Position numbers and translations under genes: made by a program. From NCBI RefSeq assembly GCF_006345805.1, contig NC_042997.1, positions 44,888,001-44,952,000 on the forward strand: a stretch of DNA of 64,000 nt. Reading direction: 5' to 3'. The notes below the pieces were generated by a model, which ran no database searches, had not been told where the DNA came from, and saw only the letters and a program-made list of their open reading frames with translations. Of this stretch, positions 1-64,000 are shown one piece after another (the first letter of the stretch is position 1; every line of letters begins with the position of its first letter). Source of the DNA: Octopus sinensis. Its lineage: Eukaryota.

Positions 1-236
1 CAATAATAATGGTAATTCTTTCTAATTTTGGTACAAAACCAGTAGTTTTTTTTTTCTTTTTGAGGGGAAGGGGTTTAGTTGATATCATGGCTAGTGCTTT
101 ATTTGATCGACCCTGGAGGGATGGAAGGCAAAGTTGACCTCAGCAGGATCCACAGTATAAAACACCATAACTAAATACCTCAAAGCATTTCATGTAATGC
201 TCCAACAATTCTGCCAATCCAGTAGTAGTAGTGATG

Positions 237-282
<46 letters not shown>

Positions 283-756
283 TGATGATGATGATGGTTT
301 CTGATTTAGGCACATGGCCATCAATTTTGAGGGGATGGGGGCTCAATCAAAACCATCAATCCAGTACTTGACTGGTATTTTATTTTATCAACCCTAAAAG
401 AATGAACAGCAAAGTTGGCCCCGGCAGGAAAAGAACTCAGAACGTAAAGTTTCGGAATAATTGTTTCTAATATAGGCACAAAGCCTGAAATTGATTGGGA
501 GTGGGTTAGTTGATCATATCGATCCAGCACTTGACTATTACATCCTTCTAGCAAATAAGGACAATGATGGTTTCAAATATTTAAGCATGAGGTCAGTAAT
601 TTTGATGGAAAGGAGTTAGTGATAACCACTGACCACAGTACTTGACTGGTACTTTATTGTATTGAAAACAAAGTTGATCACAGTGGGATTTGAACCCAGG
701 ATGTGCAGAGCTGAAAGAAATACTACAATGCATTTTTTCAACACTCTAGTGATTCT

Positions 757-799
<43 letters not shown>

Positions 800-1631
800 T
801 GATGATGATGATGATTTCACATTTTGGCACAGGGCCAGCAATTTCAGGGGAGGGCTAAGTCAATTACATCAACTCCAGTGTTCAACTGGTATTAATTTTA
901 TCAATCTTGAAAGGACGAAAGGCAAAGTCGACCATGGTGGAATTTGAACTCAAAACATGAAGTTGGATGAAATGTTGCTAAGCATTTTGTCCAGCTAAGT
1001 ATTTTGATATAGGCAAAAGGCTACAAATTTTAGAGGCAACAGTATTTTAACTGACCTCAGTATTTGACCAGTACTTCATTTTATTGCCCCCAGAAGGATG
1101 AAAAGCAAAGAAAAAAAAACTTTGGTGAAATTTGAACAGAAAATGTAAATGAGTACAGCAAAAAACCACAAAATATTTTGCCCAATATTCTACCGATTCT
1201 ACCAATTCTTTGAAACAGTAATAATTTCATAAGGGTTGTAGTGTAGAAATGTATTTGATTGGATCCTGAATACTCTTCTGGTACTTTTGGAGATTGAAAG
1301 GCAGTGTTTGCCTGGCAGTATTTAAACTCAGAATATAAAGAAAGAAATATTTTGAGGTATTTTGTAAGGTCTAGCACTCAACTGTTTCTACCACTTCCCT
1401 GCTTTCATAATAATAATAATAAGAAGAATTGTTTCAAATTTTGGCACAAGGCCAGTAATTTTGAGGGTTGGGGTTAGTCAATATTGTCAACTTTAGCATT
1501 TAACCGGTTCTCTATTTTATTGACCACCCACAAAAGGATAAATCCTCAGCAGGATTTGAACTCTAAACGTCAAGAGTCAAATTCAGTGAGGCATTTTTTA
1601 ACATTATAATGATTCAGCCATTCCACTGATC

Positions 1632-1673
<42 letters not shown>

Positions 1674-2133
1674 TAATCCTTTCTACTATAGGCACAAGGC
1701 CTGAAATTTTTGGGGAAGGGTTAAGTTAATTACATCAAACCCAGTATTTCACTGATACTTAATTTATTGACCTTGAAGGGATGAAAGGCAAAGTTGAACT
1801 CGGTGGTATTTGAACTCGGAATGTGAAAACAGATGAAATACTACTAAGCATTTTGCCCGGCATGCTAACAAATCTGCCAGTTCATCACCTTAAAAATAAT
1901 AATGGTATCAAATTTTGCCACAAAGGCAGCAGTTTTTCGAGGGAGGGGATGAGTTGATTACATCGACCCCAGTGTTCAACTGGTACTTATTTTATCGACC
2001 CTGAAAGGATGAAAGGTAAAGTTGACCTCAGCAGAATTTAAACTCAGAATGTAGTGAAGGGCAAAATACTTATTTCTTTATTGTGAAGGGCAAAATACTG
2101 TTAAGCATTTCGTCCAGCATGCTAACAATTCTG

Positions 2134-2167
<34 letters not shown>

Positions 2168-2643
2168 TATAATAATAATAACAATAATCCTTTCTACTAT
2201 AGGCACAAGGCCTGAATTTTTGGGGAAGGGTTAAGTTAATTACATCAAACCCAGTATTTCACTGATACTTAATTTATTGACCTTGAAGGGATGAAAGGCA
2301 AAGTTGAACTCGGTGGTATTTGAACTCGGAATGTGAAAACAGATGAAATACTACTAAGCATTTTGCCCGGCATGCTAACAAATCTGCCAGTTCATCACCT
2401 TAAAAATAATAATGGTATCAAATTTTGCCACAAAGGCAGCAGTTTTTCGAGGGAGGGGATGAGTTGATTACATCGACCCCAGTGTTCAACTGGTACTTAT
2501 TTTATCGACCCTGAAAGGATGAAAGGTAAAGTTGACCTCAGCAGAATTTAAACTCAGAATGTAGTGAAGGGCAAAATACTTATTTCTTTATTGTGAAGGG
2601 CAAAATACTGTTAAGCATTTCGTCCAGCATGCTAACAATTCTG

Positions 2644-2700
<57 letters not shown>
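1..2700 (-). repeat. Cluster of (AAT)n-associated SINE family B copies, including a ~470-bp direct tandem duplication
   Basis: Repeated units ggcacaaggcc...catcgaccccagt...ctggtact..tttatcgacc..gaaaggatgaaaggcaaagttgacc...atttgaactcag separated by (AAT)n tracts. Confidence 0.85.
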
Positions 2701-2976
2701 TTTAATAATAACAGCTATTAATCATAGGAGGAAGGGAATAGCTTTGATTATAGTGATCCCAATATTTCATGGGTGGGGTGAATAGCAAAGTTGCACTTCA
2801 CAGAATCTGGACCCAGATTGTAAATAAAGACCTTGAACAACTATGACAAGTCATTGTGTCTGATGTTGTAACAGAGAATAAAAGAAAATGTGAGACAGAC
2901 AGACAGACAGGAGAACTTTTAATTTGGTTCTCATACAGCAATTCTACGACCAATCAAAACCCCTTTATATATATAA

Positions 2977-3349
2977 CTAGCAGTATCGCCCGGCGTTGCT
3001 CAGGTTTGTAAGGGAAATAACTATAAAGCATTTTTAGAGAGTTATAGCCAAAAAATAGAAAAAAAATGATGGTAAATTTTTTTTCAGAGTTAAAAAAGGT
3101 GGAGTTGCGTCCCCTAGACGGTCTGTGGTTTGGGTTTCCGATTCTCGACCCCATGTCGAATTTATCGATTTTTTTCAGAACTGGGGGAACTTTTCAAAAT
3201 TTTCGCTGCGTTAGTTTTGAATTATGACATTGGGCTATGTGTGTGTCAAGTTTCATCAGAATCGGTTGAAAGCCGTGGTCAGAGTGAGGGTACGAGAAAA
3301 CAGACACACAGAAAACGCACAGACAAACTGCCGTTTATATAGAGAGAGA
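2977..3349 (-). mobile_element. Non-autonomous Helitron-like element
   Basis: Minus strand starts TC and ends with a small GC hairpin plus CTAG, inserted at A|T; shares its first ~90 bp with the copy at 40300. Confidence 0.65.
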
Positions 3350-4340
3350 TATAGGTGGGAAACTACCACCTGTGTCATCTCTTGTGAAAGGTAGGAGAGT
3401 CCAGTTTGCTGGACATTGTTGTAGAGCTGAAAATGAGGCGATTTCTACTCTTCTCCTCTGGAAGCCATCTACTCGCAATACCAGAGGGCGCACACTCTCC
3501 TACCCTGATGTAATCTCCAGGGATACAGGCATCCAGCAACAGGACCTCCGTAATGCCATGATGGACTGTGAAGTCTGGCGTAGCATGGTAAATTCCATTG
3601 TCTCGACCATAGTCGAACAATGATGATGATGATATATATATGCATATATCTATATATATATATATAAAAAGAAGAACAAGTATTTGGAATGAATAATTGA
3701 TATAATTGGCTATTCTCCTCCCGAAAATTTCCAACCTTCAACCTATGTTTGAAACAGTTGTTGTTGTTGTTATTATCATTAAGGCAGTTAGCAGGCAGAA
3801 TCATTAGCAAGAAAAACAAAATTCTTAGTGGTGTTTCTTCTGCCTTTCTGTTCTGAGTTCAAATTCCACCAAGGTCAACTTTGCATTTAGTCCAAAAGGG
3901 ACTGATAAAACAAGTGCCAGTTAAGCACTGACAATGGTCTATGCAATCGACTAGCCCCCTCCTACAAAATTTCAGGACTTGTGCCTATAGTAGAAAGAAT
4001 CATTATTACGTATTATTATTATTATCATTATTATTATTATTATTATTATTATTAAGTGGGCAGATTGTCAGAATCATCAGTGCATTAAAAATGCCTTGCT
4101 TTTTCATATTGGCTTTTTACATTTAAAGTTCAAATCTTGAGGGCACCGTCTTCCTCAATTTCTAAAGACACTTAAAGAAAATTACTTATAGTAACAATGA
4201 TATTTCCTTTATAATTTTATATTTCATTTGAAGGTGAAAGGTGTGTGTTGTGGAGAGGGGTATAACAAAGAAGGAAGGTTAATAAGTAAAATAAAGGTTA
4301 ATCAACGGTTACATTGATGGCCTGTAAACAAAATTTGTTA

Positions 4341-4732
4341 CTCTTTTACTCTTTTACTTGTTTCAGTCATCTGACTGCGGCCATGCTGGAGCACCGCCTT
4401 TAGTCGAGCAAATCGACCCCGGGACTTATTCTTTGTAAGCCCAGTACTTATTCTATCTGTCTCTTTTGCCGAACCGCTAAGTGACGGGGATGTAAACACA
4501 CCAGCATTGGTTGTCAAGCAATGCTAGGGGGACAAACACAGACACACAAACATATATATATATACATATATACGACAGGCTTCTTTCAATTTCCGTCTAC
4601 CAAATCCACTCACAAGGCATTGGTCGGCCCGGGGCTATAGCAGAAGAGACTTGCCCAAGATGCCACGCAGTGGGATTGAACCCGGAACCATGTGGTTGGT
4701 TAGCAAGCTACTTACCACACAGCCACTCCTGC
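4341..4732 (-). mobile_element. SINE family A copy
   Basis: Same consensus; partial copy also at ~5165-5400. Confidence 0.85.
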
Positions 4733-6124
4733 ACCTATGTTGATTATAAAATTTTAATATTTCACAGTAATTTAGGGTTTAGATCTGCTGTGTAGACAAA
4801 GATCAGTAAAAATTTTAAAAAATGTGATGGGTTTGTTTTCTTTGAAAATATTTACAGTAATTAGTTTAATATCCGTCCTTCAGATTACAGATGAAGAAGA
4901 GTGAGGAAACCTAGAAACAGAGAGGGAGAATGAGGAGACTGGGTGTGTAAGTTAATTTATATGCATTCACATATCTGCGTCTGTAATTAGGTGTTTGTGA
5001 ACTTGTATTTGTTAATATTTAATATAATTAACTTTGTTTTTTAATTAACCTCAATGATTTATTTTTTTAACACTTGCAAACATTTTCATGTGTGTGTGGT
5101 GTGTGTGTGTGTGTGTATGTGTGTGTACACATCTACGTTGTGAAAAAAAAACAACTTTGATATGAGTACTCTTTACTCTCTTTTACTTGTTTCAGTCATT
5201 TGACTGCAGCCATGCTGGAGCACCGCCTTTAGTCGAGCAAATCGACCCCGGGACTTATTCTTTGTAAGCCCAGTACTTATTCTATCGGCCTCTTTTGCCG
5301 AACCGCTAAGTGACGGGGACGTAAACACACCAGCATCGGTTGTCAAGCAATGCTAGGGGGACAAACACAGACACACAAACACACACACACATACATATAT
5401 TATGTATGGTACATAGCATAATGTGAAGGTGCACGGCCAAATGTTTAGGGTGTTACACTCACAATTACTAGAGTGTGGATTTGATCCCTGGACCAAGTGG
5501 TGTGTTGCGTTCCTGAGCAAAACACTTCATTTCACACTGCTCTAGTCCACTCAGCTGCAAATGGACTAACACTCCAATGGGCTAACCTTCCAATCAGGGG
5601 GACTGTTGACCTGCTTGCCTAGCCTTTGAGGTGGCATTATTCAGAGGGCTAAAACAATACGAAGTGCATTGTCACCAGCAATCTATAACAACATTCCATA
5701 GTCTGGTAGGTTATGTGATCATGTGATATTGTATAATAGCACCAGAAGTTATTTCTTCAGAACCAATCAAAGAAAAATTTTTTTTCCAATCTAGTTCTAT
5801 TATGTAGTATACATTATATAATATGCATGACTAAATTGTTGTTATTATCTATACCTACAAACATGGAGTGTAATTGGTCACCTGCAAGTTGTTGAAACGA
5901 TTGTAAACTATGGAATAGATGTAATGCCATAAACTGCACTCTTCTCTTATAATCATTTATACTTTACATCAAAAGGAAACCTTTTGAACTTTCTAGTTGT
6001 TCAAAACCTGATTTTCTGCAGGAGACATTCTCCTTTCTACAATTTCAGATAGCCATCAATTGTAGGAGTGCTTCATGAGGTAGGCATCAGGATTATCTAA
6101 TCTTTTCTAGCTTACAATATTTAT

Positions 6125-6178
<54 letters not shown>

Positions 6179-7045
6179 GTAGATAGGTAGATAGATAGGT
6201 AGATAGAGAGAGAGAGAGATTGTGTTTGCATGTCCCTTTTTCTTCACTGATACCTGCTCTCACATGATTAACCTCCCTATCTCCTTTTTTCCCCATTTTA
6301 CCATTCTTCCACATTGTCTTATTTCTCTTACTTTCTCTGTCCCACATCGATTTTCTTTATCACTCTTTAAGTTCTTCCCTCGGTAATTTAATTCACACAC
6401 TTTTGCTCTCTTTTACCGCTATTTCATCTTTTTCTCTACTTATATGGCCATGTATTATAACCCATTTTCATTTGTTACACAACAAATAGACAATGCAAAT
6501 TCTATGTAATAATAATAATGCTAATAATAATAATAGGAAACATGGGTGGTTCTTTCAACATCCTTAAACAACCCTTATTCAGGGACCGTTTGAGCGGGAT
6601 GGGCTACTCAACCTGAAGAAAATTCTAACTGGGCCCCACCTGCAAGGTCATGTGCTGTTTATCTTGATATGAGATCACCATGTCGCGCACATATGGTTGT
6701 GATGCATGTGCCTAGTGTACCCTTATCAGACGGGTAGTCATGATGGGTATATTGGGCTTCGTATATTTTACCCCAGTGTCACTTTGATGGCATGAACTGC
6801 TCTCTCACTCAATAATAATAATAATAATAATAATAATGATAATAATCGTTTTTACTATAGGCTCATAGCCTGAAATTTTAGGGGAAGGGGCTACTTGATT
6901 ACATTGATCCTAATGCTCAGATATTATCGACTCGTAACAATGAAAGGCAAAGTTGACATCGGTGGAATGTGAACTCAGAACACAGAGCCAGATGAAATGC
7001 TTCCAAGTGTTTTGTTCAGCATAACTAACCATTCTGCAAGCTCAC

Positions 7046-7086
<41 letters not shown>

Positions 7087-7547
7087 TGGTGATAACAATT
7101 TTTAACAAAGATGATTGGGGGGGGGGAAAGACATTTATAAGACAATCCTGACTCTTCCAACAGAATCAGTAATGTTGATTGGAGACAAGCAATTTCAACT
7201 GGACAACTGAAACTGAGTTGTGGACTCTGGTTCTGCAAGGATTTACTACCCCTTGATGCGCCACAGTGTTGTATGAAAATGCTGATGATATTGATGGTGA
7301 TGACGAAGATGATGATGATGACAATTAATTAAGGAAAAAAAGACGTGTAAATTGGGATTATTCTTATGGTTGTGTCAGCTGTTTGGCTGCAGCTATGATG
7401 GGACACTGCCATGGGGCTGATGATATATATATATATATATAATATATATATATATATATAATATATATATATATATGTATATGTATATATATATATGTAT
7501 ATATATGTATATATATATATGTATATATATATGTATATATATATATG

Positions 7548-7586
<39 letters not shown>

Positions 7587-8053
7587 ATGTACATATACAA
7601 ACACACATACAAAATAAAGGTACGTTCTTAATAGCAGCGATGGTGATGTGGCGGTGGGCGAGGGTGGAGGGCTTACCCCCCCCACCAGTTTAAAGATTTT
7701 CAGGAAAATCATGAAAATCTGACAATGGTAGGTACATTGATCTATTTCATTCAATTAACTTGATTGCTTCAATGATTATTTTATAATAGCTGGAGTAAAA
7801 GAAAAAAAAAAATTTCAACTGAAAAAAGTATGTGTGCATTTGTGTGTATATGTGTGTGTGTGTGTTGTGTGTGTGTGTGAGGGTCGGGGATTGGAAAAAA
7901 GAAAAAAAAGAAATGGAAAGGACATAAAAATGGAAAATAAAAGAATAAAATTGATGCGATATATTTTTTGGTTTTGACATTTAAAAAATATGTCAGGCAT
8001 ATTATAAATTAACTGGAATTTTACATTCCTCTCATATATATGTGTGTGTGTGC

Positions 8054-8092
<39 letters not shown>

Positions 8093-8688
8093 CATATATA
8101 TGCACATGCACACATACATATATACACACACACAGATATATGTGTGTTTGTATATATGTGTGTGTATATATATATGTGTGTGTGTGTTTGTATATGAGTT
8201 TGTTAGAATGTTTGATAGATTGGAAGGAGTCCATACTGTTTCCTCACATATAAAAGAAATATCACAAACGGGGTGGGGGGGAGAGTTGACAAGCATAGAT
8301 GTCCCAGACTCTTTTGTTTCCAGAGTAAAATGGACCATAGACCATGGACCAAACTGCAATATCAGTGCATTATTGATTGCAACAATCACCCAGATTATTG
8401 CTGACCAGTTGCAATGGTTTTTATCAGAGCAAGCCACGCTTCATAACATTTCAAACCATACACATTATACATGCAAGTGTGCATATATATCGCATAAATA
8501 CATTATGCATGTATGTTGACAGTTTGTTCTTTGCAAATTTCTTTTTGGCACAGATTTTGATGATGATTATGATGTTTTCTCTTTCTGGTTATTCGTTTCT
8601 TATTATCATTCATATTGTTTCTTCTTCATCAAATCTATCTCTGTTAAAGCTAGAAATCTTTCAAAATGAATCAAAGCTGATCAAGTTC

Positions 8689-8952
8689 TTAAACAAATGA
8701 TGAAAAACCTGCGACTGGTGTTCGAGATCCTGCAGTGTTATTAACCATCATGTAGCCACCGTTAACGTTCATGCCGTAAGTGCTACTGTCAGCTTCCTCA
8801 CTGTCTGTGTAGTTGTAGGCGCTATACATTGATCGAGGATTGCTCTGTTGCCAAGACTGGCGGACTGTATCGTTAACGTACTGATTGTAGAATGTTCCAG
8901 CAGTTGTGGTATTTGTATTCTTTACAGTTTCATCTTCACTCTCGTCACTTGG
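8689..8952 (-). CDS. sdk: Sidekick, last coding exon (cytoplasmic C-terminus with PDZ-binding motif)
   Basis: Acceptor ...ttcctttcttttatag|CCA, phase 0 matching the upstream exon. Translates PSDESEDETVKNTNTTTAGTFYNQYVNDTVRQSWQQSNPRSMYSAYNYTDSEEADSSTYGMNVNGGYMMVNNTAGSRTPVAGFSSFV*. The -GFSSFV end and the 'YTDSE...NGG..VNN..SR.P..GFSSFV' pattern are Sidekick-diagnostic. Absent from the ORF track (no ATG). Confidence 0.96.
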   Translation of the reverse strand, partial: PSDESEDETVKNTNTTTAGTFYNQYVNDTVRQSWQQSNPRSMYSAYNYTDSEEADSSTYGMNVNGGYMMVNNTAGSRTPVAGFSSFV

Positions 8953-8974
8953 CTATAAAAGAAAGGAAAAAAAG

Positions 8975-9870
8975 ACAATCAAATTAGTTTTCAAAGCTGA
9001 GTCTGCAGAAGAATTAGAAAAGAAATTCTTGGTACGAAAGCAAAATCTAGAATACAGAGGATTCCAGGTAAACTTAGCAAAGATTAAAGTGTTAATAAGT
9101 AGGAAGGTATGCAAGGGCACCCAATATGTTATGGGCACACAAGAAATATAGTGGAATAACAGGCAGACTAACAGTGAAGGCAAGCTTTGTATGTAGAAGA
9201 TGCACTGAAGGAATATACACTAAGAGCATATGGGAAATGGTTAGGCTCTCTTAAATGCCTGACTGGCTCTCCTGGAGAAGTCAATAGCTTCTGTTACTTA
9301 GGTAACACAATTAGCAGAAGAGGTGGTTGTTTAGAAAGTACAGCAACCAAAGTCTGAGTGAATTGGAAAAGGTTGAAGGGACTATAACTTCTGTTGGCTA
9401 CAAAAGTTCTCTCTCTCAGAGTGTAGGGTTGACTGTATGATACTTGTGAACTGCAATGCTGTGTGTTAGTGAGATATGGGGCTTGACTGTAGAAGACTGC
9501 AAAGGCTAGAATGAAATGAAACAAGCTTGCACCAATAGATGTGCAACATTAATGTGCATGGAATCCAAAGGATAAATTAATTTAGAGAGAAAGTGGATAT
9601 AAGCAGAATTAGGTGTAGTGTATAAGAAGGCTGTTTGGTATAAGCAGATGATGCATATGAAAGATGACCACTGCATAAAGAATTACTGAGAACTCCAAAT
9701 TAATAGAACCTGTGGAAAAAAGGAGTTCAAGAAAGATTTTGGATGAAGTGGCGAAGGTTGATCTGAAGATACTGCATCTCACAGAAGTAATGACAAAGGA
9801 TCAAACTGACTTGTGATATGTGATGCTGTAGAAGACTCTACCATCTATGCAGGAGGTACCCTGACATGAA
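8975..9870 (+). mobile_element. Degraded RTE-like LINE fragment (RT C-terminal part and 3' end)
   Basis: Frame 'AESAEELEKKFLVRKQNLEYRGFQVNLAKIKVL' resembles the post-YADD RT segment; boundaries approximate. Confidence 0.6.
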
Positions 9871-11462
9871 AATAGTGTTTAGATACTGAGATACTTTGTA
9901 GTCTGCCAAGTATACAACTTACATTTTGTTGCCTTCCCCACTCACCTGACACCCATTAAATATTTTGACTCGTCACTTCATTGGCCCACCTTCATTCCTC
10001 TTATGTATAAGAAAATGCACCGGTCCTCTTCAACCATCTAACTCCCTTACCCGTCACAAGACCCATGCTTAAAAGATTGCATTGCACTGTCTTCAGGCCT
10101 ATACAATTCCTTCTCATCACCTAATTTTTATCTTATCCCATCATCTACCCACAGCTATGTCTACCTCTGCTGTTTTGAACAGTCTTGCCACATACATCAA
10201 ACTACTGCTCCTTTCTTCCATCCAAACATCCAGGCCCTTTTGTTATCATTGATCTCTCTTCTAATTACCTCCTTGGTCTCATGAACATTTGCAGTCATCC
10301 TAAGTTATTGAGCACTCTCAACACTTATTTGCATCTCTGACCCCGGTACTGCTCTGGCCCCATATTTCCTCACCCTAGTTTACATATCTGAGTCCTGAAT
10401 ACTCTCTACATTGTCTTGTGTTCAGGACCCCACCTGTACTGGTATCGGCTGACCAAAATGTAATCACTTAATTGGACAGGTGAATGAGACAACCTATCTA
10501 ATGTTGGTACCACAAAATGCATTCAACATAGACAGTACAGTGAATGGCAAACTGAGTAAAGATTGCAGAGGGTTCTGGGGGTTTATTCATTCAACCTCTC
10601 TAGAGTTGATGGTATGGAAAATGCACCCAGTACACTCTGTAAAATTGTTGGTGATAGGAAGGGCATCCAGCTTTAGAAATCAAGCCAGATGATATATAGG
10701 AGCATCAGTCTAAGGAGGCAGTAGTTTCTAACAGAAGATGATTCAGACTGTGGCAGCCTGTCCTGGCAATATCTGTATATGTGTGTGTAGGTCCATCATA
10801 ATTTTATATATGTAATCTGGACGATGATATATGAATCTCAATGCCTTTTGTGTCTTACAGATAAACAAGAAATACCAACCATCTTTATAGTACCACAACA
10901 TAGCCTTCTGTGTCCAGTCACCTTTGAGTTCCTTTCTTGTAGGCTGCCTCTCTAAATCATTCACTTTCACTACCTGCTTAATTCTAGCATTTAGTGCACA
11001 CACACACACACTTGTGGAACCCATTTATAAGAATCATCATCATCATTTAATGTCTGTTATCCATGAAGGCATGGGTTGGATGGTTTAATTAAAGCTGGTA
11101 AGATGGAAAGCTGCACCAGGTTTCAGTCTAATTTGATTTAATTTTAACAGATGGATGCCCTTCCTAATGCCGGCCACTCCACAGAATGTATTGGGTACTT
11201 TTTATGTGGCACCAGCATGAATACCATTACGTGGTGCTGGCTGAGGTACTTTTTACATGGCACCAACAAGAGTGCTTTTATGTGGTACCAGCACAGGGCT
11301 CTTGCAAGCCAATCTACTTCAACAGGGGTGTGAGATATCCAATTAAAGCAATGGCTCTCGAACTTACAAGTACCAGTTCCCCTCCCACCAGAAAAAAAAA
11401 ATATAATAATGTAATCCACTTTGTTCACCATTTCCTCTTTATTAAGAAAAGAGCAACATATA

Positions 11463-11627
11463 GGCGCAGGAGTGGCTGTGTGGTAAGTAGCTTGTTTACC
11501 AACCACATGGTTCCGGGTTCAGTCCCACTGCGTGGCACCTCGGGCAAGTGTCTTCTACTATAGCCTCGGGCCGACCAAAGCCTTGTGAGTGGATTTGGTA
11601 GACGGAAACTGAAAGAAGCCCGTCGTA

Positions 11628-11675
<48 letters not shown>

Positions 11676-11900
11676 TGTGTGTGTTTGTATGTCTGTGTTT
11701 GTCCCCCTAGCATTGCTTGACAACCAATGCTGGTGTGTTTATGTCCCCGTTACTTAGCGGTTCGGCAAAAGAGACCGATAGAATAAGTACTGGGCTTACA
11801 AAAGAATAAGTCCCGGGGTTGAGTTGCTCGATTAAAGGTGGTGCTCCAGCATGGCCGCAGTCAAATGACTGAAACAAGTAAAAGAGAAAAGAGAGAAAGA
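11463..11900 (+). mobile_element. SINE family A (tRNA-like head, internal (TA)n/(TG)n, tail ...tgactgaaacaagtaaaagag)
   Basis: Head ggcgcaggagtggctgtgtggtaag...ggttcagtccc with A/B-box-like motifs; many near-identical copies in the window. Confidence 0.85.
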
Positions 11901-12087
11901 GATTGTGCATCTTCCTTTGTTATGGTGTTGGTCACGTTTAAAAGGTTTCAAAATTATCTTAGTTTTTATTAAGGGAACAGACAAATTGTCTGTTCCCTTT
12001 TCAATTCGCATCTGACTCCATCCAGAAGTCTCAAGCCACAGTTTATAAGAATATCTGAAGAAGCAGAAAACTTTTCAACAGACTTAC

Positions 12088-12211
12088 TTCTGTCAACTCT
12101 TCTAAATCTGGCTTTTCTGTTAAGCTACTACTGTTGTCATCTAACGGAGGTTTAGTGTCCAAATCATCATCAGAATATGTCACACTAGCAGGACTGGGTC
12201 GTGGTGGTGAT
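12088..12211 (-). CDS. sdk: Sidekick cytoplasmic exon (SPPRPSP motif)
   Basis: ttttgttcag|A...GAA|gtaagt; 124 nt, phase 2 to 0. Encodes SPPRPSPASVTYSDDDLDTKPPLDDNSSSLTEKPDLEELTE, matching the conserved Sdk SPPRPSP..Y.SD and SS.TEK motifs. Confidence 0.96.
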
Positions 12212-12460
12212 CTGAACAAAAACAAACAAACAAACAAATAAATAAAACAAAAAAATAAATAAAATAAAATGAAAAACACTAGAGAAATAGAATAAAAATA
12301 AATAAATTGAATAAATAAATAAAAAAAAAATTCAAATTCAAAACAGGAATAAATAACAGCTTGATAATTATTTCAGCAAAGTTAGATAAGTAGATACTGT
12401 AGTTGTCATGTATTCCAGTTCAACACACTTAACAGTGGCTGTATAGCTAGAACAGGACAG

Positions 12461-12684
12461 AACCCTTTCGTTACTGTATTTCTGTTGAGATGCTCTGTGT
12501 TTCTTCCAATTACTTTAAGTATAACAAAGAATTTAGTAAAATAACTTTGTTATCATTCAGCTAATGTTAGGAACGTAAATTGTGACTAAGATTGGTGGAA
12601 GATTTTAATTCAAAACTTATGAAAACAACACATTTGTACTCAGAGCCAGAGCCGGTTTCAGCTGGGTTGGTAATGAAAGGGTTA
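12461..12684. mobile_element. piggyBac-type MITE (~225 bp)
   Basis: Ends aaccctttcgttac / gtaatgaaagggtt; same family as 32289-32515, 53741-53970 and 62597-62826. Confidence 0.7.
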
Positions 12685-12904
12685 GATAATATTGTATTAT
12701 CTACACTTGTAGATAATATTGTATAGGGCCCAACATGCTAATATGCATTACAATTCAAATGTCAGCCACAACAAGGATGAAAACTCTACAACTGTGATAT
12801 GAGGCTAAGAGTAAGATACACACTTGGCTAGCCACTCCCTTATATAAATTAAACAATGGGACTGGAGGAGACTAAAACTAAGGGTTATCAGGATGGGCAA
12901 TAAG

Positions 12905-13109
12905 TACTCTTTACTCTTTTACTTGTTTCAGTCATTTGACTGCGGCCATGCTGGAGCACTGCATTTAGTCGAGCAAATCGATCCCAGGACTTATTCTTTG
13001 TAAGCCTAGTACTTATTCTATTGGTCTCTTTTTGCCAAATCACTAAGTTACGGGGGCATAAACACATCAGCAACGGTTGTCAAGCAATGTTGGGGCGGAG
13101 GGGGGGGGG

Positions 13110-13158
<49 letters not shown>

Positions 13159-13360
13159 CACACACATACATATATATATATACATATGCATATATACGAT
13201 GGGCTTCTTTCAGTTTCCGTCTACCAAATCCACTCACAAGGCTTTGGTTGGCCCAAAGCTATAGTAGAAGACACTTGCCTAAGGTGCCATGCAGTGGGAC
13301 TGAACCTGGAACTATGTGGTTGGTAAGCAAGCTACTTACCACACAGCCATTCCTGCGCCT
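12905..13360 (-). mobile_element. SINE family A, inverted relative to the 11463 copy
   Basis: Reverse complement of 11463-11900 apart from scattered substitutions and microsatellite length. Confidence 0.85.
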
Positions 13361-13683
13361 GTGTGTACAAACAGTGAGTACAAACTGTTCAAAAGTGAAA
13401 GAAATTAGGTTGGTATGAGGTAGGAAAAAAGTCTCATGTTTTGGGCAGTACCACCCCAAATGACAAAGTATTGCCAGGTAAGTTAAACTTGTCATCTGTG
13501 TGCTTGTTATCACCTTTGTATTTCCATTAGCTTTTCCCATGCTGGCATGGGTTGTACAAGACTTCTGAAAGCAGCACTCTACAGAGAAGTGGCCAAATGT
13601 CTTTCTTGATATCAACCCTCATTTGTTCTTCATATACTGAGAATCAGAATCGAAATCGATCAATGGAAATTGCAGCTGAGTTA

Positions 13684-14250
13684 CCAGTGCCGGTGGCATG
13701 TAAGAACGTGGCCGTTGCCAGCGCCGCCCCGACTGGCCTCGTGCCGGTGGCATGTAAAAAGCACCATCCGTTCGTGGTTGCTGCCAGCCTCGCCTGGCCC
13801 CCGTGCCAGTGGCACATAAAAAGCACCATCTGATCGTGGCCGTTGCCAGCCTCGCCTGGCCCCCGTGCCGGTGGCACATAAAAAGCACCATCCGATCGTG
13901 GCCGTTGCCAGCTTCATCTGGTTTCTGTGCTGGTGGCACGTAAAAAGCACCATCCGTTCGTGGTCGTTGCCAGCCTCGCCTGGCCCCCGTGCCGGTGGCA
14001 CATAAAAAGCACCATCTGATCGTGGCCGTTGCCAGCTTCGTCTGCTCTCCGTGCCGGTGGCACGTAAAAAGCACCCACTACACTCACAGAGTGGTTGGCG
14101 TTAGGAAGGGCATCCAGCCGTAGAAACATTGCCAGATAAAACTGGGCCTGGTGCAGCCTTCTGGCTTCCCAGACCCCAGTTGAACTGTCCAACCCATGCT
14201 AGCGTGGAAATCGGACGCTAAACAATGATGATGATGATGATGATGATGAT
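13684..14250 (+). mobile_element. (ATG)n-tailed retroposon carrying an internal 62-bp tandem array
   Basis: ggcac(a/g)taaaaagcaccatc unit recurs at 13749, 13811, 13873, 13935, 13997, 14059; fixed 3' body ...aacccatgctagc.tggaaa.cggacgctaaacgatgatgatg. Relatives at ~20440-20838, 26060-26360, 38400-38750, 56066-56465 (-), 57871-58127. Confidence 0.8.
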
Positions 14251-16686
14251 ACTACTTTCAGATGTGTGTTAGAGAGAGTAAGTGTGTGTGTGTGTGTGTG
14301 TGAGAATGTGTTTTAATGGGAGGCATAAAGAGCATCAGAACTGATATAGTATCATGGAAAGATGTGGATATAAACACATATACATTCAAGCATGCATGTG
14401 TGTGCACACACACATGCATGATGAGTTTCTGTACAGATTCAGTCTGCTGGTTTCACTAACAAGGTATTAGTCACTCAAGCACTATAACAGAAGACACTTG
14501 CCCAAGGTGCCATGCAGTGGGATCAAATGAAAAACTGCATGATGGCAAAGCAAGCTTCTTAATCATGGAGTTGTGCCTCACATTAAAGTAATTTATTCCA
14601 GTGCTTGAACGTAATCATAATATCTATAACAAGAACTATGTAACATCACACAATAAAAGTCACTGAATATTAAGAAAAGAAACAAAAAGAGAAACGTTAA
14701 AAACACAAGCCAACAAAGGATCTGCCACATGGTCATGTGAACTGTAAGAAATAGCAGCCAAGTTTCCACAAAATCATACTCTACCAATTAAAAAAAAAAA
14801 AAATTTAGGCTTATAATGGAGAATATATATTATGTCAGTGATATACTATGCCAGTGGGGAGGGGAGATAAGGAGGATGGCCATGGATGGCTTTTGATCGC
14901 AGGTTAGCTAACTCATTGTTCACTTAAGGCTAAACAACAAAAACAGCCCAGTCTTAAAATCAAACATCACATTATTCTATAAAGTTACAGACAAAACTGT
15001 GTTGAATTAACGAATCAATATTTGTCACAAAGATCACACTCATACTGAACAAATTTCTGATCAGCCTACAATATGAGTTTAAATAAACCTTTCTGATTTT
15101 GGTACAAGGCCAGCAATTTTAAGAGAAGGAAGAACTCAGTTACATCAAACAGTGCTCCACTGGTTCTTATTTTACTGAACTCAAAAAAGATAAAAGGCAA
15201 AGTTGGATGATGATAACGACGATGATGATGATGGTGATGATGACGAAGATGATGATGACGATGACGAAGATGATGATGATGATGGTGATGATGATGAAGA
15301 TGATGATGATAGCAATTAATGAAAACAGGGGAAAAAAATCCAAAAGAATATAATCATGAAATAGTTACTCAATGGTGACACCAAATCTTTAAAAAAAATC
15401 TTCACTTGCAAAACCAAAAGTAAAAATTTGTTTGAGTCAACTTATTCGCACTATTAAACTCAGTAAGAGCAGCAGTGGTAATGATGGTGGACGTATAGAA
15501 ATAATCAAAGCCATTTTACCAGCTTTCTTAATTGCATTAAAATTTATAAGGCTAAAAAAGCAAACAAAAACCTTTGAGATTTGTCATGCCTTAAATCAAC
15601 TCCCTAATCTAGTGGTCCATTGAAAACACTGTTCAGCTGTAAAAAATGATACTCTCATTTATCAAACAGATAATCATATTTATTTATTTATAAAATTCTG
15701 TGTGTGCGTGGGCGGGGAGGAGATACCACGTTGAAATATATTTAATCAGTGAACTAATTATCTGTTGTACAATCAAAGTTCCTGGAGCCTGCATGTTCAG
15801 TGGGGAGTAACAGTGATAGTCTCATTACCTGATCTAAATCGCTTGTTTTTGTTCATTAAATATTTCATAAGTATTCTGCGGAATGAAATACTTAGTCTCA
15901 ACATCCATAATTTTATTGTTTACTGAAGATTATGTGCTAAAGTAAGCACTAACACATTCGATTTTGTGAGCTACAATAGTAATAATTTTAATTCATTAAG
16001 ACTATGTCTTTTATACTGAAAGAGATAAACTCAAAGCAAATATGATAGCATAAGTTGAAAAGAAAAAAAATACTCTTTTTGAAATGAGTTGATGTACACG
16101 AGATCCAATTAATTAAAATTGGAAGAATAGATGATGGTGAAAGATTGTCTGATTATGTAGTTGTATTGTCATCATCATGAACAGGATGAAAACCTTAGGT
16201 GTGCCAGTATTTAAAAGGCACATTTTCCAAGTCTTGAAAGAGCACATATCTTTTAGAAAGTAAGTACAAATTTCAAAACTCTTTACAAGCAACACAGTGT
16301 GCTCTTGAAATCTTCACTTATGATCTGGATCTTGAGGGAAAATTTATTTATTTATCTATAATACATACTCTTATCATATACAAAATACAAATCTAATTTT
16401 AGGTAAAGAAATCTAAGAAAAATATCTCTTGTATATAATACGCACTATAAAATGGTGCTAAAATAACATCACCAAGCTAGTTTTTGTGTTTAATGTGCAC
16501 ACACAAATTTTTAAGATTTAATAATCTGGCAAAAAATATGCATTATACACAAATGAATATGGGATGTGACATTTGAAATTAATGGGAGATTGCCATCTTA
16601 TCTGTTTAGCTATAATTATATAAGAAATTATATGAAATTTTGATAATTTACAAAGGTTAATACATGACAAAAATTGTAAGACTAAC

Positions 16687-16825
16687 CTCATACTACGCAA
16701 AGAATTGGTACGATGACCGATAGTTCTCCGTGACTGACGTCGATCAAATGTGGAAAATCCTCCATCATCAAGTACTGGGGGCTCCAGTGGAAGAGGTGGG
16801 GTGTTACGTCTACGAATAGTTTCAC
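16687..16825 (-). CDS. sdk: Sidekick juxtamembrane cytoplasmic exon
   Basis: attttacag|GT...AG|gttagt; 139 nt, phase 1 to 2. Encodes ETIRRRNTPPLPLEPPVLDDGGFSTFDRRQSRRTIGHRTNSLRSM; LDDGGF resembles the Sdk LD.GGF motif; phases fit both neighbours. Confidence 0.93.
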
Positions 16826-17815
16826 CTGTAAAATATTGTAACAATGGTAATATTAGGTAAGGTCAGAAATTGAAGTAGCAAAGTATATGTTAATAATAAG
16901 GACAAGTAATACAATAAATGAATAAATTGCTAAGCTGCATACAAGTTCAAGGGTGGGATTATATGAAACTGTTACAGACAATGTACCAAGGCACCAACAA
17001 AGAAATCGGCTAACACTTTACCTATTACAGAATGGTGATTACTTTTGTTCAAGCAAGGCTGGAAGTCTCTGTATGTTGTATTATTTTGATCAAGTATGCA
17101 AATATGGTGAAGAAGGATCTGAAATATTTTGTTCAAAGAAAGCTGTTGAGGAACATCCCTAACTCAATTGTAGAAATTCTATAAGGTATCGATCTCAGAA
17201 GTCACCTCAGTGATACTCTGTCTTTCTTTCTATTGTCTGAATAGATATGGGTAACAGAGTAAAAGAAAGTAAAAAAAGGGTAAAGACTCCCTTTGGTCAC
17301 GCATGACCAAGTGATTGCACCCAGAAAGTTACCCTCTGAGGCACAAGTCCACACAAAGTTGCTCATGGAAGACCAGAAGTCACCCATGCATACCAACCTC
17401 CCCACTCCACCTCACCAATGTTGTCCAAGGGAAAGGCAAAGGGGCCAATACAGCTTGATACCAGTGATGTTGCAACAGCTGGGTGAACTGGAGCAACGTG
17501 AAATAAAGCGTTTTTCTCAAGAAACACAACACAACTGCTTGGTCCAGGAATCAAACTCACTACCTCATTATTGTGAACCTGACTCTCTAACCACTGAGCC
17601 AAGGATATTAACCTTAAATATCTCCCAAAGCACAGTATGATACAGGTTGGAATGCTTTTGATCATAGGTTTGACTATGGAGCTAAACAACAACAAAATCT
17701 ATGTAGTTAGTGGAGCAAATTGTGTTACATCAACCACATGTATCAGCATTTAGTCTCTCAATGAACCAACAAAAATGGAACTTCTACACTGTCACTGAAT
17801 CTGCTAGAAATACTA

Positions 17816-18243
17816 CAGGTGGCGAGCTGCCAGAAACGTTAGCACGCCGGGTGAAATGCTTAGCAGTATTTCATCTGCCGCTACTTTCTGAGTTCAAATT
17901 CTGCCGAGGTCGACTTTGCCTTTCACCCTTTCACCCTTTCAGGGTCGATAAATTAAGTACCAGTTACGCACTGGGGTCGATGTAATCGACTTAATCCAGT
18001 TGTCTGTCCTTGTTTGTCCTCTCTATGTTTAGCCCCTTGTGGGTAGTAAAGAAATAGGTATTTCGTCTGCCGTTACGTTCTGAGTTCAAATTCTGCCGAG
18101 GTCGACTTTGCCTTTCATCCTTTCAGGGTCGATAAATTAAGTACCAGTTATGCACTGGGGTTGATGTAATCGACTTAATCCATTTGTCTGTCCTTGTTTG
18201 TCCCCTCTGTGTTTAGCCCTTTGCGGGCAATAAAGAAATAAGA
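17816..18243 (+). mobile_element. SINE family B, internally duplicated copy
   Basis: ggtggcgagctg...gagttcaaattc (B-box-like)...gtcgactttgcc...ttagccccttg repeated twice; other copies at ~29850-30060 and 53000-53222 (minus). Confidence 0.8.
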
Positions 18244-18299
18244 AATACTACAGATTCAGTTCAGTAGCAAAGTATACATCAAAGTCATCAGCAAAAGTA

Positions 18300-18900
18300 G
18301 TTGCCACTGGCACCTAATCTTAAACTCCTCTGTTATGGCCCAGAGGAATATTATGAAAAGGTGGGGGAGGGGGGGCTGAGAATCAAGCCCCAGTGAACTC
18401 TTCTATGCACACTAAATTCATCACTGTACTCTTTGCTAAGTCTCACCTTACTGACAACACCTCTGCACTGTACATGGCTTGAATGGCTGTCACCAACCAT
18501 TTGTCTAAATTTAGCTTCTGCAGTGACCATCAGATCAGGGAATGAGGCTTTCTCCAGACTAATAAATACCAAGCTTGCTTTGGGCTAAATACTTCTTGTG
18601 AAGTTGCCTTACAAGAAAGAGGGCAGCAGTAGTATTTCTCCATGGCACTAAACCAAATAATAGCATCTCATCTAGGTTAATTCTCTTTCTAATTAGTTGA
18701 GCTACAACACTTTTTCTAATTTGATGCTTCTGTTACTATCTTTCTCAAAATCATCTCCTTTACCCTTCTAACAGTTAAATACAATGGCTACTACATCAGT
18801 TGTTGGATGCAACACATTCTTGTACAAACTCTATTAGCCATACAAGTGAACTACCATATCCTACTCTGTGAGATATTTTAAGCATCTCAGCAGTGATTCC
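18300..18900 (-). mobile_element. Degraded RTE-like LINE RT fragment
   Basis: Minus frame '...SEEFSVHRRVHWG.ILSP' resembles RT 'S..F.V..GV.QG..LSP'; homologous to 47800-48100. Boundaries approximate. Confidence 0.55.
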
Positions 18901-19106
18901 TGATTAATCAGGGCTTTTCCTGCCTTCATATTCTTAATTTCTTCAACAATCTGCTATCAAGTAGAATAGTTGGTCCTGTTGGGAAGACCTGCTTCCTCAC
19001 ACATTCTCCACATTTAATAACCTTTCTTACTTGACTTCCAAGCTGCATTCTTTTATGTGCGTGTATGTGTGTGTGAGCGTATGTATGTGTGTGCATACAT
19101 GCGTAT

Positions 19107-19140
<34 letters not shown>

Positions 19141-19290
19141 CTTTATTTAAAGCAGCAGAAAATTCAACAAAACCTGTTACTCTGAGTTTCCCGTTGCCGT
19201 TCATCAAAACTAGCAAAAACTGTCCGATGAACGGCAACGGGAAACTCAGAGTAACAGGTTTTGTTGAATTTTCTGCTGCTTTAAATAAAG
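19141..19290. repeat. Perfect inverted repeat, 65-bp arms, 20-nt spacer (probable Penelope-like pLTR palindrome)
   Basis: 19141-19205 is the exact reverse complement of 19226-19290; contains a hammerhead motif. Confidence 0.9.
19220..19257 (+). ncRNA. Minimal type I hammerhead-ribozyme motif (Penelope-type), U4C core variant
   Basis: CTGT-CCGATGA-A CG GCAA CG G-GAA-ACTC A GAGT-A-ACAG: helix I CTGT/ACAG, GNRA-capped helix II, near-palindromic helix III, GUA cleavage triplet. Confidence 0.6.
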
Positions 19291-19360
19291 CATATTACTC
19301 TACCACTGGTATTTGAGTACTCATTTTTCCACCTTGTTTCACATTTATGTGTTTACTCTG

Positions 19361-19401
<41 letters not shown>

Positions 19402-19641
19402 CACACACACACACATATATGTATGTATATATATTTACAAGTATATACATGTTTGTGTGTATATATATTCTTTTATTTGTTTCAGTCATTTGACTGCAGC
19501 CATGCTGGAGCACCACCTCAAAGGAATCGACCCCAGGATTTATTCTTTGTAGAAGACACTTGTTTAAGGTGCCACACAGTGGGACTGAACCCGAACCATG
19601 TGGTTGGGAAGCAAGCTTCTTACGACACAACCATGCCTGTG

Positions 19642-19685
<44 letters not shown>

Positions 19686-20806
19686 TGCATATATACATAT
19701 GTACATACCTCTTACTAACTGTGAGTAGCTATGCAGATCCTGTACAAGAAACTGCTCTGATCATTCCCCATTCTCTCCCACTTTAACCCCTTCTCCTCTA
19801 GTATGAAACTGACACCCACATCTGCAAGGGTTCATAGTCCTTTGAGCTGCATTGTGATGTCGTCAGTGCTGGTAGCATAAAAAAGTACCCACTGCATACT
19901 GTGAAGTGGTTAGCTTTAGGAAGGACATAGAACATGCCAAAGTAGACGACAGAATGCAATGCAAACCTCAGACCCACGGGACCAGGTCAAACCATCCAAC
20001 CCATGCCAGCATAGAATGTGGATCTCTTAATTACCCAGTTTTTACAATAGTCGTACACTCTTTTACATAAATGATACAACCTTGACAGTATTTAAAAGCT
20101 ATTTCCCAAATCCATCTCAACATTTATCAATTACCCAGTCAGTTTGATGTTCAACTAGACTGCAGCTTTCACGAGTCAATGAATTCTACTCAAACATGAA
20201 GTATTTTGTAAAATTGTTTTAAGTATGCATGTATACCCTATTGACTTGCTAACATAGCATTAGGGTTCAGAAATGCAGTGGGTAAATTAAAAATCGATAA
20301 TTCAAAGCTTTTCATCTTCCTTAACCCTTTTGTTATCATATTTTCATTGAAAGACATTGCCTTTTTTTCAGTTAATTTTTAAAAATCAAAGAATCAAATC
20401 AAAATCGATGAACATCAATGGAATTTGTAGTTTTGTGGTACCAGTGCTGGTGGCACATAAGAAAACCATCTGAATGTGGCCGTAGCCAGTACCGCATTGA
20501 CTGGCCTCCGTGCTGGTGGCATGTAACAAACACCATCCGATTGTGGCCGTGCCAGCCTCGCCTGGCCTCCGTGCCGGTGGCACGTAAAAAAACACCATCC
20601 GAGCGTGGCTGTTTGCCAGCCTCGTCTGGCACCTGTGTCGGTGGCACATAAAAAGCACCCACTACACTCACGGAGTGGTTGGCGTTAGGAAGGGCATCCA
20701 GCTGTAGAAACACTGCCAGATCTGACTGGCCTGGTGCAGCCTTCGGGCTTCCCAGACCCCAGTTGAACCGTCCAACCCATGCTAGCATGGAAAGCGGACG
20801 TTAAAC

Positions 20807-20839
<33 letters not shown>

Positions 20840-21293
20840 GAATGTTGTGAAATAACCTTATCATTGTTAAACTGGTGGTGTTTGGAACATAATGTGAAAT
20901 TTTGATGAAAGATTTTAATCCACATCATTTTAAAAGAGGAAGTTTGTATTACAGAGATGGTCCCAGACAGATTGATATTAAAAGGGTTAAAAGCATAATA
21001 ATATTTCCATCACAGAAATAAAGACTAACTAAAGGTTTTTTTCTTGCTTTCTCTTGTAGGTTTATAAGAATATTTTAAGCTTATATAAACCATACAATTG
21101 GTTAAACAAAACAATAAAACATGATGCTTAGAATATAAGATCCCATTTGGATTTAAAGAAAAAAAAAACAGAAAAAATACATTAAGGCTAGTTGTTGTGT
21201 TAACGGAAGATTGCTTTCAGTTTTCTGACATTTGACAATACACTAATTAGGCCACTTTGAGAGTTTCTGATTTAAAGAATGAGTTCTACTTAC

Positions 21294-21440
21294 GGGTCAT
21301 CTTTCGCTTCCTGCCAACCAGGACCAATAACAGCACAACAGCCATTATGACAATTAAACCACTCAGGGCAATAATAAGCAAGAACCACCATTCTGTATGA
21401 AACGGCCGTTCACTGAATGTACGCATTTTCCCAATTTCAC
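21294..21440 (-). CDS. sdk: Sidekick transmembrane exon
   Basis: ttttctccatag|GT...C|gtaagt; 147 nt, phase 1 to 1. Encodes EIGKMRTFSERPFHTEWWFLLIIALSGLIVIMAVVLLLVLVGRKRKMT: PF..EWWFL motif, hydrophobic helix and RKRK stop-transfer. Not in the ORF track. Confidence 0.96.
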
Positions 21441-23167
21441 CTATGGAGAAAATAAAAGTGATGTATATACATATACATACATATATATATAGAACAGGCA
21501 GTAAAACAAGAAAATGAAAATCTTTAAAATCAGATCAAAACAAAGATGTTTTAAAATAGAATATATAATGCAACATCATCATTTAACATCAGTTTTCCAT
21601 GCTGGCATGGGTTGGAAAGTTTGACAGGAGCTGTCCAGCTGAGGAGCTGCTTAGGCTCTATGTCTGTTTTGGCATGGTTACTATGGCTGAATGCCCTTCC
21701 TATTGCCAACCACTACACAAAGTGTTCTGGGAGCTTATACATAGCATCGGCATGGCTGCATTTACATGGAACCAGTACATGTACTTTATATGTGGTACCA
21801 GTACGCACCAGCCCACAAGATTAGGAACACTCAGTTGGAGGGAGGTGCAGAGAACATACTTATATGCAAAGACAACCTTGCATATAAGTATGTTCCCTGT
21901 ATCTCTTGATTTTACTTAGCTTGATGTGTCTTCTCAAGCTGAGCAAACTGCCAGGAGTCTCAGTGTGATGTAATTTCATAAAAGCATTTATATGAATGAT
22001 TTGGAAAAACAAAAATGAAAAGCCAATGATGTATTATAAAATCTCAATGATGGCCCTTCATTTGCATTGGTTTCTGGTTTAAAGAAACAAGTATAGCTGT
22101 GAGGTTAAGAAGTTTATTTGCAGCCTGGTTTCAAGTTTAGTCCCATTGTGTGGCACTGTAAGCAGGTGTCTTTTAATAAACCCCCAGGTTGATTAATGCC
22201 ATGTGAAATGTACTTTACAATCACTATGTACTTTACAATTGTCATTGCTTGAGCAAAGCAGCACTGATCTTGACATCCTCTGTTGATATGAATAGTTGTT
22301 CTGCACTTGTAAAGACATGCTTGAATGCAGAAAACTCTTACTTGAAAAACAGGTAAGTGTTGGCAACAAAAAGATTATCCACTTGTAAAATCCTGCATCA
22401 AATATCTCTCTTACAAGACCCTGGTCTTCATGGGAAAACCAGTGTTAAATTAGTGTATACATTTCAAGTTAACTTAGCCAAAAGCAGCCCTTTTATAAAA
22501 TAAACATTTGCAATTGTCACCAGCTCTTACACATTTCCAAGTAAGCCATTTAATCCTTTGTTTTTTTTGAATGATGAACCACTCAATAGTGAGGTCAAAA
22601 TACAAATAGGAAGACACAAACACCTCATCCAGACATACTGTTGTCATTGTATGAGTCATTTTCATGAGCTGGAGGACAATATGTTGCTTCAGTGTTTCAC
22701 TTTTGACATAGTTTCCTTTTCCTAAGCCCGACCTCTTTAATGTGTGAACTGGGTACAATCTATAGGGATTTCGTTGTCACCAACAAGACTAAAAAATCTT
22801 CTTGATACCTGTGTTGTTACTACTCAAGTTGATTTCTAGCCAGTAAGAATGTGTTTTAGGAGGTCTTTGTGGTAGAAATACTAGTGAGGTTGATTTGTAG
22901 CTTGGAAAGCAAAAGGAAGTCCCATGATGAATGGAAAAGATTTATTGTTGTGAGAGGATGGTAATGAAGAGAACATATACATACACACACACACACACAC
23001 ATATACATACACAAATGCATATAAATACATACAAACAATACACTGATACACACACATACATGATCAAGTTTCGGACTTATGCCAACTACTCTGAGAGTGT
23101 AGTGGGTGCTTTTACCTGCCATGGCATGGGAGCTAGTCACTTGACACTAGTATCGGTCACACTTGAA

Positions 23168-23408
23168 TGGTGCTTTTTCCGTGCTACCAGCATGGATGCC
23201 AGTCAGGCGGCACTGGCATTGACAATACCCCAATGGTGCTTTTTATGTGCCACCAGCATGGGTGCCAGTCAGGCAGCACTGGCATTGACAATACTCCAAT
23301 GGTGCTTTTTATGTGCCACCAGCATGGGTGCCAGTCAGGCGGCACTGGGATTGACAATACTCCAATGGTGCTTTTTATGTGCCACCAGCATGGGTGCCAG
23401 TCAGGCAA
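23168..23408 (-). repeat. 66-bp tandem repeat (~3.6 copies) within a related retroposon
   Basis: tggtgctttt unit starts at 23168, 23234, 23300, 23366; explains the repetitive ORFs in the track. Confidence 0.85.
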
Positions 23409-24523
23409 TGGTAAGACTGACCAGATTATTAATTTTAATTTTTCAAGATTTTAATGTTATTATTGCCTCATGTTTTATTGTAATATCTTAACACGGTCTT
23501 CAGGCATTAAATGTTTGTATTAACACTTATTAAAGATAGGTCATGCTAGTGATTTTACCAGCTCACCGTCTTATATAGTGCTGCTAGTAATGACATGAAA
23601 TTTCACTAACCACGGTCTGTAAGGAGATTGGTACGAGAAAGACCATACAGTGGTAAAAATCAAGACAAAAAAATAGAATGTATGAGCAAGACACAGTCAC
23701 CCAAACTATTTGGAAAGGCAGTAACTCTGAATGAGAACTGACTTAAACTGTGATGACAACTCTAACACATGCTGGCATGGAAAACAGATTTAGAATGAGG
23801 AAGATGATAAGGATTTCATTTTAATGGCAGGTCAGAATTAATCGATGAAAGTTGATTGCTACATCTTATATATTAACTGCTCCTACTTGGTGCAGCAAAG
23901 AATTGTATATTGCTGTAAGAACATAAGTGAAACTCTTAATTCTAACTGCTTCAGTTTTTAATTGCCTAATTAAATTTATATGGACAGAAGATAATTAACA
24001 ACTTTGGGACTGAAATATAGGATAATAAATGTTTCCTTCTTGAGCCATGCCAGGCTCAAAAGGGCCAGTTTCCCGGATTCAGTGGCGTATATATTCCCCA
24101 CTTTGACAGGATGCTGATCTGTTGCATTTTTGCTAGCTGAGTGTACTGGAACAATGTGAAATGAAGTGTTTAGCTCAAGAACACAACACATCGTCCGTTC
24201 CAGGAATTGAAACCATAATCTTATGATCATAAGTCCAACGCCCTAACCACTTAGCCATGCACCTCCACTGGGACTGAAATACATTAACAGACATACAATC
24301 TCTTATAAGTAAAGATGGTGAACTACCAATAACTTGTTAGCAGTTCAAATCTTATTGCTTGTCTCAACAGGCCTCACAAACAACCTGGTAAGTGATTACC
24401 AACAGGAAAAGCATGCTAAAAACAATTTTCCTAATGATATGCAAATGTCTTAATTTTCAAAATACAGTCTACTTACATTTGCATGGGAAAACACACGAGA
24501 AATAGCTTTAAAAAACTAAATAC

Positions 24524-24697
24524 CTTTTTCTGGATCTTGTATCAACATAGGTTTAGATGGTTCACTTGGAGGTCCAATTCCAAGCCAATTGTAGGCAAGC
24601 ACACGGAATTGGTACACTTTGCCAGTATCTAAGCTGTGAATATTAAGCAATGCACCAGTCTGTGGTGATTCCTTCAACAAAATATCAGTCCATTTTC
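24524..24697 (-). CDS. sdk: Sidekick, C-terminal half of the membrane-proximal fibronectin type III repeat
   Basis: tacattttcag|GA...G|gtattt; 174 nt, phase 1 to 1. Encodes KWTDILLKESPQTGALLNIHSLDTGKVYQFRVLAYNWLGIGPPSEPSKPMLIQDPEK, with the FN3 signature L..G..Y.FRV.A.N..G.G.PS. Confidence 0.95.
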
Positions 24698-27600
24698 CTG
24701 AAAATGTAACGATAAAAATGAAATACAAAAATATAATCTAGATAACATGCTTTAGTTAATTACAAATATACAAGCTGAATTATAAAAATATAAATTTTAG
24801 AAACTAAAGTGATGGAAAAAAATGTGAAAAATGTGAAATAAGAAAAATAATTTTTAAAAAGATCACAAAAACTACAATACAAATAGATAAGCATTTTCTA
24901 GTTACTTTGTGCAAAATTTTCAAACACCTATCAGAGGTTTAGTGAATATAGAAATAACATTTGAAATCCTATGGATTTACACATTACTAATGAAAGTATA
25001 CAGCATGTATATCCAATAATAAAGATCAGAAAAAAACAAAACAAAACAAAACAAATGAAAATGTTATTTCAGTTATGAAGAATACGGTATCTTATTGTTC
25101 ATTGGTTCTTCATCTTATGCATGCAAATGTATACATGTTTGTGTAGCTATGCAGAGGCATTAATATTTTGAAAGATGTACATTTTAATCCTAAATAAAGT
25201 ATTTTGCTTTAAAATCTAATTTGCTAATTTTGAAAGACATATCACTTCAAGTACAGACTCGTAAATGTTTTGTTTTGAACAATTCATGTTACAAGATGCT
25301 CCTCCTTAATATTAATTTCATTTATTTCTTAATTATAAATTAACGGAGAGACTAACTGACAACTAAATTTCAACATTAAATTCTGAGCCAGAACCACAAT
25401 ATATTGTTTGTATATTCTTCCAAATAATGTCCTATCAAATCTAATTATTACTCACAAAGTCAGTTTGATACAGGATTTATAATATCCCAATATACTTTTA
25501 AATATTATGAGCAAATAAATAAACAAAGTATATATTTTCTTCAGATACTTGTGGTAGTGGGAGTTAAGGGTACCGTTTAAGGAGGATAATATTACAATGA
25601 CACTTCTAGTGCTTGCCCTATTTCAACTTATTTTCAAGGTTATAATTAAATCACTAATTGTTTTTTAATAAATGCCAACATTTGCTTACACTTAGGCTTG
25701 AATGAAAATTTGGAGAACAGCTAAATTTGTGAGCAAATTTCAATTCTATATTGAAAGCAAAGTCACTTCTCTTCCATAGCTATTGTCTTTAGAAAGGAAA
25801 CAAAACAAAATAAAACATGAACATTACTATGTCATTCCATTCTCCTACACATGGCATTTAATTGCAAGGAGTTGATGGTATAAAATAGAAATGAGCTGTG
25901 TGAGAGTGTGACCTGATTCCATTGTGGAAATAGCTATTTCAACCACTTCAGTTAAATATAGCATTTGTTTTATCAACTGCTGTTCAACTTTATATTACTA
26001 CATACATGTTATGAATCTCAAATACAACGTCCAGTATCATATGAAATATTCTAATTACTGCCGTAAAAAGCACCATCTGTTCAGGGCCGTTGCCAGCCTC
26101 GCATGGCCCCCGTGCCGGTGGCACAAAAAAAGCACCATCCGATCGTGGCCGTTTGCCAGACTCGTCTGGCACGTAAAAAGCACCTACTACACTCATGGAG
26201 TGGTTGGCATTAGGAAGGGCATCCAGCCGTAGAAACATTGCCAGATCAAACTGGGCCTGGTGCAGCCTTCTGGCTTCCCAGACCCCAGTTGAACCGTCCA
26301 ACCCATGCTAGCATGGAAAGCAGACGCTGAACGATGATGATGATGATGATGATGATGATGTATGGGAAATATATTTCACTTTTACTAAAATATTCAAACT
26401 GTGACATAGTATGATTTTTATAATTGCCTTGGGGATTTAATCTGCAGTGGTTTTGTAATGGGTTTCTAAAATAGGTTTGAAGCTCATATGGGAACTGTCT
26501 TGGAGCATCGGTGATGGAACTGAAACTACATTCTAAGCCAGGAGCCCACCTCTACTCAACACTGCTCCCCTATAACACTAAAACACTAATATTTCTCTAA
26601 CCTTCTACCTCATAGTCTAAGAAGGAATTTGAACCAGATACTGTTAACTAATAAAACACTTGATAATTTTAGTGTGCTATTATTATGTTCAGTGGTGAAC
26701 TGTGCACTTTGTAATACCATTCGTAATCACATAAACCAAACCAACCAATGTGCCATTTCTAGAGCCACTGTTCAATATTTGTTACTGGATGCTGTTTGCA
26801 TGTTGGCTGGCGGTTAAGAAAAGTCTGTCAAATTCATCAAACAAACCATCTCAATCAGACATAGTCGAATTCTGAACTGCAAAGTGCACACCAAAAAAAA
26901 ATAAACATGTATTTAATACAAATGCAAGGCAACTGAAAAAGGCTCTGGGTGGTCACTTGACCATGTAGAAATAGTGACTAAATTTCCTTCCACTCACATC
27001 CTACTGTGTTAAAAAAGGAAAATGAAAACACAAATAATAGTGAGATATACTAAAATGCAGGACATTCACAACTGTAAAATCCTTGTTTAAGGTCTGTTGG
27101 ATCAGAGCTGACTTGGAGCTAAATAATAAAATGTATTTAGATATAGCTGGTATTAAACATAGTAAAATCTTAAGGAAATTTTTAATTTAAAGATGTGTAA
27201 AATATTTGACAAGATAGCATCATAAGTGCTGAGGCTAAATGGTTAATGTTTAAGCAGCTCAAATGAAGGAATGAAGAATATCCTTTTTCATTTTCCACAC
27301 TATAACCATTGTGCTATCTTTTGAAAAAACATTGGATTATGCCTCCAAAACTGTAAAAGTTTTGTAGTTTTCCACAATGCTACAATACTAAAAGGCACTT
27401 GAAATGATTTTGTTGTTACAAGTGTATGTAATATATGGCAGCTAATTGGATAGCATCTCTCTCTGAGCTGCACCTACTGAGGAAGTTGAACACTGCAAAA
27501 CAACAAAATACAAACTAATTTTAGAGAGCTCCTGCTGATTTGCAGTTTTGAGTTCCTCTTACGGTATAGTATCTATCAATATTTAGAATTAAATGAAAGA

Positions 27601-28122
27601 TCAATTTGTGACTGTCTATCATGGCTACATGGCAATGCTGGTGACAAGACATAAATTTGCTACTTCATAGCTGGTTATTCAAAATCTATCAACTGATTAT
27701 TGCACAGCTTGTTATCTGATTATCTATTAATTAAAATCTTTCATATCATTTAAAACTCACGAGAGATGAGTAAGCTGTCTGCTAAGTTACAATTAATTCA
27801 TAAACAAGAGTTAAGAGGTTAATATCAGACAGCCAACAATGAGGCTACCTTTGAAACTTGCTTGTTGTAACATACATCATTATTCAGTGTGTGGTTTTAG
27901 AAAAGTAAATTGTGAAACATGTCTAATGCTGCTGGTTGTTATTCTTTCTACTTATAACAACATCTAACTAGTTTGATGTGGCAGGAATACTGAGTAAAAT
28001 TAACTGACCTAGAAATTAAGGCTTAATTGGAAAGGATTTGAGTTGGAGGTGAAAAGAAAAATTGTGTATGAGTAAATGATTATGATGCTATAAATGAATA
28101 AGTTCAATATATCAGAACTGAC

Positions 28123-28188
28123 CTCTGATAGTTGTAGAGTTTTTAACACTTTCTCTTTTCTTGCGAGCTGCTTGCATGCTTAGAGGAT
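28123..28188 (-). CDS. sdk: Candidate 66-nt symmetric cassette exon of sdk (DPLSMQAARKKRESVKNSTTIR)
   Basis: Acceptor ttaactgttctcttcag|, donor GAG|gtcagt; 66 nt, open in phase 1, the phase of the host intron. No transcript evidence available. Confidence 0.6.
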
Positions 28189-28762
28189 CTGAAGAGAACA
28201 GTTAAATACAACGATATCAAGACAAAACAAACATGCTAAATTTACGTATAAAATATGTGCAGCCAGCAGAGCAGCTTTCTCTTTTTTTTTTTTTTGTCAT
28301 TTTCAGTAACTAGAATATTAAAAACAAAGCTTGAGTTGCACAAAGAAAATACAAAAACAAAGAAAAACAAACAAATTAGAAAAGTAATAAAAATTAAATT
28401 TTCAAAAAGTTAATCATGCAGAAACTAAGAGGGAACTCAGAAACATTCAACATCAAAATATAAAAAGACATTTATTCCTAAATATGGAAAGTAGAAAAAA
28501 GAAAAAAAAGGTAATTTAAATAAATGTTGCTGTTTGTATTATTATTACTATCATTATTTGTGGCAAAAACTGGGTGAATGGACAAGTGGTTGTAGAACAG
28601 AGACCAACTGTTGGAGGAGTGCTTGTGTCTTTAGTGGTCAGGGTGACCCAGAATCTGTGAGCTTCTTTGATTGGTCCTATTTTGAAGTTCTCCTACTTGA
28701 AGAGGACTGCATCATCATTGTGTCCACATATCAAGAATACTATATATATATATATATATAAT

Positions 28763-28985
28763 AAATTAAATAAAGAAAATGCACTCATTTTACATAGTTT
28801 TAATATATTTTTTTAGTGTATTTTATATTGTGTTTGTCCAAGAAGCAGGCTGCATGAGACAGTGTTCCCCACCTGATGATGAAGCATGTCTCATGCAGCC
28901 TGCTTCTTGGACCAACACAATATAAAATATATCAAAAAAATATATTAAAACTATGTAAAGTGTGTGCATTTTCCTTCTTTAATTT
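28763..28985. repeat. Imperfect inverted repeat, ~100-bp arms, 25-nt spacer
   Basis: ...gtccaagaagcaggctgcatgagaca / tgtctcatgcagcctgcttcttggac...; arms continue out to aaattaaa / tttaattt with a few mismatches; the spacer contains CTGATGA. Confidence 0.88.
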
Positions 28986-29807
28986 CTTATGTATATTACA
29001 ACTCACCATGTGGGGATAATCGAAATTCTTCTCTTTCTGTTACTATATATATATATATATCTGTTTCGAGACGCATAAATTATAATGGTTATTGACAATT
29101 TTTGTCTTTTTTTCGGCATATTTGGCATTAGAATTTTTCTTTTGCCCTTATCTTGTAAATTATTTATAAATTTAAAACCTTTAAAGGTATTTTTTGATAT
29201 GTTGGCCATTGATAAAATTTTTTTCCCGAAAAAAATTTTATCCTACATTAGTTATATTAATAAATGAAATAAAACATATGCATATATATAAACATATATG
29301 TACGTACCTACCTCTACATGTACATATACACGCATATATGAGTACAGGACACCAAAAGGACGTCGAACACAAAGAGAAATGAAAACATAGACACAAACCA
29401 AAGGAACTGGACATTTTTTTAAAAACATATATATATATATATATTTTTTTTTTTTTTAAAATCTCATTTCCTCCTCCAATCCCTTCTTTCCTCTCTCATG
29501 TTTCATGTAAACCCTCTCACAATTTGTTAAACTGTTCATGTTATGTCACCCCTCATCTGATGCCCCTCAGGTAAATAAAAAGAAATCATTATTATTATCA
29601 TTACTATTAAGGCACTGAGATGGCAGAATTGTTAGCATGCCAGACAAAACACTTAGTGGCATTTTGTCCATCTTGTTATCAATTCAAATTATGGCTTTTA
29701 TCCTTTTGGGATCAATAAAATAAAAGCACCAGTTGAAGACTGGGGTTGATGCTATGGACTAGTCCCCTTATCCAAAATTTCAGGCTTCATGTCTATAATA
29801 GAAAGGA

Positions 29808-29838
<31 letters not shown>

Positions 29839-30408
29839 TATTATTATTAGGGTGGTGAGCTGGCAAAACTGTTAGCATGCTGGGGGAAATGTTTAGCAAT
29901 ATTTCATCCATTTTCAATTCTGAGTTCAAATTTCACTAAGGTTGACTTTGCCTTTCATCCTTTCAAGGTTGATAAAATAAGTACCAGTTATGCACTGGGG
30001 TTGATGTAATCAATTATCCCCCTCCACCAAATTTCAGGCCTTGTGACTATAGTAGAAAGGATTATTATTATCATTATTACTACTATTATTATTGCTATGA
30101 TTAACTTACAGCTAGTACTGATATTATTGTTTACGAGTATTGATATTCTTGTTAATTATAACTACTACTACTACTACTACTGCTACTTTCGTTATTTAGC
30201 ATAGTTTGCTATTTTTCACAGAACTCTCTAAGTGGGAAGTGATTGATTGACTGGCAGGACTCAGGTATTGGTTCAATCGTCACTTAACTCTCCTGTCTAC
30301 AAGGTTCATGAATAAACCAGAAACTGATAGGTTTGATTAATCAAGTCTACGGCCTTGATGACAGAAATCAACTCCCCATTGTTGGTAGCTGTAGATTTTT
30401 TGTTGTTT

Positions 30409-30820
30409 ACTCTCTTTTACTCTTTTACTTGTTTCAGTCATTTGACTGCGGCCATGCTGGAGCACCACCTTTAGTCGAGCAAATCGACCCCGGGACTTAT
30501 TCTTTGTAAGCCCAGTACTTATTCTATCGGTCTCTTTTGCCGAACCGCTAAGTGACGGGGACGTAAACACACCAGCATCGGTTGTCAAGCAATGCTAGGG
30601 GGACAAACACAGACACACAAACATATACACACACACACTTATATATATATATACATATATACGACAGGCTTCTTTCAGTTTCCGTCTACCAAATCCACTC
30701 ACAAGGCATTGGTCGGCCCGGGACTATAGCAGAAGACACTTGCCCAAGATGCCACGCAGTGGGACTGAACCCGGAACCATGTGGTTGGTTAGCAAGCTAC
30801 TTACCACACAGCCACTCCTG
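30409..30820 (-). mobile_element. SINE family A copy
   Basis: Same consensus; further minus copies at ~33081-33468, 44208-44615, 46447-46821, 58401-58828, 59976-60355 and 60583-61006. Confidence 0.85.
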
Positions 30821-30859
30821 CTATCTTATTTTAATTTATCTTTTAATGGCTTAGCCAGA

Positions 30860-31690
30860 GGAGGAAGGCCAACATCTATGACCTTTTTGTAAGCCTCTAA
30901 AAGCTAGAGAGAGAGGAAGGAAGGCAGTTATATTCAGACTGGGAGATGTGGCTTGAGCAGATCCACAATGAAATTGGTGATTTCAAGTACCTTGATTCTG
31001 AGATAACCTCAACTGAAAACTATGTAAAAACTTGGTTTGCCCTGAGCAAACTGGATGTTGTCTAGAAATCAACCCTCTCAGACAACCTTAACCCTTCAGT
31101 GTTTAAACTAGCCATATCTGGCCCAGATATTCTACATGTTTTATATTCAAACTGGCCATATCCAGCCTCTCACACCTAACCTACATTGACATTCTAAAAA
31201 TAAACAATCACATCATTGAAACTTCAAAGCTATAAGATAATGCATGATTAATTCAAAACAATTTGAGTGAAAAACTATTACATTTAACAGAGTAGTCTGA
31301 ATACTAGGAATTTTTTCTGTACAACAACAAAGCCAGTCCTTTCATATGGTGTAACAACCTGGATGCTTAACTGGAAACTGGGGTAGATGGAACATACACT
31401 TGAATGTTAAGGGCAATCTTAAGAATTTATCCAACCATGAAATAGCTGCATGGTGATCTCCTGCTTGCTTCCACCATTACAAGGGAAAGGCATTTGTGCT
31501 TTGCAGGTAACTGTTGGAGAGCCAAGCAAGAGATGACCTACTGCTATGGATGACAAAGTATGCCAGTACTTGAGCAGGTTGTCCGAACACAATGTATATA
31601 GATCATTTCATCAGGGACACTAGATGTCTCCCTAAAGACCTCCCTTCATTAATGTGGGACAGAGATGGATGGCATGTGTGGATCCACAAC
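30860..31690 (+). mobile_element. Degraded RTE-like LINE 3' fragment interrupted by a short repeat (~31087-31305)
   Basis: 'DFKYLDSEIT...WFALSKLDVV*KS.LSD' and a 3' part similar to 3355-3625. Confidence 0.55.
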
Positions 31691-31806
31691 AGAGCTGTTC
31701 TCCCCATTATAGGTTTTCGAGTTAAAACCAGGCATCAGATAAAGTCTACCACTCACATTTATATAAAAGAAGAGAAGAGAGATTATAGATGGCAAAATCA
31801 AAAGGG

Positions 31807-31873
<67 letters not shown>

Positions 31874-32211
31874 AGCCAAAAAGTAACCCATTTTGTTACC
31901 ATATTTCTGTTGAAATGCTCCATCTTTTTTTCAATTATTTTTTTTTAATAAATTAACTTTGTAATTATTAAGCTGATATCTGGAATGAATTAACATGAAC
32001 TTTTGATAAGAGATTTTTAACTTAGATCACTTTAAAACAGGATGTTTGTGTCACAGCACCAGGCAGGTTGATATCAGAAAGGTTAGCAACATGCTTTTTG
32101 GGCTGCAATTATGTCAATGACTGCAATAATTAAATGTGAAATGTTACATGATAAGGACAAACCATTGGTATAAACAATGTATGAAAATAATAACTATTTC
32201 TTTAGACTGTG

Positions 32212-32244
<33 letters not shown>

Positions 32245-32288
32245 AAGTAACAGTAGTAGTAGTATAGTATGGAAACACTTGGGTTCTC

Positions 32289-32515
32289 TTAATCCTTTCA
32301 TTACCAGCCTGGCTGAAACCGGCTCTGGCTCTGTAGTACAAATGTCTTGTTTTCATAAGTTTTGAATTAAAATCTTCCACCAAACCTTAGTCACAATTTA
32401 TGTTCCTAACACTAGCTTAATGATAAGTAAGTTATTTTACTAAATTCTTTGTTATATTTAAAGTAATTGAAAGAAACAGAGCATCTTAAAATAAATACAG
32501 TAACAAAAGGGTTAA
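32289..32515. mobile_element. piggyBac-type MITE
   Basis: TTAA at both ends; TIRs tcctttcattac / gtaacaaaaggg. Confidence 0.72.
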
Positions 32516-34642
32516 ACTGAATTCTCCTTGATAAATTATCTTTTAGCTTTTACATGTTTCAATCATTGTACGGTAGCTATACTGGGGTAGTACTGCCCTA
32601 CAGGATTTAGTCAAACAAGTCAACTCAATACTTATTCTATCAGACTCTTTCGTTGAACTGCTAAGTTACAGAGACATAATCAAACCAACATCAGTTGTCA
32701 AGCACACACACACACACATCTTTCAACCAAATCCACTCACAAGACTTTGGTCAGTCCAAAGCTATATAGTAGTAGACACTTTCCAAAGTACTGCACAGTG
32801 AGACTGAACCCAAATCTGCATGGCTTGGAAGCAAGCTTCTTAACCATGCTGCCATTCTACAGAAGGAAGTTGAACCAATGTGGGAGTTTTGACACTTGTT
32901 ACTTGACCCACTAGAAACATCAACCAAACTCCTCTCATACCACATCTTGTCATCTTAAGAAAAAAAAACTGAAGGATACTCTGGATGAATGGAGCCTTAG
33001 ACAAAATGTTTGAAAAAAAAGATGGCATAGTCATGATTGGAATGTTTGATCATAGGTTTGTTTGATCAGAGCTGACTATATACTCTTTTACTTGTTTCAG
33101 TCATTTGACTGCGGCCATGCTGGAGCACCGCCTTTAGTCGATCAAATCGACCCCGGGACTTATTCTTTGTAAGCCCAGTACTTATTCTATCGGTCTCTTT
33201 TGCCGAACCGCTAAGTGACGGGGACGTAAACACACCAGCATTGGTTGTCAAGCAATGCTAGGGAAACAAACACACACACATACATATATATATATATACA
33301 TATATACGACAGGCTTCTTTCAGTTTCCATCTACCAAATCCACTCACAAGGCATTGGTCGGCTTGGGGCTATAGCAGAAGACACTTGCCCAAGATGCCAC
33401 GCAGTGGGACTGAACCCGCAACCATGTGGCTGGTTAGCAAGCTACTTACCACACAGCCACTCCTGCGCATAAAAAATATGAGAAAAATTAACAAATTTCA
33501 ATGGGACCACTTGATCAGCTAAAAATAACAGGCACATTTCCTTCAAATCACATCCTATCATCTTAAATATAAAAGGAAAGACACATTAAATGACTTAGTC
33601 TGAGATATCTGATGTTTGAAGAAAAAAGATGGATGGTTAAAGATGGAATGTCTTTGATTGTATTTATAGTCCTAGATATACAAAAAAAAGTGTTGACTGT
33701 CATGATAGGAATGTCTTTCATCAGATCTGTTAGGTCAGTGTTGATTTATGAATTATTGATTTTCTTTTTTTTTTTATTGAACAGCTTAGTGAGAGGATGA
33801 AGGATAACACTCATAACCCAGGGTTTCCAGTGCCAGTGAGAAAGAAGAAAGGAAGTTGTCCTTGAACTAGAAAACTGCCCAAATGTTTTCAACAGAATGT
33901 TTTTAAAAGCACCAAAAACCAAGTGGTGATGTTAAACCATACAACTCAAGGAGGAGGATTAAGCAATACCACCACCACCACCACTGCCGCCACTACTACC
34001 ACCACCACCAAAAACAACAATAATAACACCATTTCAATGATATCAAATTTGTGTATAACATTCTAATCTTGAAGGGAACCAAACTCAACCTGTACCCTGA
34101 GCTCCATGAAAAGCTTAATCCCTTTTTTAGTGAAGCTATGATATTTATAGAATTTTACTTGTTTTCCTATTGTGGGTTAGATGATGTTCTGGAATTGATT
34201 CCTGCTCCTAAGGTAATTAGAAGCTCAGCTAATTAATTAAAACATTTAGAAGTTATACAGTGCTTATATATTTCGAGCTGAGAAGGAAATAAAATGGCAG
34301 GATCATTGAAGTTGTTGGATAGAATGCTTTGTGGTACTTATTTCTGGTTCGGGTACTATCAAGGTTAATTTCTCTTTTTTCATCTCTTCTCTGCTGATGA
34401 ATAAGGTACCAATCAAAAACTGCGGTTGATTCATTTTTCATCCTCATCTTTCCCTATCCCTCCCTCTTTCAATGAATTGGTTATATCGCACTGCTACAAG
34501 GCCATAGGAAATACTTAAAAGGACAGAGAGCCTTACTGATATAAATAAATGAAAAGAAAAAAAAAATCTCCAGATGGCTTGGAAGGGTCACCCACACTTC
34601 AAGAGATGGCAACTACAGAAGAAGTTACAAATGATGATGATG

Positions 34643-35907
34643 TATCAGGCTGAGTAAAATGTAAGCAACGTTTTGAAACATGAAATTCATCACAATATAT
34701 TTCAAAAATGCAGAAATTTTAATCATCGAAATAAGTACCATTACAATCAACACATTTTTTTCATCAAGTTACAAGTTTGTTTATTTCAGTGACACAGAAA
34801 GCTGGAGTTCTAGAGCTGAGGAACTCTTTGAATACACTTTCAGCATTAGTTTGATATTTTTAACTCCTCTCACAGGAAACCATCTAGGTGCTTGAAAAAG
34901 TGGTAGTCAGTAGAAGAAAGGTCTGGGTAAGAACTTTGAAGCCAAGTTCCCTCAACTTCTGGAGTGTCAATAGTGAAATGTTTGGCTGAGCATTGTCATG
35001 AAGAATGATTGGCTCACTTCTGTTGACCAGTCTGGGATGGAGGAGTAGCAGTTTTTCATTCATTCTGGCAATTTCATGGTAATATATTTCTGCAGTAATA
35101 GTTTTTCTGGGTTTTAAGAAGCTATAGTGGATGAGTCCAGCAGTACACCACCAAACAGTCACCATAACCTTCTTTTTGAAGAGTTTAGGTTTAGGGAAAA
35201 GGTTTTTGGTGCATCCTTTTTGTCTAACCACTGCGAAGAACGTTTTTTATCATCATACTGAATCCACTTTTCATTGCAAGCTACAATACAGTTGAGAAAT
35301 GGATCGGTCTGGTTACGGAGAAGAAGTGACAAGCAAATTTCATATTTGTGCTTTTTCTGATTTTCATTCAAATCGTGTGGTACTCATTTGTCAAGCTTTT
35401 TTGATTTTCTAATCGCATGCAAATGGTTACAGGTAGTTTTCTGGCTAACTTTAAGTTCTTTTACCAGTTCTTGAGTGGTTTTACATGGATCTTTCTCAAT
35501 GATGGTCCTTGATTGACCATCATCGATGACAGATGGGCGTCCATTATGCTCACAATCTTCAAGTCTCAGGTCTCCATTGAGAAATCGTTTAAACCATTTT
35601 CGAGCTGACCACTCACTGGTCATTTCCTCACCAAACATTTCGTTGATATCACGACCAGTTTCAATTGCATTATGCACCTCTTTTTGAAGTTGAATAGCAA
35701 AATTGCTTGAATGTCACGCTTTGATATTTTCATTTCAGATGATTGTAACAAGAGTGAAAAAAATATCAATGTTAATTTAGTAATACACTTGGGTGAGTCT
35801 ATGTTTGTGTTATCAGACAATAGCAAAAAAAGTGCTTAAAAAAATTCAAAACTCTGGCACAAACTCATCATGGTTCAAAACGTTGCTTCCTTTTACACAA
35901 CCGGATA
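34643..35907 (-). mobile_element. Full-length degraded mariner DNA transposon (~1.26 kb)
   Basis: TA-flanked imperfect TIRs (tatcaggctgagtaaaatgtaagcaacgttttga / tcaaaacgttgcttccttttacacaaccggata). Frameshifted transposase fragments: HTH 'ARKWFKRF..GD..LED..H.GRPS', 'IVACNEKWIQYD', 'VWW...G.IHY..L....TIT...Y', 'ILHDNAQP'. Confidence 0.92.
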
Positions 35908-38900
35908 GTTCAGTGCAGTGGCATAAAATGCCTACACATAGTTAAGCAGAAAGGAAATACATTGTATTGAAATATGAACCTTCAAACTTTTCATACAATC
36001 ATTTTATTCGGCAGTATTATTTAACATATTCATGAAGAAAAAAAGAAAAATAGAAACAGGATGGGGTTGTGAGATTGATAAGAACAAAACACAATTGTGA
36101 TCATAATATGTATATTTCCTCTTGAAAGAGTAATTGTGGCTTATTTATCCTTGTAAAAAGCTATATCCTCTTTAGTGAATTTAGTTATTGTTGCTTATAT
36201 AATAACTAACAAGGGTAATATTGGTTCCAAATTTTAGCACAAAGCCAGCAAGTTTGGGGGAGAGGAAATTCGATTACATCAACCCCAGTGCTCAACTGGT
36301 ACTTATTTTATTGAGGATGAAAGGTAAAGTTGAACTTAGACTGTAGAGATGGATGAAATGTTGCTAAGCATTTTGCCCGGCATGCTAACAATTCTGCCAG
36401 CCTGCTGTCTCTAACAAGGGAAGAGAAAATAGCAAGAATAGTAGGGGTTTCAGCTTTTATTTTTGTATTTGTCAGAAGTGGAAGAGAAGAGGTCATTTTT
36501 GTTATAGGCCTTTTCAAACTTGTCTTATTTTCTTTTCTATTTTACTTGCTGGGTTGCAAGACAAATTCTTCAAACAGAGCCAACTGGGAGGGAGACCTAG
36601 GGGTAGACCAAGCGTGAGATGGGTGAATAATACCCATAGTCTCAGTTGGTTATGCTTAAGAACCCAGTAGGATGGTTGCTTCTGATAGGACCCTATCCTA
36701 TCAGTACTTGAGGACTCTATATCCCCTCCAAGGAATAGTGGTTGGTGAAGATGGCTGGATGAGTTTAGGGAAATGAGCAGAGCCCATGGCCTACATTAGT
36801 CCTTTGAGACCAGTGAGATTGATGGACATAACATTTCACTTAAACTGTTGCAAGTCATCATCTGCTGGAAAGACATGGAAGGGAGTTCAAGAAGGTTTTA
36901 TTCCTGGGAATAAAAGATTATGAGGTTAGTAAGGGACTTGGATATACGAAATGTATGAAATGGAATTACAGATATCATATGCTTGTACGGGATAATATTT
37001 ACAAAGGGTCACAATGAAATTTAGACAGCATTGAGAAAGTAGCTAACATAATGTTGAAAAATAACACATGATTAATAAGAGTGGGATTGATCTGAGATCA
37101 ATTAGAAATGTGTATTGGCATAACTGTGCAGTCAAGAAGTTTGCTTTACAGCTGCACGGTTCAGTCCTATTGTATGTATCTTCAATTATGATCTCAGGTT
37201 GCCTTGTGAGTGAATTTTATAAGTGGAAATTGAGTGGAAGCTTGTCAAAGGAATCATTCATGTTGTTAAGTGGTGGACTTAATCCATCACTCAGTGTAAC
37301 AATCTAGTCTAGTGGTTCCTCCCTAGGAAGTCCACAAATCTAGTATTGGGAAGGGACTCTGTGAACTAAGTTTAACAGTTCAAGAGGATGCACAGTAAGA
37401 CTGATAAAGATAAACTTTCGAGAATTCAAAGTCAAAAAGTGTATTTGGAAACAAAAAGTTTATAAGGAATTACAGGCTCAAATTCTTTGTCCCTAAATTA
37501 TCGACATTACACAGATAACTTCACAAAGGGAGATAGGAACTAAATATTCAGTGAATTTTACTGATACTATCTGTTTTGGAGGATATAAAAGTGGTTTCTC
37601 TGAACTGATGTCTTGATTCTAGTGAATCTTTCTTTTAAGGGCTTTGCATGAGGATGGTAGGGTGTACCTCTTCCGTGTTGTACTCACTGATATTCTAAAC
37701 ACTCTTTAAACTTACAACTGATAAATTGTGGATCATTGTAAGAAATATTTCCGTTTTTTGAAATTCCATGCAGATGATCATATGATGAGTTTCAGTGACT
37801 TTTTGAGAAACATTCTCTGAACAATGAGATAATACTGTATCTACATTCTTAATGTTTCTCTGAAGTTTAACAGACACATGAAATCTACATGTAGTTCTCA
37901 CATGTCTAAGTATTATAAACATTACCAAGGATTCTAGTAACTCATGCAGTTCAAGTGACATACATATCAGACAATTCCTAATTTTTGACTTATGTTTTTG
38001 ACAAAGTTGTGCTACCATTATTTAATCCTTCTTTGTTTTTATGTTTCCCATTCTAGCATGGCACTCATAAGTAATGTCTAAAACTTTTGGTCTTGATATA
38101 AAAAGAATGAGAATTTAATTTCTTCATAGAATGATACTTAATTCCTTGGTAAGCTCTTGTTTTATAGGCAAATATGTTTAAATAGTTGAATTTTTCTAGT
38201 TACCAATTCACAATTTATGTAATGGAATCCTCATCTGAATGTTTTAACAAATGAGATAAAGCCATGGCTTTGAGAATCACGTTTGAAATTACAAAAATGA
38301 CATCTCATTTATGATAATTATTCTTTGTTAACATATTCTGTTGTTGTTGTTGCCAACCCCCTTTGCTTGTGAAGACATGTTGGGGCAAGCGAAATCGAAA
38401 TCGAATTGAACCAGCCAGGATCCCTGGTCTGGTGGTACGTAAAAAGCACTATCCGACTCGTGGCCGATGCCAGCACCGCCTCGACTGGCTTCCGTGCCGG
38501 TGGCACATAAAATACACCAATCTGACCGTGGCCGTTGCCAGCCCCGCCTGGCACCTGTGCAGGTGGCACGTAAAAAGCACCCACTACACTCACGGAGTGG
38601 TTGGCGTTAGGAAGGGCATCCAGCTGTAGAAACATTGCCAAATTAGACTGGAGCCTGGTGCAGCCTTCTGGCTTCCCAGAACCCCGGTCGAACCGTCCAA
38701 CCCATGCTAGCATGGAGAACGGACGTTAAACGACGATGATGATGATGATGTAACAAACTGATATGACAGTACAATTACTGGAGTGTAATTGCTGTTTATA
38801 AACAGTAGTCTAAGAAGCAAGATCTGGCTAGATTGAGTATAAAACAGGAAGGCTATTTGGGCCGGAGATGGCCAGTTTAAATACTAAAAAATTAAAGAAA

Positions 38901-40299
38901 GAATCAACCATTTTGATCCCATTTCATCTGTTTAGCCAATATACCTTTTATCATTTACTTATTTCAGACAGACTGCAGCCATGCTGGGGAACCACCTTCA
39001 AGAATTTTATTCAAATGAATTACCCCCGTACTTGTTTGTTGAAAACCTGATACTTGTTCTATTGACCTCTTTTTGCTGAACCACTAAGTTACAGGGATGT
39101 CAACACACCAACAATGGTTATCAAACGGTGGTGATGATCAAACTGACACAAAGACATTACACACATAGATACATATATGTATTTATGTTGTATACAATGG
39201 ACTACTTTCAGTTTCTATCTCCCAAATCCATTCACAAGGCTTTGGTTGGCTTGAAGCTATAGTAGAAGACATTTGCCAAAGGTGCCATGCAGTAAGTTTG
39301 AACCCAGAACCATGAGGTTGGGGAGCAAGCTTCTTGTCAAACAACCATGCCAGTGCCTATATCTATATCTCTTAAACATATTTGGAAATTTCATAACAAA
39401 AGATGGTTTAATCCTAACTTGAATTCCTGAGGTTGATAGAGCAACAAGACAAGAGGACAATTTCTAGAAATAATAGTAAAAAGAAAAAAGAAGAAAAAAA
39501 AGCTTTTCTCTTTGTTTAAAGAAACTTCAAGGCAGTCACTCTACATATTGGAAATAGCAGCCAAATCTCTCTCAAATTATACCCTATTATATTAAAAAAG
39601 GCAAACTAAATGAATAACGTAGTCTTAGATACACTATTACTAAAATGAAGACGAGGTGGTCACAACTGGAAGGCCTTTTAGCATATATAGATCTGCCCAA
39701 TCAAAACTGATCTAGGGCTAAGCAATAGCAACTGTAATAACATACATTATTTACTTGGACAAAGAATTTTTCATCATAAAACCGTCCCAAATACAAAGAT
39801 TTAGAAGCAGAAATATGAAAACTTGGGCTCATAAAAATAAAGACAATCCCAGTTGCAATCTTTGCTTTTCTTAGGAAAGAAAAAAAAAAAAAGAGACAAC
39901 AAGAAGATCCTGTTACCAACTAAATAAATACTTTATTAATACTATCCACTCCTTTATAGAACAATGCTGGTGGCAAAACTTGTTGTGTCGTGTTATGATA
40001 TACTTTGCATTAAAAGGAATAAGGGGGAAAAAATCTACTTGATAAACCATTATCTCTTTTGGTACTAACTTGCTTGAGCCTGCCTCTGTCTGCATGTAAT
40101 AAAAAATGCTTGTTCATAATAAGATTTTAATTTTCCATTATAATTTTGTGTTAAACTTTTTGCTAAGTTATATTCCAAACACCAAATTAATAATGACTAA
40201 GTGTAGTAAATGAATCCCACCAAGTAATATGATTGTTTTCAAATCAATTGAGCCATATAGACAGAAATATGGTCATGGAAAGGTTAAAGTTATATTATA

Positions 40300-40684
40300 C
40301 TAGCAGTATCGCCCGGCGTTGCTCGGGTTTGTAAGGGAAATAACTATATAAGCATTTTTAGAGAGTTATAGCCAAAAAATAGCAAAAAAATGCATTAAAA
40401 ATGGAAAAAAAATGATGGTAAATTTTTTTTAAAATCGTTGACTCATCGTAGACATTTTTAAAGAGTTACTTCCCTTATATAATATCGAAAAAAATGCATT
40501 AAAATTGAAAAAAATGATGGTAAATTTTTTTTAAAATCGTAGACTCATCGTAGACACGCGCTAATACTCAGAAGGGCTCGATATGAATCACGACTATAAG
40601 ATACCCGGTTTTGGTTACAGCAAAATGTGGGAGTAGTTAGGAATCTAGGAGACAGACACACAACTTGACTTTTATATATAAAGA
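40300..40684 (-). mobile_element. Non-autonomous Helitron-like element
   Basis: ctagcagtatcgcccggcgttgctcggg end (hairpin + CTAG on minus strand) and ...tatataaaga|t other end; internal duplication. More degenerate relatives at ~48160-48535 and ~56886-57222. Confidence 0.65.
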
Positions 40685-41166
40685 TTACGGGGAAATAAAT
40701 TTGAAATTTGTGACAGAAATTTGTAAAGTGTGATATTTTTAATTGGAAGCTGAGATTAAATAACGTAGCACAAGGCAAATAAAAAAAGAAAAAAAAACAA
40801 ACAAAAGAAACTATGATGTAGAGCGGAGGTAGATGAAATTAAATTGTATTTGAATAGCATCTAGTTTATACAGCCTGAGACTATGAGAGTTGATGTCAGC
40901 TCTGATAGGATGTCAGCTGAGCAATTAAAATTGATCTAATTAAAAATCACAAAATGTTATTTTGTTTGGAACTCAACTTCCATTTTAAATATGTTGGAAT
41001 TTGAACCTATGGTTCTGAAGAGCCTGGAGTCTCAAACCAGTGCCACAGTCCACTAAGCTGGCTGAACTGTTAACACGTTGGACAAAGTGCTAAGTGGCAC
41101 TGCTTCTGGGTCTTTACATTAGTATATATCATCATCATTTAACATCTATGTTAAATGATGATGCAG

Positions 41167-41352
41167 GGGCAGGAGTGGCTGTGTGGTAAGTAGCTTGCTA
41201 ACCAACCACATGGTTCCGGGTTCAGTCCCACTGCCTGGCATCTTGGGCAAGTGTCTTCTGCTATAGCCCCAGGCCAACCAATGCCTTGTGAGTGGATTTG
41301 GTAGACGGAAACTGAAAGAAGCCTGTCGTATATATGTGTATATATATATATG

Positions 41353-41397
<45 letters not shown>

Positions 41398-41626
41398 GTG
41401 TATATGTTTGTGTGTCTGTGTTTGTCCCCCCCCCCAATATCGCTTGACAGCCGATGCTGGTGTGTTTACGTCCCCGTCACTTAGCGGTTCGGCAAAAGGA
41501 GACCGATGGAATAAGTACTGGGCTTACAAAAAGAATAAGTCCCGAGGTCGAGATGCTCGATTAAAGGTGGTGCTCCAGCATGGCCGCAGTCAAATGACTG
41601 AAACAAGTAAAAGAGTAAAGAGAGAG
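41167..41626 (+). mobile_element. SINE family A copy
   Basis: Same consensus; other plus copies at ~54531-54948 and, partial, ~57580-57820. Confidence 0.85.
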
Positions 41627-42147
41627 AGTTCCATACTGGCCTTGGTTGTATGATTTAAGAGGATCCAACAGGCTTGAGGACTGCATTGTGCTTTTCTGTC
41701 TATTCTGGCATGGTTTTTACAGCTAGATGCTCCAGCCACTTTGCCACATGTACTAGATGCTTTTCTTGTGGCACCAGCACGAGTGAAGTTGCCAAGCAGC
41801 TTACATGATTACAAACCCCCAAGAGAAGTGATTTTACACAAAGAGAGGAGGGTTTAATGTACGAGAGAAGGGGCCAGAGCAGAATAGGTTTCTTACTGTA
41901 GAAGAGAGAGTGGGAATGAATGGAGTGGAGTTAGGAAGAAATTAAAATAAAATAGTGATCATATATGTTTGATAGGCTTCTTCCAGTTGTCAGTTGCCAA
42001 ATTTACAACACTTTGGTTGGCTTGAGTCACTGGTAGAAGACATTTGCTTGAGGTGCTGCACGGTGGTACTGAACTTAATGTAATATAGTTGGGGAAACTA
42101 AACATATGTATGTAGAGAGTGTTAGAAGTGGCGTACAGATACTGTAT

Positions 42148-42603
42148 ATTGAGAGAAAAAGGAGGTTGCCAGAATTTTGGAAAAATTCTTTTATTTATTC
42201 CTTATTATTAGCGCTTTCGTTCACTTTCAAACTTGTCAAATAAAATTATTCATTTATATAAATCAGGTGTTTTTTTTTGTTTTGTTTAGTTGAGGAGAAC
42301 ATTGTTTTTTTGGTTTTTTTGGGTGAGATTCCATGACAATAGAGATTGATAGGTAGGTAGATAGATAGATAGATAAATAGATAGAAAGATAGATAGATAG
42401 ATAGACAGACAGATAGGTAGAGAGAGAGAGAGGAATTTCTTTTCAATTTGGCATGTATTTACCATTGCATAGCTATATCATGTCAATAGCTATATAATGG
42501 TAAATAACTAAATAAATGAATGGTAAATACATGCCAAATTAAAAAAAAGAAATCTCTCCCTCCTCCCTCTCTCTACCTATCTATGCATCTATCTATCTAT
42601 CTA

Positions 42604-42637
<34 letters not shown>

Positions 42638-42832
42638 CATCTATCCATCTATCTATCTATCTACCTATCTACCCATCTATCTATCAATCTCCATTGTCCT
42701 GGAGCCTCAACCCCAAAAAACAAAAATAATGTTCTCAAAAAACAAAAAACACCTGATTTTCTATAAATGAGCAACCTGTTTGTACATTCACAATTTAAAT
42801 TGACAAGTTTGAAAACAAAAGAAAGTGCTAAT

Positions 42833-42864
<32 letters not shown>

Positions 42865-42899
42865 CTTTCCAAAATTCTGGCAACCTCCTTTTTCTCAAT
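42148..42899. repeat. ~750-bp imperfect palindrome containing (GATA)n/(TATC)n arms and hammerhead motifs
   Basis: Outer attgagagaaaaaggaggttgccagaattttgg pairs with ccaaaattctggcaacctcctttttctcaat; inner 22-bp perfect pair 42445-42466/42519-42540 around a 52-nt spacer. Confidence 0.88.
42205..42243 (-). ncRNA. Minimal type I hammerhead-ribozyme motif (Penelope-type), U3-A8 core variant
   Basis: Minus strand TTAT-TTGACAA-GTTT GAAAGT GAAC-GAA-AGCGCT-A-ATAA: helix I TTAT/ATAA, G10.1-C11.1 helix II, palindromic helix III AGCGCT, CUA triplet. Confidence 0.62.
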
Positions 42900-43056
42900 G
42901 TGTGTGTATGTATGTATGTATGTATGTATGTATGTATGTATGTATGTATGTATGTATGTATATGAGTATGAGTATATACACTCATATGTATATGTATATG
43001 TTTTATTATGGGTATATACCCACACCTTTATAAGTATATATGTAATCTAATTTGTA

Positions 43057-43183
43057 ATCTCCGAAGAAGCCTTAGGATGTTTTTGTAAATGTCTCATTTA
43101 TAACTACATATTGACCTACCATAAATGGCTAATATGAGTTGAATGAGACATGCTTATCTACATGGCCGAAACAGCTGTAAGAT
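43057..43183 (+). ncRNA. Type I hammerhead-ribozyme motif with extended helix II (Penelope-type), U4C core variant
   Basis: ATCT-CCGAAGA-AGCC...(~90 nt, internally self-complementary: atgtctcatt/aatgagacat, catatt/aatatg)...GGCC-GAA-ACAGCTGT-A-AGAT. Palindromic helix III ACAGCTGT, GUA triplet, helix I ATCT/AGAT. Confidence 0.65.
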
Positions 43184-43543
43184 ATAGTCTATATTTATAT
43201 TTATGTGTACTTATATTTATGTTCTATTATACGTACTCTACTTATTGTATAACATTACTATTTTATGTACACTCCTTCATGTACACTGTTTTACCCTACA
43301 TTATTATGTTTAACCTTATAGTTTCTTATGTAGTGGTTTAATATAGCATGTGATTGAGTATTATCTGGTAATTGATATTTGATTTCGATGTATTTCTCCA
43401 TTTTCTTATTTTGTATATATATATTATATATATATATATATATATACATACATATGTATATTTATATATATATATATTGTAGGCAACCAACCAAAATGTT
43501 GCAAGAAAATTTGGTACACAGAAACTGAAAGAAGCTTATCATA

Positions 43544-43577
<34 letters not shown>

Positions 43578-43736
43578 CATGTGTATATGTCTCCTTTCCT
43601 AGACATCATCTGATCATTGTGGACAGACTCCACCCTCAAATAGGAAGTATTGTTTGTTTGCAATATTAAATCATGTTTGGCCGTTGTGCTGTTTGTGTGC
43701 TTAGGAGTGGAGGAATATTACCTTGCTTGGTAACGA

Positions 43737-43795
<59 letters not shown>

Positions 43796-43823
43796 TATAT
43801 ATACATACACACATACACACAAA

Positions 43824-44032
43824 CATGGCAGAAGTAAATATCAAGTGGAGAAAAGATTGGGCCAGAGAGATGGTAGAGAGGCCACTAGCATTTTAGAACA
43901 CTGTCATATTCTCTGATGAGTCCAGATTTGCTGTAATTTCACATTATAATAATTAATTAATAATTTGAAGCAATATTTTCATAATTAAATAAATTTTAAT
44001 GATTATAAGGATGTCTATTTACTTCTGTCATG
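43824..44032 (+). mobile_element. Tc1-like deletion derivative
   Basis: Inverted ends catggcagaagtaaata / tatttacttctgtcatg; internal frame RKDWAREMVERPLAF*NTVIFSDESRF (Tc1 first catalytic-Asp motif). Confidence 0.75.
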
Positions 44033-46879
44033 TGTGTGCGTGTATGTGTGCATGTGTGTATATATATATATATATCTGGCAGTGTCTGACTGGGCCTGAC
44101 GAAGCCTTCCAGCTTCACAGACCCCAGTTGAACCGTCCAACCCATGCTAGCATGGAAAGCGGACGCTAAATGATGATGATGATGATGATGATGATATATA
44201 TATATATACTCTCTCTCTCTTTAACTCTTTTACTTGTTTCAGTCATTTGACTGCGGCCATGCTGGAGCACCGCCTTTAGTCGAGCAAATCGACCCGGGAC
44301 TTATTCTTTGTAGCCCAGTACTTATTCTATCGGTCTCTTTTGCCAAACCGCTAAGTGACGGGGACGTAAACACACCAGCATCGGTTGTCAAGCAATGCTA
44401 GGGAGACAAACACTGGCACACAAACACATACACACACATACATATATATATATACATATATACGACAGGCTTCTTTCAGTTTCCGTCAACCAATTCCACT
44501 CACAAGGCATTGGTTGGCCCGGGGCTATAGCAGAAGACACTTGCCCAAGATGCCATGCATTGGGACTGAACCCGGAACCATGTGGTTGGTTAGTAAGCTA
44601 CTTACCACACAGCCACACATGCCACCTCCACATGTGCCAGGGATGTCTGGCATCGGCCACGATCAGTTGGTGCTTTTAACGTGCCACCGGCACGGGAGCC
44701 AACCATGGCGGTGCTGGCATCGGCCATGTTCGGATGGTGCTTTTTGAGTGCCACTGGCACAGAAGCCAGTCGAGGCGGCGCTGGCGACGGCCACGTTCGG
44801 ATGGTGCATTTTATGTGCCACGTCGGAACATTAACAGCTGGTCCCCTTTCGTCACTGCTTTGCTTTATCCCATTCAGATGTAGACAATAATCTATCGACA
44901 AGCTTGTGGTTCGTCTAGCTCAACACACTGTGGCATTTCTACCTCGCACACTACCACTTCAAAACTTATTGGATATTTTAGATTTGCAGCCAAGTACCGG
45001 AGCTAACTTCCTTGATGTGCATTAAGGAATTAACTCATAGCCCCTACACCCTATTGTCTTGTATGCTTACCTCTGTCGTGCTGGCTACTTCATGTGTGAG
45101 CAAGGAGTAAATTATGTTTGTTAACCAAAAGCATTACCTTCTGGTTTTTATCGTTACCTTCATGTAAAACATGCATTTATACATTTCAGACCTTCTTACG
45201 TGCACACATTTAACTATACTTCCTAAACTGGTAAAGCCCAACTCTTAATTTACCTTACAAATGTAATGTAATCAAATCACCTCCTCAGTGCATATAACAA
45301 AAAAATATTTTCCCTGTGAATGGAAATGGGGAAGCACTCCGTCGGTTACGACGATGAGGGTTCCGGTTGATCCGAATCAACGGAACAGCCTGCTCGTGAA
45401 ATTAACGTGTAAGTGGCTGAGCACTCCACAGACACACGTACCCTTAACGTAGTTCTCTGAGATATTCAGCGTGACACAGAGAGTGACAAGGCCGGCCCCT
45501 TGAAATACAGGTACAACAGAAACAGGAAGTAAGAGTGAGAGAAAGTTGTGGTGAAAGAGTACAGCAGGGATCACCACCATCCCCTGCCGGATCCTCGTGG
45601 AGCTTTAGGTGTTTTCGCTCAATAAACACTCACAACACCTGGTCTGGGAATCGAAACCGCGATCCTACGACCGCGAGTCCGCTGCCCTAACCACTGGGCC
45701 ATTGCGCCTCCTCCCTGTGAATACTGAGGAGGTGGATGAACTGAATTATGCTAATTGGGCTAATTGCCTTACTTCATAAAGATAGTAATTTTACTGAAAC
45801 ACAATGGTTTACACAACTTGAAATACATTTTCTGTGTTTATTACTTCTATAGCATGGCTCAGACTCTGCACACCATCCTATCTGAGCTTTGGCAGCCTTT
45901 GTCTGACTGTGCTGTGCAAAGCGATGTGGTTGGGAAGCAAGCTTCTTATACACACAGCCATGTCTGTGTCTGCTGACATATATCTGCACTCGTTACCATA
46001 CTCGTGCCAATTGCTATGCCTATAATATATATCATCTTCCTCATTATTCCATGTATTCCATGCTGGCATGGACTGGATAATTTGACAGGATTCGACGAGC
46101 ATGACGGCTATGCTAGTCTCTATCATCTGCTTTGACAAGATTTCTATGGGTGGATGCCTCCCTCATAATGCAAACCACTTTGCAGAGTGTACTGAATGCA
46201 TGTTACATGGGACGTTGGGATGGGTGGTAAGAGGGGGTGGTTCCAAGAAGAGGATTCACTGATAGCACAAAAAAAAGGAAGGAATATGTGCAGTTCAGCT
46301 CTCATTTAATTACAGCAGCTGAGCAAAAGTGCTCTACTTAGAGATGTGAGGAAATAATGGGTGTTATGAGGAGGAGTAACTGGGAGGGTTTGGCAGGTAC
46401 AGATTGGTTGCAAATAGTATAGACATTCATGATATGCTTTTAGGATACTCTCTTTTACTCTTTTACTTGTTTCAGTCATTTGACTGCGGCCATGCTGGAG
46501 CACCGCCTTTAATCGAGCAACTCGACCCCGGGACTTATTCTTTTGTAAGCCCAGTACTTATTTTATAGGTCTCTTTTTGCCGAACCGCTAAGTAACGGGG
46601 ACGTAAACACACCAGCATCGGTTGTCAAGTAATGCTAGGGGGACAAACACAGACACACAAACAAACACACATACATACATATATATACATATATACGACA
46701 GGCTTCTTTCAGTTTCCGTCTACCAAATCCACTCACAAGGCATTGGTCGGCCCGGGGCTATAGCAGAAGACACTTGCCCAAGATGCCACGCAGTGGGACT
46801 GAACCCGGAACCATGTGGTTGGTCTCATTTTTTTTTTTTTTTTTTTGCTGAGATAGATAACTCTGGTAGAACGTAGCAA

Positions 46880-48120
<1,241 letters not shown>

Positions 48121-48540
48121 ATAATTCACTGCTGCCTACATTCTTTGAATCCTTCCAAACCTGCCAGTATAGCCCGGTGTTGCTCGGGTTTGTTTTCTTT
48201 TTGACCCTTTAGAATTGGAATTTTTTAAAAGTAAAACTTTTGCATTAAGTGAACATTTTTCTGGTTGAAATACACCAGAAAATGGTGACACAGCAGTAAA
48301 AAGAAATCGTAAAAAATAAGGATTTTCATAGAAAAAATGCACCTTTTTGATGTAAATAATTTTTGGTCTTAACATGGTCTGATTTGAATTTTTTCTTCTA
48401 CGGAATGAAGGACAAGCCTTCTTCTATCATACTTTCAATTTTGGTCAACTTGCACCACAGGGTCTTAGAGGAAGATGTATTAGTTGAAGGCTACCAAACC
48501 TGCCACACACACAGACAACTTCAGCTTTATATATTATATA

Positions 48541-48605
<65 letters not shown>

Positions 48606-49750
48606 TGAGGAGAGAGAAACCTATAAACATATATGTACAAACACACACATACATAGTTCTAAAATGAAGAATAATGAATTTACAGAATGAGAGAAATCAC
48701 ATATATTGAAAATAATATAGAACCTAAAATATTTCATAGAATTTAGAAAATAGGTAAAATAAAATACACATACACAAAATAAAAATTATCAAAATTAACT
48801 CAATGAAATATAAATCAAGAAGGAATTAAGCTTAACAAAATAATGAATAAATAACAAAAGAAGCTTGAAAAGTATAAATAAAATACATAAAAATAAAAGT
48901 CTGCTCTGTTGTAAAAATGAATCGTTAGGCAGAGAGTCTTGTATTTTAGTGGAAGGGCACAGTCAATGTAATTGACTCCAACATTTGGGTAGCGTACTTA
49001 TCAAACCCAGAAGAATGACAAGCAAATTCAACAATGGTAGGAAATGGTAAAATATTATAAGGTGTTTTATCTGGTACTCACTCTGTCAATTTCTGCCAAA
49101 GTGACACTTTGGATATGAACGGAAATATATAACCAAACAAAATGACAAGATTGAATAATCATAATATTAATAAAAATAAAGATAAAACAAGGAAATAAAA
49201 CAAAAAATTGAAAACAAAAAGAAATATAAAGAAAAATGAAGAAAAAAGAAAACAAAGATAGTGGTGTTACTGGGGCAGGGCAGGGGTGGGTGTTGATTTA
49301 TCAAAAATGCTAAGGGAAAAAGGAATCTTTTGTGAGCCCCAAGCTCTTGACGTAAATGTCTGTTTCTTTTCTTGAGACAGGGAGAAAAGTAGAGGGTGAG
49401 AGATAGATAGAGAGACAGAGAAGGTAAAAGTGATTGGAAGAGAGAAAGGGTAGAGGAATTGAGAACTATATATGTCTAGGCAATTAAAAAAAAGGACTAG
49501 GAAGTTGGCAATCTTTTACTTTTGCTAAGTAAGTCAAAAGGCATGCAAAAAAATCTAGATTAAATCATTACAGAAACGTGAGCCAGGCAAGCAAAAAACA
49601 ATGTATGCCTAAGAATTGTGATAGTGAATCAAAGCATGTTCTGTGAGTATGCATATTAGTAGAAGCTGCATGTTCTATAGAATTAAAGTAAGAAAATATA
49701 CTGGCCAAATGTATAAGTAAATATAGAGATATGTGTATGTATATATAAAC

Positions 49751-49786
<36 letters not shown>

Positions 49787-51106
49787 TACACATAGATATA
49801 TATATATAATATATATATATATACTGTATGTGTATGTATGTATGTACGTTATATATATATAATTATATATAGTATATATATATATAATATATTACATATA
49901 TATATATATATTATATATGCATGTGGGTGTGTGTATAATATATCGATATAATGAGTGTGTATGTACAAATTTTGTCATTGTTTGTTTGAGTTATGCATAC
50001 ACTTATTTACTATTCACTTAATTCGGATTAAAAATTGTTATTTTTTTTTCTTTGTTTAATAGAAATTGTGGAATGGCAATCCTGCAAGCTGAGAAAATAT
50101 GTTGAGGCTCACCACAGTCACAAACCTTCCTATATCCCTTCTTGTCACCTGAAAATCAAAACATTTGTCACAAGTATGGAGAAGCCGTTCTTGGAAGTTG
50201 GAATAACATTTCATCTCTTTCTATATTTGTGTGGGTTTTTTGAAGTTTTAAGATTCTTTAAAAACACATTGGACTATTTATACAGATACGTGTGTGTGCA
50301 TGTACATATAGATACATATGAATTTATGTAAGTGAATATATGTGTGCGTATTTAGATAAATTTGCATGGAGCTGAGCCACACTGTTATTAAATACACACA
50401 ACACCTATTGAATGTGTTGAATATCATTTTTCACTTCCCAGTCACGCATACACACACACATATACACACACATACAACCATATGAATGTAAATCACTCAT
50501 GGTGGGATATGAACCCACAACCTCTGGATTAAAAGTCCAAAATGTTATCTTCTGAGCTACAGGGACATACAAGATACATATATATACACAAAACATAAAC
50601 ATGTACAAATTCTGGTGAATTAGAAAATAGTGGTGATTGAAATTTTATAAATAGAATTATAGACCTTCAATGTTTATTGACTACAGAAAATAGTCAAATT
50701 TTAGGGCACATAAACCCCTGTAATAGAAAATGGTAAAGAATGGGTGTTAAGGCCAATTTTTTTCCATTACAGGAGTTTAGATGCCCTGATACTATTTTTT
50801 ATAATTATATACTGCCTTTTAAGACCAACATGTTTGAATTGTAACTGTTGCAATAGCAGCCCTACTATAAAACGGTACAATCTTTTCAGGGCCTTAACTT
50901 GATATCCCTCAGTATGGCCGTTTAATGATTTCTTTTATAAATAAATTGTTTAAAATAGAGTTAAGTCAGATATGAACAATCTCTATTTCAAGGTCTTATT
51001 GGATAATCATTTTCAGTATAGAAAATATTCTTTGAGTTAAGATCATAGTTTTGATGTTTATACCCTTTTTTTTGAAGGAGTAAGTATTCTCTGATATATA
51101 TATATA

Positions 51107-51726
51107 TACGAGGGACGTTCAATAAGTAATGCCTCTGACCCACTTGCAGTTGTTTGATCTAGCTGAAATTTTGTATGTGCAATCATTTATATCTCTATAG
51201 AGTAAGTGGCAAATTACAGCTCTGAATTAATTGTGGTTTCTGATTTACAGGTGTTTGAACCGAGTCAAGTGTGAAATGGAGCCTGTTGAGTGTTGAGCAG
51301 TGATCCGGTTTTTGTATTTGAAAGGATGCACACCTCGGGAGACTTTTGATGAAATGAAAGTAACTTATGGTGATGATGGCCCATCATATGACCTTGTAAA
51401 ACCTGGCATCGTGAATTCAAACATGGTCGGAACTCTGTGGAAACAGCTCCCAGATCTGGTCCGCCCCCCTTCTGCCATTGATGGGGCATCTGTCCGTCAA
51501 GTTGAGCTCCATTTTGGAAGATCGACGCATAATTATTCGCCAAATAGCCCATGAGGTCAAGATTAGTACCCCGGGTCTGTGGAAACTATCATTCATGACC
51601 ATTTTCATATGCAAAAGGTGGCTGCCAGATGGATTCCCAGGTTGGCTCCCACCTTTCCAGAAGCAAGAACGCGTCGAGTGCTATGGGAAGTGGGTCAGGG
51701 GCATTACTTATTGAACGCCCCTCGTA
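51107..51726 (+). mobile_element. Internally deleted mariner element (N-terminal transposase remnant)
   Basis: TA-flanked TIRs tacgagggacgttcaataagtaatgcc / ggcattacttattgaacgcccctcgta (1 mismatch). Remnant 'IRFLYLKG..PRETFDEMKVTYGDDGPSY' and 'ARWIPRL' (WVPRL motif). Confidence 0.9.
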
Positions 51727-51967
51727 TATAGAAAGAGGGTTGTCTAAGAGTCAATAAGTCAGGGAAATGATGCACTTGTATATATCCAAAATGTGCAGTA
51801 TTATATGTATTCATCATAGCTGATCTTACCAATCGGTTTCACACAAGGAATACAATATAGTGTTAGGTAACAATCCAATTATACAACCTTATGCTCATCA
51901 GAGTTAGCTGATATGTAAGAGAGATATGGTGACTGCTCTCTTTGTCAGAGGTGAATTGCCACATCTG

Positions 51968-52067
51968 NNNNNNNNNNNNNNNNNNNNNNNNNNNNNNNNN
52001 NNNNNNNNNNNNNNNNNNNNNNNNNNNNNNNNNNNNNNNNNNNNNNNNNNNNNNNNNNNNNNNNNNN
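51968..52067. other. Assembly gap (100 N)
   Basis: Run of exactly 100 N, the usual placeholder for a gap of unknown size. Confidence 0.99.
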
Positions 52068-52168
52068 TCGTATCAATTGAGCAGAAAAAAAGAACAATCA
52101 CAACAAAAACAAACAAGCAAAGTTCCAAAAGATCTTAAGGTCTTTTTTTTTTTCCGTCTCCAACTTAC

Positions 52169-52293
52169 TTTCTGGGTCCCTAGGCTGGTATGCATGTGGT
52201 TCACGAGTCAACAATGGAACCTCTACATGGTAGTTTGATCTGCTATATTTGTACTCTGGTGCTCCATCTCCAGCATGGCCTTGGCCGTGATGG
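52169..52293 (-). other. Exon-like segment of unknown affiliation (125 nt)
   Basis: ttctttagtttgttttag|...GAAA|gtaagt. Unique, non-repetitive sequence with higher GC; one frame fully open (HHGQGHAGDGAPEYKYSRSNYHVEVPLLTREPHAYQPRDPE). Confidence 0.35.
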
Positions 52294-52449
52294 CTAAAAC
52301 AAACTAAAGAACTACCATCTTGAGAAATGAAGATCGCATTGGACAAGGTAAGTCCAAAGTGTACAAAAAGACGGAAGTTTACAGGCGGAACACTTTTGAA
52401 CAGAGATCTTTTCAAGCAGGGCAGAACTGTGGCTAACAACAACAACAGC

Positions 52450-52496
<47 letters not shown>

Positions 52497-53740
52497 AACT
52501 AATAAAAAACATCAGCAACAACAACTGTTACAATAGATAATTCATGCTCAAATTACATCCTACTCCCTTGAAAAAATACAAGAGACACATTGGATAGCGT
52601 AGTTACAAAGACACAAAAGCTGCAAGAATGAGGGGCCGCTCATGATTGGAATTCTTTAATTCCTAGATCTGCTCAGTCCGAGGAAGACTTGCAAGTGAAG
52701 ACACAAAAACAACAACAATGGTAGCAGCAAGAGCAATAACAGGGACGATGTAAGAGAAATAAACAGTAGTAGCAGCCATAGCAACATCTCACTTGACAAC
52801 AGCGGAAACTAAATAAATGCATAGTGCAGTATGTGTATTTTAGATCCCAGCTGAGAGTCAATCACCTGAGCAGTTTGAGACACATCACCATTGTTGTATT
52901 ATATCTGATATTGAGTCACTTACTGCTCAGTGGTTGAGTCTACCTAGCACTAAATAAGCACCATAAGTGATTATAATTCAGATGTAGTAGTAGTAGTGTA
53001 GAATATTTATTTCTTTACTACCCACAAGGGGCTAAACACAGAGGGGACAAACAAGGACAGACAAATGGATTAAGTCAGTTACATCGACCCCAGTGCATAA
53101 CTGGTACTTAATTTATCGACCCCAAAAGGATGAAAGGCAAAGTCGACCTCGGTGGAATTTGAACTCAAAACGTAATGGCAGACGAAATATGGCTACGCAT
53201 TTCGCCCGGCGTGCTAACGTTTCTGTTCTGTGCTAACTTGCTGTTCACAAGTTCAATTCACTGCATGGAAAGAAAAAAAAAAAAAAAAGCTACCTGTAAA
53301 CAGCTTGAGCTAATGAGGAATTAGGAGTTGATGGGGTAGCCTCTATATGGTGGTTTCAACAGCAGAGAATTTCTGACAGCTGACAGAATAGAATCTGTTT
53401 TCAGATTTCAAGTTGGTTTGACTCAAAGCCATTCTGTCACTTCAAAATGAACTACAATACACCACCACCATCACCATCACCACCACTACCAACAACAACC
53501 TATATATGGTCACATGATTAGTAACTAAATCTCTCTCAAGTCACATCCTATTTTAAAAAAGGATATATTGGATAATGTAATCCTAAAGAAAAGACAGCCT
53601 AATTAAAGCTGATATTCCTTTGATCAAATGTACTTCATTAGGAATAACCAGAGGCTATACAATACATGTTCACTGCAGTGGCTCAGATTCCTGTCTTGGA
53701 CAAAGTTTGGTCTTCATCTGCTTAAAGTTTTACAGAAGGC

Positions 53741-53970
53741 TTAACCCTTTCGTTACTGAATTTATTTTGAGATGCTCAGTGTTTCTTCCAATTATGTTAA
53801 ATATAACAAAGAATTAAGTAAAATAACATCGTTATCATTAAGCTAGAGTTAGGGACATAAATTGTGACTAAGGTTTGGTGGAAGGTTTTAATTCAGAACT
53901 TTTGAAAACCAGACATTTGTACTAAAGAGCCAGAGCCAGTTTCAGCCGGGTTGGTAACGAAAGGGGTTGA
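53741..53970. mobile_element. piggyBac-type MITE
   Basis: ttaaccctttcgttac ... gtaacgaaaggggttga. Confidence 0.72.
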
Positions 53971-54002
53971 ATACTGTCTCTGCAGACCCATATGGTCTGA
54001 AA

Positions 54003-54385
54003 GGAGGCGCAATGGCCCAGTGGTTAGGGCAGCGGACTCGCGGTCATAGGATCGCGGTTTCGATTCCCAGACCAGGCGTTGTGAGTGTTTATTGAGCGAA
54101 AACACCTAAAAGCTCCACGAGGCTCCAGCAGGGGATGGTGGTGATCCCTGCTGTACTCCTTCATCACAACTTTCTCTCACTCTTACTTCCTGTTTCTGTT
54201 GTACCTGTATTTCAAAGGGCCGGCCTTGTCACTCTCTGTGTCATGCTGAATATCCCCGAGAACTGCGTTAAGGGTGCACGTGTCTGTGGAGTGCTCAACC
54301 ACTTACACGTTAATTTCACGAGCAGGCTGTTCCATTGAGTCGGATCAACCGGAACCCTCGTCGTCGGAACCGACGGAGTGCTTCC
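54003..54385 (+). mobile_element. tRNA-derived SINE family C
   Basis: Head ggaggcgcaatggcccagtggttagggcagcggactcgcgg...ggtttcgattccc (A and B boxes) followed by a non-tRNA body; copies at 45326-45711 (-), 62015-62394 (+), ~63030-63346 (-). Confidence 0.85.
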
Positions 54386-57300
54386 ATCCATGGTCTGAAA
54401 AATATTAGCTAATGACATATCTCTTCATGTCAGTTATAGACAGTTCTGTTATCTTATTTCCATCAAGTTCTGTATTCTTACCGGCATGTTACATCTCTGG
54501 AATTAAGCTAATTTAGTGGACTTCAGTCAGTAGGAGTGCCTGTGTGGTAAGTAGCTAGCTAACCAGCCACATGGTTCCGGGTTCAGTCCCACTGCGTGGC
54601 ATCTGGGGCAAGTGTTTCTGCTATAGCCCCGGGCCGACCAATGCCTTGTGAGTAGATTTGGTAGACGGAAACTGAAAGAAGCCTGTCGTATATATGTATA
54701 TGTATATATATGTGTGTGTGTGGGGGGGAGTTTGCGTGTCTGTATTTGTCCCTCTAGCATTGCTTGACAACCGATGCTGGTGTGTTTACGTCCCTGTCAC
54801 TTAGTGGTTCAGCAAAAGAGACCGATAGAATAAGTACTGGGCTTACAAAGAATAAGTCCCGTGGTCGATTTGATCGACTAAAGGCGGTGCTCCAGCATGG
54901 CTGCAGTCAAATGACTGAAACAAGTAAAAGAGTAAAAGAGTAAAGAGAGTTTGCTATGTTAGCCATCTGACCATGTACAGCTGTTAAGTAAGCACATGGC
55001 TAAAATGTATAAATGATGACATTTTCACAGAAGAGTACTTTGTTTGAAATACCATTATTATCAATGCTGTTTAATGAGTGCTTTCTGAATTTTGTGTTTG
55101 AAATATGAGGACAGTGTACCAATGATATATTACACAAGAAATTTCAATAGCAGTGCAGACGCTAAATATTCAAAGTGTCAAATTAATAACATTTTTGTTT
55201 TTAAGTTCAAGCACTTTTACTCGCATTGTAATACAGTGGGTTCTCTGCAAGTAAAAAACCTTGAAATAACATTTTAACCACATCCCATACCTCCCACATG
55301 TCCTTTATCAGTGATATTTTAAGGAAAAAAAAACAACAAACATGATTAAAAACTAATGAACGTAAAAATAAATAAATAAATAAAAAGGAAGGAAATCAGA
55401 GTAGTTTATAATGAAAATTTACAAGTTATTGTAAATAATGTTGGCTAAGAATCGTCTGGATTCACAGTCATTTGTAACTGACTGACCTAAACAGCACAAA
55501 TAATTAAGGTGATCTACAAAACATATTTGAAGTGACTAAAATTAGAGGGTAAACGAAGCAATGTATGAAGCGAAATAAAACAAGTTTATTTAAGCACTCT
55601 GGCTGGGAAACGACAGGTTTAATTAATCCCATGAGTAATAGAAAAAATTTCATAAAATGTACCCCTCAAATCATTCCACAAACTGGTATAATGACAGACA
55701 TAAACACTGGAGTTATCCTTCGAAATAGCTTCAAGAAATGCACTGCAAACCAATTGGGTTGTTGGGACATTGCTGAAAACATATCCTCTTAAATATACTG
55801 AAGAGACGAGACACTAGAATAACTTCTATTTAGCTCCTAAAACCGAACAGAATGCTGTGATTTCCAGTGCAATACTGTGAAGGCACGTGGCTGTGTGGTT
55901 AAGGTGTTATACTCTTGACTGTAAGGTCATGGGTTCTATCAACAGACAATGTGGCACGTCGTATCTTTGAGTAATGGACTTATTTCACATTGTTCCAGTC
56001 TATTCAGCTGAAAATGAGACAAACTGGCATGCCATAGATTTGAACTCTCAGTTGCTTACATGTTTCATCATCATCATCATCATCATCGTTTAGCGTCCGC
56101 TTTCCATGCTGGCATGGGTTGGACGGTTCAACTGGGGTCTGGGAAGCCAAGAGGCTGCACCAGGCCCAGTCTGATCTGGCAATGTTTCTACGGCTGGATG
56201 CCCTTCCTAACGCCAACCACTCCATAAGTGTAGTGGGTGCTTTTTGCGTGCCACCTGCACAGGTGCCAGGCGAGGCTGGCAAACGGCCATGATCGGATGG
56301 TGCTTTTTATGTGCCACCGGCACGGGGGCCAGGCGAAGCTGGCAAACGGCCACGATCGGATGGTGCTTTTTATGTGCCACCGGCACGGGGGGCCAGGCGA
56401 GGCTGGCAACGGCCATGAACGGATGGTGCTTTTTATGTGCCACCGGCACCGAGGCGAGGCGAGGCTGGAATAAGCTTCAGCCTAAGTAGAATGTATACTC
56501 AAGGCACACCATAACTTAACCTAATGAAACACTCATGGTATATATATATATCTTTATCTTTCTCCTGGTTTCAGTCATTAAACTGCAGCCTTTCTCTCTC
56601 TCTCTCTCTGTGTTGCAGAGAGTTCCTGTATCTAAAACATCTTTGCAATACATTGATTTACTTTTATTTATCTATAATTTATTCATTTTTTTTTAATCTT
56701 TTAGAATGAAAAGAGGGCCAGGAATTAACTCCATTTCGTATTCAGATTTATAAGAAACTAGCATTAAAGACCTGTCGTTGCCGGGTCATAGTGCTAGTGT
56801 ATATATATGTGTATATATTACATATACATCTATATATATATGTCTACACATAAAATACAAAATAGAAAGTTATATCTTGATATCACTAGTGATAACAAAA
56901 CTCAAAATATATAACAGACTGGAATTGTTAGCCCGTCTCTTGTAATTTCGATCAATTGTATCTTGTCCTCCCTCTTGTATAGAAGTGTGGCTACAATCCA
57001 GCCTACCTCTACATCGGGGGGGGGGGCATTTTATGATATTGCTATGGGCTCACTCTAGGCAAGAAGTTGAACATTTTTTGCCCATGAAACTACATGGACC
57101 CTAAGTAAGGCATGTGTAAAATTTGAATGAAATTGGTTGTGTAGTTCTCAAGTTTTAGGGAAACACACAGACAGACAGACATACAGACAGACACATATTC
57201 TCAGTTTTACATATATAAAGATAATGGTATTTTACAACTAAATGCTTCCCATATTGATGCACTCATGCATGCGTGGCCTAAAGAGTTCTAATTGATATAG

Positions 57301-57532
57301 GTAAGTCATTAGATCTAGCTGTTCTTTTGATCCATTGGTTTTTGGTTCCATTGTAAGTTCCAGGCATTGATATTCAAGATTTGATGGAACATCTGTATTT
57401 TTTACCATCTAAATAATCAAAGAACGTATGTGTGGATGGACAGACATATGGATGTTTGTTTGTGTATGTGTGAGTAATATGTATGTTTTTATGTATAATG
57501 TATACATACATGTATACGTGTGTGTATGTGTG

Positions 57533-57577
<45 letters not shown>

Positions 57578-59469
57578 CCTGTCGTATATATATATATATA
57601 TATGTGTGTATGTGTTTGTGTGTCTGTGTTTGTCCCCCTAGTATTGCTTGACAACAGATGCTGGTGTGTTTACGTCCCCGTCACTTAGCAGTTTGGCAAA
57701 AGAGCCCGATAGAATAAGTACTGGGCTTACAAAGAATAAATCCCGGGGTCGATTTGCTCGACTAAAAGGCGGAGCTCCAGCATGGCCACAGTCAAATGAC
57801 TGAAACAAGTAAAAGAGTATATATATATACACACATACATGTATATATATATGAGTGTGTGTAAATATTACGGTGGTACGTAAAAAGCACCATCCGTTCG
57901 TGGCCGTTTGCCAGCTCTGTCTGGCACCTGTGCGGGTGGCACGTAAAAAGCACCCACTACACTCACGAAGTGGTTGGCGTTAGGAAAGGCATCCAGCCGT
58001 AGAAACACTGCCAGATCTGACTGGGCCTGATGAAGCCTTCCAGCTTCACAGACCCCAGTTGAACCGTCCAACCCATGCTAGCATGGAAAACAGACGCTAA
58101 ACGATGATGATGATGATGATGATGATGACACATATATGTAAAAGCACGAAGTAATCACTGGTACCCATCTTCTCAAAAATTCAACAAGAGGAAATACTAC
58201 AGGAATTGATTTTATGTCATAATGAAGCCAGATTTCTACAACCATTCACAGCGCAATGTCACTGGAGTGCAAAAAAAAAAAGAACCAATTCAAAAAAGAC
58301 AAGTATTTCACCTGACTAATGGCAATCCCACCCCATATGCACAATAGAGAGGAAATACATTCATCAAATTTTAGATATTATTATGTATGGATATACATAT
58401 ACTCTTTACTCTTTTATTTGTTTCAGTCATTTGACTGTGGCCATGCTGGAGCACCACCTTTAGTCGAGCAGATCGACCCCAGGACTTATTCTTTGTAAGC
58501 CTAGTACTTATTCTATTGGTCTCTTTTGCCGAACCGCTAAGTTACAGGGACCTAAACACACCACCATCGGTTGTCAAGCGATGTTGGGGAGAGACAAACA
58601 CAGACACACAAACATATACACACACATACATACACATATATATACACATACATACATACATATACGACGGGCTTCTTTCAGTTTCCATCTCCCAAATCCA
58701 CTCACAAGGCTTTGGTCTGCCCAAGGCTATAGTAGAAGACACTTGCCGAAGGTGCCACGCAGTAGGACTGAAACGGAACCATGTGGTTTGTTAGCAAGCT
58801 ACTTACCACACAGCCACTCCTACGCCTATATATATATATATATATATGTATTATAGACACACTCACATTTATTTTATTACACATAATTTTATTACCTTCC
58901 ATTTAATGCTTTTTGATTTGACTTGCAATTGCCAAGTTTTGTCAGTTTGCATTCAATTTGTTTTATCTTAGCAACTTGGACATGAAGAGTAGAGGGATCA
59001 ATGTATAAATAGTTTTCCTTTTGTAGATGTTTACTTAAGGTTACCCTCAACAAAAGAATTCTGTCTGTCAACATTCTTTTTTACAGTGTAGCAGTAGCAG
59101 TTTCATCCATTTTGGAATGTGGCTGTAGCAGTCTCTGGTATCCTCATTGTTTGAGAGAAATAATAAGAATGATCTCGTTTGAGATTACAAACATCTTTGG
59201 CCAACTTGTTCCTGTTGTAACCACTAACCTGATTGGTTGACACGTGCCGCGATTTGTCTCTACTTATTTCGCGCCACTGTCCCAGGCCAGCCAATCATGG
59301 CCTTTGGTTAAGATCCCATTTCTGAGGCTCGTAATGTCTCAGTCTACTACTATGTATCAACTTGTTTGTGAATATATGAATATATATCATCATCATTATC
59401 TAACGTCCAGTTTCCATGCATGCATATAGTGTGTGTGTGTGTGTGTGTGTTTGTAATGGGGATGCATAA

Positions 59470-59790
59470 TGTAAGTGTATATGTTCAACAGAATGCTAAT
59501 GTTCTGAGAGAGAAGTTAGGCATAAGAGGAATTAGTTGCTATGTGCAAGAGAGATGACTGTGTTGGTTTGGTCATGTGAAGCAGATGGATGCTGACAGTG
59601 CTGTAAAAATGTGCTGATCTCTCAAAGTGGGAGACCCAGGAAGACATGGGATGAAGTACTGAAGAACGACCTCAAGATAGCTGAATCTTTCAGGTGAGAA
59701 GACAATGGACTGAGATGCCTAGTGCCTTACCATACTCAAGAAGACCTGTACTCTGTAGCAGAAGTGATAAGATTGATCCTTCATGGTGTA
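59470..59790 (+). mobile_element. RTE-like LINE 3' end
   Basis: 'LREKLGIRGISCYVQER*LCWFGHVKQMD...GRPRKTWDEVLKNDL'. Confidence 0.65.
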
Positions 59791-60798
59791 AAGCCCTCAT
59801 GCCAGTCCCACATAAAAGCACCTGTGCTGTGACATGTAAAAGTGCCAATGTGGTGCCATGCAAAAGTGCCCATGCAGTGCCATGTATATGTGCCCCTGCA
59901 GTGACATGTAAAAGCACCTGTGCCATGACACATAAAAGTGCCTCTGCAGTACCAGGTAAAAGTGCCTCTCTTTCTTTCTTTTTCTTTTACTTGTTTCAGT
60001 CATTTGACTGCGGCCATGCTGGAGCACCGCCTTTAGTCGAGCAAATCGACCCCGGGACTTATTCTTTGTAAGCCCAGTACTTATTCTATCGGTCTCTTTT
60101 TGCCGACCGCTAAGTGACGGGGACGTAAAGACACCTAGCAATGCTAGGGGGACAAACACACACATACATATATATATATATACATATATACGACAGGCTT
60201 CTTTCAGTTTCCGTCTACCAAATCCACTCACAAGGCATTGGTCTGCCTGGGGCTATAGTAGAAAATGATTGCCCAAGATGCCACGCAGTGGGACTGAACC
60301 TGGAACCATGTGGTTGGTTAGCAAGCTACTTACCACACAGCCACTCCTGCGCCTGTGTGGTGTCATGTAAAAATTCACCTGTGCAGTGTCACCCACCCGG
60401 CATACTCTGTTAAGTGGTTGGTGTTCGGAAGGATATCCGGCTGTAGAGAACATGCTAAATCAAACTGGAGTCTAGTGTAGTGCCCCCACCCCCCACCCAG
60501 CTTGCCAGCTCTGGTCAAACCATCTGACCCATACTGACATGAACAACAGATATTAAATTAATGATGACGATGATAATATATATTCTTTTACTTGTTTTAG
60601 TCATTTGACTGCGGCCATGCTGGAGCACCACCTTTAGTCAAGCAAATCGACCCCGGGACTTATTCTTTGTAAGCCCAGTACTTATTCTATCGGTCTCTTT
60701 TTGCCGAACCGTTAAGTGACAGGGACGTAAACACACCAGCATCGGTTGTCGAGCAATGCTAGGGGGACAAACACACATACACAAACACACACACACAT

Positions 60799-60841
<43 letters not shown>

Positions 60842-62420
60842 TACGACAGGCTTCTTTCAGTTTCCGTCTACCAAATCCACTCACAAAGCATTGGTCGGCC
60901 TGGGGCTATAGCAGAAGACACTTGCCCAAGATGCCACGCAGTGGGACTGAACCCGGAACCATGTGGTTGGTTAGCAAGCTACTTACCACACAGCCACTCC
61001 TGCGCCTTTTATTTATTTCTATTTACTATTTTGAAGAAGGCAGGAGTGTTCAACAGCCAAAACAGTGAAAGTAACAATCAAGACGAGGACACCAGCAAAT
61101 GAAATGCTATAAACAGTATACATAGAATAAATTCCTAATCTCAGCAAAATAGAATTGTATTAAGAAAAGGTGTTATTCAAAGTGAGTTGAATACAAATGT
61201 GAAGAAGGTATTTTTAAAGAACTCAATTTGAGATTTAGAGATTATAAATGTATAAGGTCACACTCACAAAGTTTTTTATATTCCTGTAGATGTAAAGTTG
61301 TGTGCGTGTGTGTGTGCACGTATGCATGTGGGGGTGTATATGAATTTTTCATGTACACTGAAATTTAAACTACTGATTGCCTTCAAAAACCTGTATATAT
61401 ATATATTGTCCAATAAATACTTGTTTCTGTGTACATGCAATAATTCAGTTCTTTGTCCATATATATACACACACATTTATATATAAAATTAGTGTACATT
61501 TGAACACAAAAGAGGCGGCCCTTAACAGGCAGCCTTACATGCTGGTAAGAGCAGTCAAAACGACCAAAACCACATTTAAGAGAAATTTTGAAGGGAATGA
61601 AAAATAAAAAAAACTTTTACCTTGTTTTTTACAGCCATACCTAATTAGCAAATAAAATAATTTGCTAGGTGGAGTTCTCATCAGTGGCTATGCCAAAACA
61701 TTAACATATAATTTAGAAACAGAATAACATGTGTCTCATCATTTTTCAAATTCACTGTGCAAGCATGGTTTCATTCGGCAGCAAATGAAAAATTGCCAAA
61801 TTAATCTTCCAGAATTGCTAAAATCATGTATATATATTATATATCATGTTTTATATATATCTTCACTGTATATATCATTATAGAAAAAAGTTGCCTATTT
61901 TCATACTTCTTTAAAACTTGCTAGAGTTGTTTGGTTGTTACTTTATGTATGCATGTATGTGTGCATATACATATATACATGTGTGTGTGTGTGTATATAT
62001 ACACACAAACATGTGGAGGCGCAATGGCCCAGTGTTAGGGCAGCGGACTCGCGGTCGGAGGATCGCGGTTTCGATTCCCAGACCGGGCATTGTGAGTGTT
62101 TATTGAGCGAAAACACCTAAAGCTCCACGAGGCTCCGGCAGGGGCGGGGTGGTGAACCCTGCTGTACTCTTTCACCACAACTTTCTCTCGCTCTTTCTTC
62201 CTATTTCTCTTGTACCTGTATTTCAAAGGGCCAGCCTTGTCACACTCTGTGTCACGCTGAATCTCCTCGAGAACTACGTTAAGGGTACACGTGTCTGTGG
62301 AGTGCTCAGCCACTTGCACGTTAATATCACGAGCAGGCTGTTCCGTTGATCGTATCAGCTGGGACCCTCATCGTCGCAACCGATGGAGTGCTCCTACACA
62401 CAAACATGTGTGTGTGCATG

Positions 62421-62461
<41 letters not shown>

Positions 62462-62596
62462 ATGTGTGTGTATGAGATATATGTGTATATATTCTTTCTT
62501 CAACATGAGAACATTCTTATTAAGAATGACCTGTTGCTAAATGACAGCTTAAAAAAGCGGAAAAAATATTTTATGAACTACAGCTTCAAGATGTTC

Positions 62597-62826
62597 TTAA
62601 CCCTTTCGTTACCAACCTGGCTGAAACATGCTCTGGCTCTGTAGTACAGATGTCTTGTTTTCACAAGTTTTGAATTAAAATCTTCCACCAAACCTTAGTC
62701 ACAATTTATGTTCCTAATACACTAGCTTAATGATATCTAAGTTATTTTACTTAATTCTTTGTTATATTCAAATAATTGAAAGAAACACAAATCATTTCAA
62801 AATAAATATGGTACCGAAAGGGTTCA
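62597..62826. mobile_element. piggyBac-type MITE
   Basis: ttaaccctttcgttacc ... ggtaccgaaagggttca. Confidence 0.72.
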
Positions 62827-62998
62827 ATATATTCCACAGCTGCCACAGAAAACATTTTACTTGTGGAGATATGTAGGAGTTTAATAATGGTGTTTACACT
62901 ACATAATGGTCTGTTTACATAAACTTGGCCTCCTCACTTATGGAACACTCACTGTCTACCACTTCATCCCATCCTCTCTCTCTCTCTCTGTATATATC

Positions 62999-63032
<34 letters not shown>

Positions 63033-64000
63033 CACCGTCACCGGTGATATCACTGTGACCAACCAGGCTATCAGATGATGTTACACATCGCTGGTCACAA
63101 TGCGCTTCACATTGTTTTAGCCTTGAAATGATGCCACCCCACTGGCTAAGCGAGCAGACCAACAGAAGAAAGGGTGAGAGAAAGTTGTGGTGAAAGAGTA
63201 CAGCAGGGATCACCACCACCCCCTGCCAGAGCCTCGTGGAGTTTTAGGAGTTTTCGCTCAATAAACACTCACAACGCCCGGTCTGGGAATCGAAACCGCG
63301 ATCCTACGACCGCGAGTCTGCTGCCCTAACCACTAGGCCATTGCACACATATATATATATATGTATTTATATATAAGGGACTGAAACTCCTTGGGGTCCG
63401 CTGTGCTTGAGAAAAGGTCAAGCTAAGTAAAATAATGGTTGTCCTTGATTACAGGCATGCCCCCTTCACCCTTCATCCGCTGAACATTCCAATTCTTGCA
63501 GGCTCATGAGTGTTGGTGCCAAATAAAAAGCGCTCATACCAGTGCCATGTAAAAGTGCCCAGTAAACTCTGTAAAGTGGTTGGCATTAGGAAGGGCATCC
63601 AGTGGTAGAAACCATGCCAAAACAAAAATGGGAGCCCAGATAGCTCTTCAGCTGGCTAGCTCTGGTCAAACTGTCCAACCCATGCCCACATGGAAAACAG
63701 ACATTAAATGATGATGATGATGATGATATAATCTGTCCTACTGTTATTCTCTTACATATGTATTAGTATCAAAGTTTCTCAATTTCAACAATACTTGTAA
63801 ACAATGCACTCATCCAGTTACCCATCAACCAACTCATATGAAACACAGATATTTAAATCAACAATGTTTGTCCAATTAGTAGCAAAAACTTCCTATAGGC
63901 TTGTTTAAAATGTAACAAACAACAAGCAAGGTAGATAACTTCATTAAGGTCAGATGACAGAAATCTTTGGACACAATACACAATGCGAATGGGAGTTGAT

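What the first reader, a model, noticed from the sequence alone, without database searches (positions are those of the whole stretch)
28123..28188. Candidate cassette exon adding a furin site (RKKR) and N-glycan sequon to the membrane-proximal FN3 repeat of Sidekick
Seen: 66-nt exon with a good acceptor (ctgttctcttcag) and donor (GAG|gtcagt), open only as needed in phase 1, encoding DPLSMQAARKKR-ESVKNSTTIR immediately before the KW strand of the last FN3 repeat; YGCY/UGC clusters (ctgctctgctggctgc) lie ~70-90 nt upstream. Known: R-X-K/R-R is the furin consensus, N-S-T is a glycosylation sequon, and L1/NrCAM-family adhesion molecules are furin-cut within an FN3 repeat. Inference: splicing could switch octopus Sdk between an intact homophilic adhesion receptor and a cleavable/sheddable form. 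I know of no description of this for Sidekick.
Basis: partly seen in the sequence, partly recalled or inferred. Interest (0 to 1): 0.75.

Follow-up and report, generated by a model that had tools for sequence, protein, structure and literature searches.

The report
Real alternative Sidekick exon with convertase motif
The 66-base segment is a real, alternatively spliced exon of the octopus Sidekick adhesion gene, already present in public gene models. It inserts a flexible 22-residue loop carrying a conserved R-x-K-R protease motif into the last fibronectin domain, and whether that motif is actually cut has never been tested.

Summary
Window 28188..28123 (minus strand) is a 66-nt AG/GT-bounded segment, open only in phase 1, encoding (D)PLSMQAARKKRESVKNSTTIR just before the C' strand (GKWTDILL) of Sidekick's 13th FN3 domain.

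It is a real exon. RefSeq isoforms of Octopus bimaculoides (X1/X2 with, X3 without) and O. sinensis (X6 vs X8, X5 vs X7, X1-3 vs X4) differ by exactly these 22 residues. Homologous exons occur in Argonauta, O. vulgaris, Sepia pharaonis and 14 full-length decapodiform RNA contigs.

Across cephalopods R-x-K-R is invariant in an otherwise poorly conserved exon. The N-S-T sequon is kept only in octopods. Two sacoglossan sea slugs carry R[KR]KR in the same loop. About 70 other Sidekicks have no such motif in FN13.

An AlphaFold model places the motif in a low-confidence loop between strands C and C'.

So "cassette exon" is supported and already annotated. "Furin site" is plausible and conserved but untested. 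"Sheddable" is doubtful, because L1-family precedents keep their fragments associated. The upstream YGCY cluster is not enriched.

The same intron holds two more annotated phase-1 cassette exons, A and B.

The parts
28123..28188 (-). Cassette exon C of Sidekick (66 nt, phase 1/1) encoding (D)PLSMQAARKKRESVKNSTTIR. Inserted into the C-C' loop of FN13.
   Evidence: Sequence and frame. 100% match to O. sinensis and O. bimaculoides isoforms that contain it. Isoforms lacking exactly these 22 aa. Homologues in Argonauta, Sepia and other decapodiforms.
28189..28213 (-). 3' splice site of exon C (pyrimidine-rich tract ...tatttaactgttctcttcag).
   Evidence: Rough PWM score 4.5, slightly above the constitutive FN13b acceptor at 4.0.
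28117..28122 (-). 5' splice site of exon C (GAG|gtcagt, with C at +3).
28144..28155 (-). Codons CGC AAG AAA AGA = R-K-K-R, the candidate proprotein-convertase site. The predicted scissile bond is R|E.
   Evidence: R-x-K-R is invariant in five cephalopod lineage sequences. Residues 52-60 of the model have pLDDT below 50.
28129..28137 (-). Codons AAC TCT ACA = N-S-T sequon.
   Evidence: Kept in Argonauta and absent in decapodiforms.
24524..24697 (-). Constitutive exon FN13b (174 nt, phase 1/1): (G)KWTDILLKESPQ...LIQDPEK, strands C' to G of the last FN3.
52169..52303 (-). Cassette exon A (135 nt, phase 1/1): (V)CFSHHGQGHAGDGAPEYKYSRSNYHVEVPLLTREPHAYQPRDPE. Same intron, same loop. Read-through of its donor to 52101 gives the truncated tail seen in O. 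bimaculoides isoform X4.
50113..50148 (-). Cassette exon B (36 nt, phase 1/1): (G/S)DKKGYRKVCDC. Same intron, same loop.
21294..21440 (-). Transmembrane exon (..ERPFHTEWWFLLIIALSGLIVIMAVVLLLVLVGRKRKMT).
8689..8952 (-). Last coding exon ending ...AGSRTPVAGFSSFV*, the Sidekick PDZ-binding C-terminus.
   Evidence: Identical to the O. bimaculoides Sdk C-terminus listed in PMC7479261.

Best explanation
Window 28188..28123 (minus strand) is a genuine, evolutionarily conserved, alternatively included coding exon of the octopus Sidekick gene. The sequence matches O. sinensis and O. vulgaris.

The exon lies in the more-than-39-kb phase-1 intron that splits the 13th, membrane-proximal FN3 domain between beta-strands C and C'. 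When included, it inserts 22 residues into the C-C' loop without disturbing the FN3 fold. The insert is a short helix followed by a disordered stretch that displays R-K-K-R|E-S.

The most likely function (inferred, not shown) is as follows. The motif is a substrate site for a furin-type proprotein convertase in the secretory pathway. Exon-containing Sidekick would then be converted into a two-chain receptor: a large N-terminal ectodomain fragment plus a C-terminal stub of half-FN13, TM and tail. Exon-skipped Sidekick would stay single-chain.

By analogy with L1, Tractin and SAX-7, the two chains probably stay non-covalently associated through the split FN3 sandwich. The effect would then be a weakened or releasable link rather than automatic shedding.

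Two neighbouring cassette exons (A, B) feed into the same loop. Alternative terminal exons truncate the protein at the same point. This intron is therefore a hotspot for remodelling the membrane-proximal end of the ectodomain.
For: Shown:
- Exon anatomy.
- It stands out among pseudo-exons.
- Gene identity as Sidekick.
- RefSeq isoform pairs that differ by exactly this exon: O. bimaculoides XP_052823500.1 vs XP_052823515.1, and O. sinensis X6/X8, X5/X7, X1/X4.
- 100% match of the window to these exons.
- Spliced RNA contigs from two SRA runs of cuttlefish contain the 63-nt homologue.
- Argonauta, O. vulgaris and S. pharaonis models, and 14 full-length decapodiform transcripts, all contain it.
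- Homology statistics.
- Only 7 of 23 exon columns are invariant among cephalopods, and 3 of those are the R, K and R of R-x-K-R. P1' is always acidic.
- Among 102 Sidekicks with a TM motif, R-x-[KR]-R occurs in FN13 only in cephalopods with the exon, in two sacoglossans (RSRKKR, RARRKR, same loop) and in one unidentified protein with an enlarged loop (RLRR).
- The Pfam fn3 match spans the insert.
- The AlphaFold model has a confident FN3 core, with the insert between strands C (34-41) and C' (67-73) and pLDDT below 50 for residues 52-60 (KKRESVKNS).

Precedent: L1-family cleavage at R-x-K-R-type sites in FnIII#3, with fragments that act together.
Against: - No protein-level evidence of cleavage exists for any Sidekick. 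The only reported SDK1 ectodomain cut is a juxtamembrane metalloprotease-regulated site (AVSA|QVEA) in human cells.
- Evidence for skipping is from Gnomon models only. I could not inspect junction reads.
- In decapodiforms all transcripts retrieved include the exon, so regulation may be octopod-specific or minor.
- A polybasic patch next to the membrane could serve other roles.
- An N-glycan five residues downstream (octopods) could hinder a convertase.
Confidence: 0.6

Rival explanations
1. The exon is real and alternative, but R-K-K-R is not a cleavage site. The basic, flexible insert instead tunes how the membrane-proximal FN3 interacts with the membrane, heparan sulphate or glycocalyx, or a cis partner. 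Alternatively it simply lengthens the loop.
For: The insert is rich in basic residues (R, K, K, R, K, R) and sits in the FN3 nearest the membrane. Sidekick FN3 domains are reported to associate with membranes (PMC7479261). Neighbouring exon B is also basic (DKKGYRKVCDC). No cleavage of Sidekick at such a site has been reported.
Against: Conservation is of the precise R-x-K-R spacing, with T tolerated at P3 and an acidic P1', rather than of overall charge. Independent lineages (sacoglossans, P0121) also show R-x-[KR]-R rather than just lysine-rich loops. The motif is in the least ordered part of the insert.
Confidence: 0.3
2. The exon is real but essentially constitutive. The exon-skipped RefSeq isoforms reflect rare mis-splicing or combinatorial model building, so there is no biologically used switch.
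For: All 14 full-length decapodiform transcripts and the Argonauta, O. vulgaris and S. pharaonis models include the exon. Gnomon can propagate combinations of independently supported events.
Against: Two independently annotated Octopus species both have skipped isoforms. The exon is symmetric (phase 1/1, 66 nt), so skipping preserves the frame and restores the ancestral short loop seen in other phyla. Two further optional exons lie in the same intron.
Confidence: 0.15
3. The segment is a chance pseudo-exon or annotation artefact in a long AT-rich intron.
For: From the site counts I estimate about 0.2-0.35 segments of this splice-site quality by chance in 39 kb. The donor has a non-consensus +3 C.
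Against: The spliced homologue is present in RNA contigs of distant cephalopods. The peptide homology peaks exactly here. It is annotated in four octopod genomes.
Confidence: 0.02

Closest known systems
L1-family IgSF adhesion molecules (vertebrate L1/NgCAM, C. elegans SAX-7, leech Tractin) cleaved at a basic site inside the third FN3 domain
   Same: A neural Ig+FN3 single-pass adhesion receptor. An R-x-K-R-type motif (SAX-7: RWKR) lies inside an FN3 domain of the ectodomain. Cleavage would give an N-terminal adhesive fragment and a membrane stub.
   Different: Different family (Sidekick: 6 Ig + 13 FN3). The site is in the last FN3, next to the membrane, rather than the third of five. Here the site is carried on an optional exon. 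Cleavage is demonstrated for L1/SAX-7/Tractin but not for Sidekick.
RefSeq Sidekick isoforms of Octopus bimaculoides (XP_052823500.1, XP_052823505.1, XP_052823515.1) and O. sinensis (XP_036356574.1 ... XP_036356608.1)
   Same: Identical sequence. These are the annotated products of this very locus or its orthologue, with and without the 22 residues.
   Different: They are database models without any functional annotation of the insert.
Human SDK1 ectodomain shedding (terminomics site AVSA|QVEA at residue 1998)
   Same: It shows that a Sidekick ectodomain can be proteolytically released near the membrane.
   Different: It is a metalloprotease-regulated, non-basic juxtamembrane site. It is not in an FN3 loop, not splice-dependent, and found in vertebrates.
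Sacoglossan sea-slug Sidekicks (Plakobranchus ocellatus GFN78220.1, Elysia marginata GFR99907.1)
   Same: A polybasic R[KR]KR in the same FN13 C-C' loop, immediately before the conserved W of strand C'.
   Different: The insert is about 8 residues. It is encoded at the 3' end of the FN13a exon (L002 10141..10186) rather than on a separate exon. Other gastropods and bivalves lack it, so it may be convergent.

Membership tests
Sidekick (Sdk) family | C-terminal PDZ-binding hexapeptide GFSSFV | tested here: met
   The window's last exon ends ...RTPVAGFSSFV*. This is identical to the O. bimaculoides Sdk entry in PMC7479261 Table 1.
Sidekick (Sdk) family | 6 Ig + 13 FN3 ectodomain, single TM, roughly 200-aa tail | tested here: met
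   The window holds only FN13b, TM and tail. Full-length orthologues identical over these exons are 2150-2230 aa with Ig/I-set and fn3 Pfam hits, and are named sidekick by NCBI.
Cassette (alternatively included) exon | Canonical AG/GT borders and length divisible by 3 with matching intron phases | tested here: met
   66 nt, phase 1/1, AG...GT.
Cassette (alternatively included) exon | Transcripts both with and without the exon | tested here: met
   RefSeq isoform pairs in two Octopus species differ by exactly these 22 aa. Inclusion was seen directly in spliced RNA contigs of cuttlefish. Skipping was seen only as Gnomon models. Read-level support could not be inspected.
Cassette (alternatively included) exon | Tissue- or stage-regulated inclusion; conserved flanking intronic elements | not testable with these tools
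   No RNA-seq read access and no second cephalopod genomic sequence for this intron (Argonauta locus too long to fetch). The YGCY cluster is not enriched. GCAUG x3 and a YCAY cluster are only mildly above background.
Furin / proprotein-convertase substrate site | R-X-[K/R]-R motif in a lumenal or extracellular segment | tested here: met
   RKKR in Octopus. RTKR in Argonauta, cuttlefish and the squid-like lineage. All lie in the ectodomain.
Furin / proprotein-convertase substrate site | Exposed, flexible context | tested here: met
   AlphaFold2 model: the insert lies between strands C and C', and residues 52-60 (KKRESVKNS) have pLDDT below 50 while the core is at or above 90. This is a prediction only.
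Furin / proprotein-convertase substrate site | Evolutionary constraint on the motif | tested here: met
   R, K and R are invariant among five cephalopod sequences whose exon is otherwise about 30-50% identical. The motif is absent from FN13 of about 70 other Sidekicks.
Furin / proprotein-convertase substrate site | Demonstrated convertase-dependent cleavage | not testable with these tools
   No experiment was possible. No literature report was found.
N-glycosylation sequon | N-X-[S/T], X not P, in the ectodomain, conserved | tested here: inconclusive
   N-S-T is present in Octopus and Argonauta. Its place is taken by A-V-S-T in cuttlefish and squid-like sequences, and it is absent in sacoglossans.
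L1-type intradomain FN3 cleavage | Fragments remain non-covalently associated and act together | not testable with these tools
   Reported for Tractin and SAX-7. For Sidekick it is only an inference from the split-FN3 geometry.

The most novel reading that the evidence does not exclude
Cephalopods have maintained a splice-gated proprotein-convertase site in the membrane-proximal FN3 of Sidekick since before the octopod-decapodiform split. Neurons would choose, by including exon C (and combining it with exons A and B in the same loop), between a covalently continuous adhesion receptor and a two-chain receptor. In the two-chain form the homophilic ectodomain can be released by force or by a second cut. 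This would be a post-transcriptional way to set the lifetime of Sidekick-mediated synaptic or tricellular adhesion. Sacoglossan slugs would have arrived at the same solution independently.
Probability: 0.3. Interest if true: 0.6.

Novelty: new member of a known kind. Interest (0 to 1): 0.45.

Why it matters
Sidekicks are homophilic receptors that specify synaptic layers in vertebrate retina and organise tricellular junctions in flies. Their ectodomain is regarded as a constant 6 Ig + 13 FN3 rod. According to the 2020 review, the significance of their splice variants is unknown.

A conserved, optional convertase motif in FN13 would add Sidekick to the group of IgSF adhesion molecules (L1 family) whose adhesive and signalling halves are separated by intradomain cleavage. 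It would also make that cleavage a splicing decision.

The idea is directly testable with a few constructs.

The practical result for the scan is more modest. The exon is real, but it is already in RefSeq. What is new is only the comparative evidence that the R-x-K-R is under constraint.

Tried and rejected
1. The first protein search, with the exon plus FN13b (80 aa), found nothing. This was a limit of the word index, not absence. Later searches with longer queries found the orthologues.
2. I searched the window for the upstream FN13a exon by ORF listing, regex and tblastn with cuttlefish and Octopus proteins. It is not present, so it lies beyond position 64000 or, less likely, in the 100-N gap at 51968..52067.
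3. The genomic contig L004 of a decapodiform (ENA ERZ21867824) contains only the FN12b exon, so it cannot be used to compare intron flanks.
4. The Argonauta hians locus could not be fetched because the gene spans 568 kb.
5. Looking up the SRA/ENA accessions in the paper library gave nothing, so the tissue of origin of the RNA contigs is unknown.
6. I rejected it as evidence.
7. The hypothesis that the Plakobranchus polybasic stretch is a separate micro-exon is rejected. It is contiguous with FN13a, and the donor follows CAG G|gtataa.
8. The chance pseudo-exon hypothesis is rejected (see rival explanations).

Full report
**What is at the coordinates.** On the minus strand, 28188..28123 is a 66-nt segment. 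It is preceded by a pyrimidine-rich tract ending ...ctgttctcttcag and followed by gtcagt. Two of its three frames contain stops. The open frame is the one required by a phase-1 intron and reads (D)PLSMQAARKKRESVKNSTTIR(G). The donor is decent but has a non-consensus C at +3. It contains only two strict YGCY motifs, against a background of 10 per kb on this strand, so it carries no weight.

**The gene.** The next downstream coding exon, 24697..24524 (174 nt, phase 1/1), encodes (G)KWTDILLKESPQTGALLNIHSLDTGKVYQFRVLAYNWLGIGPPSEPSKPMLIQDPEK, the second half of an fn3 domain. It is followed by:
- a transmembrane exon (21440..21294);
- cytoplasmic exons at 16825..16687 and 12211..12088;
- a last exon (8952..8692 plus stop) ending GFSSFV.

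A search with the spliced C-terminal 282 aa returned proteins named sidekick from spiders, sea slugs and vertebrates. The 2020 Sidekick review lists exactly this C-terminus for O. bimaculoides Sdk. The first half of FN13 is not in the window. The intron that contains the candidate is therefore longer than 39 kb.

**Is it more than chance?** Using a rough splice-site weight matrix (human-like frequencies from memory, so only a ranking device), I found 1241 frame-preserving, open AG..GT segments of 15-300 nt in the intron portion. The candidate is the only one whose acceptor and donor are both at least as good as its own. Across both strands and all three phases of the whole window, only one other, trivial 15-nt segment reaches that level. 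From the site counts I estimate about 0.2-0.35 such segments by chance in this intron. That is suggestive but not decisive.

**Homology and transcripts.**
- The C-terminal search found a Logan RNA contig (L001, SRR25158151), 77% identical to octopus. A cluster mate (P0019, L003, SRR21372860) came from a second run.
- Both are spliced across all the exons above. Between ...YLLQARKE and VWSTILLKESPQ they contain DPQSSQ(N/T)YRTKRETEAVSTKRG, a 63-nt homologue that starts ATCCTC and ends AGAG like the octopus exon. P0019 is identical in this region to the Sepia (Acanthosepion) pharaonis SDK model.
- Scanning that 22-aa peptide against all six frames of the 64-kb window puts the best hit exactly on the candidate. 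The score is 40 against a next best of 30, and only 2 of 20000 shuffled peptides reach it.
- A profile search of 1.84 billion cluster representatives returned a full-length Argonauta hians Sidekick. It has ...YLLQAKKQ DSLSMQAARTKRDNVKNSTIRG KWTDILL.

**Cassette status.** Using the Argonauta protein as query brought in the Octopus cluster. Its members settle the matter.

| Species | With exon C | Without exon C |
|---|---|---|
| O. bimaculoides | X1 (XP_052823500.1), X2 | X3 (XP_052823515.1), reads ...AKKQGKWTDILL |
| O. sinensis | X6 (C only) | X8 (none) |
| O. sinensis | X5 (B+C) | X7 (B only) |
| O. sinensis | X1-X3 (A+B+C) | X4 (A+B) |

The O. vulgaris model includes the exon. The window matches these proteins exon for exon at 100%. 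Exon A carries the O. sinensis-type residues GQGHAG...PHAYQ rather than the O. bimaculoides variants, so the window is O. sinensis or the near-identical O. vulgaris.

The exon is thus real, optional in annotated Octopus transcripts, and already public. I could not inspect the reads behind the skipped models. In decapodiforms all 14 full-length Logan transcripts contain the exon. The strength of regulation is therefore open.

**The same intron is a splicing hotspot.**
- Exon A (52303..52169, 135 nt) and exon B (50148..50113, 36 nt) are also phase 1/1 and feed into the same loop.
- Read-through of exon A's donor gives the truncated tail of O. bimaculoides X4.
- X5 of that species and X9 of O. 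sinensis also terminate right after FN13a. These isoforms lack the second half of FN13, the TM segment and the tail, so they may be secreted (inferred).

**Where the insert sits.** Pfam fn3 matches residues 11-91 of the skipped domain and 11-113 of the exon-containing domain, so the insert is internal to the domain. I built an AlphaFold2 model from a 16-sequence alignment; mean pLDDT is 84.8.
- The FN3 core is confident, with pLDDT of 90 or more for 75 residues.
- The insert lies between strand C (34-41) and strand C' (67-73).
- It has a short helix (45-52), followed by residues 52-60 (KKRESVKNS) with pLDDT below 50.

The R54|E55 bond would therefore be in the most flexible, exposed part.

**Is the R-x-K-R meaningful?**
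- Among Octopus, Argonauta, two cuttlefish and a squid-like lineage, only 7 of 23 exon columns are invariant: D1, R9, K11, R12, S, T and G. Three of these are the R, K and R of R-x-K-R. P3 varies between K and T, and P1' is always E or D.
- The N-S-T sequon is kept in Argonauta but is A-V-S-T in decapodiforms.
- Outside cephalopods, Haliotis, Pomacea, oysters, other gastropods, Lingula, arthropods, echinoderms and vertebrates have a short loop with no basic motif.
- Two sacoglossan slugs have RSRKKR and RARRKR at the same place. In Plakobranchus this is encoded at the 3' end of the FN13a exon rather than on a separate exon.
- One unidentified Sidekick (P0121) has an enlarged loop with RLRR.
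- In 102 Sidekicks with a recognisable TM motif, R-x-[KR]-R occurs in FN13 only in these cases, and always in this loop.

This pattern argues for selection on the motif itself. It is what one expects of a proprotein-convertase site.

**Mechanism and its limits.** The motif, its lumenal topology, its predicted exposure and its conservation meet the sequence-level criteria for a furin-type site. Cleavage itself is untested.

The L1 family is the closest precedent. SAX-7 is cut at RWKR in FnIII#3. The site is conserved in vertebrate L1, and the furin fragments of leech Tractin bind each other and mediate adhesion only together. A cut in the C-C' loop would leave strands A-B-C on one chain and C'-E-F-G on the other. 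I therefore expect a non-covalent two-chain receptor rather than immediate shedding.

The only Sidekick proteolysis I found in the literature is a metalloprotease-regulated juxtamembrane cut in human SDK1. Searches for Sidekick with furin or proprotein convertase, or with octopus and alternative splicing, found no description of this exon or site.

A non-proteolytic role for the basic loop remains a serious rival. Candidates are membrane or glycan binding, or spacing.

**Verdict.** The convertase-site reading is plausible and now has comparative support, but it is unproven. The glycan sequon is lineage-restricted, and the proposed splicing-regulator motif is not supported.

Noticed in passing
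window 52169..52303 (-) and 50113..50148 (-): Two further annotated phase-1/1 cassette exons lie in the same intron and the same FN13 C-C' loop. Exon A is 45 aa, His/acidic-rich with one Cys. Exon B is (G/S)DKKGYRKVCDC, basic with two Cys. O. sinensis RefSeq lists six of the eight A/B/C combinations. Neither is present in the Argonauta model or the decapodiform transcripts retrieved.
   Followed up: partly
window 52101..52168 (-): Read-through of exon A's donor (GAAA|gtaagt) continues in frame as SKLETEKKKDLKIFWNFACLFLL*. This matches the tail of O. bimaculoides isoform X4 and would truncate the protein after FN13a. O. bimaculoides X5 and O. sinensis X9 also end right after FN13a. Whether these forms are secreted is inferred only.
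   Followed up: partly
window 51968..52067: A 100-base run of N (assembly gap) lies just downstream of exon A, inside the intron.
   Followed up: no
window 28052..28097 (-) and 28420, 28236, 28179 (-): A cluster of five YCAY motifs lies 25-70 nt downstream of exon C's donor. In 300 nt there are 9, against about 4.5 expected by my estimate. Three GCAUG motifs (one full UGCAUG) lie within 300 nt upstream or in the exon, against about 0.5 expected from the 1.4-per-kb background. These are mild enrichments and possible Nova- or Rbfox-type elements. Conservation could not be tested.
   Followed up: partly
window 34887..35713 (-): A decayed mariner/Mos1-type transposon lies in the intron. Pfam hits are HTH_48 (E 3e-10) and Transposase_1 (E 3e-17), on ORF fragments in different frames.
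   Followed up: yes
window, many places, e.g. 20400..20800, 26000..26310, 38320..38725, 13650..14200, 56000..56480: A highly repeated element gives similar pseudo-ORFs (HGLDGSTGVWEARRLHQ..., RPRSDGAFYVPPA...) on both strands. A second family gives (LANQPHGSGFSPTAWHLGQVSSAIAPGRPMPCEWIW..., TSPSLSGSAKETDRISTGLTKNKSRGRFARLK...). They are probably SINE-like repeats filling the introns. Pfam finds nothing in one copy.
   Followed up: partly
P0121 (protein): An unidentified 2232-aa Sidekick has a roughly 28-residue enlarged FN13 C-C' loop containing RLRR. This is a third lineage with a basic R-x-R-R motif in this loop. The organism is unknown.
   Followed up: no
L001 about 950..990; L003 about 3544..3596: Both Logan RNA contigs carry a single-base frameshift that splits the Sidekick ORF into two called genes. 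In L003 it is in a poly-A run. These look like assembly errors, because full-length cluster mates (e.g. P0171, P0302-P0310) are uninterrupted.
   Followed up: partly
outside the window (N-terminus of the Octopus isoforms): An 8-residue segment EYITSLHK after the signal peptide is present or absent among the O. bimaculoides and O. sinensis isoforms (e.g. X1 vs X2). O. sinensis X2 differs from X1 by one residue (QQPPSG vs QQQAPSG). These are further small alternative events in the same gene.
   Followed up: no
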